Position numbers and translations under genes: made by a program. From Octopus sinensis (taxonomy: Eukaryota): a stretch of 64,000 nt of DNA. Location of the stretch: assembly GCF_006345805.1 (NCBI RefSeq), contig NC_042997.1:93930001-93994000 (forward strand), written 5' to 3'. Below, one piece after another: positions 1 through 64,000 of this stretch (its first letter is position 1; each line of letters starts with the position of its first letter). The notes under the pieces are model-generated. The model did no database searches, had not been told where the DNA came from, and saw only the letters and a list, made by a program, of their open reading frames with translations.

Positions 1-321
1 TAGGTGGCATACGAGTGGGAATATATTTATAAAAAAGAAGTTTGAAAACGACACTATATAAGATAAATTTTAATTTTCTGAGAGATTTTACGTTTCGGCT
101 ATTCTTGAAAAAACGAACCTTATCAAAAATATCTTTCAAAGTGAAGTGTAAAAAAAAGTTCATAATTGTTTCTTACTAGTCTCAACAGAGACCACGTGGT
201 GGTGTTTTGTGGTGGTGGTGGGGATATCTTAATGGCAGTCTTGTGCATTGACTAGAATCGTTGGCTGTAACAGGGAAAATGATCGTTGGTCGTAATAGCA
301 GTACTACTGCTATTACGGCCA

Positions 322-393
322 CGGTCACATATATACATATATATACATATGATATATATATAGATAATATATATATATATATAGATATATATA

Positions 394-424
<31 letters not shown>

Positions 425-492
425 ATAATATAGTATACAATATATATAAACATACATATATATATATATATACATATATACATATATATATA

Positions 493-523
<31 letters not shown>

Positions 524-808
524 CAATATATATACATATATAGATACATATATACATATACATATATATATATATATACATATAATATATATATACTCAT
601 ATATATACATATATATACACATACATATATATACATACATATAATATATATACATATATACATACATAGATATATACATATACATACATATATATATATA
701 GACATATATATATATATACATTAATATAAAAAGATGTATATCTATATATATACGTATATATATACATATATATATATATATTTGCATATATATACATATG
801 TATATACG

Positions 809-844
<36 letters not shown>

Positions 845-905
845 CATATACATACATATATATATATATATATACATACATATTGATATACATATATATA
901 TATAT
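322..905. repeat. Degenerate (TA)n/(TACA)n microsatellite tract
   Basis: Continuous alternating TA with interspersed C/G. It explains the YI-rich pseudo-ORFs at 252-980. Confidence 0.97.
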
Positions 906-1346
906 ATGTACATCTATTTATCTAATATATACATATATGTTTATATACACACATACACACCTATGCATATATGCATATAACTACCTACCGACTTACATAC
1001 ATACGTATGTAGCGGTGAGTAAAATTTTAATTTCCTGGTACGAACGATTTAACTTTCAAGTCTGTCTGGACTTTCAACACGGACGTAATCATAACTCAGG
1101 AAACTACTATTTCTACATAAAGAAGCATACATAATATCTCTGGTGCAATAACACTTTGAACATAAAACATGAAACACATTTAAATCCACCCTCAACACAC
1201 AATACACACACGTTCTGACACATGCGCTCATACATGCGTATTATCATACCACGTACATATATATCTTTTTAAATGTTATATACTAGAGACTAAAGGCATA
1301 GACTGGAGTGTATGCACACTCACACACAAAAGTATCGCATACATTA

Positions 1347-1560
1347 ATATGATTATGCTGAAATATTCGCCCTCACTAACTAACTGATGAACTCTTTTCA
1401 CTGGAATTTGTTCCGGTTGTTTACGTTCTCTGTTCAAATTCTTCTTTTGGAAACGATAAAATACAATACCAATCAAGGACCGATATAATCCATTGAACAC
1501 ACTTATCCAAACCTTAGAAACGGTTACTAAATTATTGTTCGGATTCTGTCAATAACCCCA
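1347..1560 (+). repeat. Local duplication, copy 1 (partner at 3057-3270)
   Basis: atatgattatgctgaaatattcgc...aataacccca is repeated at offset 1710. I count about 14 substitutions in 214 bp and no indels. Confidence 0.93.
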
Positions 1561-2654
1561 CCTCTCTCTTTGTTTCAGGCACACATAACCATACCTATTT
1601 TCATATAAATACATATATGCTTGACTGCATTCACAAGAACACTTAACAAGAAACGTAGCTGCTGTTTCTAACAGATTAGAGCACCATTTTTCAATCTTTT
1701 TTCGATCTACAGTGCACTGAATAGAGTGCTAAATGTGTTACAGAAAAGCACTATCAGTTTTATAAAAATTTTATCATCAAAAGGGAATATTTAAATCGAA
1801 GATGGGCGTATACGTTGTACTTTTTTGGCAACAATTCTACATAAAGCTGGTTCATTGCATTAAAAACATTACTCACGTTTCCTAAATTTCCTGGACTATT
1901 CCGACACGCTTCAAAAAATTCATGGCACACAAGAAGTCAATACTTAGAATAGTTGTTGAAAACGTCTGGTGCAGAGGTTTTTTTTTTATCCCGAATAAAT
2001 TGTTACTTAGCTCCCGGTCAGCTCTGACTGAACAGCTATGTTTGCTCAGTGAACCTCGTTTACATTTGCATAGTATTTTAGAGTCAAATTATCCATGTAT
2101 CCTTCCAGTTTTAAGACGGTTGAGGGAAATTTGAATGCAAGTCAAGCTAATGGTTTCCCCGTTGGGCCGTTTCATTTATAAGTTTGTTTCTTCGGTACAA
2201 AGTAACATTTTGTTGGCTTGTGTATTGCTGAGTGAATCTAGTGAAACAAAGGAAACGTGTCATGGTATTTCTGCCAATCGGTTCAATGGACGGCCCGCGG
2301 TGATTTAACAAACCAGCGCTTCGTGCCTGTAATTGAATATTCGTGAGAAAATAGAAAAATGATTTGTTGTTGACTTCCTTTGGGTATCTTCTTTTTACAA
2401 GCTATTGTAAATGATTGGATACTTAGTATGTAAAATGCCGGAGTATATGTAGCTAAGTATTTTATCCAACGGTCTAATAATTCCACGAACCCATCGTCCT
2501 AGATTGGTAGAATGTTTTATCGATACCAGAACAAGGTAAGGAGGATACTGACCTCGATGAGATTTGAACTCAGACAGTAAGAATTTAGAACATATACCAC
2601 AGAACATTTTCTTCAGATACTACTGATTCGTCAACTAGTAATATTGATTTATAA

Positions 2655-2835
2655 TTTTGGCACAAGGCCAGCAATTCCGGGGATGGGTAAGTTGACTGGT
2701 ACTTATTCTATCGGCTCTGAGAGGATGAAAGGCAAAGTCGACCCCGACGGAATCTGATTCCAGAACTTAAAGACGGACGAAATACCTCTACACATTTCAC
2801 CCTTCGTGCTAACGATTCTGCCAGCTCGCCGCCTT
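2655..2835 (-). mobile_element. tRNA-derived Meta-type SINE, tail class A, decayed
   Basis: Reverse complement reads aaggcggcgagctggcagaatcgttagcacg...gactttgcctttcatcctctcag...ggccttgtgccaaaa. Confidence 0.85.
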
Positions 2836-3056
2836 CGGCAACAATTGATTTTGACAATTAAGACAGTAGAATAAATTTAATGCCATGGAAAAGAAAAGAA
2901 ATCGAATGTTTCAGGTAGAACCCTTCATCGGTGACACACACACACACCTTAAGAGGAATGGAAATTTTTTATTTACAAGTAGTAAATAGATTGAGGAAAG
3001 TGTATATATTCCAGCCATTGTTGTTGGTATCTATACTATGCCCTATAAGATATAAG

Positions 3057-3270
3057 ATATGATTATGCTGAAATATTCGCTCTCACTTATTAACTGATGA
3101 ACTCTTTTCACTGGAATTTGTTCCAATTGTTTACGTTCTCTGTTCAAATTCTCCTTTTGGAAACGATAAAATAAAGTACCAATCAAGGACTGATATAATC
3201 CATTGAACACACTTATCCAAACGTTAGAAACGATTATTAAATTATTATTCGGATTCTGTTAATAACCCCA
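3057..3270 (+). repeat. Local duplication, copy 2 (partner at 1347-1560)
   Basis: Direct alignment with 1347-1560. Weaker similarity continues to about 3310. Confidence 0.93.
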
Positions 3271-4471
3271 CTCTCTCTCTTTTTCATGCACACGTAACCT
3301 TACATATTTTGAATCTCGAGTGAATTTCGGACTCAAGATACACAAGGAAGAATTTTAATTCCATGAAGTTTTAGAGTGAGACACTGCTGTTTCAGCCATA
3401 TTGTAACCTAAAAGTATATTGGCTCTGTTTGATTGCAGTTAACAATGATAAAACAAATCGATGATTAAAGCGTTCCAAACATGACTATATCATAGTTTAT
3501 TCAACTAATGTTTCTAAGACAACTGTGTGTCCTTCACTTAAAAAAATGGTAGTGTAACATTTGAGGGAAATAGAGCTTCCCTGGTTAGCTTGTAAGTCCG
3601 CAGAGTGGTTTGTTTACAACAAGATGCAATGGAGAAGTATGTGACAGCCATACCTCTCCCAAATATATTATTAGTATCACGGAGTGGCTGCAACTGCAAA
3701 TAAAACTGACTCAGGTTAAAAAATTACATCTTGCTCTCTGTCAGTCACCATTGTATAGAAAAATCATTGATTTGAAGAAGAAAAAGTAATTAAAAATATT
3801 TGCATATGAGTTCGATTTTTTCTCGTCTTAATAGCCAAATCGTAATTCTTCTAGTCAAACACTGACTTCATTGGCATGTTGCTCATTATTTTTTATTTTA
3901 TGAGACAGGAAGTTTATTAGAAACTAGACGGAAAACAATAAAATTTGCTGATACTTTATCATATAATGTATTTAAAACCAAGTGACTGAAATAGTTTTGT
4001 TTGTAGATATTTTCTTGTTACGTTTCATTATAAATTTAACATCACGTAAGAGCTAGGATACAGTATTTACAAGAAGGCACAAGCAAAAAATTCCTTCGCT
4101 TCAAACTTTAGGAGCATTAAAACTGGTTAACATTACTGTCTTTTGTATGTGAAGTAATGAATATTTTGAGCTGAAACTTTGTCATCCACAGTGACGGCTG
4201 TTTGGATATGGGTGTCTTTATAAAAAAGACGATTGGATATTCGGCTAATTATAGAAAGATATTCAGCGGTCTAGACTTGATGTTGGAGAGCAGTTGTCAG
4301 TTTTATAAAGCAGTGTAATCACTCCGTCTGGGCTCAATGGCACAAGGTAAAACGCAAAACTTATACTAAATCGATTCCAATCACTGTTCATAATCCCATT
4401 TGATGCGATTTCACTTCTATTTTTAGCTTTAAAAAATATAATCAATGAATATTAATATTTTAAAAGTTGCT

Positions 4472-4686
4472 AAGGCGGCGAGCTTGCAGAATCGTTGGCA
4501 CGCCAGGCGAAATGCTTAGCAGCATTTCGTTCGTCTTAACGTTGTGAGTTCAAATTCCGTCGCGGTGAACTTTCCTTTTCATCCATTAGAGGTCGATAAA
4601 ATAAGTAACAGTTGAGCATTTGGGTCGAAGAAATTGACTTCCCCTTCCTCCGAACTTGCTGGCCTTGTGCCAAAATTTGAAACCAA
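4472..4686 (+). mobile_element. tRNA-derived Meta-type SINE, tail class A
   Basis: Head aaggcggcgagcttgcagaatcg, B-box-like gagttcaaattcc, central ttttcatccattagaggtcgataaaataagta, tail gctggccttgtgccaaaatttgaaacc. Confidence 0.88.
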
Positions 4687-6357
4687 TATTTTAAAAGCTG
4701 GTAAAGCTGATCGAAACATCCAACAGCCAGTTTAAATTCAACGTTCTGTTAATGTATTAATTTTAGTAAAACATTAAATTATCGTATTTATATTATTTTA
4801 CGATTTCTCCATGTTCAGATGCCGATGTTTTTCCTTTACACTTTTGTGCCACATTACACTGTGCTCTGACTTAAGGCATGATTTCCCAATTTGTAGATTA
4901 AGGCTTGCAGCTAGTAAAAAGAGCTCTGTAGAGAGAAACGATTGTTTTCCAGTTAAAACCATTGAATTTAACTTCCAAAGTAAATGCTTTTCTAAAAAAG
5001 TGAGTATCTCATATCAACCCACGCTGCATAATGAAAATTAGGGTCTTTTAGCCTGTTTGTTAGAAACCAATGTGAAAGCTGAAAGCTGAGCTCAATAATT
5101 AAATTATTAAAAACATGCTACATAATATAATTCATTAATAACAAACCAATTTTCGACTAAACTAGCTTGTGGTTTGAAAGCTTTTTTGCGGTCTAAAACT
5201 ACTTAAACACAATTTTCTCATTACTGATAGCAATACAAACTATATTTATGCTTTCTATTAATAGAAATAGCCCAAACGAGAAAGAACTGCCATGATTAAG
5301 GACATAGTACAGTGCTGTCGATATTGGTACGAAGTCTCAACTATAGGATGATATCGTGTCTATCCTGCGAGTCCTGGTATAACTCTGAATGGACCGTGAA
5401 AATAAAAAAAAGCTTTTATTTTTGAATTATTCATAATCGTTTTATATTTAATGCAAATATCTTATATAAGCAATAAGTATAACAGTTACATTTACAAATA
5501 AAATCTGAAGAATATTTCCCAAAACATGAGGTGTTATGTGCACTTTATTGGAACGTATTTCACAAAAGAACTACCGATGTTATTTATGTATCCAAATAGA
5601 TCGAGATGGTAAAAGGTTGGTAAACATTGCTGTAGGACACTTTATCAAGTTGGCAAACTGATATATTTTGAATGGATTTATCGAAAATAAAATTTTCTTA
5701 TTTTCTGTTTCAGCAACAAATAGAAACGATTGTTTAACCATTTTTGATTAAGTGTGATAGAGTAAAAGAATGGAATGTGGGATATGAACCGTAAAATTCG
5801 AATAAGAGGAAAATAGAGAAAATATCTTTATTCAACACAGAATCAGTTTGTTCGGAGATTGACACTTAGGCTATAGCTCTTGCCAATCCCTGAAATATAT
5901 TAACTTATCGTATTTTCGTCCAAATTGTAATTTTATGGTAGTCTAACTTAGATATATTTAATAGTCACTGCAGATCGTTTAACGGAATATATCATCACAA
6001 ATTCGTTACTGGGGAAATATTTGAATGAATGTGAGATGAAATGGAAAGCTGGAAAACACAAATAAACAAGAAAACAACAACAACAAAAGATACAAAGCAA
6101 TGTCCATGATATCATTCTCTTTTAGCAGTTAGAAGTGTAGAAGAATGGATTATTTTCCTGTTTGTGATAGCATGATAGGATAAACCATATTTAAGAAATC
6201 TAATTTGCGATGAAAATACAAAATAGAGATAAGATCAACGGCACAGCTTCATCAGGAATAATGGAGTCTTTATCGAGCTGTTCGTTCGAAGAGTTGTATA
6301 TTCAAAAGTTTACTCGCTACTTTCAACTAGTATTATATTATATATATATATATATAT

Positions 6358-6401
<44 letters not shown>

Positions 6402-6499
6402 TAAAATTTACAATGATTACAATTTACGGTATGTAAATTCTAATCCTTGTAAGGGAAAGTAAACAAATGTGACCACATTTATGTATTTATATCCCATTG

Positions 6500-6535
<36 letters not shown>

Positions 6536-6700
6536 GTTTAATCATATCAAAAGGGAAATGGAATTTAATTAAATTTAAAATATTCAATCAAAATTTACAT
6601 TTCCAGTGGTCTAACGTGCAAAATAATTAGTCAAGAAGACTATATATTAGTTATACGATATAGTGTATATTTATACACATAAGGAATCCACACTTAGGGT

Positions 6701-7924
6701 GAGATTCAACACATTAGATAACCACAAAAATAATAGATAAAATTCGACAGGAATAAATTTGGAAATGAAAAACATTTACCATTTAATACCCCGGACCAAA
6801 TTGGTTTCTGATCTTCTTTTAGCAAGTCAGGGGAACTTGAAAAGTTACTTCGTATAAACATTAGACAGGTAGCAGTCCTTGTCTTCTGTCTTATATGTTT
6901 TAACCCCAGGTTGGACCTCGCCGAAGAAGATCAGACCTTGCAAGTTCCCCCGACTTGCTAAAAGAAGATCAGAAACCAATTTGGTCCGGGGTATTAAATG
7001 GTAAATGTTTTTCATTTCCAAATTTATTCCTGTCGAATTTTATCTATTATTTTTGTGGTTATCTAATGTGTTGAATCTCTGATTAATCAACCTGATTAAA
7101 TTAAATCAAGCTAATCTTCCATAGGCCAGTAGATTCATCAGTAAAGTCAGCCAGATCGGGGCAGATATTTCCACGAGGCAGTTCCACCACTGCCTCGGCA
7201 ATATCTGACCTAAAATTTTCAAATCATCGTACTCGCGCCAAATTTATCAGGTTGATTTACCATTAAAGAATAGACGAAACGATGCATCGTATAAAGTATT
7301 ACAGGGTAAATGTTTTTAAATTTTCTCCTGGTTTACGGAATTAATATTGTTTTGCGGTTGAAGCCTTGGCTGTTATTTCTAGTGGGTTGAATGGCCTATT
7401 ATGGCCGTTCCTTAATTTTGCTGTTGAATTTATAAATGGTCTATGACTATTTACTTTTTTTTCCCACTGGGCCGCTGGTGGCAAAAAATTCTGCGAAATT
7501 TTTTGCCACCCTATATTGATTAATTATGAATTTTCTGTTTAATTCCGTAATGGAATCGGCAGCTTATTTTTGCTGCCGATAAATTTGGCGCGAGTACGAT
7601 GATTTGAAAATTTTAGGTCAGATATTGCCGAGACAGTAGTGGAACTGCCTCGTGGAAATATCTGCCCCGATCTGGCTGACTTTACTGATGAATCTACTGG
7701 CCTATGGAAGATTAGCTTGATTTAATTCCGTAAACCAGGAATTTAATCAGGTTGATTTACCATTAAAGAATAGACGAAACGATGCATCGTATAAAGTATT
7801 ACAGGGTAAATGTTTTTAAATTTTCTCCTGGTTTACGGAATTAATATTGTTTTGCGGTTGAAGCCTTGGCTGTTATTTCTAGTGGGTTGAATGGCCTATT
7901 ATGGCCGTTCCTTAATTTTGCTGT

Positions 7925-7926
<2 letters not shown>
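6701..7926. repeat. Complex nested inverted/direct repeat block
   Basis: Inverted repeat 6701-6839/6941-7079 (139 bp, 1 mismatch). Inverted repeat 7099-7248/7578-7727 (150 bp, 2 mismatches). Identical direct repeat 7246-7426/7746-7926 (181 bp). Several small hairpins. Confidence 0.95.
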
Positions 7927-7963
<37 letters not shown>

Positions 7964-8984
7964 GTGCGTGTGTATGAATAGATAGAGAGACAGAGAAGGA
8001 GAGAGAGAAATAGATATGTGAACATGACGATAATAATTACCATTTTGTCATTTGTAAAACAATTGCAAGTCTTTCAAATCTGAAGTACTTTCTGAATTAA
8101 TCTAAGATGCAATGATACAGTGAGCAGATGTCAGGCTATTTGAAAATTGTTAGATTCGAAATTGTTTAGAATATATGATAGTTTAAGTCGAGTTTAGCGT
8201 GAATGGTTTAGTGATATTGCAGCTGTGGTTGTTGTTGTTGTTGTTGATGTTACCGTTACTGCCGATGATGTCGCCATTGTTGTTGCTTTCGTTCGTGTTT
8301 TAATTGCAATGTTACTATCTTCGTGTGACTTCAAAATTGTCAATTGTAAAAGCCATTCGCAATGACTTTAACATCTCCTTGCAATGCATTAGTTTTAACA
8401 CAAAGTGGGTGCCTAGTATTGTTACAATTTTTGTTTTCTTCATGCTGTTTTTCGTTAAAACTTGATATTACGATAATGAAAGTCCATGCAGGCAGACGGC
8501 TGTTGTAGCATTAAGTCAATTACATAATAGAAGTACTGTTTTAGATGAAAATAATTCAATTTCCACTTAAATTAACTTCGGTATTATGAATCAATAACAA
8601 AAAACATATATATAATAAAAAGAAAAACACGCACAAAAATTATGAAACGATTCCACAGGATTGAAGCTTACGTTCAGACAGTTAAAAGTAGCGTCTATTA
8701 CGTCAGACAGTCGTATATGATAACATTGCAGTAAAATCATGACTGTTGTTGCTTCTAGTGGCACCTGACAGAATAACTACACATTTTACTTCTACAGGTA
8801 GATGTAGGATTCGATCAGGTTTGACTAGGTGCTGAACAACAACAAATACAACAACGATAACAACAACAACAATGGCAGTAGTGGCAACAGTATCAATGTA
8901 CGAACTTGAGTGTTTCTACCTGATTGAACGACCGGCTAGAAATAGCGGTCAAATCATTCACCAATCACACTCGCATTAGAGTCT

Positions 8985-9090
8985 TTTCTATTCTAGGCAC
9001 AAGGCCCTAAATTTTGGGGGGGGGGCAGTCGATTAGATCGACCCTAGTATGCAACTGGTACTTAATTTATCGACCCCGAAAGGATGAAAC
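8985..9090 (-). mobile_element. Meta-type SINE 3' fragment, tail class A
   Basis: tctattctaggcacaaggcc...ctggtacttaatttatcgaccccgaaaggatgaaa. Confidence 0.8.
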
Positions 9091-9940
9091 GCAGCCTTAG
9101 ATAACACCTTCAACCTCTAAAAAAGAAACAATAACAAAAATAGGATGATCAGAACTGGGGCACCTTTGGTGATATTTCTGCTCTATCAGGGATGTCTGGG
9201 CTTTAACACCAACCAGCCAACAAACCAACCAACAGCAACTAATACTCTATGAAAGCAATAAATCTACTTGTTTATGTGGAACATCGGAATATTGAAATAA
9301 TGTGTAGACTGCATGGCAAATAAAAGGTTTCCTAAACAGACGTAAGGATATACAGATATATGAGAGGAAGGAATCGAGGTAAAAAATGGTTGAATCCCTT
9401 CCAATAAATCGCTGCCCCATATTTCATCGATTCCAAATAAATGGAAGAGAGAAAATCAATGTCACGGTTGTGTTGTTTAGCCTTAGGTAATTGAGTAAAT
9501 CAATCATTTACTACTTAGTTCGCATAATAATTAATACCTGGTAGAGTTATTAGCTATAATTAATGTGTGTGTATATATAGTTAAGGTGACTAGCTAGCAG
9601 AATCGTTAGCACGCCGGATAAAATGCTTAGCGGCATTTTGTCCTTCTTTCTGCTCTCAGTTCAAATTCAATTGTGGTTGATTTTGTCAAACCATTAGGTC
9701 ATGCACCCCCAAACATACACGTCTACACACAACACACAATTCATTTTTGGAATTGAATATCGAAGCGCATATTTCATTTTTTGTCTTTTAGGCCTTTTCT
9801 GGTGTTAGCATATGGACTGAGGTCATACTCAACCACCATTTCCATTTCAGTCATGTCAACTCTAGTTTTTATTTTTAAGCCTGGCACTTATTTTTTTCCT
9901 CTCGCTTCTCTGTCTGTCTGTCTGTTTGTCTGTCTGCTGT

Positions 9941-10020
<80 letters not shown>

Positions 10021-10247
10021 ATTTCTTTATTGCCCACAAGGGGCTAAACATAGAGGGGACAAACAAGGACAGGCAAAGGGATTAAGTCGATTATATCGAC
10101 CCCAGTGCGTAACTGGTACTTATTTAATCGACCCCGAAAGGATGAAAGGCAAAGACAACCTCGGCGGAATTTGAACTCAGGACGTAACGGTAGACGAAAT
10201 ACTGCTAAGCATTTCGCCCTGCGTGCTAACGATTCTGCCAGCTCGCC
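10021..10247 (-). mobile_element. Meta-type SINE, tail class B (Tx1-like tail), inserted in (TATC)n
   Basis: Near full-length and colinear with the copies at 42912, 50081 and 50787. Flanked on both sides by (ATCT)n. Confidence 0.93.
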
Positions 10248-10383
<136 letters not shown>

Positions 10384-10636
10384 GTGTGCGTGTGAGCATG
10401 TGTACACATGCATGCACATGTGTATATTATATTCAGGCTATGTCTAATGCTGTTAAGTTTTTGGTTCTTAGTCTGTTTAATAAGGGCTGAACTGCGGCCA
10501 ACCAGTGACAATAGCGAATAATTTCACACATCAGTATACAAATAAACATTGCAAGTTTGAAATATGTAAATATTCTTGTAAACTTACGTAAGTCATCAGT
10601 CACTTTCAAGTACGTAAAAATGGAACCCCCTTCAAG

Positions 10637-10690
<54 letters not shown>

Positions 10691-11405
10691 GTGTATGTGT
10701 GTGTGTGTGGTGTGTGTGTGTGTGTGTGTGTGTGTGTCAACTGTACACCGGAGAAATGATGAAACTTGAATACTTGAACGTTTTCGTATGTGTACTGTAA
10801 CACGTATATGTATATATTCGTTAGCTGATATTGAAAAATCATGAACAAAATAATAAAGTTAAAAATACAGATGAACAAATTCAACATCAGAAATACCAAA
10901 TCATATAAATATAAAATTCATCATAAAATATAGACAGCCATGTGATATTTAATAAATTTATTTGCGAGTATTTTTGATTCGCAGTTTGTGCAATATAAAA
11001 TTTTACGACGGTGGCACTGAGAACATTATGTCTGTGTAATCCAGCACAAAAAATATCAAATATAATTCGAAGAGCATCGTTTTTTTATTTGTTTTTTGAT
11101 CTGTAATTTCGTTGAAGTTTACATACTTTGTCAAGATAAATCGCTGAAAGACACATATTGATGCACACATATATATATACAGACATACACACATATCGAT
11201 ATAAGTACACACGCAGACACACATATCGACATAGGTACACACACACACACACACATATCGACATAGGTACACACGCACACACACGCATACTCAAGTAGGA
11301 AGCGAGAGAAAGTAGAAAGCGGGAAAGTATGTAGAGTTGGTAAAAGAAACGAAAGGAAATGAATAGAGAGCCATAACTTGGCCGGTATGTTTTTCACTCT
11401 TTTGG

Positions 11406-11415
11406 ATGTCTGTGC

Positions 11416-11494
<79 letters not shown>

Positions 11495-11527
11495 CATCCA
11501 TCCATCCATCCATCCATCCATCCATCC

Positions 11528-11581
<54 letters not shown>

Positions 11582-11719
11582 TCATCCATCCATCCATCCA
11601 TACATCCATTCGTATGTCCGTCCGTCCGTCCGAACGCCCGCCCGCCCGTCCGCCTGCCTGCTTGCCTGCCTGCCTGCCTGCTTGCCTGCCTGCCTGCCTG
11701 CCTGTCTATCTATCCATCC

Positions 11720-11797
<78 letters not shown>

Positions 11798-11844
11798 ATC
11801 TATCTATCTATCTATCTATCTCTATCTCTCTCTATCTCTCTCTA

Positions 11845-11886
<42 letters not shown>

Positions 11887-11932
11887 GGGTCCATCTGTCT
11901 GTCTGTCTGTCTGTCCGTCCGTCCGTCCGCCT

Positions 11933-11966
<34 letters not shown>

Positions 11967-11976
11967 CTGTCTGTCT
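11406..11976. repeat. Compound tetranucleotide microsatellite (ATCT/ATCC/GTCC/GCCC/GCCT/GTCT)
   Basis: Read directly. Source of the IYLS/VCLS pseudo-ORFs. Confidence 0.97.
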
Positions 11977-12069
11977 AGATTTCATATATATATGTGTGTG
12001 TGTGAAAGATGCTTAAATATCTGGTAGAGTAGGATATGGTCTAGTCACCTGTATAGTTAAGTTATTCGG

Positions 12070-13763
12070 GAAGGTGTGATCCCCAGTGACTGCTACAAGT
12101 TTAAAGGAGATGTCTTAGAAGTAATTATAGAGCATCAAATTGCTGGACCAGACGATGAAAGTTACGGAACGGGTTATAACTGAATTAATTAGGAACAGAA
12201 TTAAACTAAATGAAATGCAGTTTGGCTTTGTGCCGGAAAGAAGCACAACTGATGCTTTTTTCATTGTCGTGAACTGCAATAGAAGTGTTTAGATAAGAAT
12301 AAATCGTTGTCCTTGACATTTTCCGATTTAGAGAAAGCTTTCGAACTTCTTTGCTCTGTGATATAGTTTTTGATTTTTGTTTTGTTCCTTCTCGAGCCAT
12401 GCCTAGCTCATAAGGGCCGTTTTTCCCGGTTTCTTGACGTATAGGTTCCCCACCTGGACGGGACGCCGGTCCGTCGCAGGTGAGCTGCAAGATGCAGGAA
12501 GAAAGAGTGAGAGAAAGTTGTGGCGGAAGAGTCACAGAAGTTCGCCATTACCTTCTGCCGGAGCCACGTGGTGCTTAGGTGTTTCGCTCATAAACACATA
12601 CATCGCCCGGTCTGAGATTCGAACCGGCGATCCCTCGACCGCGAGTCCGCTGCTCTAACCACTAGGCCATGTGCCTCCACTCTGTGATATAGTGGTCTCT
12701 GAGGAAGCTAGGGGTAGACAAATGGCTTGTGAGAACAGTACAGGCCATGTACAGGGGTGCTGTTAAGGCAAGAGTTAGCCATGAGAACTGGTGAATTTAG
12801 TGTACAGATAGGCGTTCATCAAGGCTCGGTGCTCAGTCCCCCCTATTCATCACTGTCCACTAGGTCATAACAGATGAATTTAAAATCAGATGCCCGTGAG
12901 AACTACTATACGCCAATGATCTTGGTCGCATAACAGAATCTGTAACAGAACTAGAAAAGAAATTCCAGGTGAGTAAGCAAGGATTCAGATAGGACCCTAC
13001 CCACTTCGGGCAAATGGTCCTATCCGATACGTAGCAAAGGTTTAGGCAAAAATTCCATTCGGTGCACCCAAATGCAAGTTATGGACACACAAGTTGTGCA
13101 GTAAAATAATAGGAAGGTTAACAGAGAAAGTGGCCGTTTGCATGTGGAAGATGTACAAGAGCCATAAAGTCTACAGATAGACCGAAAATTAATATAATTT
13201 TCTTTAATTCCCTGGAAATTCTCTGGAGCTTGTGGATAATTTATGCTACGTAGGTGACCTAATTAGCAGTGGAGGTGGATGTATCGAAAGTGTAATTGTT
13301 AGAATAAGAATAGGAAGGAGAAACTTCACAGCTTTTACTTCTGTTGGCAACCAAAGTTCTCTCCCCGAGAGAAAGAATGATTGCATAATGCATGTGTATA
13401 AACTGCAATGCTACATGGTAGCGAAACGTGAGCCCTAATGCAGAGGACATGCAAAGATTAGAGAGGAATGAAGCTAGTGTGCTCCGCTGGATGTGTGATG
13501 TCAGTGTACATGTACAACAGAGTGCTAGAGTATTGAGATAGAAGTTAATCATAAGGGGAGTTATGGCTGTGTGACGCGTATAGATAAGAATAGTTGTGTA
13601 AAGAAGTGTCAATCACTTAAAGTAGATGGAACTTGTAGAAGAGGGGAACCCAGGAAGACATGGACAAAGTATTGAAGGCCTGTCTCAAGACGCTGAGCCT
13701 TACGAAAGAAATGACAAAGGATTGAGATATCTGGCGCCTTGCTCTAATCAAGAAGTTCCGTCC
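12070..13763 (+). mobile_element. Decayed RTE-type non-LTR retrotransposon (RT domain to C-terminus), interrupted by a SINE
   Basis: Frame-shifted translations EGVIPSD, EMQFGFVPERSTTDAFFIV, DLEKAFE, GVHQGSVLSP, ELLYAND (YADD), YVGDLISSGGGC, ERNEASVLRWMC, RRGEPRKTW. Confidence 0.9.
12368..12679 (-). mobile_element. tRNA-derived SINE (body type 2) with 14-bp target-site duplication, inside the RTE
   Basis: A box tggcctagtggtt and B box ggttcgaatc on the minus strand. TSD ctctgtgatatagt at 12354-12367 and 12680-12693. Confidence 0.93.
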
Positions 13764-13807
13764 ATGAAAGTACAGATAACCTAAAAATCACCTTGGTAAC
13801 GTCTGTC

Positions 13808-13976
13808 TTTACGTTCTGAGTTCAAATTCCGCCGAGGTCGACTTTGCCTTTCATCCATTCGGGGTCGATTAAATAAGTACCAGTTATGCACTGGAGTCGA
13901 TATAATCGACTTAATCCGTTTGTTTGTCCTTGTTTGTCCTCTCTGTGTTTAGCCCCTTGTGGGTAGTAAAGAAATA
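13808..13976 (+). mobile_element. 5'-truncated Meta-type SINE, tail class B
   Basis: tttacgttctgagttcaaattccgccgaggtcgac...gtgggtagtaaagaaata. Degenerate TSD ggtaacgtctgtc (13795-13807) / ggtaatgtttgtc (13977-13989). Confidence 0.9.
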
Positions 13977-14340
13977 GGTAATGTTTGTCCATGAATGTTC
14001 TGTCCCACCTCACCTCCATCCTCTCTGTCCCGTCAACCTTTTCGCTCCTCATTTCATCCCCTAACACCCATCGTCTGTCACCTGAGAGAATAGGCACATA
14101 CTACATCCTTTGGCTTTCTCAGTTACCTCCCTTGCCTCGCACCAACCACTTTCATTTCCCATTATCTTCCTCGCCTACTGTCTCGACCAATCACCTTCTT
14201 TCTCTCCCTTCAGCTGTCAGTCATCATTAACGCCTCGCCTACCTGCTATCACCCTCAATGTCCTCACTTACCTACTGCTACACCCGCTCCGGGCCTCTCA
14301 TATATGCAAAGAAACGAAATAGTAAACGGTCTTATGAATG

Positions 14341-14769
14341 AAAGTTTGATAATTGCGTTTATTTCCACCACGTGACACTTATGTGATCAACGTGTTGTCT
14401 ATCGAAAGAGTGCTCTTTGGTACAAGTAAATGCCACTGAAATCATTTCAAACCTTTCCGGTTTCTCTTATCAAAACGGCTAGAACTTGTGCAACTATTGT
14501 CGTCCGGGAAGAGGGCTTTTTATGCTCAAGAAAGAGAGTGTGGATTAAGTTAGTTTGAGTCACAAAATGAAGCAAAAAATCTGAAAATATATTATCTCAA
14601 ACATATTCATTCCTTATTCATTTGAACCAAAAAATTTATTGCGAAATATTTGACGAAAAAGTTATAGACGTTTAAAAATCGAAACACTATTTTTAGCCAA
14701 TAATTAACTTTCGTTGTAGCGAACAGTGTCGACTTTATGGTTGTACCCGGTGTAAGGTTGTACCCTGTG
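14341..14769 (-). mobile_element. Possible terminal fragment of a DNA transposon (Tc1/pogo-like end)
   Basis: The minus strand starts caggtcacacagggtacaaccttacaccgggtacaacc, a tandem sub-terminal motif, and contains ctataactttttcgtcaaatatttcg. No partner TIR was found. Confidence 0.3.
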
Positions 14770-15949
14770 TGACCTGTTCATTCTAGGTTTCTAAAGAAAG
14801 ATAAATACCTCATGAAGTCATGTTTTTATTTTTTGCGGGGTTATATTAATGTATTTGTCTGTGTATTTGGATAAATTTTTACAAGAGCACCCGTATTAGC
14901 AGCTATTTGCCATAACGGCGGGTCCTTTATCGCATATAGCTGTTACGTGGTATCAGGGCTTGTGAGAAATAGCAGCCAAATCTTTCTTTTTCTGGGTTCC
15001 GGAAAACTTCGAGATCCCCTCTTTCTCTTCCGTAAAAAAGTGGTTTGCGACGGGTTTGGCGGTCAGATGCATTTAATGCACGTGTAAAATCCGAGAGTTT
15101 TCTTTTTTCTTCCTGTCCTCACTGACAAAAGTTCATTACATCCATTGTGAGTGCCCCGCCAGTACAAATTCCCCCGAACCACTTTCTTAGTTATAGTGTG
15201 TTTAGATTTATTACACTTTTTTTAAGGGATAACACACTTTTCTTTTCGAAATAATATGTAGCATCCACCTCTGTTTTCAAAATGACTTGGGTGCGGCCAT
15301 TCTAGGCTTTTACCAACAAGCAAAAAGTAAACAAACAGAAAAACTTCACGAAATATATGTAAAATACTGCGAAAATTCACGAAAAATACCTAAAATTAAT
15401 TTCTAATTGATATAAGCACAGGTAATGGACGATTTATAAAGTTTGCACAGAAATAACAAAATCGAAACATGTACAGAGAAACTGCGTGCAGACAAGAAGA
15501 CTCAGCACAGCGAGTCATATGTTGCTATGGTAACTAGCTGTTAATGCCTCGCTGTCTGTTGATTGGCTAAACTTACACAAATTTTTCAACTTTAATTCCA
15601 AATAACATCAAATTCTTTAATTTACGAGATAACGTAATTGGTTGAGTGTAATCAAAATTCCCAACTCCATCCATAGCCTAAATTTGGAAACAATCTGAGC
15701 AAAATTAAAGGGGACTGATTTTGTGACTTAAACTAACTAGATCCGAAAATGTTTACTCATCTCTATCATTACAATTAAAATTAATATTTTGATTTTGTTC
15801 GCTTCTATGAATTTACTTGCTTTTAAATGCTTCCGTCCATGGCTTTATACAAGAAAAAAGAAATTGGAAAATCCGGACCAAAACAGAGAAATTCTAACTT
15901 AACAAAAAAATATACAAAGAGAAAGGAAAGATTTTCGAAAGCCAAAAGA

Positions 15950-16860
15950 ACCCTTTGCATCACAAATTTCATCAGCCATGATACTGAAATAGTCAGCCTT
16001 CATCGCTTCGTTAATGATTTACCTCCTGATGGCCTTTGCAAGAGAATCAATCAGTTGATTCTGGATAACAGGAGATAAATATTTGACATTCTTCGGTGCA
16101 TTTTCCAGAGAGGCTGCAAATTCAGGATTATCTTTTGCTTTCCACTTAATAAAAGAAAATTTAAATTACCGTCTTCTTCCTTCTTCTCATGGGACCAGCT
16201 TCCTCTAAATGAAATTCCTCTTTTTGCAAGGGAAGTGATTACATCAAGAATGCATAAAAGAGATAATCTGTTCTCTTCAACTCGCTGAGCATATGCTTCA
16301 GAAAGATGTTCTGTGATTGATTTCTTTTCTTCTTGGCATATCATCAAAAATTCCTCAGCCATTTTTATTGCTCCTTGATGGGTTCTGACTTTTCATGACG
16401 AGTTAGAGACTCTCTTTCTTGACCACAGGCATTCTTCCAATCCTGGAATGGTTTGGTAACAAATTCAGGATTGCTCATATCTTGGACAGCAAAGCAAATA
16501 CACACCAAACAAAAAACTGCATCCAGTGACTTAGAGTGACCTAAGCCATGGAAACTTTTCTTACCACGCTGGAGAATACCTTCTGGTGATACGTTGGGTA
16601 TGTAAACTGCTCTTTGGTGCCTTTCACTTCTGCTGAAGAATGGTCTTGCGCTCATTGTCACCCATAGATGCTCGACTAACTAGTCCAATATCAAGTTCGG
16701 GCGAATTTTACATTCCTTGTTCCTGAATTCCAAAGACCCCGCTTTTTGAGATGGCTTGTATTTGTAGTATTGAGTTGCTAGATGTCAGATATTCATTGCT
16801 GGCATTACTAGTTTGGTATAGAAATATTATTTACATATATTTATTCGTTTGCCCGACATG
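15950..16860 (-). pseudogene. Truncated hAT-superfamily transposase (TTF-type zinc finger + DUF4371; ZMYM1/THAP12-like)
   Basis: HSKSLDAVFCLVC...KPFQDWKNA...RHEKSEPH-like segment, LAKRGISFRGS, EDGNLNFLL. In another frame: ENAPKNVKYLSPVIQNQLID...YFSIMADEICD (first catalytic Asp). Contains stops and frameshifts; C-terminal half absent. Confidence 0.85.
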
Positions 16861-17115
16861 TAGTTAGAGATGTAGCAATAATTGTAGTAACAGTGACAAT
16901 AAGTTCGTTCGCTGGTTGGTAGCTGATAGTATTGAAGTTACTGCCTGCCAGTAGAAAGAGAAAGAGTAATGAATGCACGGTGCTGACTAGAAAGGAAGAA
17001 AGGATAAATGTGGCATCGACTTCCTTGCAGCCGAAATCTTCTCTTTTGTGTCAGCTATGACCAAGGAGCAACGCCTTTTCTTCGCCTTCGCTCGAGAAGA
17101 AAGACAATGCCACCT

Positions 17116-17203
17116 TTATTATATCGGTGTCTTTTACCGGACCTCTAAGTTACGGGGTGTAAACACACTAACGTCTGTTATCAAGCGATAGTGGGAGTAC
17201 AAA

Positions 17204-17246
<43 letters not shown>

Positions 17247-17417
17247 GCGCGTACACACACACATATACGACGGGGTTCTTTCAGTTTCCATCAACCAAAT
17301 CAACTCACAAGGTTGGCCCAAGACTATAGTAGAAGGCATCCATTCAAGGTGCCACACAGTGGGACTGAACCTGAAACCTTGTGGTTGGGATGGAAGCTTC
17401 TTACCACGCAGCCACTA
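17116..17417 (-). mobile_element. tRNA-derived SINE with internal (CA)n (family also at 38662, 43370, 44435, 55943)
   Basis: Minus-strand head gtggctgcgtggtaagaagc...ggtttcaggttcagtcccactg; ttctttcagtttcc and gttacgggg blocks. Confidence 0.85.
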
Positions 17418-17706
17418 CATTTTGAGACATACGTGTACATATATATTTATACTTTATTGAAGCTTGGAGAGAAAGTAAAACAAATACTTACTGGTAATTA
17501 CAACAGACTCTGAATGGAAGGGAAGATAATCTCAATGAATCAATAATCAATGTCATAAATTAACATGACATTAAGGAACTGACAATGCATTGTACTGGAG
17601 GCAAGGCGACAGCTTTCAGCAAGTGTCTCTACTTCAATGGACGTAATCAGCATAGCATTTTCCTGTGTTGATTCAAGCTAGAGATAAGAATTACACACAC
17701 ACACAC

Positions 17707-17768
<62 letters not shown>

Positions 17769-17907
17769 TATCATATATATATATTATATATATATACATA
17801 CATACATATGTGTGTATATATATATATGCATATTTATATATATGTATATATATAAATATACATAAATACATATGTAAATAATATATATGCAATTTATATA
17901 TTATCTA

Positions 17908-17957
<50 letters not shown>

Positions 17958-18905
17958 TATATATGTATATGCATACGCATTCATATGCATACATACACAC
18001 AAACACACACACATATGTATACATATATATGTTTTTACGCGAACAAATTCAAATTAAACGATACAGCAGTTGAATATATTGTGCGTAACACCGTAATGGT
18101 GATACTTCATGACTTCAATTTCCATAGTAAGGAATATCTTCCGAACAATCTTCTATCCTCAGATAAATGTTTCTCTTTAATTTTACTTGGCTACGGAGAA
18201 AATGGTTAACAATGGTGAACAAAATATTTGATGACATGTTAGGGGTATCGGATCGCAAAGAGCATAAGTCATTATTTATTAATTATAGTCTGAGGTGAGT
18301 TACTTCCATAGGATTAAGATTGTGAATGTAAGTGAAATTTGAGATTTTGATAAGATAAGGTTCTCACTTTGAAAGTAGAAAAGGAAGCTGAAGCTACGAT
18401 TGGTATAATGAATTCCTGTATGTGTTATAATTGCATTGGATTGAAATATTTTCCGTAAGTTTACTGAAACGCATCTGGTGTGTGATTGCTCTAAAAACCA
18501 CCACAAAACGAAGTGAGCTACGAAACCTCTACGAAAAGTGAGCTATGGTTAAATTAAGAATTATGTCTCTTGGCACTCCCACCACAAAAAAATGCCTCTG
18601 GGGGAGTTGGAAAGCGAGAAGGGTTTTCTGGAAATGTGTGTTTGGGAAATGTAAGTTTTTGGGATTGGTGTTCTTGTAGAGTTGGAATGCATTCAATGGT
18701 ACTGTACGTGTAGCGTTTTCGTGAGGGAACAGGATAAGTACCCAAAGATTGTATAAGTACCCGAATGCTTCTGTGTGTTTTGTTTATGGTTTGGCTAAAT
18801 TGTTTGGAGTATTTGTGTATAGAGTGTGTCTAGCGGTACTATATATACATACATACATACATACATACATACATACATACATACATACATACATACATAC
18901 ATACA

Positions 18906-18952
<47 letters not shown>

Positions 18953-18954
18953 GT

Positions 18955-19024
<70 letters not shown>

Positions 19025-19033
<9 letters not shown>

Positions 19034-19675
19034 GAGGGCACTATTACACATAAATGCCGCACGCTAGGAGGGACTTTTAAAGTCAAAACTACCAAAATAA
19101 ACAAATTGTACTGAATGCAATTTTCGAAGCGAGTCATTTAAAAACAGAATTTAGTTGCAGATCACTTGTGATTTCGCAATCAATGCAGTATTTGCATTTT
19201 TTGTTCGTCAGTGCAACGAATTCAAGATATATATGAATGAACAAAAATAACATACCAGACAGGCAACCATCGTGTTCCATCGCAGCATATAGGACTGTTC
19301 ATCCCTACATATCTTTTCGAATTGCATTTCGGTAACAACGTGTTACTTTGGAACAAAAATTCAGTATTGAATTGTTCCGGTGAAAAATATAAATTTAAGA
19401 ATAGGATAAAATCTTCATAAGAATTTATCAAGTTGTCAGCGGGAAAAACCTCGTAAGAGAAAAAATTGGTAAATTTTTCCAACTTGAAAATATTTATTTA
19501 TATTATATAGAGGGCACTATTGCACATAAATGCCACACGATAGGAGGGACTTTTAAAGTCAGAACTAACAAAATAAACAAATTGTACCGAATGTAATTTT
19601 CGAAGCGAGTCATTTAAAAACAGAATTTAGTTGCAGATCACCTGTGATTTCGCAACCAATGCAGTATTTGCATTT

Positions 19676-19676
<1 letters not shown>
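19025..19676 (+). repeat. Pair of 176-bp direct repeats (19025-19200, 19501-19676) between (TA)n tracts
   Basis: tattatatagagggcactatt...gcagtatttgcatttt occurs twice at offset 476, with 9 substitutions by my count. Confidence 0.92.
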
Positions 19677-19736
<60 letters not shown>

Positions 19737-20131
19737 CTGCTAAGGAAGACAACAAGCATTTAATAATATTTTTTCCAATAATAATATTGTATACGACTTG
19801 AGATGCTTACCTTACCTTAATGTTTGTTGTCCTCTTTAACAATTATTTATCTGCTGCATCGGAATTCTGCAATGGTTCCATAACTACTGTCTCGACTATA
19901 ACCTTGAAGCCCTAGTAATTCGTTAAGGCACTTAGCGTACCTAATCTTTTAGATCACCTGTAAACTAAACCCCCATACTTCGTGTATATATATATATAAT
20001 TATGTGAAATAGAAAGATGAATAATCTTGTAGTAGATTAATCAAAAGTTTAACCGATACCTTAGTAGCAAAAATCACAGCAGTAAACAGCACGGTTGGAG
20101 GTACAACCATCTGGCGTTGCAACCAATAATG

Positions 20132-20211
<80 letters not shown>

Positions 20212-20304
20212 GTATATATAATTACAGACAAGAAAGTAAACTTCGAACGCAGTAAATTTTCTTTCTTGTATGTTAAAATACAAAAGACAGTCGGCATATA
20301 TACA

Positions 20305-20372
<68 letters not shown>

Positions 20373-20440
20373 CATGGCTCAGTTAGTCGTTACTGTGACT
20401 CTCTTGTTGCTCTTGGTTCAGCAGTTGAGGAAGAGATGAA

Positions 20441-20519
<79 letters not shown>

Positions 20520-20648
20520 AATCTATCCACACACACACTCACATACACATACACACGTACACACACATATACACACACACACGTACACACACATATGTAT
20601 GTATGTATGTATGTATGTATATATATATATATGTATATATATGTATAC

Positions 20649-20706
<58 letters not shown>

Positions 20707-21120
20707 GCAGAGAAAAAGGAAGTGAGATAGGCATATATAGAGTTCAGCATCACGAGAAGACTATTTCGTTTACAGAGACTGTGTAAAGCGGTCGTGATGC
20801 AATATAAGTATCGTGTTCTGCCGTGTGGTTGTAAAATGAAATAGCATACGAAAATGTGTCGCAATCTCTTCGAAATGTTATCTTAGCAGCAGGGAACGGA
20901 AGTCGAAAGACTGCATATATATAAATAAGCAATGAAAATTGCATAAGACAACGTAGAATATAAATATTCTGTACATGAATATATATTTAGCAAATTGAAA
21001 TCCCATATGGCATATATATATATATATATTTTTATATATATATATACGTATGTAATTGGATAGTGAAAGTCAAGGAAGATAATAAATACCGACAATGAGA
21101 TATATATATATATACATTAG

Positions 21121-21166
<46 letters not shown>

Positions 21167-21336
21167 GCGTGCACACACACATGCGCACGCACGTCGTTAG
21201 TAGACATGAGTCTCATAAGGATTCTGAATATTTGTTTAAAGTGTCTGAATGTCTGCCTGACTGTCTCTTTCAATGTGTATCGTTCTCTGTCTGTCTATAT
21301 ATATTTTATTCACATATATATTTACACACATAGTGT

Positions 21337-21369
<33 letters not shown>

Positions 21370-21374
21370 CGCAC

Positions 21375-21437
<63 letters not shown>

Positions 21438-22277
21438 AATCGGACCAAAGCAAATATGCTATTTTTTATTTATAAATATTTCCACACACACACACATTTC
21501 CATATACATATATACAGGCGTTTATATCATTCAACTTGCGAGTTATTTGTGTGAAAATAAGCAATTTTGTACGTTGTCTCGTTCTGGGATCCTTAACAAT
21601 TACAATTACAAAGAATTGTGTTTACAAATGCAAAAAGATGATTAATCATGAGAGTGAATTTAATATAAGGAACAAAAGTAGTTTAAAAAAAAAAAATCCT
21701 CAAAATTAATAGTGAAGATTTCAGAGTTAGAGTTACAGACATATTTCGTGGCATATTTCCTTCAGAAATTCTCTTCCCTGTATATAACAACACTTTATGT
21801 CTTTGTATTTACGAGATTATTGTTGTTGCTGTTGCTAACTCACTGGCAGGTCAAATACGAACTGTAGTCCAGCCATTCCCGTCAAGACTTTGCATGTAAT
21901 CCAGCTTCCATCATCCAGAATCAGATTGCACATTCAATAGTCTTTTCTTTTAAGGTGTGACGTGAATTCATGGACATTTAGCTGTTGTTTCTTGCAGTTC
22001 TCTTGGTTCATCATCAGTTGTGCACGAAGCTGATCGCGTACTATCCTACTGATGCCACTCACAACATGTAGCAATTTCGAATTTTTCTAATTGTTTTGGC
22101 AGAAACAGAATTCGTCGTTTTGCTCGACTGCTGACTGAGAGCAATATATCTAGAATGCTACAGATATCCTACCCAATCAATTAATGCTTTATGATACAAA
22201 TGGTTTCATACTCACTTTTATTAACAGTTTAGTAACAAGTTGAAGCAATGGTTTATTTACATATTTTACTTGTTGTT

Positions 22278-23480
22278 CCCAAAGGAAGGGGCTGTGTCCA
22301 TAGCCTTCGCAGGTCCTCAGATACCAGTGAAACTGATGCCGTTAATGCTCCGCTTATTCTGTTGCATTTAGACATCTGTAGCAAAGATATAACAAGAGAA
22401 GAGATTGTCGAGGGCTGGGAAGGGTATGGAAAGTAATGCCTGGGAAGGGCATGAAAACATTATGGGTAACGAGAATAGAAGAGATGAATGACTCGGGAGT
22501 ACATGAGTGAATGAGACTCAAGATTAGGTTAGCTCTGAGGAACATAGGTCATTATGGTAGCAGTAGAGAAGAAACAGCAGGGTCCGTGAGTTAAATGCTT
22601 GAGTGTGTCTGGATGTGATTTATGTAAATCGATCTATTGGCCTTTCTTCGGATATAGCCTGGGATATCTGTATGCAGAAGCAGCAACAATTCAAATTTGA
22701 AAGCAATTCTTCAACGTGGGCTCCATTTGAGCTTTGTAAAGTATCAGCAAGTGATAAAGACTAACGAATGTTTTGGCTCTAAAGAGAAGAGTCAATATTT
22801 CGGATGCGATCCTTGAACTCCTCCGTGATATTAATGTGTCTCATATTGAGTAACATTCAGAGATCTAGTTGAAAGTTACGCATTCATGTAGGTGTTATCT
22901 GGTGCAAGCATGTTTTTTGATATGACTTGGACTTGTGTTTCTGTGATGCTGAAAGATTAAAGATGGGCAAAGCACCACTTTGGGATGTGTTCAAGGTCTC
23001 TGTTAAATGGAATTATTTCAGATTTGTGTGTGTGTTATCATGGTTGCATGTAAATGATTTTTGTTAGGGAAGGTTAGGGAAGAATGAAAGATTATATCAT
23101 CTGTGTAAGAATGGGTGCTGTTGGACGAGAAGGTAAGTATATCATTGATGTAGAGAGGGAAGAATGGGTACAAAACCGAACTCTGGAGCACATCGGAGCT
23201 GATTGATTTGGGGATAGGAAGATTTCCATCAATATGCATTGAAATGAGGTGATCTGGTTGGAGGCTATCGATCCAAGAGATGGAAAATGGATAGAGTTCG
23301 TAGGCAGGTAGTTTAGATTCGCATGCAAGTAGTAGAAGGAAGCTTTATTGTTGTCTTCGTCGATATTATCGAAGATAGTGTTATGATGAAGTTCAAGAAA
23401 GAATACGCTGTTTCTGCTTCGGTTTCTTAGAAAACATTGGAAATTAAAAAAAAACACCAAATTGCTTTGACTGTGGAAAC
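22278..23480 (-). mobile_element. Heavily decayed jockey/CR1-group non-LTR RT relic
   Basis: IDGNLPIPKSISSDVLQSSVLYPFFPLYINDIL...HSYTDD resembles SGVPQGSVLSP..YIND..HSYADD. Upstream decayed QYGFR/SKAF-like segments. Confidence 0.75.
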
Positions 23481-24374
23481 ATTGTGTAAAATAATTACAC
23501 AAAATTTCCACTGCTAAAGCAATCTAGTCGAAGACCAAGTTATTAAGGAAGTGAACTGTAAATCCCTATTTGATCTGTTTGTACCAAAATGAAATATGAG
23601 CTGTTTTTTCAAGAAACGCTCGGGCTCTGTCAGACTCGGGATTTCACTACCCTGGTTAATCAGTGGTTATGTGTGATTCTTGTTCCACAAAAACTGAAAT
23701 ACTGACAAATGCATAAAAAAATAAGCCAAATAGCAACGTAATGTAATGATGGCAGGGAACGAGAGATTTCCAAATGAACAGCAACTGTAATTCCGTATAC
23801 GACGCAAAATGAAACACCATTTTCATGTAAATGTGTGCCTCCCACATGGGAAATCATTTTAATCTTGTTTCTCTATGCTTATACAATTACTTCTAAACTG
23901 GTCAGCCTTTAGGCCCTGTATGTATATTTAATATTGATAATCTGTATATGAGTGAAGCTCTGTAGAATGCACGTTAGCCTTAGGATGTGTTGGAAATCTA
24001 ATCAAGACACTGCAATATATGTGTTCGTAGAAGTGATCGTATGGATATGAGATTCCGTTCTTCAGGAAGTAAAGTAATTAATCCAATGCTTTGTCATTAA
24101 TGATGCTAAATTCTAATGCGGAAAACAGCACACATGAATAGCGATAAGCTACTTAGCAGCTGAGTCCACTACTCGGTTTCGATTCGCTGATGTAATTTAA
24201 TTTAACATCATTTACATACGAGCTAGTGTTCAAAACGACATGGATCCCACAATTGCAATATTGTAGTTTTGCTCTCCTGTGAATCTTAAACATTGTGCGC
24301 AATAAAAAGAAACAGAAATCTTTAAGAAAAAAACTCGAACATCACACAATCTTTTGACTGTTTCAAGTGTAACG

Positions 24375-24502
24375 TACGAGGTCGAGTCAGAAAGTAATGC
24401 AATTTTTATTTGCATTCCTTTTTGACTAACTCTCGTATACACTGAAGTGAGTTAAAATGTGATGCAAATAAAAACTGAATTACTTCCTGACCCACTTTCG
24501 TA
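24375..24502. mobile_element. Mariner-derived miniature inverted-repeat element(s)
   Basis: TA-cgaggtcgagtcagaaagtaatgcaa...ttgcattcctttttgactaactctcg-TA forms a 63-bp near-palindrome. A second right TIR ends ...cttcctgacccactttcg-TA at 24502. Confidence 0.65.
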
Positions 24503-25092
24503 CCGGGTCATTTCTTGATCAATTGTTTTTTTTTATCTGCGTTAGATTGAGAAAATATGCCCCATTAATATAAAGAAGATGATGTAATCGACTACACTTC
24601 TCTCCTTTAACATTATGCTTTTTAAGTAACAAATAATACTTCATAAGGCCTGCGGGTATTGTATTCTATGTGCTTCAGGGTTTAACATATATTCTAACAG
24701 TTTTTGCTTTTAATCTATTCGAGACGAAAAAACTATTTTAGGGTTGTGTTAGTTACATACGGTATACAAGAGCCTTGTGTGTAAGAATGAAAGTATTCAT
24801 TGTACTGCAAAGCCTTTTAATGTGTGTCTCCTTTTCACACGAACTCAACATTTCAGAATTACGTGCTGAATCTCATCATCAAGTATGTAGTAGATGCGCG
24901 GCCGAAGACAAAGACTTCAGCTCACACAGAAGTTTAACCTTCCATAGAGAAGACTAAATACTCGGGAGTTGAACTAAGTATTGTAACCTAACAAAACAAA
25001 ATTTCAATTTACAGCTGTACTGTTCTTTACAGTGTCGAATCTAAAGATTCCGAGAGTCCTATTTACAACTGGGGACATTCAGACATTCAGTT

Positions 25093-25332
25093 GAGGCGCG
25101 TGGCTTAGTAGTCATGGTGTTGGACTCATGATCGTAAGATCATGGTTTCGATTCCTGGACTCGGTGACGCTTTGTGTTCTTGAGCAAAACACTTCATTTC
25201 ATGTTGCCCCAGTCCACTCAGCTGGGAAAAACGAGTAATCCTACGACGGACCAGCGTCCCGTCCAGGTGGGGAATTTATACGCCATGGAAAACGGGAAAC
25301 TGGGCCTTATGAGTCAGCATGACTCGAGAAGG
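25093..25332 (+). mobile_element. tRNA-derived CORE-type SINE
   Basis: A box tggcttagtagt, B box gtttcgattcc, CORE-like cttgagcaaaacacttcatttcatgttgccccagtccactcagctgg, tail cctacgacggaccagcgtcccgtccaggtgggg. Confidence 0.88.
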
Positions 25333-27192
25333 TAAGGTTTTACATTCAGGCTAAGTGACTTACCCTCGTGAAGTGTCATAGCACAGTTATAGTTATTGGG
25401 AAGAAAACAAAGTCTCTCCGACCACGAGCCTTTAGTCTTTCAACTCTTCCACCAGATATCACATTCATATTTATGATAAAAGGGAAAATAAATATGTACG
25501 ACATACATACTTCACTTTTTGCGAGCGTATAGATAATGAATAACTGAATCGATAAAGTCCAATCAAAGATGAAGTCACCTCAGTAATATGTTATAACATT
25601 ATGTTTTTTCAGAGAGTCTGTAAGTGGTTGTTACCCTGGTAGAAATAGCAGCAAAATTACTCTTAAACCATATTCTACAGTCTTAACATAAAATAAATAG
25701 TGTAGTCCGAGATATTCTTTATGCACCCTTTTAAAGCCTAGCCAGGCTCATGGACCCGGTTTCCCGGTTTCTATGGCGTAACTAATAAGGATTTGCTATA
25801 TATGTGATTCAGAGCAAAGAATCGAAACTCAGTCTTTAAAACAAGTTATCTACTGATTGCCTCTGTTCTTCGGCATTCACCTTTCTTTATACACATATAC
25901 AATATCCATTTATTTTACTATTCTGTGATTATATTCATTTGTGAAACTTCACTGTAGATTGAAACAATGCATTAATCAACTAACAGGCGGTAAAATAGTA
26001 TTTTTTCTTTTTCTGCTTATTCTCTTTCAATTCAATAGATGAATAGAATAATAATTAGTTGATTAATGAAGCCTTGAAGTGAATAATAATGAGATAATTA
26101 CAGTGATAATTTTCTATGAATGCCCATGAGTTAGGGTGAATGTCACAAAAAAAGCAGTTAGCTTCTGGTAAGTGAAATTTGCGATTCGGTTACATTTTAA
26201 TTACCCCTCCTATATTAGTTCATTTAGTTGGCGTCACTGATATCCTAGAAAAAGAAAAAAAGGTCCCTGTTATCATGCAACAATATTGGACAACTAATAA
26301 ACAGGTCGTCAGATTGTATCTTGTTACCACAAATGTGATGTCTCCTTGAACGAAATACACGACACTTCAATGATAAACCATCCAATATTGCAAAGATATA
26401 CAAAACCGTTGAGTGAAATTACTGTAAAATTAAAGAGAGCATCCGTTGGTTTGGAATTCTGAATTCAATCTGCCTTATACTGATATTTTATTCAGGAGAA
26501 CTGAATACCTCAGGGAAATTTTGTCTGAGACACTAACGATTCTTCCAGACCATAGATTGTGAATATGTTTTAGTGGAAAGCGGCATAGTTTGATGGGAAG
26601 CTATATATTCGCTGGAGAAAAGTAAAATTTAATACGAGTTTACATATTTGTAGCGGAAGTGTATAGTTTGCCATAAGCTGTACATTTGTAGGTACGAGAT
26701 GTTGTCACATGACCAACATTTGTTTATTGTTGCCGATAATACTTATAACATTTTCTAACATTGGACTGATGCCATTAAAATGCTTGACATAGTAGACTGC
26801 TAGCCGACTCGTACGAAAAATATTTAGTACCGATTAAATATCAACGAATCAAGTTGAATCTACATGATAAAAGCGTTGATGCTTCACTTATGAAGTAATA
26901 TGCTGGTTACTCCCGAAATTTATCTTTACCTCATAAAAGTGATGTCTTACAAATGTTCGTGCAAGTCTGCAAACAGATACTACGTGTAAATACTAACGGA
27001 GCGCGACTTATATGAATACCAGACCGATTCAGTTCTCCTGTACAGCAAAATATGAAACAATAGAAATAAAATGTGTATCATACTACCAAGAGTTAAAAGG
27101 TGAATGCACACTTTGATTTGATGCATAATAGGAGAAAGTGGGTGTATTGAAGACAGCATCGCACGTACACACACACACACACACATATTGGT

Positions 27193-27503
27193 GGAGGCGC
27201 AATGGCCCAGTGGTTAGGGCAGCGGACTCGCGGTCGTAGGATCGCGGTTTCGATTCCCAGACCGGACGCTGTGAGTGTTTATTGAACGAAAACACCTAAA
27301 GCTCCACGAAGCTGCGGCAGGGGATGATGGCGATCCCTGCAGTATTTTTTCGCCCCAACTTTCTTTCACTCTTTCTTCTGTTGGCCTACTCGCTTAGCCA
27401 GCGGGGTGGCGTCATTTGAAGGTTAAAACAATGCGAAGCGCATTGTGACCAGCAATGTGTAGCAGCATCTGATAGCCTGGTCGGTCACGGTGATCACGGT
27501 GAT
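27193..27503 (+). mobile_element. tRNA-derived SINE (body type 2, alternative tail)
   Basis: tggcccagtggtt A box, gtttcgattcc B box. Body matches 12368-12679; tail ends ggtcacggtgatcacggtgat. Confidence 0.9.
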
Positions 27504-27762
27504 ATATATATTGACCAGTTTAGAAAGAAGAGGACGACAATCAAAGTAAAAGGTTGAACTTTACACTTCAAATCTTACAAATAAAGCCGAGGAGGTATAA
27601 GTTTCTATTTCACAGGAATTTTACAGCTCCGCAGCACCGTAAAATACTAAGTTACCACAGAGAAAACATAGCTTTCATCTCAACGTAATAATGGATCCCA
27701 AACGACTAGTTAACTTAAGAAAATACATTTTCAAAACCCCACTCTCTCTTTACATAGATAAG

Positions 27763-30177
27763 TTTCTTTATTGGCCGCACAGGGCTGCACACAGATGGGA
27801 CAAGTTACAAGGTAGAGCTTTTCTTTTGGGGGATGAAAAAAAGGGGGTGGCGTAGGTTTTCGATCAAGAGGGATCGTAAAAGGGAAGAAAAGATAAAAAA
27901 AATAAAAAAGGAAGAAAAAAAATAGAATAAAAAATAAAAGAATAAAAGAAAAAAAAAGAAAGGGAAAGGAACAAAAGAAAAGAGAAATGAAAAAAGAAGA
28001 AAAAGGGAGAAAAAAGGGGAAGAGGAAAAAAAAAAGGAACGATCAATAGGGATCGTGTATCACAGTGTTATGATATATGGTGTAAAGGGGAAAGCAAGTA
28101 AGGTTTATCCGTGGGAAGAAAAGCCTACGAAAAAGACCACGGTAACATTGGTCAATATTGTTATATGTTACCACATTTGTTTGCAAGTGGGTAACCCTCT
28201 GTTTTCAATTTCTGGGTTCATAGGACTATGCTCAAGGTCGCTTCGTCATTCATACGTGCCATCCTTGCTACATTCACCCATCTTTTTTTAAAATATTCGC
28301 TAGACAAAACTTGCCTCTCTACTCTCACTTTCCTTTTCAAGTGGTACTTGAAGAAGTTGATGAGAGATTGACCAGAGAGGAAAGTGTTTGTCTCCAATCC
28401 TTTCAGACGCGTCCACCAGATACATTCTTTCGCCATAGCCACAAGGATGATGAAAATAGCTCTTCCTTCCCGTTTGAAGGAAGGAGGCGTGACAATATTG
28501 ACGATAGACTCAGCTGATAAACCGACTCGTCCCACACGTGACAGCAGTTGTTCGACACAAGCCCACAGGTCGGAAATTGTTGGACACTGCACGAGTGCGT
28601 GCAGAACGGTTTCGTCGCTCTGACCGCATCTCGGGCAGGTCGGCCCCGTGTTTCTCGAGCCGTGTCTGTAGAGCTTATCCCGAACGGGGAGCGCTTCTCG
28701 GTAACACTGCTAGGCCAGGGATCTCTGGAAGTTGTCCATGGGCCCTGGCCCGAAAGTCGTCCTGAACAGGCGGGTCAGGTACTCCTCGTCGACGTCCAGG
28801 TTCGCCCCGAGCTCGTCGTCGTACCTCCCCTCCACTAATCCCCTATAGAATGCTTTGGTTGTGTTGAAGTCACTCAAGGTCGACCCAGGACGGCAGAGTT
28901 GCTTGAGAGCAACGCGACACTCGCGGTGCCATTCGCCCTTCCTCGGCCTCTTTTTGATCCACGACTGCAGTTCGGTCATGGAGACGAGCTGCGGGAAAGC
29001 GTGCCTCACAAACGGCGATCACACCTGTTCACCGTCGTCTACATAGAGCCAGAGATGTCGCAGTCTCAGCGCGTGTCTGCGCATCATCAACCACGGCATG
29101 CCCAGCCCTCCTTTTAACGGGTGTTGACAGCAAATGGATCGCCTGACCATCGGGACGCATCCTTTCCACAAGAAGCGAAAGAGAATGCGTTGTAGTTTGG
29201 TGATGGTAGGGTCGGGACAAGGTACGACGGTCAGGCGGTAGTAGATGACGGGCGCGATGTACGTGTTCGCCACCTCCACCCGACCTTTTAGGGACAGTTT
29301 CCTCTCGGCCCATTGCCGAGCGAGAGTGACCACCGTACTCGTTATCTCGTTCCAGTTCTTCTCCACTTGGAGGTCCGGACCAAACCAGACCCCGAGCAAC
29401 TCAACCGGGCCGTCGGTCCAGCGTCCCACGACGGAGGCGCTGGTGGACGGCATGGGCTTGCTTCTCCAGGTGCCTAGTCGCAAGCCCACTGACTTTTCCC
29501 GGTTGATTTTCGCTCCTGTCACCGCTTCGTAGTTTTTCAGTGTCTCGCCGACCTGCTCGATGTGCTCGTGGCTAGACACTATGACGGTGACGTCGTCCGC
29601 GTATGCAGACACGCTCGTCCCGCATCCCAGTTCTCGCGGGATGCCCCTCAAAGTTGCCAGCTTCCGCAATAATGGCTCGAGAGTCAATACGTATAGAAGC
29701 GACGAGAGGGGGCATCCCTGACGGACCGAACGTGCGATGTCGAAGGTTCTCGATAGATGTCCATTCACGCGAATTACCGAACGGATGCCTCTGTACAAAG
29801 CGGCTATCCAGCCGCTCTGAGGACCGCCTCCAAGTATCGATGGTCTACCCTATCGAAAGCTTTCGATTGATCCAAATTGATCAGCGCCCCACCCATGCCA
29901 GGTTCGTTAACTACCCTGTCTATGATGTAGCGCATCAGGTGGAGGTTGTCATGGATGGTCCGGCCTGGCACGGCGCATGTTTGCGCCTTGTCGACCAGTT
30001 TCTCGATGACAAGCGCCAACCTCTTGGCTAGCACCTTGGCCAAAATTTTCAAGTCTGCATTAAGCAGAGTGATGGGCCTAAAGTTATCTATTACATTTCC
30101 CTTGTTTAGATCTTTCTTCAGCAGTGTTACGGCTCCTCGGCTCACAAAACCAGGAATGCTCCCGTTTTGCTGCCAAG
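27763..30177 (-). mobile_element. 5'-truncated Tx1-clade (L1 superfamily) retrotransposon, ORF2 remnant plus 3' UTR
   Basis: NFRPITLLNADLKILAKVLAKRL, DQSKAFDRVDH, SVRQGCPLS, SAYADDVT, KGGLGMP, CCHC knuckle CPRCGQSDETVLHALVQC. One deletion/frameshift at about 29810 and two in-frame stops (29019, 28710). Possible 7-bp TSD atagata (27754-27760, 30178-30184). Confidence 0.93.
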
Positions 30178-30324
30178 ATAGATATATAGATAGATAGATA
30201 CATACATACATACATGCATGCATGTGTGCATACATACATGCATGTGTGCATACATACATACTTACATACATACATATATCTATATATATATATACATATA
30301 CATACATACATACATATATATATA

Positions 30325-30489
<165 letters not shown>

Positions 30490-30696
30490 ACTGAATAGAA
30501 TACTTGAAAGAAATAATATAAGCGAAAACAAAATATATTGAACAAAAGCACAACGAAAATAAAAACATTTTAAAGCAAACTTTACCACACCTGCTTAAAT
30601 ACTGACCAAAATATACCTTAAACTAAAACGACACAATACAATAAAAAATATGACTAAAAAGGAATGTGGGAGTATATTTAGGCCTCTAGATACTTA

Positions 30697-30834
30697 ATGT
30701 TACATTATTTACAATTGTCAGATATTTGTCCTCACAATGTTTCGGCTGATATACCTTCCGGCCATCATCAGGTATATTGGGCAAATTTCGAACCTGGGTT
30801 CTCATTCCTAAGGTATTTTTCGATGTTGTTGTTG

Positions 30835-30879
<45 letters not shown>

Positions 30880-30944
30880 TCACTGCCTGGAATTGAACTC
30901 AGAATCTTGGGGTTAGCAGCCCACGCTCTTAACCACTACGCCAT
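30697..30944 (-). mobile_element. tRNA-derived SINE with internal (AAT)n and a hammerhead-like tail motif
   Basis: Minus strand: tggcgtagtggtt A box, gagttcaattcc B box, (AAT)n, then ...acCTGATGAtggccggaaggtatatcagccGAAAcattgtg. Confidence 0.85.
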
Positions 30945-30999
30945 ATAAAACTGGGCATTGAGATTAAAGAAAATCAAAAGGTGACCTGACGAAAGTGCC

Positions 31000-32560
31000 A
31001 TTAAAGGATTAGGGATTAGAAGCAATGATAAAATGGTAAGGAAAACAAAAGAATAAAATATGGATCATCACAAGCTTAATTAAAATAGATATGAACATTA
31101 TTATTTTAGCCTGTATAAACGAAATTATATAAACGAAATGACATATGCATCAGACAGTTGTTACAAGATATATAAGCAAACGATATGGATATAAAAAACA
31201 ATATCCCAAATCAAAGAATTCCAGAGATAAGATATTCTCGCTAAATCTTAAAGACTTCTTTGGTATGAAATGCAACAAGTGGTTCCAAGAAGAAAATGTT
31301 CAACTCCAATCCCAGACGATTTTTATAAAGAACTAAGTAAAAAAAAATAATAACAAAACAGAAATCAATACAGCACCATTAGCAAAAGAAGCAGAAGAAT
31401 TTTGGGAAGAAGCATGCACTGTGAGGAATATCACAAATGTGATTGTACAATGTAACGAACGCAAACCTGAAAAATTGCTGTAGGACATGCAGATACAAGA
31501 AACAAACCATAGATTATTCAGAACAAACAACTAGAAGTCACAGCGAAATGATAAAATTTCAGACTCCTATTTTTCAGTATTTAATTGGGACACGTGTTAG
31601 TAGAAATGTTTAATAAGATCCCAAATGAACCAGATACAACGGCTGATTAGCTTACCGAGAGGAAAACTATCTGAATACACAAGGCTAATGAAGCAGCAGG
31701 CCTTAAAAACTACAGATTTTTAACATGCTGGGTTTGTTTTTGAAATTAGTACGAATCTTGGATTAGAAAAATACACCAAAACTCCCTCGAAGACGAGAAA
31801 TTTATTACGAATATTGATTTTATGTCTGATAAAAAAAAGATAAGAGAGTTTGAACACATATAGACTAACCAATATTTAGGAATCAATGAACTAGAAAGAA
31901 GTACAAGACACACAAACGAAAGAAAAAGCTAAGGAACAATATTATAGTGGCATTAAATTAAAACTAATAATTAAAGCGGAACTAAATGTATAAAAAAAGG
32001 TAATTGGCGCCAATAGTCTAGCTATCCCAGTAATAAGCTCAGTTATTCTATATTTCAACTGGACGCTAAATGAATTAGTAAGACTAAACAGGAAAACAAG
32101 AAAAATATTGATTACATCACTCGAAATCTGATATAGAAAGTTTACAGTCATCACTAATATAAGGAAGTAGAACTAAAAAAAGAAAACAATTCTAAAAAAT
32201 ATCTTGTAAAAGAACAATGGAAAACTAATACAAATAACTGTAAGGGATGAAGAAAGCAAACAAAAAAAAATACTGTTTTCAGTCTACAAGGAAGTCAACA
32301 AGAAAAAAAAAGTGGCAAGAATGGCACACAGTTTTGAGGAAAAAACGAACAGAAATTGCGAAAAGTTAAAAACTAAACTAAAATGTGGTTTCATGATCAA
32401 TGAAGGAATTAGATATAAAATAAAAAGACGGAAACTGAGGGATTCTGAAGGATTCTTTATTACGAAATAGGATCAAATCCTTACCACTAGAAGCTACCGG
32501 AACTATAAAAGGAAGACTAAAACATTACATAACAGCAGAGTACATGAAGGTTGAGAAAAA
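31000..32560 (+). mobile_element. Decayed, internally deleted R4/Dong-type non-LTR retrotransposon
   Basis: MFNKIPNEPD..D*LTERKTI*IHKANEAAGLKNYRFLTC, LGLEKYTK, QYLGINE, IKAELNV*KKVIGANSLAIPVI, FNWTLNELVRLNRKTRKIL. Confidence 0.75.
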
Positions 32561-32694
32561 ACTTATCCATAATGCTTCTGGCTACTTAGTTGTTGCGAAA
32601 GGGAGAAATCTTGCTTGGTAGAATTGGGGCTATCTTATACTGGATTATCATACTACAGTTCTGAAATTCTAAAAGAAAAGAGGCGATAAAAATC

Positions 32695-33010
32695 TCTCTC
32701 TATATATAGCTGAAGTTGTCTGTGTGTGTATGTGTGGCAGGTTTGGTAGCCTTCAACTAACACTCTCTCTTCCGAGACCCAGCGGCACAAGATGACCAAA
32801 ATTGAGAGTATGATAAAATGCTTGCTTTTCATTCCGTAGAAGAAAAAAATTCAAATCGGACCATGTTAAGACCAAAAATTATTTACATCAAAAAGGTGCT
32901 TTTTTTCTGTGAAAATCCCTACTTTTAAAGATTTTTTGACTGCTGTGTCGCCGTTTTTCGGTGTATTTCAACCAGAAAAAAGTGCGATCTGCATGCTGTT
33001 ACTATCTACG
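32695..33010 (+). mobile_element. Possible non-autonomous Helitron-like (DINE/HINE-type) 5' portion
   Basis: Starts tctatatatagctgaagttgtctgtgtgtgtatgtg, a pattern typical of such elements. No 3' hairpin/CTAG end was confirmed. Confidence 0.25.
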
Positions 33011-35512
33011 ATGTTCAAGTCAAACCTTCAATGGATATGTTTTGATTTCACCAGACTTATCTCCTGAGAAAAAAAGAACTAGAGATCGAGTATGATAAAA
33101 TATATTTAAAGCAAAATTAATAAAAGACATGCAATGAGCTTCAGAGCCAGAGATTCTAAAATCTTTCTTAAGCCTTCTTTGAGTTATAGTGGGCAAGTGA
33201 CAGATCATTTCTATTGGATCGTTGATAGTGCATATGAAATTTCAGTTATAATTTTATTATTATTATTCTAATATTGTTTAAAATATGATTTCATTTGCTT
33301 TGTGATCCGCACTTCGTTTTGATGCTCATTGTGTATATTTTGTTAGTATACTAGAGTTCTGAAATGCCAAAAGAATGAATATTATAATAGCACTAACAAA
33401 CTGTAACCTTGAGCCTGATCTGAAGAATCAATACCGATCAAACAATGTTTAAATCCTCGGTTTAAATATTTTTGTAAAAGGCAACGTGAAAGAACAGAAT
33501 TATTTCGAGTCTTAAGAATGAGATATTATTAGATGTGGATAGTTTATTGAAGATAATGTACTGGTTTCATTTGATTAAGTATAAAATCTTATATTTCAGA
33601 AGAAAAGAAAATTGATGGATGGGATTTTCTTGCATTCTGAAGGGAATTTGTCGCGTAGGTGGATTGAATAGCCTCCAACAGGGACATATTGGAAAATATA
33701 TCAGTTTCTTACTTAGGATCAATACATCAAAGTTATAAGAGCACAGAATAGTGGTTGCATAACGTTTGCATTTTTTTCTTAAAGGCTTTAGAGAACTGAA
33801 GAATGCAGCGATGTCACTTTAACTGAGGAATGTAAGATGTTCACTGAATTAGTTTTCTGGGAGCTTCAGTTTTTGATTAAGAAACATGATAAATGACATT
33901 GAATTAACTTTAATGCATTAGTATATTTTTTTTTATCTCTGAAGAAGTAAAAAGTAAAGCCAATTATTGCAGGATCTGATTCCAAAAAAGTTGCTAATCA
34001 CACTAGATGCTGAAAGACATTTAGAATTCACGTTGCTTCTACATTATTAAAAATCATTTCAAGGAGATTTAGTTCCAATTTTAGAACTACAACCTTCAGC
34101 CGTAAGCAGTTATAGATTAAAACAAAACGTACGGCTTTATAATTTGCAATGATATGCCACCTACAATTTCTAGCATGATATAATGCATCCTGTAGAAAGC
34201 CATTTGAGTTGGTCGATAAACGTGCCCTTTCTGAAATATTCAATTTCACAGTCATTCGTTTATAAACTGATTTCTTTTTCTTCCTCCAAATCAAGTTAAT
34301 CTTTCTCGCTTGTCTCTACGTCTCGTAATACGTGCAATTTCTTTTCTTAAATTCTACATCAATAAGATTTTCTCATTAAAATTTGAAATATTACAATATT
34401 TGCATTCAAGTCATACTCCGTTCTCGATTTCCATATATGCACATATGCAAAATAATAATTCATATAACTATAATAATCTGTATGATTTATAGAAACAACT
34501 TTACATTAATAAAGTTTCTAATAATTAATAATCAGTGACATGATTTCAGTATACCTCATTAACAGCAGGTAAATTGCTAGTTTGTTAACAGTTCCTCTGT
34601 TTTGATTAGGCACGTCGTTTTATATACTTAAGTGATGGGTAATACAATACAATGACGTTAATGTCTATCGTAAGCGCATTAGCGTTATAAAAATTGCCAA
34701 ATGGTTTTAACCGAGGATTGAAACTATGTAGCTGATTCATCTTTACGAGAGTTTTCTTACTTATTAGCCTTTGTTAATCTCTAAAAATCAAAAAAGCATA
34801 TCTTATATTGACGCAAATTCACGGATCTTGTTTTGGCTTGTTTGAAAAAGGATTTGAGTTTCGATAATTGCATCGGTCCTCACAAATGCGAATTGCGATT
34901 TGAATAGAATAGCGGAATTTGAATAGGCCAGCAAGACTTTGAGGGTTGGAAATGAATACTTTGAAGAACTTAGTACGGTACTTGAGAGTTTCTACCATTC
35001 CTTTTTCTACACATTGAAGCTTAAAACATAATTGGTATCTAAGACATTAAAAGATAAAAAAAAAACTCAAAACAGGTATAAAAAATTAAATACCTTTACT
35101 AAACAGTCAACGCTGTAGTTTGCTCTAAACTCTAGTTTCTGTAGAATTAACGTATGACGAAAAAACATTTAAACTTTGACAGGAGACCAATATATCACAA
35201 GTATACGCCACCTGAATGTCGTGCTAGTTATTTTTCACATATATGTATGTGTGTGTTTACACACAGACTCACATATATAAAGCTTGACTTAAAGCCTTAG
35301 CCATCACTTGCAAGCTTGTAGCTGGTACTAAACTTTCGTTAGTCGCTTTAGGCACCTGTGTAGTTATGAGCAGACATAGACATCCTCTTAACCTTTCTAC
35401 CCTTGAAACAGCAAAAAATCGAAACCATGCCAGCTGGAGGGAGAGAGGGTTTCATTAATGGCCGCTAGTATTCATTTTTAAGTGAATAGACTGTACTAAG
35501 AAGCACCACCTT

Positions 35513-35947
35513 TGCTAAAAATTTGAGTCATAAAAATTCCGAAGCCACAGAAATTATCACTAAAGTTTTATGGGCATTGTAGAAAAAACTAAATGAATAA
35601 GAATTTTATTTTGTCTCTGCAAAATTGCAAAAGAATGACAGTTAACCTGGTATAATGATTTCGAATTTGCCAAAAAGCACTTGATTCTCTTCAGCCAGAT
35701 CTACTCGTAACAATACCAGTAATTCGATTCACAACGCCTGTGTTCATTTGAGGGCCCCAGTCACATTGAAAAGACGATACCAGGCTAACTGCCATTTCTT
35801 TTGCAATTTTGCAGAGGTAAGATACAATTCTTATTCACTTTTTTCTTCCACTAGGCCTTATTCTTATTCATTTTTTTCCCACCATGCCTGTAAAAATTCA
35901 GTGATAATTCCTGTGGCTTCGGAGTTTTATGACTCCTATTTTTGCCA
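35513..35947. mobile_element. Fold-back/MITE-like element with long degenerate inverted arms
   Basis: The arm at about 35525-35653 (gagtcataaaaattccgaagccacag...ctctgcaaaattgcaaaagaatgacagttaacctggtat) is the reverse complement of about 35777-35935, with a short insertion in the right arm. Confidence 0.75.
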
Positions 35948-36399
35948 TAGATGGGATATTCCACATGTTTTTGGGATATCCCAGAAACAGCTATAAGACT
36001 TTATAAATTGCTTTGCTTAATTATTTTTAATAATAATAACATATATAACTTGAGATGTCCTACCTTGATGTTTGTTTTTCTTTTTAACAAATTTATATCC
36101 GTCGTATCGGTAATCTACAATAGTTCCATAGTTTCATAACTCCTGCCTCAGTTACGAGCTTGGAACCTTAGTAATTCATTACAACACTTACCTAGCATAC
36201 CTATCCGTTTAGATCACCTGTGAACTGAACCCCTGTATACATATAAACATATATATACATACATATATAATACACACGCACGCACGCATACACACACACA
36301 CACACACATTAAGAGACTTCGCTAAGAAAGCTTCTGGAATCTTAGAATCTTAGAATATCATTCTTAAAATTCGTACACATTTGCCCTTTTGCAATATTT

Positions 36400-37450
36400 T
36401 CATTCGTTGTCATTGGATTAACTTCATCTCTAAACACAGTAGTTTAATAAATTTTCTTTTGCCTTTTCTAGTCTTTCATTGGTTCCAGATATGAGGCTGC
36501 GATGGTTATATTAAAGTAGAGCCACCAACGGTGCTGAAAACTTCTCTTGTTCTTCGTATTTATTGACCAGAGTAGGTTGATGACATTGCTGTCATCAGTG
36601 ATACTTTTTGTGATGTAGTGTCGTCTAGATTCTTCTCACTAAATATCCAGGTATTTTGTAGTATATTAACATTTCTTCCAGTGTGGTTAGTTTAATCGCA
36701 AGCTAACGCCATATCCATCCTCAGCTCATGGGTGGGGAAGGAAGTGCAACTTTTGGTAGCATTCAGTAACACATAGTTTTGGCATTCATACAATATTTGA
36801 TATTAACACTTCGAAGATTTTCCAAATATAAAATACTAAGTCTCTATCTATCTGACTTTCACTTTCTGTAATCATAGGAAGTAGAATTTCGAATTCTCTG
36901 AAGCTCGGTATTTTCTTATTAGCAATAATGTTTGGATTGTTTCCAGATCAGTAGTGAGTTTGACACTTACGAATAAACCTGAAAAGGGAGTAATAATCTG
37001 GACAATTGATAACACAAAATCAATATGGTTTCTAGTTCTATAGTTATACAAGCTCTTGGAATTGATCATATCAGTTGTCTGTACATTGTTTTCGTTACAT
37101 GTACAGGAAGCGATGAGTCATTGCTCATTACAATTCTCCGATCGCGCATTGATTCTGAAATTTGATATTCCAATCTCACTGTGTTCTCTGTGTTCTTGCT
37201 TATGTATCCTTGTTGGAATGTGTTAGAAGGCTGATAGGGAAGGGCTCGAAACTTTCCAGTATCGAATTACATGTTTGCTTTCATCTGTATCAGTGAAGCT
37301 GCATATTGGATTGAGATTTTTTAGTGTCATCATGACTCTTCATTGCCTGCCCCCACCCCAAGCCTTGATATATTTCAGTATAATCAACATAGCTAGTGAG
37401 CAAGTTATTTCTATTAACAAAATATTTATTATTAGTCAAAACTTAATAAT
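36400..37450 (-). mobile_element. Decayed CR1/L2-type LINE 3' half
   Basis: RIVMSNDSSLPVHV, SVKLTTDLETIQ, VFYIWKIFEVLISN resemble the CR1/L2 ORF2 C-terminus (DLG..MS.D, DLEAIQR, IYIWKILEGLVPN). Confidence 0.7.
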
Positions 37451-37811
37451 ATTTTACCACCACAGTAGGAGGCCGTTGTCAGTTTATTATCAATTCTAAA
37501 ATTACATCTCGTATTGCACCACACCCTTAGATATTGATTATGTATTTTCTTTGGCAGAGGAAAGAAAAAAAGAAAAGGGCTTTTAGCTAATTCACCGAAA
37601 ACTCAATATAAAACTTCTATTTTCAACTAATGTTGTATAAGGTTACATTGACATTAAATAGATTAACATCAGGAACATTATCAACAGAAGAAAAAAAAAA
37701 TCAGAAACATTTGGAGAAGTTTCTATATTTTCTAGAATCACTTGAAAGGTACAAAAGACGAAATATTAAACGTATTTTCATCCATTATTGTATATTTTAT
37801 TATTAATACCC

Positions 37812-37864
<53 letters not shown>

Positions 37865-38434
37865 CAAAATATCCTTTTTTTATATATTTTCATTAACCCT
37901 AAATCCAATTTCTATGAATAGTAATTTGTTATATTTTGCGTTATATTTGATATTTTCCATTAATCCAATATCTATAAATAATTTTCTCGCCAAAATTACA
38001 AAGATATTGCGGAGAGAAATTTTATTTATATTCTTCTTAATCCTTAACCGAGATTTTCATAACTTTTAGGTTCAATACTAGAAAAATACGCGAACAAAAT
38101 CGAACATATCAGGAAATATCAAACAGCCGAACCAAGCTGACAAGTTTTCTTTGAATCAAGTCAATCCCACTTTGCACCTTCCATCAGCGAAAATATTGCA
38201 AAGCTAACATGAAATTCTTTATAATGTTCTCTTGTATTAGGCACACATATTTCTATATTAAAATTTGTGTCCGCTGTTTCATTACGTTTTTTTCATAATT
38301 TCTCCAATTCTCTGTTTCCTGATACCTTTTTATACTCAAAATATTAAACACGTTCTTAAGAAATGGTGCAAAGCATTGGTGAACAAACTATCAATGAATG
38401 TACCAAAAGAATAAATCCATGTAGTTTCTCGAAG

Positions 38435-38645
<211 letters not shown>

Positions 38646-38661
38646 TATATATATATATATC

Positions 38662-39050
38662 TTTTACTTGTTTCAGTCATTTGACTGCGCCCATGTTGGA
38701 GCGCCACCTTTAGTCGAGCAAATCGACCCCAGGACTTATTCTTTGCAAGCCTAGTACTTATTCTATCGGTCTCTTTTGCCGAACCGCTAAGTTACGGGGA
38801 CGTAAACACACCAGCATCGGTTGTCAAGCGATGTTGGGGGACAAACACAGACATACAAACACACACACACACACATATATATATACATATATACGACGGG
38901 CTTCTTTCAGTTTCCGCCTACCAAATCCACTCACAAGGCTTTGGTCGGCCCGAGGCTATAGCAGAAGACACTTTCCCAAGGTGTCACGCAGTGGGACTGA
39001 ACCCGGAACCATGTGGTTGGTAAGGAAGCTACTTACCACACAGCCATGGC
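38662..39050 (-). mobile_element. Full-length tRNA-derived SINE with CORE-like segment and internal (CA/TA)n
   Basis: Minus-strand head tggctgtgtggtaagtagc...ggttccgggttcagtcccactgcgtgacaccttgggaaagtgtc; tail gcgcagtcaaatgactgaaacaagtaaaag. Confidence 0.92.
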
Positions 39051-39282
39051 TTCTCCACTCTACCTAAAATATATACACAACATGATAAGCATATGACATC
39101 AGTCTCACTCACGCAATTCTCTAGACATAGCTGGACACTTTTACCAATCTTACATCAGTCATTTAGTAAGGATGGTTCCAAAACAAAACGGAATTAACGT
39201 CGTACGTACCAAATCAACAACTCCTATCAGCAACAGAAGAGAACATAAATATAATCCGCCATTATGCATGCGCACGTACACG

Positions 39283-39318
<36 letters not shown>

Positions 39319-39591
39319 CTCAAAATACACACAGAGAGAATGCAAAACTACCTGCTGTTACATGCAACCCACCCCGCATCATTCACAGGAGACAAAAATC
39401 ACACAATAAAGAAAGCAAAACCACGCGCAGACATGCTGAGGGTGTTCACAAGTACCATATTTGGTTAAGAAAAACGCCCCAAATTTCTGTAACTGTTGTT
39501 GTTGTTGTTGTTGTTTAAATTTCATTGACATTGTCGTGTCTATTACAATACAGCTAATCTATATGAATAACTTAAGAATTAAATAAGAGAA

Positions 39592-39694
<103 letters not shown>

Positions 39695-41279
39695 TTGTCT
39701 GTCTGTCTGTCTGACTGTCTGTCTATACGTATACATAGACAAATGTATGTATATATCATGTATATGTAAATATGCATTAGTGTATATGTGCACACACACA
39801 AACACATAAACACACACAAACCTACACACAAACGCAAACACACACATACACACAAACAAACACAACCACACACACACAAACACACAGACAGACACACACT
39901 CACACGTTTCAGTTTATTTGACCCCCGTCGATATAGTATACTTTAATTTACTTCTCCTAGATCAGATATTACGAGGCATTCAAGTAGCGTTCCTTTTAAG
40001 TTATGTTTCATGTCTCCCGTTGTTTTTGCTGTCAAAATTGTTCTGAAATCTCCTTTTCCCAATGTGACACATCATCTGCAGATCAGCTTAAACTATACTG
40101 GTGAGGTTAAGTATATTGTCTCACAAGTTGATAGCTATTTTCCATCCGAAAGTAAAAAAAAATGAGATCAGATTAAATTAATTTGAGAAGATATTTTTAA
40201 TTTCTCGAACTATTTTCCCATTCTCTCAGGCAATCACAAACGATTGCCTTTAGGTTTACATTTTCTATCTCGAATTCAAGGAGAAATTTCAGTAAATTAA
40301 ATATTTATTGTATATAGCATTCAGCACATCACCCTTTAAAGTAATTATTCAACTTCTCAGCATTAACCTCTTTGAGTTATTTCCGTTAGCTCTTTTATTT
40401 TTAATTATGCAAATTATGATTGGTTAAAAATATGCTTAACTCATTTTCTAATTTTAATAATGTGGTACCTCATCAGCAGACAAATTTAAATTCTACTATG
40501 CTGGGAGATGTTAACGGACCGATACATACGTCCATAGAAGTTTACTGGCTGCAAATAAAATTACGCTGTTCCTTCCCTAGAGGTCAACTAATTGCTTCAC
40601 CACATACCGAATTTAGAAATAGGAGTTCAAAATTCCTTTTCTACTACTGTAAGAATCTCCACGACAGGAACACATTTTTTTACTTTGGCAAAGAGAAAAA
40701 CAACGAATCAATACGACTCCGATTTTGAGTGTTTAAGTTATTTCTCTCTTCAGTGTAGCATTTCCAATTATAAAATTTGGAAGTGCTAGGGTTAAATATG
40801 CACACGATCAAGCGACATCGAGCAACAGATATCCAACCAACACTTCCAAAATTTACACAACCAAATGTGAATACACTATTCATCTCTTGTACCCACGTGT
40901 ATGTTACGAGCAGTACCGCAGAAAACTGCAGTATTCTATCATGGAGTAAATTATAATTTCAAATAAATAATAAATGGGTAAAATTATTTAATTAATCAAT
41001 CAATTAATTAATAATTTTACCAAATAGATCAGTACGTTAAAATAACCTTTATAGGTAAAATTATACAAATATTCTATAATTATAAATAAATATATATATC
41101 ATACAAGCAAATTATTTATACTTCCATATTTCTCCATTTTCTTTCAATATTAATTATATGTGTTACTATGATAATCCCTAACATATCGTCGAGACTTTCT
41201 CCTTATATGATAGTGATTAACCAGAGTGGAATCTTTTGGATTATATAATCCTTAATGTGGACCTAACATCCTCAAATTG

Positions 41280-41344
<65 letters not shown>

Positions 41345-41359
41345 CGTTCAGAGATTTAT

Positions 41360-41418
<59 letters not shown>

Positions 41419-41785
41419 TCATTTTAGCCATGCGGCTGCGGTCATGCAGGAGCATTTATGTATATGTATCATATTGTAGCATACACATACAGCCATGCAT
41501 TCTCTCTGTTGCGTGACACCCTGTTGAATGACCCATGTTCTTCATTTTAGTTTCATAATGACTCCACAGTTTCAAAATATCTTAAGTTCTCGTCAGATTT
41601 CGTTTAAATAGCGCACTGATGCTGAAGCGATGCGGCTTACAGATACACACAAATTAATTCACAAGCAGTGGAATAATTAGTTCTCTAACGTTTGAGAAAT
41701 TAACAAAACTCCAACGCAGGCACAAAATTACACACCTCGACATAGCAATGTTTTAAATTCTAATACTGTGTTGATGTGTTGGAAT

Positions 41786-41819
<34 letters not shown>

Positions 41820-41884
41820 CCCAAACGCACGTGTATGCACACTCACATGTATGTATGTGTATGAAATAATGAGAGACTGTGAAA

Positions 41885-41939
<55 letters not shown>

Positions 41940-42911
41940 AGGAAAGGAAAAACAGATTTGAGGAATTAACTGACCGATTAAATTTGTTTTTAAATCATTA
42001 GCATTAACGTTTCTGTTGCAAAAGTTTTTTTTTAATTACGAAAGAACTGATATTAGCCAACTTTTTAGATTTTATTTTTACCTTTGTTTATTACTGTTAT
42101 CAACTCTCACATCACATCCCGGTAGTCTTAGCTTCTGGAAATGTTATCTTAGCAGCAAAACGTCTACTGAGAGTCTTAAATCTTTTATAAAAGACTCTAT
42201 TGTATTGTATTTCTTTTTCTCCACAGATTACCATTGGTACTACTGAAGAGATCACTGTTAATTATCTTCTCCAATAGAAGCTTCCAATCAGACTAGATGT
42301 AAAATAAAATGAATTAAAACTAAAATAAGAACAAAATGAAAGTAAGAAAGAAATCTTATATCGATTATTTTTATTGTCTTTTGATGGTGCAATGAAATTG
42401 GAGAGAAGACAATAAAACGTTATACATACAGACGAGAAATAATCATGGTAAATCAGTGGATCTACAATAAAACGTAGATATATAGAAAATGTATTGAGGA
42501 ATAAATAAAATGTAACAATTAGTTCTAATATTTAGTAAATATTTTCCTTGCAACTTGATAAAAATTACACTGTTTACGTACACTATGTTATTAAGATCTG
42601 TACAAATGATATGTTCTTTCTTAGAATTTTCATTCAAAATTGGTGATTTATCGTCTAATCCGAATAATCATCTCTTTTCTTTTTTTGTTTACTTATATAC
42701 TGTTTGTTCTTAAGATTTGTCTGCTCAAGGATTTTCATTCAAAATCTCTGATTTGTTGTCAGCCCTCATGAAGTCATTTGTTGACCGTTTTTCAGCTTCT
42801 CTTGTAAGAAATATAATTCACAGCAATACCTCAATACAATTCTCTACAATGAACTAACGCTTGGTTATTCATCAACTGATATTTTGTGTAAAGAGATGTA
42901 TATTCATATTT

Positions 42912-43147
42912 AAGGCGACGAGCTGGCAGAAATGTTAGCACGTCGGGGGAAATGCTTAGCAGTATTTCGTCTGCCGTTACGTTCTGAGTTCAAATTCCGC
43001 CGAGGTCGACTTTGCCTTTCATCCTTTCGGGGTCGATAAATTAAGTACCAGTTACGCACTGGGGTCCGATGTAATTGACTTAATCTCTTTGTCTGTCCTT
43101 GTTTGTCCCCTCTATGTTTAGCCCCTTGTGGGCAATAACGAAATAAA
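42912..43147 (+). mobile_element. Meta-type SINE, tail class B, 16-bp TSD
   Basis: TSD atgtatattcatattt at 42896-42911 and 43148-43163. Confidence 0.95.
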
Positions 43148-43369
43148 ATGTATATTCATATTTGGGGTCTAATGAAAAAAAGATCTGCACCATATCGCTC
43201 TGAATTCAAATCTCGTTGAATTCAGATTAAAACTTTGCATTTGATCTCCCACAGTACAATAAAATAAAGTATTGGTCTACTGCTGGACTAGATTTATTCC
43301 TACGATGCATCCTGTGGTGGAATACTGCTCATTTACGTGTTTCAGTCACTGGATTGTGATTGTACTGGG

Positions 43370-43670
43370 GCATCCCTTTGAACGGTTTACTCGAATCCAT
43401 ACTTATTCCTTGAAAGTTGGTACATATTCTATCGTGCACGTTTGCTGAACTGATAAGTTACAGGGACGCAAACAAACCATCAAGTATTGGTGGAACAACC
43501 ACAAAGACACGTACACATATATACATATACACACAAATACACACTCACTCACACATACACATGTATAGGAGAGGGATTCCACACAGTTATCGTTTCTCGA
43601 ATTCACTCATACGATATTAGTTGATCCGAGCTATAGTAGAATACACTTTCTCGCGTGTACCGAGCAGTAG
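43370..43670 (-). mobile_element. Decayed copy of the 38662 SINE family
   Basis: gttacagggacgcaaacaaacc, cactcatacgatattagttgatccgagctatagtagaatacac. Confidence 0.6.
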
Positions 43671-44434
43671 GACTAAAACTAAAATTACGTGATTTCGAAA
43701 CGAACTTCGAAGCATAGAGACTTACTTAAAGATTTGAGAGAAAAAATGAAGTTGATCAGTGTTATGACGAAATGTTTTACAAGGGTGAAGGCCAGGCAAC
43801 GATAAGGATCACCGATTCTAACTTCTATTTCTTAACTGATGGAAATAAGCCTGTAATAGAAAGAATTTATCGAGTAGAAAAGAAGAGCAATGCTCATAGC
43901 TTTTGTAAACCTAATCAGACTGATACGGTACGTATGGTGAATAGATACCTCGAATTTCTGTAGGACGATATCACAAAAAATGTGGTTAGGAAGAGCATAA
44001 GACAATGTGGGGGTCAGTGAAAAGAGAGAGAGAGAGAGAGAGGGGGGTGAGTGAAAGAGAGAGAGAGAGGGGGAGTGAAAGAGAGAGAAAGAGTGAGGGG
44101 TTGATAGGTAAATAAATAGATAGAAAGAGATATAATAACCAAACTTCTAGATTAATGATTACTGGGCAATGGATATTCTAGCAGTAGCAGAGACAAAATG
44201 TTAGCGATTATTGTGTTCATAAGTCTTTGTTGATCAGCCAAATAGTTATCATTAGGATGAATACTAGGTTGTTTGAAGCAATGTCTGATATATGTGAACA
44301 ATAGTCTAGTTCTAATTGGTCTTCGTAAAGAGTCACCAACAAACTGACTAGTGGAGTAATTTCTAACCCCGAAGAGAAAGTTTTAACTATCGCAGTATGA
44401 AGCATATAGGATGTGTTATATATATATAACTTGT

Positions 44435-44760
44435 TTCAGTCGTGTGACTACGGATACTGCTTTGAAGAATTCTTAGGCGAATGAATCGATCCCAGTACAT
44501 TTTTAAAGCCTGGTACTTATTCTATAGGTCTGTTTTTCCGAACCACTAGGTTACGGGGACGTAAACAAACTAACACCGGTTGCCAAGAGGTGGTCGGGGA
44601 CAAACACAGACACGAAGACACACATAGATATATATATATACGGCGCACTTCTTTCAGTTTCCGTCTACCAAATCCAAATCCACACAAGGCTTTGGTCGGC
44701 CCGAGGCTATAGTAGAAGACACTTGCCTAAAGTGACACGCCTTGAGACAGAAACCGGAAT
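44435..44760 (-). mobile_element. Copy of the 38662 SINE family, 5' truncated
   Basis: ttgtttcagtcgtgtgactacgg...gttacggggacgtaaac...ggctttggtcggcccgaggctatagtagaagacacttgcc. Confidence 0.85.
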
Positions 44761-46585
44761 CCCTTACATAGTACATAAATGACAACCATATTGCATAAAT
44801 GAGAAAAGTTTACACAGAATTTAAATAGTATATCCTTTATGAAGTAGTTTCGATCAAATAATATTTGTTGTCTTGTTCAATTGATCTTCAATTGGGGGAT
44901 ATTCTAATCCCTTTTAAGAAGGATCTTTTAACGTAAATAGAAATTGTGGTCATTAACTAAAATATATAGAATGCGAGTTTAATGATATGTTGCTAACGAC
45001 AACTGAGAATATTTTCCACTGCAGATATATTATTTATAATCGCTCGAGTGTATAGCTGCATATAATTGCAGAATCTAACACCTTCAACCTCTAAGACTAG
45101 CTTTCTAGAACACATCTACGCCAACACATTCCTAACATTAACGTAAGTCAGTAACATTGATACATTTTTAAGAGAAAATGTCAAATCACACCGCTAAGTG
45201 CGACTACTTCTCTTGCGCTCTTTCTCTGTTGTACTCTTTCTCTCTGTCCATCTCTTCGCAATCTATTTTAAACAGAAACAACGTGATCTCGAAAAAGTCG
45301 CACCGAGTCTATTCGAAATGATATTTGTATTATTAACGCTCATTATACACTCAGCACATTGCAATAATTCAATGAAGCGATACTAGATTTAAAATTCTGT
45401 ACGCAGCAGCGGTTCGATGGACACATTGAACTAGCAATTATAGCAGCCTGTTGAATATATAAGCAGAGAAAATTTACACCGACAGTTGATACGATCTCCT
45501 ACTAGCTTTTAGTATAAATAACAAATAAATGATAGTAATATCTGGATTAACAGAACAGCAGAAGCCTGAACTGGATGCAGCAAAGAAAATCTAGTTCGGT
45601 TCCTTATTTATATTATTCCAAAACTGTCTGTTGTCGATGTATTAAGAACCTATAATATACCAGGGTTAACTTGATCAATTATATACATATTCTGAATATA
45701 AAAATATCATTGAGTATCAGATATTTTGTCACTCTTTTTTGGTTTCAATTAATGCTGGGGCAACACTTTCAAGGGTATTTGTAAAACATATCGATCCCAA
45801 TACATTAGTATTTAATTTATCGATCTAGGTGTGAGGAAAGGTAAAGTCAACTTGAGCGTAAAGGGATGGGATGAAAACGTAAAGAGACTTAACTAAATAC
45901 TGCAATGTTTTTTTGTTCGACGTGCAGATTCTGTCAATGCTTTCATTAAATCGAAGCAAAAAATAAAAGAAGTAATTTATTCCATCAACGTGTCATGCAG
46001 AAGGATCGAACTTCATACTTTTTAAGCATTCAGTCACGGTTGCACATCGTACATCATCTATATAACACTTCTGAAAAATTTTAAGGATATTGGAATTGGG
46101 GTTGTTATCGATTTCACAGAGGAGGACAATATGATTGATGGTTTGTAGGTCTTGACGTGTAGATCTGACTTCAAATATTGTTGATTGCAATCGATTTTGA
46201 CTTTTATTCAACCAGGGTCGATCAAATGCCTATCAATAATATATTAGGAATCAATTCACTCGTCTTTTATCGCTTCTATTCAATTGTGAGAACTAATACA
46301 GAAATGATGAAATCCACTTTTCGCTTTTAAAGGAGATTTCTGTGTAAGTAAAAAAAATAATAAATCAATGTCATAGCATTCAAAGTTCCAATATGCAAGG
46401 AAAAATTTATTTTAAGTTTGAAAGCTGAAACTCAGCTTACAGTTGGCGTTACCACCAGCCAGAAGATTAAACTCAGATAAATTGACCATTACGTTTAGAA
46501 ACTTATAAAAGTATAAAATATTTTCCCATTGCAAATGTTAAAACTCATATCTTGGACAATATACCTTGTGCCTATAGTAGAAAGG

Positions 46586-48950
<2,365 letters not shown>

Positions 48951-49080
48951 TTGTTTTTCTTTGACTTTTAACCCTTAGAGTTTGCACAGCGATACAGGCT
49001 GGTCAGTATATAAGGTCATTTAGACTGTTACACTTTCGATGTAGATTTTCGTTAATAATTCATCTTTTTCACTACTTTAA

Positions 49081-49137
<57 letters not shown>

Positions 49138-49177
49138 CATAATAATAATGATGATGATGACGACGACGACGATGACG

Positions 49178-49216
<39 letters not shown>

Positions 49217-49219
49217 ATC

Positions 49220-49620
49220 AAGGCAACAAGCTGGCACAATCGTTAGCACGCCGGGCGAAATGCTTAGCGGTATTTCGTCTGCCGTTACGTTCTGAGTTCA
49301 AATTCCGCCGAGGTCGACTGTGCCTTTCATCCTTTCGGGGTCGATTAAATAAGTATCAGTTACGTACTGGGGTCAATATAATCGACTTAATCTGTTTGTC
49401 TGTCCTTGTTTGTCCTCTCTGCGTTTAGCCCCTTGCGGGTAGTAAAGAAATAGGTATTTCGTCTGCCGCTACGTTTTGAGTTCAAATTCCGCCGAGGTCG
49501 ACTTTGCCTTTCATCCTTTCGGGGTCGATAAATTAAGTACCAGCTGAACCCTGGGGTCCAAATAATCAACTCATCCCCTCTCCAAAAATTGCTACCCTTG
49601 TGGCAAAATTTGAATCTATT
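49220..49620 (+). mobile_element. Nested/tandem Meta-type SINEs: tail-B copy (to 49452) followed by a headless tail-A body starting at 49453
   Basis: ggtatttcgtctgccg occurs at 49269 and again at 49453, right after ...aaagaaata. Confidence 0.9.
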
Positions 49621-49759
49621 ATTATAATAATTATTATTATAAATTCTGGAGGATTTTTGGTCCAGTACCCATGAATATTTCCAAAAATCGCTAGTCTGGA
49701 GCTGGACATCGTCAGTTGGAGATAAATTCTACAAGTATGGTAGTGTCGGCACTGGGGTC

Positions 49760-49970
49760 TAAAGCAGCAAGGTGGCACAATCATTAGCTCAGCAGAGAAA
49801 AAAATACTCAGTAGCATTTCTTATGTCTTTAAGCAGAGTTCAAATTCCGCCGAGGTTGAATTTGCCTTTCACCATTTCGGGGTCGATAAAATAAGCACTG
49901 GTTGAGTTCTGTGGACTATCCTCCTCCCACCAAAATTTCAAACCTTGTGATTATAGTAGAAAGGATTATT
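49760..49970 (+). mobile_element. Decayed Meta-type SINE, tail class A
   Basis: gagttcaaattccgccgaggttgaatttgcctttcaccatttcggggtcgataaaa...aaccttgtgattatagtagaaaggattatt. Confidence 0.8.
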
Positions 49971-50080
49971 AGCGTATATTAGAAAACTGATAATACGAAA
50001 TAAGTTAGGATTAGCATAATACATTATGAAGCTATTGCGATTTTCGCTACAACGAGTCAATTTTGGTATTAATTCCACTC

Positions 50081-50314
50081 TAAGGCGGCGCGCTGGTAGA
50101 AACGTTGGCACGCCGGGCGAAATGCTTAGCGGTATTTCGTCTGCCGCTACGTTCTGAGTTCAAATTCCGCCGAGGTCAACTTTGTCTTTCATCCTTTCGG
50201 GGTCGTTTAAATAAGTACCAGTTACGCACTGGGGTCGATATAATCGACTTAATCCGTTTGTCTGTCCTTGTTTGTCTCCACTGTGTGTAGCCCCTTGTAG
50301 GCAATAAAGAAATA
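50081..50314 (+). mobile_element. Meta-type SINE, tail class B, 16-bp TSD
   Basis: TSD ggtattaattccactc at 50065-50080 and 50315-50330. Confidence 0.95.
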
Positions 50315-50786
50315 GGTATTAATTCCACTCCACGATATACAGTGACTATTATTAAAGTACAGCTGTCATGTGAAAATTCAAACCTTATGATTCAGCGAGT
50401 TACTTAACTTTTGATCAAGTCTATAAGTAATTGTAATGTCAGTTAAAGTAGTGGTGAAGTAGCTCACCGTTAGATTATCGGATTTTCTGAGAGTGTTGAA
50501 TTCGTGTCATGCTTACAAATTTGTGGTTTACTGTTATGAATTGCGAAACTTTAAACATTCTCAACACTTGGGGAAAATATCCCATTGGTTCTCGGCATAT
50601 ACTTATCAATAGACCTGTCATTAAGATGGTTCTGAATAAATATGATTCAGGCAATGCATAACAAAGACATTAAAGTAACTGATAGACATCTTTTGCCATG
50701 AGATATTTCTTCATCGTTTAAGTACATATGTACACACACGCATATATTAACACATGTATACATAGAAGATACATATACATACAAAT

Positions 50787-51021
50787 GTTAAAGGTGGCGA
50801 GCTGGCAGAAACGTTCGCACGCCGGGCGAAATGCGTAGCCGTATTTCGTCTGCCGTTACGTTCTGAGTTCAAATTCCGCCGAGGTCGACTTTGCCTTTCA
50901 TCCTTTCGGGGTCGATAAATTAAGTACCAGTTACGCACTGGAGTCGAGTAATCGACTTAATCCGTTTTTCTGTCCTTGTTTGTCCCCTCTGTGTTTAGTC
51001 TCTTGTGGGTAGTAAAGAAAT
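50787..51021 (+). mobile_element. Meta-type SINE, tail class B, 14-bp TSD
   Basis: TSD atatacatacaaat at 50773-50786 and 51022-51035. Confidence 0.95.
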
Positions 51022-51279
51022 ATATACATACAAATATTCTTTTAATCTGATTCAATGGTATAGTCTATTTGTTTGCATGACCAAAAAGAAATAGCAATCA
51101 AATTGCTGTCAAATCTGACCATTCAGCTCCATGCATTAGTTAATATCATCCTATGGATCCCTTAAAAATACGGGATGTCCTACTTGATTATGCCTTTGAT
51201 CATACGAGGATTGCTTGATCAGGATTGATCTCTTGTTAAACAACTTTCGGTATAGCATTTTAATGTTAATTCTTACCTG

Positions 51280-51343
<64 letters not shown>

Positions 51344-52242
51344 ATGAGTAAAGAGAACTCTATATGTATATTTGTATACCATTTAGCTGTGGGGGTAAAG
51401 CAAAAATAAGCAGAACGAAAAAACAGGAAAAAAAGAAATACAGAAGGAGAGAGGAAGGGAGATAGAGAAGGGGAGAAAGAAACAGAAAAGTGAGTGAAAG
51501 AGGGAGAAGGAGTGTGTGTCTGCGTGTGCGTGAGAGAGAGAATGAGAAAAATAAAGAGGAGGAAGAGAGAGATTCGAAATATACTTGACATTTATCCAGC
51601 AGCGAGCTACAACTTCTGAATTAATTCTTACTGCCAAAATTGCTGTCATTCTCTTCTTTTCTCCCCCTCTTTCTCAGTCTAGCATTTGTCTTTGGAAATG
51701 TCAAGAAGTAATGGCATTCTTTTGTGTAGATCAAACAAAAGAACAAAGAAGTAGCAAGAGGAAGCAGTATCTTTTCTCATGAACAAGATGTTAGCTTCCC
51801 GGAAAATAGTATTCGAGAGCAGGACAACTATAACTGTATGGAAATGAACAAAGCGAGGTGTGTTCATTATTATAACGACAAATAGCACATGCTACTTATT
51901 GAAATAAACAAAAAAGTTCACGGAAATCAAATATGTCAATTTTAATCCCAATCCTTGAATAAACTCATTATGTCCGTGTGTAGCGCCTAGAATCCGAGAA
52001 TTACCATAGTGTTATGCAACTAGCAAGTGTTGCAGCTGACTGAGCTATAAACTTACTTGAAAAAGCGGTTGATTAAATAATGATATAATTATTACTAATT
52101 CATAATTGTGCAAGTAGCATAGAACAAATGCGTTAATTAATTCTCTATACGCGTATATATTTAGCTCTTCTTTAAAAATAACTTCAGAGTAAAAACACCC
52201 TGGAGATACTGGAAGAGAGATAGAAAATGTGGGAGGCGGTGA

Positions 52243-52321
<79 letters not shown>

Positions 52322-52408
52322 CGCTAGAAGTACAGAGTAATATAGCTGGAGGTAGAAAGAGAGAGAAAGCATAAGAGAAGGCAAGAAAAGAAGAGCGAGA
52401 TAGAGAAA

Positions 52409-52487
<79 letters not shown>

Positions 52488-53519
52488 TATGTGCACAATA
52501 GATGAAGTATTGCAATTTCGAATTACTTGGGTCAATGGAATTAGAAGCAGGTTCACCGTAATGTGAACGTATATCAGAGTTCATGACAGAATTCAGTTTT
52601 TCACTCACTTTAGGAGGGAATTATCTAATATTTCGGGCACTTACTCTTCATCTGGGAGTGAGAAAGACAGAGGAAGTGGCGGTTATGATGTGGGCAAATA
52701 AATAGACTTGAAGTCGAAGGAATAATATTAGTGGGTGATACAGAGAGTAACGGAAGTGCTCTGACGTTGAAGGAAAAACGGTTAGGAATTTGGGATAAGA
52801 GGTGATTGAAGGGAGAAGGAGCACAGATAAGAATAGCCAATGAAGCTAGATAAAAAGAGATGGCGTTCAAGCTAAGAGGCAGATTAGGACAACAACAACA
52901 GGCTGCCGGAGATAACGGCCAACCACACCTAGAAATGTGATTTAAATTTATAGCACCCCATTGAATATTTTAAAATTCAGGGCGTCTGAATTATACAGTA
53001 AGTAGTAGAAGACATACGCACATATATGAGCTTTTATTATCCAATCAATTGGTAGACAAAAACTCCCTTTAGAGCTGTTCAAAAAACTTATAAAAATAAG
53101 CGAGATAAATGCCATAAGATCTGTTTAGTGAAATTTTTAGAAAATATACTCAATACAGATGGAAGTAGATCTGGTTTTAAAGCTAATAGGTGAAGGCAGC
53201 GGAGATGTTTTGGCGTTATTAAATACCCTTAAAGAAGTATATTCTGTTCACGTGGTCAGACAAAGAGTGATCAACACATACATACACGCACAGACACACA
53301 CACAAACACACACACACACGCACACACATATACATATAAACATATCGGAGCAGTTGGACAGTTTATGGCTATCACTAATGAGAACACAAGTACGTTGGCG
53401 TATACATACATGTATTCATATCTACATACTCCCGCAAGTACAATATAGATATGAAATTTTTCTTAAAAGAAAATAAAAACAGAATAGGGTTGAGAGTGGT
53501 GATGAAAACCTTTTCATAG

Positions 53520-54190
53520 AACATTGAGGTATATATTTATAACTTCCGGAGTTGAGACTCTCAGACTGAAGACAAGATTTCCCCCTTGGTACTATAGTAG
53601 TCAGTATGGGAGAACATCGGATGCCATGAAATAGTTAGTGAATTGGCCGGGAGAGTTAAAATGATAGGCAACGGGTTTAAGAATTTCTTGTGGGTTCTTA
53701 CGGACATCACGAGGTAGATTGTATTTAATATATAGCATAACGATATTCGCCATTCAGTGTTAGATACTTGACGCCGAATTTTGAACAATAATTTTGTACT
53801 ATATCATTCAGGAAAGAAGATGACTAAGGTGATGCTGACATGACTGTGTCACTTGAAAATGTCACTTCACAATTACATGTTCTACATCCGATAACGCAAG
53901 ACAGTACCTTGATCAAGTGCCTTTCACCATAACGTTGAGTTAGTCAAAGCGTTGAGAGAGCTGTTTTGTTAACGCAAAATGCGCTGAAGTCCGCCGGAGC
54001 GACTGGTTCTGTCTTTGAGTGGTAGACGTGATCTATCACCCGTGTTAGCACAGCCACATGGCCCTTGGGTGTCTTTTGTGGAGTTACTCCGTTGCAAGTA
54101 TTCAGGACAAGTATCCAGTCTGAGAATAACGTCTTTCCTTTGACTATCAATCTCAGAAGCATGTAAAGTATCATGGGCGCTGCCATTCAT
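53520..54190 (-). mobile_element. Decayed Penelope-like element (RT thumb, linker and GIY-YIG C-terminal part)
   Basis: Frame-hopping segments LHASEIDSQRKDVILRL, RLPL...GGLQRILR, QGT..SCVIGCRTC, LPRDVRKNPQEILKPVAYHFNSPG, NLVFSLRVSTPEVIN resemble PLE HLRDV..N....KPVA.HFN.P.H and FIFQLGTL.P.GIN. Confidence 0.7.
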
Positions 54191-54352
54191 CCTGAGACCA
54201 ACCTTTTAAAAGCAGTATAAACTTATTTACAACACTACGTATATGATGAGTCAGTGAAAGCTAGGAGTCCTGAATCTGGACTCATAAGTTGCACGATGAA
54301 CGTTATATGCATAATTGAACCCTCAGAAGACCAGCTAGTGTTCAATTTCTGT

Positions 54353-54788
54353 GATGTAACATTTATTTAATGTGAATTTATGAATTTTAATGAATGAACT
54401 TACATTTCACACGAAGACATCAGCTGAAATTATAATAACTTCTGTAAACCATATAACCAAACTAATCAAAATTTCGGATATTTAAATGTCACCCGTTATC
54501 AGCAAGTGTAATACCCTGTCTAATGCACCGAAACTTACTAATTATCTCATTAAAACTTCTTAACTATCAAGATGTACATTTATTTAATGTGAATTTAATG
54601 AATTTAATGAATGAACTTACATTTCACACGAAGACATCAGCTGAAATTATAATAACTTCTGTAAACCATATAACCAAACTAATCAAAATTTCGGATATTT
54701 AAATGTCACCCGTTATCAGCAAGTGTAATACCATGTCTAATGCACCGATAACTTACTAATTATCTCATTAAAACTTCTTAACTATCAA
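54353..54788 (+). repeat. Head-to-tail tandem duplication of a 218-bp unit
   Basis: Copies at 54353-54570 and 54571-54788. The differences are mostly 1-bp indels. Confidence 0.93.
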
Positions 54789-55481
54789 ACAGTTTGGCAC
54801 TATCTGTATTTTGTATCAGGAAAAGTGTAATGTTTAAAATGCTAAAAGAAAAAAAAAAAAATGAAAAAAAAAGAAAGCATACATAGTTAGAGTAACTTAT
54901 ATAAAGGAAGAACCAATCAGGAAGACAACTACCAAACGACTATGTTATTCATTTTTGTATTTCAGTTGCATCTATAATTATGATATGACTTCAACGGGGA
55001 AACGATACATGATTACACACAATCTTACTCTTTCTTACCGCCTGTCTACTTGTGTGTGTGCATATGTGTGTGTGTAGTGTTTGTATATATGTATGTATTA
55101 ATGTATTATATATATATATATGTATATATATAAGGAGAGACAAGAAATAGCTAGATAGATAAATAGATTGAGAGAAGAGAGAACGAGAGAGAGAGAGAGG
55201 GAAAGAGAGAAAATATGTTAGGAAAGCTAAGAGTGGAGTTTATTGTCAAATACAAATACACATAACAACAACAACAACGAAATGCATGTGCGTGTGTCTT
55301 AAGATTGTAGGAAGAATCGTTAATTGCTTAGATGAATGTTAGACACAGACACACGCACGTAGAGTTACACACACTGCCACACACCTATGCACAAATCCTT
55401 ATTCAACTTGAGATAAAAATCAAATGATTAATTTTTCTATCAGTTTTACATTCATAGAAGAAAGGTACATTACAACCATTG

Positions 55482-55534
<53 letters not shown>

Positions 55535-55859
55535 TGGGGGAGAGAGACAAAGCAAGAATATAAATATGCGACACGTCAATATTCTATAGCATTACGTCTA
55601 TCCTAAACAAAACACTATGAGGTTAATACCTGACGACAAAACTAAGCATTTCTTCTCATGAGGCAAAGCACACATTCAAGCACACTCGCAAGTAAGCAAA
55701 TGTATCATAACAGCATTCCTACAACCCACTTCACTAATATCAACTGAAGATTGTGGTTATCTACTGAAATACTGATGTAGTTTAGTTCTAGATCAACCCT
55801 GATTGAGTAGATCTTTTTAAACCACGTCTCTTCAGTCTTTATGTTTTGGATAACTAAAA

Positions 55860-55942
<83 letters not shown>

Positions 55943-55943
<1 letters not shown>

Positions 55944-56093
55944 AAACGACGGGCTTCTTTCAGTTTCCGCCTACCAAATCCACTAACAAGCATAAGACTT
56001 TGGTTGGCCCGACCTTATTGTAGACGACACTTGCCCAAAATGTCACTCAGTGGGACTGGTTGGGAAGTAAGCTTCTTACCAAACAATCATGCC
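55943..56093 (-). mobile_element. 5' fragment of the 38662 SINE family next to (ATCT)n
   Basis: acgacgggcttctttcagtttccgcctaccaaatccac...gcttcttacc. Confidence 0.8.
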
Positions 56094-56291
56094 TTATATT
56101 GGTCAATGTACACATTTAATTTTTAATAAGACTGCAGGACGCGATTTGAGGGAATTTGACTGGTAATATATGTACGTCGAACAGCTGTATAGAGGCTCGA
56201 TTACTGGCTCATCTTAGTTGCTTGAATGAGACTATGATAGTATTCGAATGTTCTAGACACATCTATGCATAGACAGATATACACGTAAGCC

Positions 56292-56331
<40 letters not shown>

Positions 56332-56396
56332 AAATAGATAAATATATGCTACACATATACACAGCTGTATGCATGTAAGCAAACCTTGAATATATA

Positions 56397-57288
56397 CAGG
56401 GTGGGTGGAAAGTAACTAGGCATTAAAAATTGCTTATAGAATTTTTAGTATCACTGAAGTCATGACGAAAACATTTTTTAAACAGATAGCACTAATGGAG
56501 ATTTCTTATATTTCTTTTTAATGTCCTATTTCTTATTTCTTATTTTCCAGATGGCCGCTCGCTTGGCTGTTCAGGAGCGAGCTAAGATAGCAGCACGCTA
56601 TGAAGTGTTGAATTCCCCATTGTTTTGGTTTAGAGATGGTGGCGTGCATGCAACACGACGTCCGGAGACAATAAAAAGTTGTCGTGCAAAGCTGATGACC
56701 ACGAGCTCTGTGAACGATGCAAGAACAGGTGGCTGTCCAACCGCATCCCGATTAGAGGAGACATGACAACGGGGCAGGAAATGTTTAATCAACACGTCAA
56801 ACAACTCGTGAAAGTGGACTAAAAAGACACACAATACGTACGGTGTTGCATAAAGAATTGAATTTTCGTCCGTGGAAACCTTCTTACGTGCAGGAGCTAA
56901 AACCTGAAGACTGTGACCGCAGGAGTCCAGAAGTTCAGAACTCCAAAAAGTCCAGATCTCTAGCCATATATTTACCTGTGTGGTTACACAAAAGAGGAGG
57001 TGTACAAGACTAAATCTCGTACGCACGCTGGAGGACTTGGAGACACGGATTCAGGAGGTTCTCAATGATATCCAAGACGACATCCTTCAGAAGGTTGGTC
57101 ATTCTATCACTGGCCGTTTGGAGAAACTGGTTGACGCCACTAGTGCTTACGTTGAAATATGAAGATTTACTTTCATTTCCTCATGTAATAAAGAACCTGT
57201 ATCACTTGTTTCAATAAATTTGTAAAAGAAATATGGATTTGTATTTTATTACCAATTTTTAATGCCTACTTACTTTTCATCCACCCTG
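56397..57288 (+). mobile_element. Internally deleted Tc1/mariner transposon (DUF4817-type HTH)
   Basis: TIRs cagggtgggtggaaagtaactaggcattaaaaat / atttttaatgcctacttacttttcatccaccctg, with TA on the left. N-terminus MAARLAVQERAKIAARYEV...ETIKSCRAKLMTTSSVND; VQELKPEDCDRR; C-terminus PDL..YL.GYTKEEVY..LEDLETRIQEVLNDI. The DDE core is deleted. Confidence 0.88.
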
Positions 57289-57374
57289 AATGCATGTATG
57301 CATGTGTATATCTATATCTATATCTATCTATCTACATACATACACACACGCACACACAAACACACATATATATG

Positions 57375-57447
<73 letters not shown>

Positions 57448-60400
57448 GCGTGCGTATGTGCGTATGCGTGTGTATATATGTATGTGTAAATATTTATACA
57501 TACGTTCGTATGTATGTATATATGTATAAGGGTGTATTTACATATTTCGCAATGTTAATAGGTGACAAAGCAGTATTTGAGAGAGGTTAATAATAACCTT
57601 ACTGTATGCTTTGAAGCTATTTGAAAATTAACTTATTTATTTTCGTTACAAAAATAATCACCATGCTTCACATTGAAATCCATTGAATACTCTCTTTGAA
57701 TCTATTTGGAGCATAACTGCTTTATTTATTCTTGCATTAGCGACTTAGAGAGTGCTCAGTCTAACAATTCTTGTTTACTGAATATAAACATCATATTTTT
57801 ACCCTTAAGGATCATCAAGAGGTGGAAAGTGATAAATGTAATTTGCGAAGATACATTTTGCCGCAGACCAAAAACGCAATTACTGTTTAGTAATGATAAA
57901 AGCCAATCTTTTATTTGTTGTTTGTGATGAGATTTTGCTTCGATAAGCGTCTTTGTGTCTCAGATTAGTTTGAAAACTAAGAATCGGTGATGCCTAACGC
58001 AGGAATAGAAATTATTATTAAATGAATTTGGTAACTCCCGAAATAGGCAGACTGTGATATATATTGAACCGTTCGCTTTATGTTTGGTAGGAACGCAATT
58101 ATGGTAGCGCATCTTGGTTTCTGTCTATAGTACAAAAAATATAGCGCACACAAAAAAGATAATGTATTGTCATTAACTGTTCTATGTTTATATGACTATA
58201 AATAAGAATGGTTTTCGGCTAGAATGGTATAGCTGTAGATAAAATAATCTATTTTTTGTTAATGCTATCGCAGTAACTTTATCATTGCATTACATTCATC
58301 GTTTATAAATCTGAAAAAAAAAAAAAAGAAAGATTCATATTCTTAACATTGTGATGAGAAATTACTGTTATTATTACCAACATCAGATCAGAATGATCGA
58401 ATAATGATACCTGCCTTGAAAGAATGCAAACTTTGTAAAAACATTGCAATTTTTAGCCGAATTATATATTTCTTATTTTCCTATGCACACAAACATATAT
58501 TAGAAGGTGCGCTCAGCCACTAAACTATATTAGTTTTTATAGTGTTATCTCTGTCGTTTTATGCAGCGCCAGTCTGCCTCATTGTTTATCCATAGCGGAA
58601 TTTGTCGATAGGAGCTCAGAATATACATATGTTGTACAGCAAACATGATGTTATCTATTATGCTGCCTGGATGAGATTGAAAGTTAGAGATATAGCTCTG
58701 AATAACACTGAACTGATGACGAATATGAAAGGATACGAATCAAAACCTCTTAAATTAATGACTGGAGTAATTACAACTGTTGTTGAGGTAATATACTTTA
58801 AATATTATTGTTCTGTTATTGTTCCAAATGCTGTTGATGTTGACTTTGTTGCATGAAGCCTATGTTGTCCCTTATCTTCTTTTAAGAGAAGGGATAATGA
58901 GGTATTATGATGTCCGTACTGTTATGCATGTTCTAAGATCATTATCGGTATGAATGAGATGTGCTTGAGCTAACCGGTCATTGAAAATTGATTCTCCACC
59001 ATATTTCGCCAGGGGATTATCGTTTGCCTTTCAACGCTCGCTAGAACTGTATGAAATATTGATTTCTTGTGATCACAGAGGACTAGTTTCACGGTAAATA
59101 ATGTAGTCTGCCACATGAATTGACTTTAACACATTACCGCTGGACTTATTTTATTTGCCACAGAAGAGTCTGTAATTAGAACTTGGAGAGAAACAGAACT
59201 TAACATTATAACGAATTTGGTCCGATATTGTAACAGTTCTGATTTCCTTCTACTTGAGACTTGAAGATCAGCTAAAAGTTACAACAGAGTTTTTCGAATG
59301 GTTCTGGCATTTTTATATCTATCCGCATCATATTGCTGAAATGCAATCGAATCACATTGCAGTACTTCAATATTTCTATTATTCATGTATTCATTGCTTG
59401 AATTATCTTCTATTGAAGAGGGTGAGTCATTTATGAATGTACTACCACTCAGGAGCATTGCCAGAGAGAGATAGCTGTTCATTGATAAATACCTTGTTGA
59501 AACAGAATAATTTCACCATATCTCTAGTGTTTATGTCTGATAATACTGATCAGTCTAAGCATACATATGGAAAATGTTACTTCACATCGTGATCAATTTT
59601 ATGTACTGAATTTTTCGTATTTTTACTAATGCTTTATAGAATCTAAGAATGATTCTTAAATAGCGTTGTTCAAACGAAATCCCTGGGGAAATGAATTTTC
59701 TTATCATTCTAAGAAGATCGTATATAAATGTTCTCTCATATTTTATTGCTAATCAATAAGTTAAGCTGACCTTTTCTCTAGAATATGAAATACGAATTCC
59801 ATCTGAAAGAAAAAAATACATATAATTCTACCAATTAAGAATAATGTTGTAGCTGCTAATATTTTCCTTCTTTTGTAATATGTATTTTCAGTACACACTT
59901 TGGTATTTAAAGTAAAAATCTATTTATATACTTTATCGTAATGGATTTTAAAAGCACAGTTGAAAACAAATATTTCAGAAAAACAAAATAATTGTGTATG
60001 CAACTATTAGGATTGCCAACACTAAAGTAAAGGGTGCGTGTGAAATTGGAGTAAAATTGAGTGTTTAATAGAAATATTCTTATCATAAAATAAACAGGTT
60101 GAAGACTATATAATTATTTTAGACAGAGTTTGAGGAATTTTGAGCAGCAGAAGAGGAGAAGTTGCAATGAATATTTTTCCCAGTGATGTTAATATTATTG
60201 GTTAAAAATAATCCAAACAACTTGGTTGTGGAACCGAAACTTCTATTAACTTTGCTTCCGACTATTTCTTTATCCCTTTGACAGTCCAAATCATTTTTAT
60301 AAGTTTGCCCTAAATGTCCATGCTTGTTTGGAGACTTTTAGTTAACTCTTGTTTAAACGATCTGACATAAAGTTTTCCATTCATAAGTTCCAAGTTACTC

Positions 60401-62463
60401 TAGTGGTTGAAAAAGTTGAGAATGTGAATCATATATGATGCATGGACGCTATGGAAATATGTCCTGTGTATTACATGTAAGGCATAGGACAGGGAAAGAG
60501 TCAATGATTTCAAAGTTGTGAATTCCTTATACCGATACAATCTCTTCGATTTTCCAAAACTAAAACTATGATTGTGTAATGTTCACATGCTTTTTATTGC
60601 AAGTATTAATTACAAGTGACGGTTGAACACAATTCAGTTGCTTATGTGAAAAGCACAGAAGTTGCAGCATCTCTATTCTATACACCTATATTATAAGTAC
60701 TCGTGTTTATAGAGGAAAACCGATTCAGGAAGAAGACTAGGCCGGGAAATTAATATGCATATAGTAGACAAGATGCTTTACAGAATGTAGTTTTGCGGCT
60801 TACTTTGTTTCAATATATGTTTTCGCTTCAGCATGAACTAGTAGTGTCAGATGTATTAATATTTCAATTACTTTTGGATTTGAACCGTGTACCTTCTTAA
60901 TGAAAATAATTACTTTCTGAGTAGTCACTGCTGCTACTGTTGTTGAAAACACAATTAAGAATGCGTGCAAACACAAGCACACCACATATACACAAATATT
61001 CTGATAGAAAAGCCTGAGAAAAATTGTTATCAGTTTAGAATAAAATTGTGTAGACCCAGGTGGTGTATGAGTTTAAAATATATGATTTGCATTGCTATCT
61101 AAGATGAATTTGGTTGATTATAACATTTATGTATTTTATTAAAGACAGGAAGTTGTCTTTTTTTTTACTAGTCCCTCCCAGACTAATGTAATAGATGTGG
61201 TTCATGTTTACGAGAGTCGAACTTTTAAATGAGAGGTATCGTGCACATGAATGAACTACAGTTCTTAAAATAGGTTAAAGTCTTTAGTACGATGCTTAGA
61301 GTGAGGTGTAAAGAGTGGCTAGAGAATCGGTGGATGCACTTATTTGCTCTCAAAGGCCAAGCCACTGATTAATGGCATTCCAGGTGGAGCCATCCATGTC
61401 TTGCGTATATTATATATTACACCGTCACATATATATCCTTATGTAAAGGAGTAGCGTGTTATTTGAGGGATATTTGTTTCCTATTTATAGCAAGTTCACT
61501 GATAAAATACAAACACTTTCGTTGAATTCGTCGCTGAGAACAGATTGTGAATCATATAAGATGAAAGTAAGAAGGAATACCGAAGACTAAGAGGGAAGTT
61601 GCTATTAAGCAGAGTCTGTAACGTGTATTTGATTTACAGTTAGAACCAACTTTTCGGCCTTTTATGTCTCTAATGCTCCTGTGGAGAGCACAAATGTCAC
61701 ATTTCTCATGTCACTCTTCCCAGTATTTGAGGAATATTATTTAGTCAGCTGTTACATTTCTAGAGATAACCTTATGTTTGTATGAAATTCATGCAGCAAT
61801 ATTATCGGAAAAAACAGTAATATATTTTAATATCCTTAATATATTCATACATCTATCACGTATGAGACAGAAAGATGATTGCATATATCTGTAGCTGAAT
61901 TCACATATTGAAATTCGAGCATATATTTTCAATGCTTTATCTCTCTAACATTAATAACTTCAAAGTATTTTTCTACTTTTGACTTGGTACATTTTATAAA
62001 AGTGGAATAAAGAAGTAAGATGTTTATGCAGAATATATTTTAAATGGTTGCGGGGTTGAAAAGTTAGCTTCGCAACCATAGGCTCGATCACACACTGCGC
62101 CGTACAGACGGGAAATATTTTTTTAACTTAACTTCCAGCTGATAAATATATTGTGTGGAATTTAACAAAGAGAAACTGTGTAAGAACTACACACTCACAC
62201 ACACGCGCGCGCGTACGCTCATACACACACGCATACACACACGCAGACACACAAGCATACACATACATTGTCGACGTTACAAGTAGTTTTATAAACTTCG
62301 CGGAATATGAAATAATTCTTATTTTTGGAATGATGGACAACCATCGATTTTCCTATCCGAAAGGCTTTTTTAAACCAATATCTGTCCTCTATTTTTTGCT
62401 TCAAGATCCACCCTTTCCCCAAAATACACACACACACACACACATTTATATACATACATGTAC

Positions 62464-62494
<31 letters not shown>

Positions 62495-62922
62495 TGTATG
62501 TATGTATGTATGCATGTATGTATGTTTGTGCGTGTGTGTGCGAGTGTGTGTGTACGCGTGCGTATGTATGTGTGTACTTGTGCGCGTGTACGTGTGTGTA
62601 TGTGTGGGTAGAAGTTGGGGGAAAAAGAAGGTATGAGGTGTATGGTGTGCGTAAATGCGCGGAGGAGGATTTTAAAGGAAGGAAGGTATAGATGCATATA
62701 TGCATAATGGAAAGAAAGAATGAGTAGGTAAAACATGTGATGTCACTTTACAGAAGAGCTGTTAGAGGAAATAAAGGATTAAGAAATCGTGCATTAAGTC
62801 CCTTACGGCTGTTTATAGAATAGCTAAGTAAATGATGCATATCTCATTGAGCAAAGATTTCCATATAAAAGCCAACTATACCGTCTTCAGTGAAGAAGAA
62901 TTAAAGCATATCCTTAATAAAG

Positions 62923-62988
62923 GATATTAGCAATTACCAGTTCCATCGTCGAAGTTCTTTGACGCTGGAACTGGTAACTACTAATATC
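62923..62988. other. Isolated 32-bp-stem hairpin
   Basis: gatattagcaattaccagttccatcgtcgaag-tt-ctttgacgctggaactggtaactactaatatc: 28 Watson-Crick pairs, 1 G-U pair, 3 mismatches. Confidence 0.85.
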
Positions 62989-63713
62989 ATCCATCAAAGG
63001 TGTAAAATGTGTTTCTTCTGGTGATTATTTTGAAAAATTCTTTTGTTAGATCATAATGTCATTTCGCTTTATACAAGAATGAACCCCCAAAGCAGTGTGG
63101 CATTTTCAGCAATTTCCTGAGAAATTCTGACAGACAAAACACAAGATTAATCAAAATACAAAGCTCAAGAACAAAGAAATAAACACTCTCAAAAATTCCC
63201 ATGTGAAGTTAACAATTCTATTTTCATGGTCAATTATTAAGAAGAAATAGAAAAACATGAAGAATGAAATTAAGCGTTTAGAGATGAGAATGTGATAAAG
63301 CGATAAAGAATGGCAATTTCTGCGCTTATCAGCAATCTATTTGGAAGGGATCTAAAATACACACGTATGGCTATTTATATATGCACGCATATATACATAT
63401 ATACTTTTGACTTACATTCTTACTATGGGTGTATCATGGGTGTAACAATGTGTGGAAACAATTGTAGTGGTAAGAATGTAGTTCAATCCATTCTCTCTTA
63501 TTCATCTCTCTTTATAAACTCTATGAATACTATGGAATATCCAGTAAAAGAAGCATTTCCACCGAAGTTAATAACATTAGGTAACCAATAACTGTGGACA
63601 AGCTTCGTTTAGCATACAAGTTTTTACCCAAATTATATTTAACCTCACACACGCACATGCACACACGCACATTATATATATGTGTGTGTATGCGTGTATG
63701 CATATATATATGT

Positions 63714-63754
<41 letters not shown>

Positions 63755-63820
63755 TATATATATATATATATACATACACACATGGACATAGACATATATA
63801 TAGATAGATATGTAGGTGTG

Positions 63821-63857
<37 letters not shown>

Positions 63858-63887
63858 TTACACACAGACACACACACATAGATATGT

Positions 63888-64000
63888 GAAGGATCATGAC
63901 TCAGTGGTTAGAGCGTCGGGCCGTTAATCATGAAGTAGTGAATTCGATTACTAGACCAGGCTTTATGTTGAATTCTTGAGCAAGACACTTTATTTCACGT
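63888..64000 (+). mobile_element. CORE-type SINE, cut by the window end
   Basis: tgactcagtggttagagcg...aattcgattac...cttgagcaagacactttatttcacgt. Confidence 0.8.

What the first reader, a model, noticed from the sequence alone, without database searches (positions are those of the whole stretch)
6701..7926. Multi-junction fold-back rearrangement joined by microhomologies
Seen: the order is A, loop, A', b', D, C, X, D', e', C. b' (7084-7102) is the reverse complement of the start of the second C copy (aatttaatcaggttgatt, 7740-7757). e' (7724-7740, aattccgtaaaccagga) is the reverse complement of 7326-7342 inside C. D enters C through aatttatc vs aatttaatc microhomology. aattccgtaa recurs at 7541. 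The block lies between (TA)n tracts and matches no SINE or LINE here. Inference: at least five template switches in one event (FoSTeS/MMBIR or Pol-theta-like). It could instead be a snap-back/copy-back replication product of a hairpin-ended element, or an amplification/assembly chimera.
Basis: partly seen in the sequence, partly recalled or inferred. Interest (0 to 1): 0.7.

Follow-up and report, generated by a model that had tools for sequence, protein, structure and literature searches.

The report
Local fold-back duplication cluster, octopus DNA
A 1.2-kb stretch of non-coding octopus DNA really is a patchwork of inverted and direct copies of its own neighbours, best explained by a DNA-copying machine that jumped between nearby templates, which is a known kind of mutation and not a new mechanism.

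Summary
All three large repeats are at the stated coordinates: A/A' 145 nt, D/D' 150 nt and C/C 186 nt, each 98-100% identical. The 18-nt (b') and 17-19-nt (e') inverted matches are exact and beyond chance. The window is octopus DNA: it shares SINE families and (TA)n density with Octopus bimaculoides.

The whole right part (7578-7926, 349 nt) can be rebuilt from four template stretches of the left part (7085-7426) with two mismatches. One of the four is a 16-nt filler copied in reverse from C. D is bracketed by an 11-17-nt inverted repeat with TTA on both sides, so it looks like a MITE.

The copy ends exactly at a (TA)16 tract. In the mirror reading, it starts at the foot of the 379-bp palindrome.

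Best explanation (0.55): replicative template switching (MMBIR/FoSTeS) or polymerase-theta-type repair, in one or a few events.

Neither palindrome has a convincing target-site duplication. No other copy was found in 160 kb of octopus DNA. Low-copy transposons remain possible because the source genome could not be searched. Substitution-only differences argue against an artefact. It is a new example of a known kind, of modest interest.

The parts
6701..6845 (+). Arm A of the 379-bp palindrome
   Evidence: 145 nt, 98% complementary to 6935-7079. 6701-6828 is 100% complementary to 6952-7079. The terminal 23-mer occurs only at the two arm ends in the window.
6846..6934 (.). 89-nt asymmetric loop of the palindrome. 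Its last 12 nt, aagaagatcaga (6924-6935), repeat 6962-6973 inside A'.
   Evidence: As single-stranded DNA, 6690-7090 folds at -168 kcal/mol, z = -29.6.
6935..7079 (-). Arm A'. It shares a 22-nt motif (gtattaaatggtaaatgttttt, 6991-7012) with C (7296-7317).
   Evidence: local score 34 against a shuffled maximum of 29 in 200 shuffles.
7080..7085 (.). Linker tga + TTA between the palindrome and the next unit. No target-site duplication brackets A-loop-A' (flanks ..cttagggt | tgattaatc..).
   Evidence: direct reading.
7086..7256 (+). Unit M1 = b' + D + start of C1. It is a 171-bp MITE-like unit with terminal inverted repeats ATCAACCTGAT(T)AAATT / AATTTATCAGGTTGAT (11 nt perfect, 16/17 with one indel). 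TTA flanks it on both sides (7083-7085 and 7257-7259). It has an internal ~52-nt imperfect palindrome at 7159-7210 and a perfect 9-bp hairpin at 7174-7197.
   Evidence: and reading.
7241..7426 (+). C1, the left direct copy. Its first 8 nt (aatttatc) are also the last 8 nt of D. The segment c proper is 7257-7426.
   Evidence: 0 substitutions and 1 indel against 7740-7926.
7326..7344 (+). Template of the e' filler inside C1 (also at 7826-7844 in C2)
   Evidence: 19-nt exact inverted match to 7722-7740.
7427..7580 (+). X, single copy and hairpin-rich. It holds a 14-bp-stem hairpin at 7477-7510 and a 9-bp-stem hairpin at 7555-7580. The last 3 nt of the second hairpin (gat) are also the first 3 nt of D'. 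X starts aatttataaat, which matches (TA)n at 8 of 11 positions.
7578..7724 (-). D', the inverted copy of 7102-7248. It has two transitions (7633, 7638), one of which breaks the hairpin stem that is perfect in D.
7725..7740 (-). e', a 16-nt templated insertion. It equals the reverse complement of 7326-7341, or equivalently occupies 7724-7739 as the reverse complement of 7327-7342. Entry homology is 2-3 nt and exit homology 0-1 nt.
7741..7926 (+). Remainder of C2. First comes b, the reverse complement of b', down to ~7757. Then, after a switch somewhere inside the 11-12-nt tcaggttgatt homology, comes a direct copy of c. It ends at gctgttg.
7927..7958 (.). (TA)16 tract that C2 abuts exactly

Best explanation
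The block is a cluster of local copy-and-paste errors of DNA synthesis. It is not a gene, and I found no evidence that it is a recognisable mobile element.

Shown:
- A ~342-nt stretch (7085-7426) consists of a 171-bp unit bracketed by inverted repeats (M1), followed by segment c.
- The same material recurs ~500 nt downstream as 7578-7926. There the M1 part is inverted and the c part is direct.
- The M1 part of that copy is interrupted by a 16-nt filler, copied in reverse from c.

Inferred, preferred direction (the left half is ancestral):
1. A fork or repair synthesis running rightwards stalled where X, which ends in a hairpin, met the (TA)n tract.
2. The 3' end (..gat) re-primed on the opposite strand at ATC 7246-7248 and copied M1 backwards.
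3. It made a 16-nt excursion on c.
4. It used the 11-12-nt inverted-repeat homology of M1 to flip back to the forward strand, and copied c.
5. It re-annealed in the (TA)n tract.

The mirror reading cannot be excluded: the right half is ancestral and the left copy was inserted at the foot of the 379-bp palindrome, with the D|C1 joint made through aatttatc/aatttaatc.

The enzymology would be MMBIR/FoSTeS-type template switching, or synthesis-dependent end joining of the polymerase-theta type.

The abutting palindrome A-loop-A' has the same low divergence. It is most likely a fold-back duplication. It arose either in the same event, or earlier, in which case it may have acted as the replication barrier. 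No function is implied.
For: 1. Path test: 7578-7926 equals rc(7102..7248) + rc(7326..7341) + rc(7085..7101) + 7258..7426, with 2 mismatches in 349 nt.
2. The 18- and 19-nt inverted matches exceed every one of 100 shuffles.
3. Junction homologies are short: 3 nt gat/atc, 2-3 nt at the entry of e', 0-1 nt at its exit, and 8/9 imperfect at D|C1. One homology is 11-12 nt.
4. e' is a fully templated 16-nt inverted insertion whose template lies 85 nt away (in C2) or 225 nt away (in C1). Short inverted templated insertions of 5-34 bp made by fold-back at breaks are described in PMC11724301. Snap-back synthesis by Pol theta is described in PMC4912351, PMC5068794 and PMC5728401.
5. The insertion borders a structure-forming sequence in either reading. 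These are the (TA)16 tract plus the X hairpin 7555-7580, or the 379-bp palindrome (-168 kcal/mol, z = -29.6).
6. All three repeat pairs are equally young: 3/145, 2/166 and 0/186 substitutions.
7. Close inverted repeats of 98% identity or more are rare. The two in the block are the only ones in the window. In 97 kb of O. bimaculoides there is none, only one 87% SINE pair. Their adjacency (about 20 nt apart) therefore argues for a common cause.
8. No target-site duplication surrounds A-loop-A' or D..D'. No other copy of A, C, D, X or of either terminal motif occurs in the window or in 97 kb of O. bimaculoides.
9. The differences between copies are substitutions (the two in D/D' are transitions) plus a single 1-nt indel. 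That is not the indel-rich pattern of read errors.
Against: - The source genome could not be searched, so the copy number of A, M1, c and X is unknown. My sample only bounds it at below roughly one copy per 50 kb.
- M1 has transposon-like ends (11-17-nt terminal inverted repeats flanked by TTA/TTA). Recently active low-copy TIR and MITE families are reported in Octopus vulgaris (PMC13282606).
- Junction homologies of 1-4 nt are only mildly improbable in 67% A+T DNA.
- The direction of copying, and one event versus several, cannot be decided without an outgroup.
- The link to (TA)n tracts as a general trigger is not statistically supported. Flanks of (TA)n tracts have a local copy in 6/52 cases against 26/400 controls in the window, and 2/50 against 8/400 in L003.
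Confidence: 0.55

Rival explanations
1. Transposon nest. A-loop-A' and M1 are non-autonomous TIR elements (hairpin-type MITEs, possibly PIF/Harbinger-like with TTA targets) inserted side by side. The second, inverted M (7578-7756) is a local hop of the same MITE into the homologous TTA in front of a pre-existing duplicate of c. It later lost 11 nt at one end and gained 16 nt.
For: - M1 has 11-17-nt terminal inverted repeats and TTA on both sides. TTA also precedes c in both copies (7257-7259 and 7757-7759), and TTA lies 4 nt and 3 nt outside the two ends of A-loop-A'.
- Both structures are of MITE size and fold as near-perfect hairpins.
- Recently active TIR and MITE families exist in Octopus vulgaris (PMC13282606).
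Against: - There is no target-site duplication directly flanking A-loop-A', and its outermost bases (gggt / tga) are not complementary.
- The TTA 'duplication' of M1 is only 3 nt and depends on where the repeat is taken to end.
- The TIRs of A and M1 are unrelated.
- There are no further copies of either element or of their termini in 64 kb + 97 kb of octopus DNA, while true interspersed repeats are hit 8-31 times.
- It still needs a 100%-identical local duplication of c, two hits on the same site, a terminal deletion and a templated insertion.
- PIF/Harbinger is not among the recently active superfamilies listed for O. vulgaris.
Confidence: 0.25
2. A series of ordinary events with no multi-switch synthesis. 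First, a ~490-bp tandem duplication of [M c X] gives M c X M c. Second, the second M is inverted between its own terminal inverted repeats, or by staggered breaks. Third, a small deletion removes 8-11 nt at its X-side end. Fourth, a separate break is repaired with the 16-nt templated filler. Fifth, the A palindrome forms independently.
For: - The direct period of 500 nt and the ~1.7-unit layout fit a tandem duplication.
- The inverted segment is bounded by inverted repeats.
- A comparable older direct duplication (94.6%, offset 476) exists at 19028-19200 / 19504-19676.
Against: - It needs four or five independent rare events inside 1.2 kb, within the time it took to accumulate fewer than 1% substitutions.
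- 11-17 nt is very short for recombination-based inversion.
- The second M is an exact reverse complement of M1 including the indel marker of the repeats. This is not what a flip with crossovers inside the repeats most simply gives.
Confidence: 0.1
3. Amplification or assembly chimera. The inverted joints were created in vitro (for example by strand-displacement amplification, or by fold-back chimeric long reads) and carried into the assembly.
For: Inverted joints with short homologies and nearby templates are the typical form of such chimeras. No read data are available to exclude this.
Against: - The structure is interior to a gap-free 64-kb stretch (no N).
- The arms differ by base substitutions, and there is only one 1-nt indel in about 500 aligned nt.
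- The three repeat pairs have consistent low divergence.
- A consensus assembly would not normally fix several chimeric joints from single molecules.
Confidence: 0.07

Closest known systems
FoSTeS/MMBIR complex rearrangements (replicative template switching; fold-back inverted duplications, PMC3907307; review PMC9199198)
   Same: Clustered junctions. A mixture of inverted and direct copies of sequence from within 0.5 kb. Junction homologies of 0-4 nt plus one longer homology. A structure-forming sequence at the insertion point.
   Different: The scale is hundreds of bases, not kilobases to megabases. It is fixed in, or at least assembled from, a wild invertebrate genome, not seen de novo. The ancestral allele is unknown, so the switch order is inferred.
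Polymerase-theta / SD-MMEJ templated insertions (PMC4912351, PMC5068794, PMC5728401) and yeast fold-back inverted insertions at breaks (PMC11724301)
   Same: e' is a 16-nt, fully templated, inverted copy of flanking sequence 85-225 nt away, with 2-3 nt of priming homology.
   Different: Those pathways usually add only a few to a few tens of nucleotides. They would explain e', but not on their own the 147-nt and 170-nt copied stretches. The enzyme cannot be inferred from sequence.
Inverted-repeat-mediated template switching (ODIRA, PMC4689423, PMC10766183, PMC10766186)
   Same: A short inverted repeat (the 11-17-nt repeats bracketing D) is the place where synthesis changes strand.
   Different: ODIRA gives forward-inverted-forward triplications of one segment. 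Here one segment is duplicated in inverted orientation and its neighbour in direct orientation. No triplication is present.
Hairpin-type MITEs / Tourist-like (PIF/Harbinger) elements
   Same: Size (171 and 379 bp), terminal inverted repeats, near-perfect hairpin fold, and TTA next to the ends of M1.
   Different: No unambiguous target-site duplication. No second copy in 160 kb. The ends of the 379-bp palindrome are not flanked by a duplication at all.

Membership tests
MMBIR/FoSTeS-type complex rearrangement | Two or more novel junctions clustered at one locus, joining segments copied from nearby sequence in direct and inverted orientation | tested here: met
   inverted copy of 7085-7248 and direct copy of 7257-7426, re-joined within 349 nt.
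MMBIR/FoSTeS-type complex rearrangement | Microhomology at the junctions | tested here: inconclusive
   The homologies are 3 nt (gat/atc), 2-3 nt and 0-1 nt (e'), 8/9 imperfect (D|C1) and 11-12 nt (b). In 67% A+T DNA, 1-3 nt is only mildly unlikely by chance. The ancestral partner of two junctions is unknown.
MMBIR/FoSTeS-type complex rearrangement | A derived state relative to a simpler ancestral allele | not testable with these tools
   The source genome, sister-species orthologues and reads are not in any collection offered (all empty).
Pol-theta-type templated insertion | A short insertion identical to flanking sequence within ~100-250 nt, direct or inverted, primed by a few nt of homology | tested here: met
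   The 16-nt e' equals rc(7326-7341). The match is 19 nt including flanks.
Pol-theta-type templated insertion | Dependence on polymerase theta | not testable with these tools
   This needs genetics.
MITE / non-autonomous TIR transposon | Terminal inverted repeats | tested here: met
   A-loop-A' has 145-nt arms. M1 has 11-17-nt TIRs.
MITE / non-autonomous TIR transposon | Target-site duplication directly flanking the TIRs | tested here: not met
   A-loop-A' has none. D..D' has none. M1 has only a 3-nt TTA, whose placement depends on where the repeat is cut, so for M1 alone the test is inconclusive.
MITE / non-autonomous TIR transposon | Multiple dispersed copies in the genome | tested here: inconclusive
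   There are no copies in the rest of the window or in 97 kb of O. bimaculoides. The sample only excludes families denser than about 1 per 50 kb.
Foldback (FB) transposon | Long arms built of tandem sub-repeats, with a 9-bp target-site duplication | tested here: not met
   There are no sub-repeats in the arms beyond one 12-nt repeat, and no duplication.
Helitron / Helentron | 5' TC, 3' hairpin followed by CTRR, insertion between A and T | tested here: not met
   Reading: none of the hairpins (7174-7197, 7477-7510, 7555-7580) is followed by CTRR. The block ends gctgttg|ta.
ODIRA inverted triplication | Forward-inverted-forward triplication of one segment, bounded by short inverted repeats | tested here: not met
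   D is present twice (once inverted), c twice (both direct) and X once.
Known structured RNA / SINE | Match to an Rfam family or a tRNA-like head | tested here: not met
   There are no hits at gathering score. In 6400-8100 there are only sub-threshold generic hairpin hits. ARAGORN finds none.

The most novel reading that the evidence does not exclude
Octopus genomes carry a (TA)n tract every ~2.5 kb. In them, hairpin-forming tracts and palindromes might routinely trigger fold-back template switching. That process would keep creating new near-perfect hairpins of 200-600 bp, such as A-loop-A' and the (TA)n-centred palindrome at 38435-38645. It would be a mutational source of raw material for hairpin-derived small RNAs in cephalopods. 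The block would then be a caught-in-the-act example of a genome-wide process and not a one-off.
Probability: 0.1. Interest if true: 0.6.

Novelty: new member of a known kind. Interest (0 to 1): 0.3.

Why it matters
If the reading is right, the locus is a clean, almost unmutated natural example of multi-step template switching with a templated filler, in a lophotrochozoan germline. It has more than 99% identical copies and every joint is readable. That makes it useful as a reference case for mutational-signature work outside model organisms. It is also a caution for repeat annotators: structure-based MITE finders would call both hairpins transposons. It has no evident functional consequence, since it lies in unique non-coding DNA. 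It does not open a new mechanism.

Tried and rejected
1. Looking for further copies.
- blastn of the block against the whole window found only (TA)n hits.
- blastn against 97 kb of O. bimaculoides chromosome DNA fetched through SINE- and RT-containing proteins found none.
- Exact-pattern scans of metagenome contigs (two), bacterial and archaeal genome contigs (two) and viral contigs (three) with A, D and C motifs were all empty.

2. The peptide trick. I searched concatenated stop-free translations of the block against 5.8 billion proteins and found none. The calibration with the abundant SINEs gave only 3 hits. The negative result is therefore uninformative, and I do not use it.

3. Exact look-up of the window's RT ORF found nothing on record. 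The source assembly is not in the collection.

4. The ENA contigs that dominated the RT search (ERZ21867824) are not octopus. They carry no SINEs and have GC 0.42-0.52, so they were useless as a sample.

5. Homology between the ends of A-loop-A' and M1 (a common TE family): none, score 15 against a null mean of 14.7.

6. Enrichment of local copies next to (TA)n tracts: not significant.

7. A shared motif AAATAGAKATGTGAAC after (GA)n runs: real but only ~16 nt, with no extended homology.

8. Helitron, Foldback, ODIRA, SINE/tRNA and Rfam readings were rejected on their defining features (see the membership test).

9. The hairpin-ended virus or replicon idea was rejected: no ORF above 58 aa and no viral match.

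Full report
**What is there**

The window is eukaryotic, A+T-rich (GC ~0.33) and full of microsatellites. It has no N and carries 26 pure (TA)>=10 tracts in 64 kb.

Two interspersed SINE-like families recur through the window. They are found 12 and 19 times in 76 kb of Octopus bimaculoides chromosome DNA, at up to 95% identity (L003). L003 has the same (TA)n density, 25 tracts per 76 kb. A LINE reverse-transcriptase fragment at 29019-30200 has cephalopod proteins as its best named relatives. The window is therefore from an octopus genome. The species was not determined, and the source assembly is not in the searchable collections.

- A 6701-6845 and A' 6935-7079 are 145-nt inverted arms around an 89-nt loop. 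The outer 128 nt are identical, and the three substitutions all lie within 17 nt of the loop.
- D 7099-7248 and D' 7578-7727 are 150-nt inverted arms with two transitions.
- C 7241-7426 and 7740-7926 are direct copies with no substitution and one single-base indel.
- b' (7085-7102) is the exact reverse complement of 7740-7757.
- e' (7724-7740) is the exact reverse complement of 7326-7342 and 7826-7842. The match runs to 19 nt.
- In 100 shuffles of the 1.39-kb region, no exact repeat reached 17 nt.
- The aattccgtaa recurrence at 7541 (10-13 nt) is within the chance range.

b' is not a fragment of its own. b'+D (7085-7248) is one continuous reverse complement of D'+b (7578-7757). The only interruption is a 16-nt insertion in the right copy.

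A path search shows that the entire right part, 7578-7926 (349 nt), can be rebuilt from the left part. It equals rc(7102..7248) + rc(7326..7341) + rc(7085..7101) + 7258..7426, with two mismatches. The last change of template can lie anywhere inside the 11-12-nt identity tcaggttgatt.

This identity exists because D is bracketed by a short inverted repeat. The repeat reads ATCAACCTGAT(T)AAATT at 7086 and AATTTATCAGGTTGAT ending at 7256, with TTA on either side. I call this 171-bp MITE-like unit M1. It contains a ~52-nt internal palindrome.

The layout is therefore: 379-bp palindrome, tga, TTA, M1, TTA, c, X, inverted M (8 nt short at its X-side end, plus the 16-nt filler), TTA, c, (TA)16.

**Junctions**

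- X ends in a 9-bp-stem hairpin (7555-7580). Its last three bases, gat, are also the first three of D'. They are complementary to ATC 7246-7248, where the inverted copy starts.
- e' is fully templated in two equivalent placements, with 2-3 nt of homology at entry and 0-1 nt at exit.
- D and C1 overlap by aatttatc, which matches aatttaatc of C2 at 8 of 9 positions.
- C homology stops at gctgttg. The left copy continues into X, whose first 11 nt match (TA)n at 8 positions. The right copy continues into (TA)16.

**Which half is ancestral?**

Reading ii takes the left half as ancestral: '..M1 c X (TA)n'. The 349-nt copy was then inserted exactly at the edge of the (TA)n tract.

Reading i takes the right half as ancestral: '..X D' b c (TA)n'. 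The 342-nt copy was then inserted 3-5 nt from the foot of the 379-bp palindrome.

Both readings place the insertion at a structure-forming sequence. I lean to reading ii, roughly 60:40, for three reasons:
- The templated filler then lies in the new copy.
- The left D keeps the perfect 9-bp hairpin that D' has lost through a transition.
- The inverted repeat with TTA flanks then has an independent reason to exist.

This preference is inference. An outgroup would settle it.

**Mechanism**

The most economical explanation is replicative template switching (MMBIR/FoSTeS-like) or synthesis-dependent end joining. The pattern combines nearby templates, both orientations, short priming homologies, one strand change at an inverted repeat, and a short inverted templated filler. 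It matches what is described for:
- fold-back inverted duplications (PMC3907307);
- short-inverted-repeat-mediated switching (PMC10766183, PMC10766186);
- templated insertions by snap-back synthesis (PMC4912351, PMC5068794, PMC5728401, PMC11724301).

The sequence shows the copying path. The enzymes, the number of events and the trigger are inferred.

**The A-loop-A' palindrome**

- It folds at -168 kcal/mol (z = -29.6).
- It has no target-site duplication.
- Its terminal 23-mer occurs nowhere else in the window.
- It shares only a 22-nt motif with C.
- Its divergence (3/145) is the same as that of D/D' (2/166) and C/C (0/186).

High-identity close inverted repeats are otherwise absent from the window and from 97 kb of O. 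bimaculoides. Two of them about 20 nt apart therefore suggest a common cause. Either they arose in the same event, or the palindrome acted as a barrier that provoked the second event.

**Rivals**

- *Transposon nest (0.25).* M1 looks like a MITE, and O. vulgaris has recently active low-copy TIR and MITE families (PMC13282606). Against it, target-site duplications are absent or only 3 nt, the ends of A and M1 are unrelated, and no other copy exists in 160 kb. This reading also still needs a local duplication, a repeat hit on the same site, a terminal deletion and an insertion.
- *Stepwise ordinary events (0.10).* This needs four or five rare events in 1.2 kb within less than 1% divergence.
- *Artefact (0.07).* The copies differ by substitutions and not indels, and the block is interior to gap-free sequence.
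- *Hairpin-ended replicon.* It has no support: no ORF above 58 aa, and no viral matches.

**Limits**

The decisive test is the copy number and architecture of A, M1, c and X in the source genome, together with the orthologous locus in sister species. It could not be run.
- All DNA collections on hand lack cephalopod genomes.
- My protein-based workaround proved insensitive when calibrated with the SINEs.
- The 160-kb sample only excludes high-copy families.

I also tested whether (TA)n tracts are generally accompanied by local copies of their flanks. They are not significantly so (6/52 vs 26/400 in the window; 2/50 vs 8/400 in L003). Even so, three loci in the window show homology boundaries that coincide with a tract.

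**Verdict**

This is a real, statistically solid and well-preserved complex local rearrangement. It is most likely template-switch-derived, and it is a new example of a known kind. Interest is modest (0.3).

Noticed in passing
window 38435-38645: A 211-bp palindrome centred on a microsatellite: a 41-nt arm, (CT)n, (TA)36, (GA)n, then the inverted arm. The arms are 94-95% complementary. It looks like a fold-back copy made at a self-complementary (TA)n tract, or a MITE with a microsatellite core. There is no obvious target-site duplication.
   Followed up: partly
window 19028-19200 and 19504-19676: A direct duplication of ~173 nt (94.6%, offset 476). The first copy is immediately preceded by a long (TA)n tract. 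The second is preceded by a degenerate TA run and followed within 3 nt by (TA)28. This is the same layout as C1/C2, but older.
   Followed up: partly
window, whole (e.g. 6367-6396, 17710-17761, 30367-30438, 38508-38579): There are 26 pure (TA)>=10 tracts in 64 kb, about one per 2.5 kb. O. bimaculoides L003 has the same density (25 per 76 kb). A test for enrichment of local duplications at their flanks was not significant (6/52 vs 26/400).
   Followed up: yes
window 17100-17376, 38742-39060, 43408-43547, 44501-44759, 55991-56067: A SINE-like family (..ttctttcagtttccgtctaccaaatccactcacaaggctttggtcggcccgaggctatag..). It is shared with O. bimaculoides at up to 95% identity and is often preceded by (CA)n/(TA)n runs.
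   Followed up: partly
window 4472-4710, 9583-9685, 10020-10250 (-), 13744-13982, 42912-43150, 49220-51030: A second SINE-like family (aaggcaacaagctggca..gttagcacgccgggcgaaatgc..). Five or more copies or fragments are packed in direct orientation within 1.8 kb at 49220-51030, which looks like a small tandem cluster of SINEs.
   Followed up: no
window 29019-30200 (-): A LINE reverse-transcriptase fragment (ORFs of 259 and 254 aa, local GC 0.53). It runs directly into a compound (TA)n/(CA)n microsatellite at 30250-30480. The best hit is 71% to a contig of NCBI assembly GCA_024449705.1. The named relatives are from Octopus bimaculoides and Acanthosepion pharaonis.
   Followed up: partly
window 8008-8023, 38612-38627, 38453-38468 (-), 63876-63891, 21308-21323 (-): The motif AAATAGAKATGTGAAC recurs just after (TA)n(GA)n runs. 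There are 5 matches at up to 2 mismatches, against 0.25 expected. Homology does not extend beyond ~16-25 nt.
   Followed up: partly
window 10240-10400 and 11380-12030: Long compound tetranucleotide arrays, (TCTA)n grading into (TCCA)n, (GTCC)n and (GCCT)n. They give spurious ORFs of 137-212 aa and strong strand skew.
   Followed up: no
window 24386-24491 and 62923-62988; 6554-6604: Further small imperfect palindromes (77-85% self-complementary). One of them (6554-6604) lies in the unique DNA just left of the block.
   Followed up: no
L002, L005, L006 (ENA ERZ21867824 contigs): The long ENA 'metagenome' contigs that dominate the RT search are a retroelement-rich eukaryotic genome. It is not octopus: GC is 0.42-0.52 and there are no octopus SINEs. 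The organism was not identified.
   Followed up: partly
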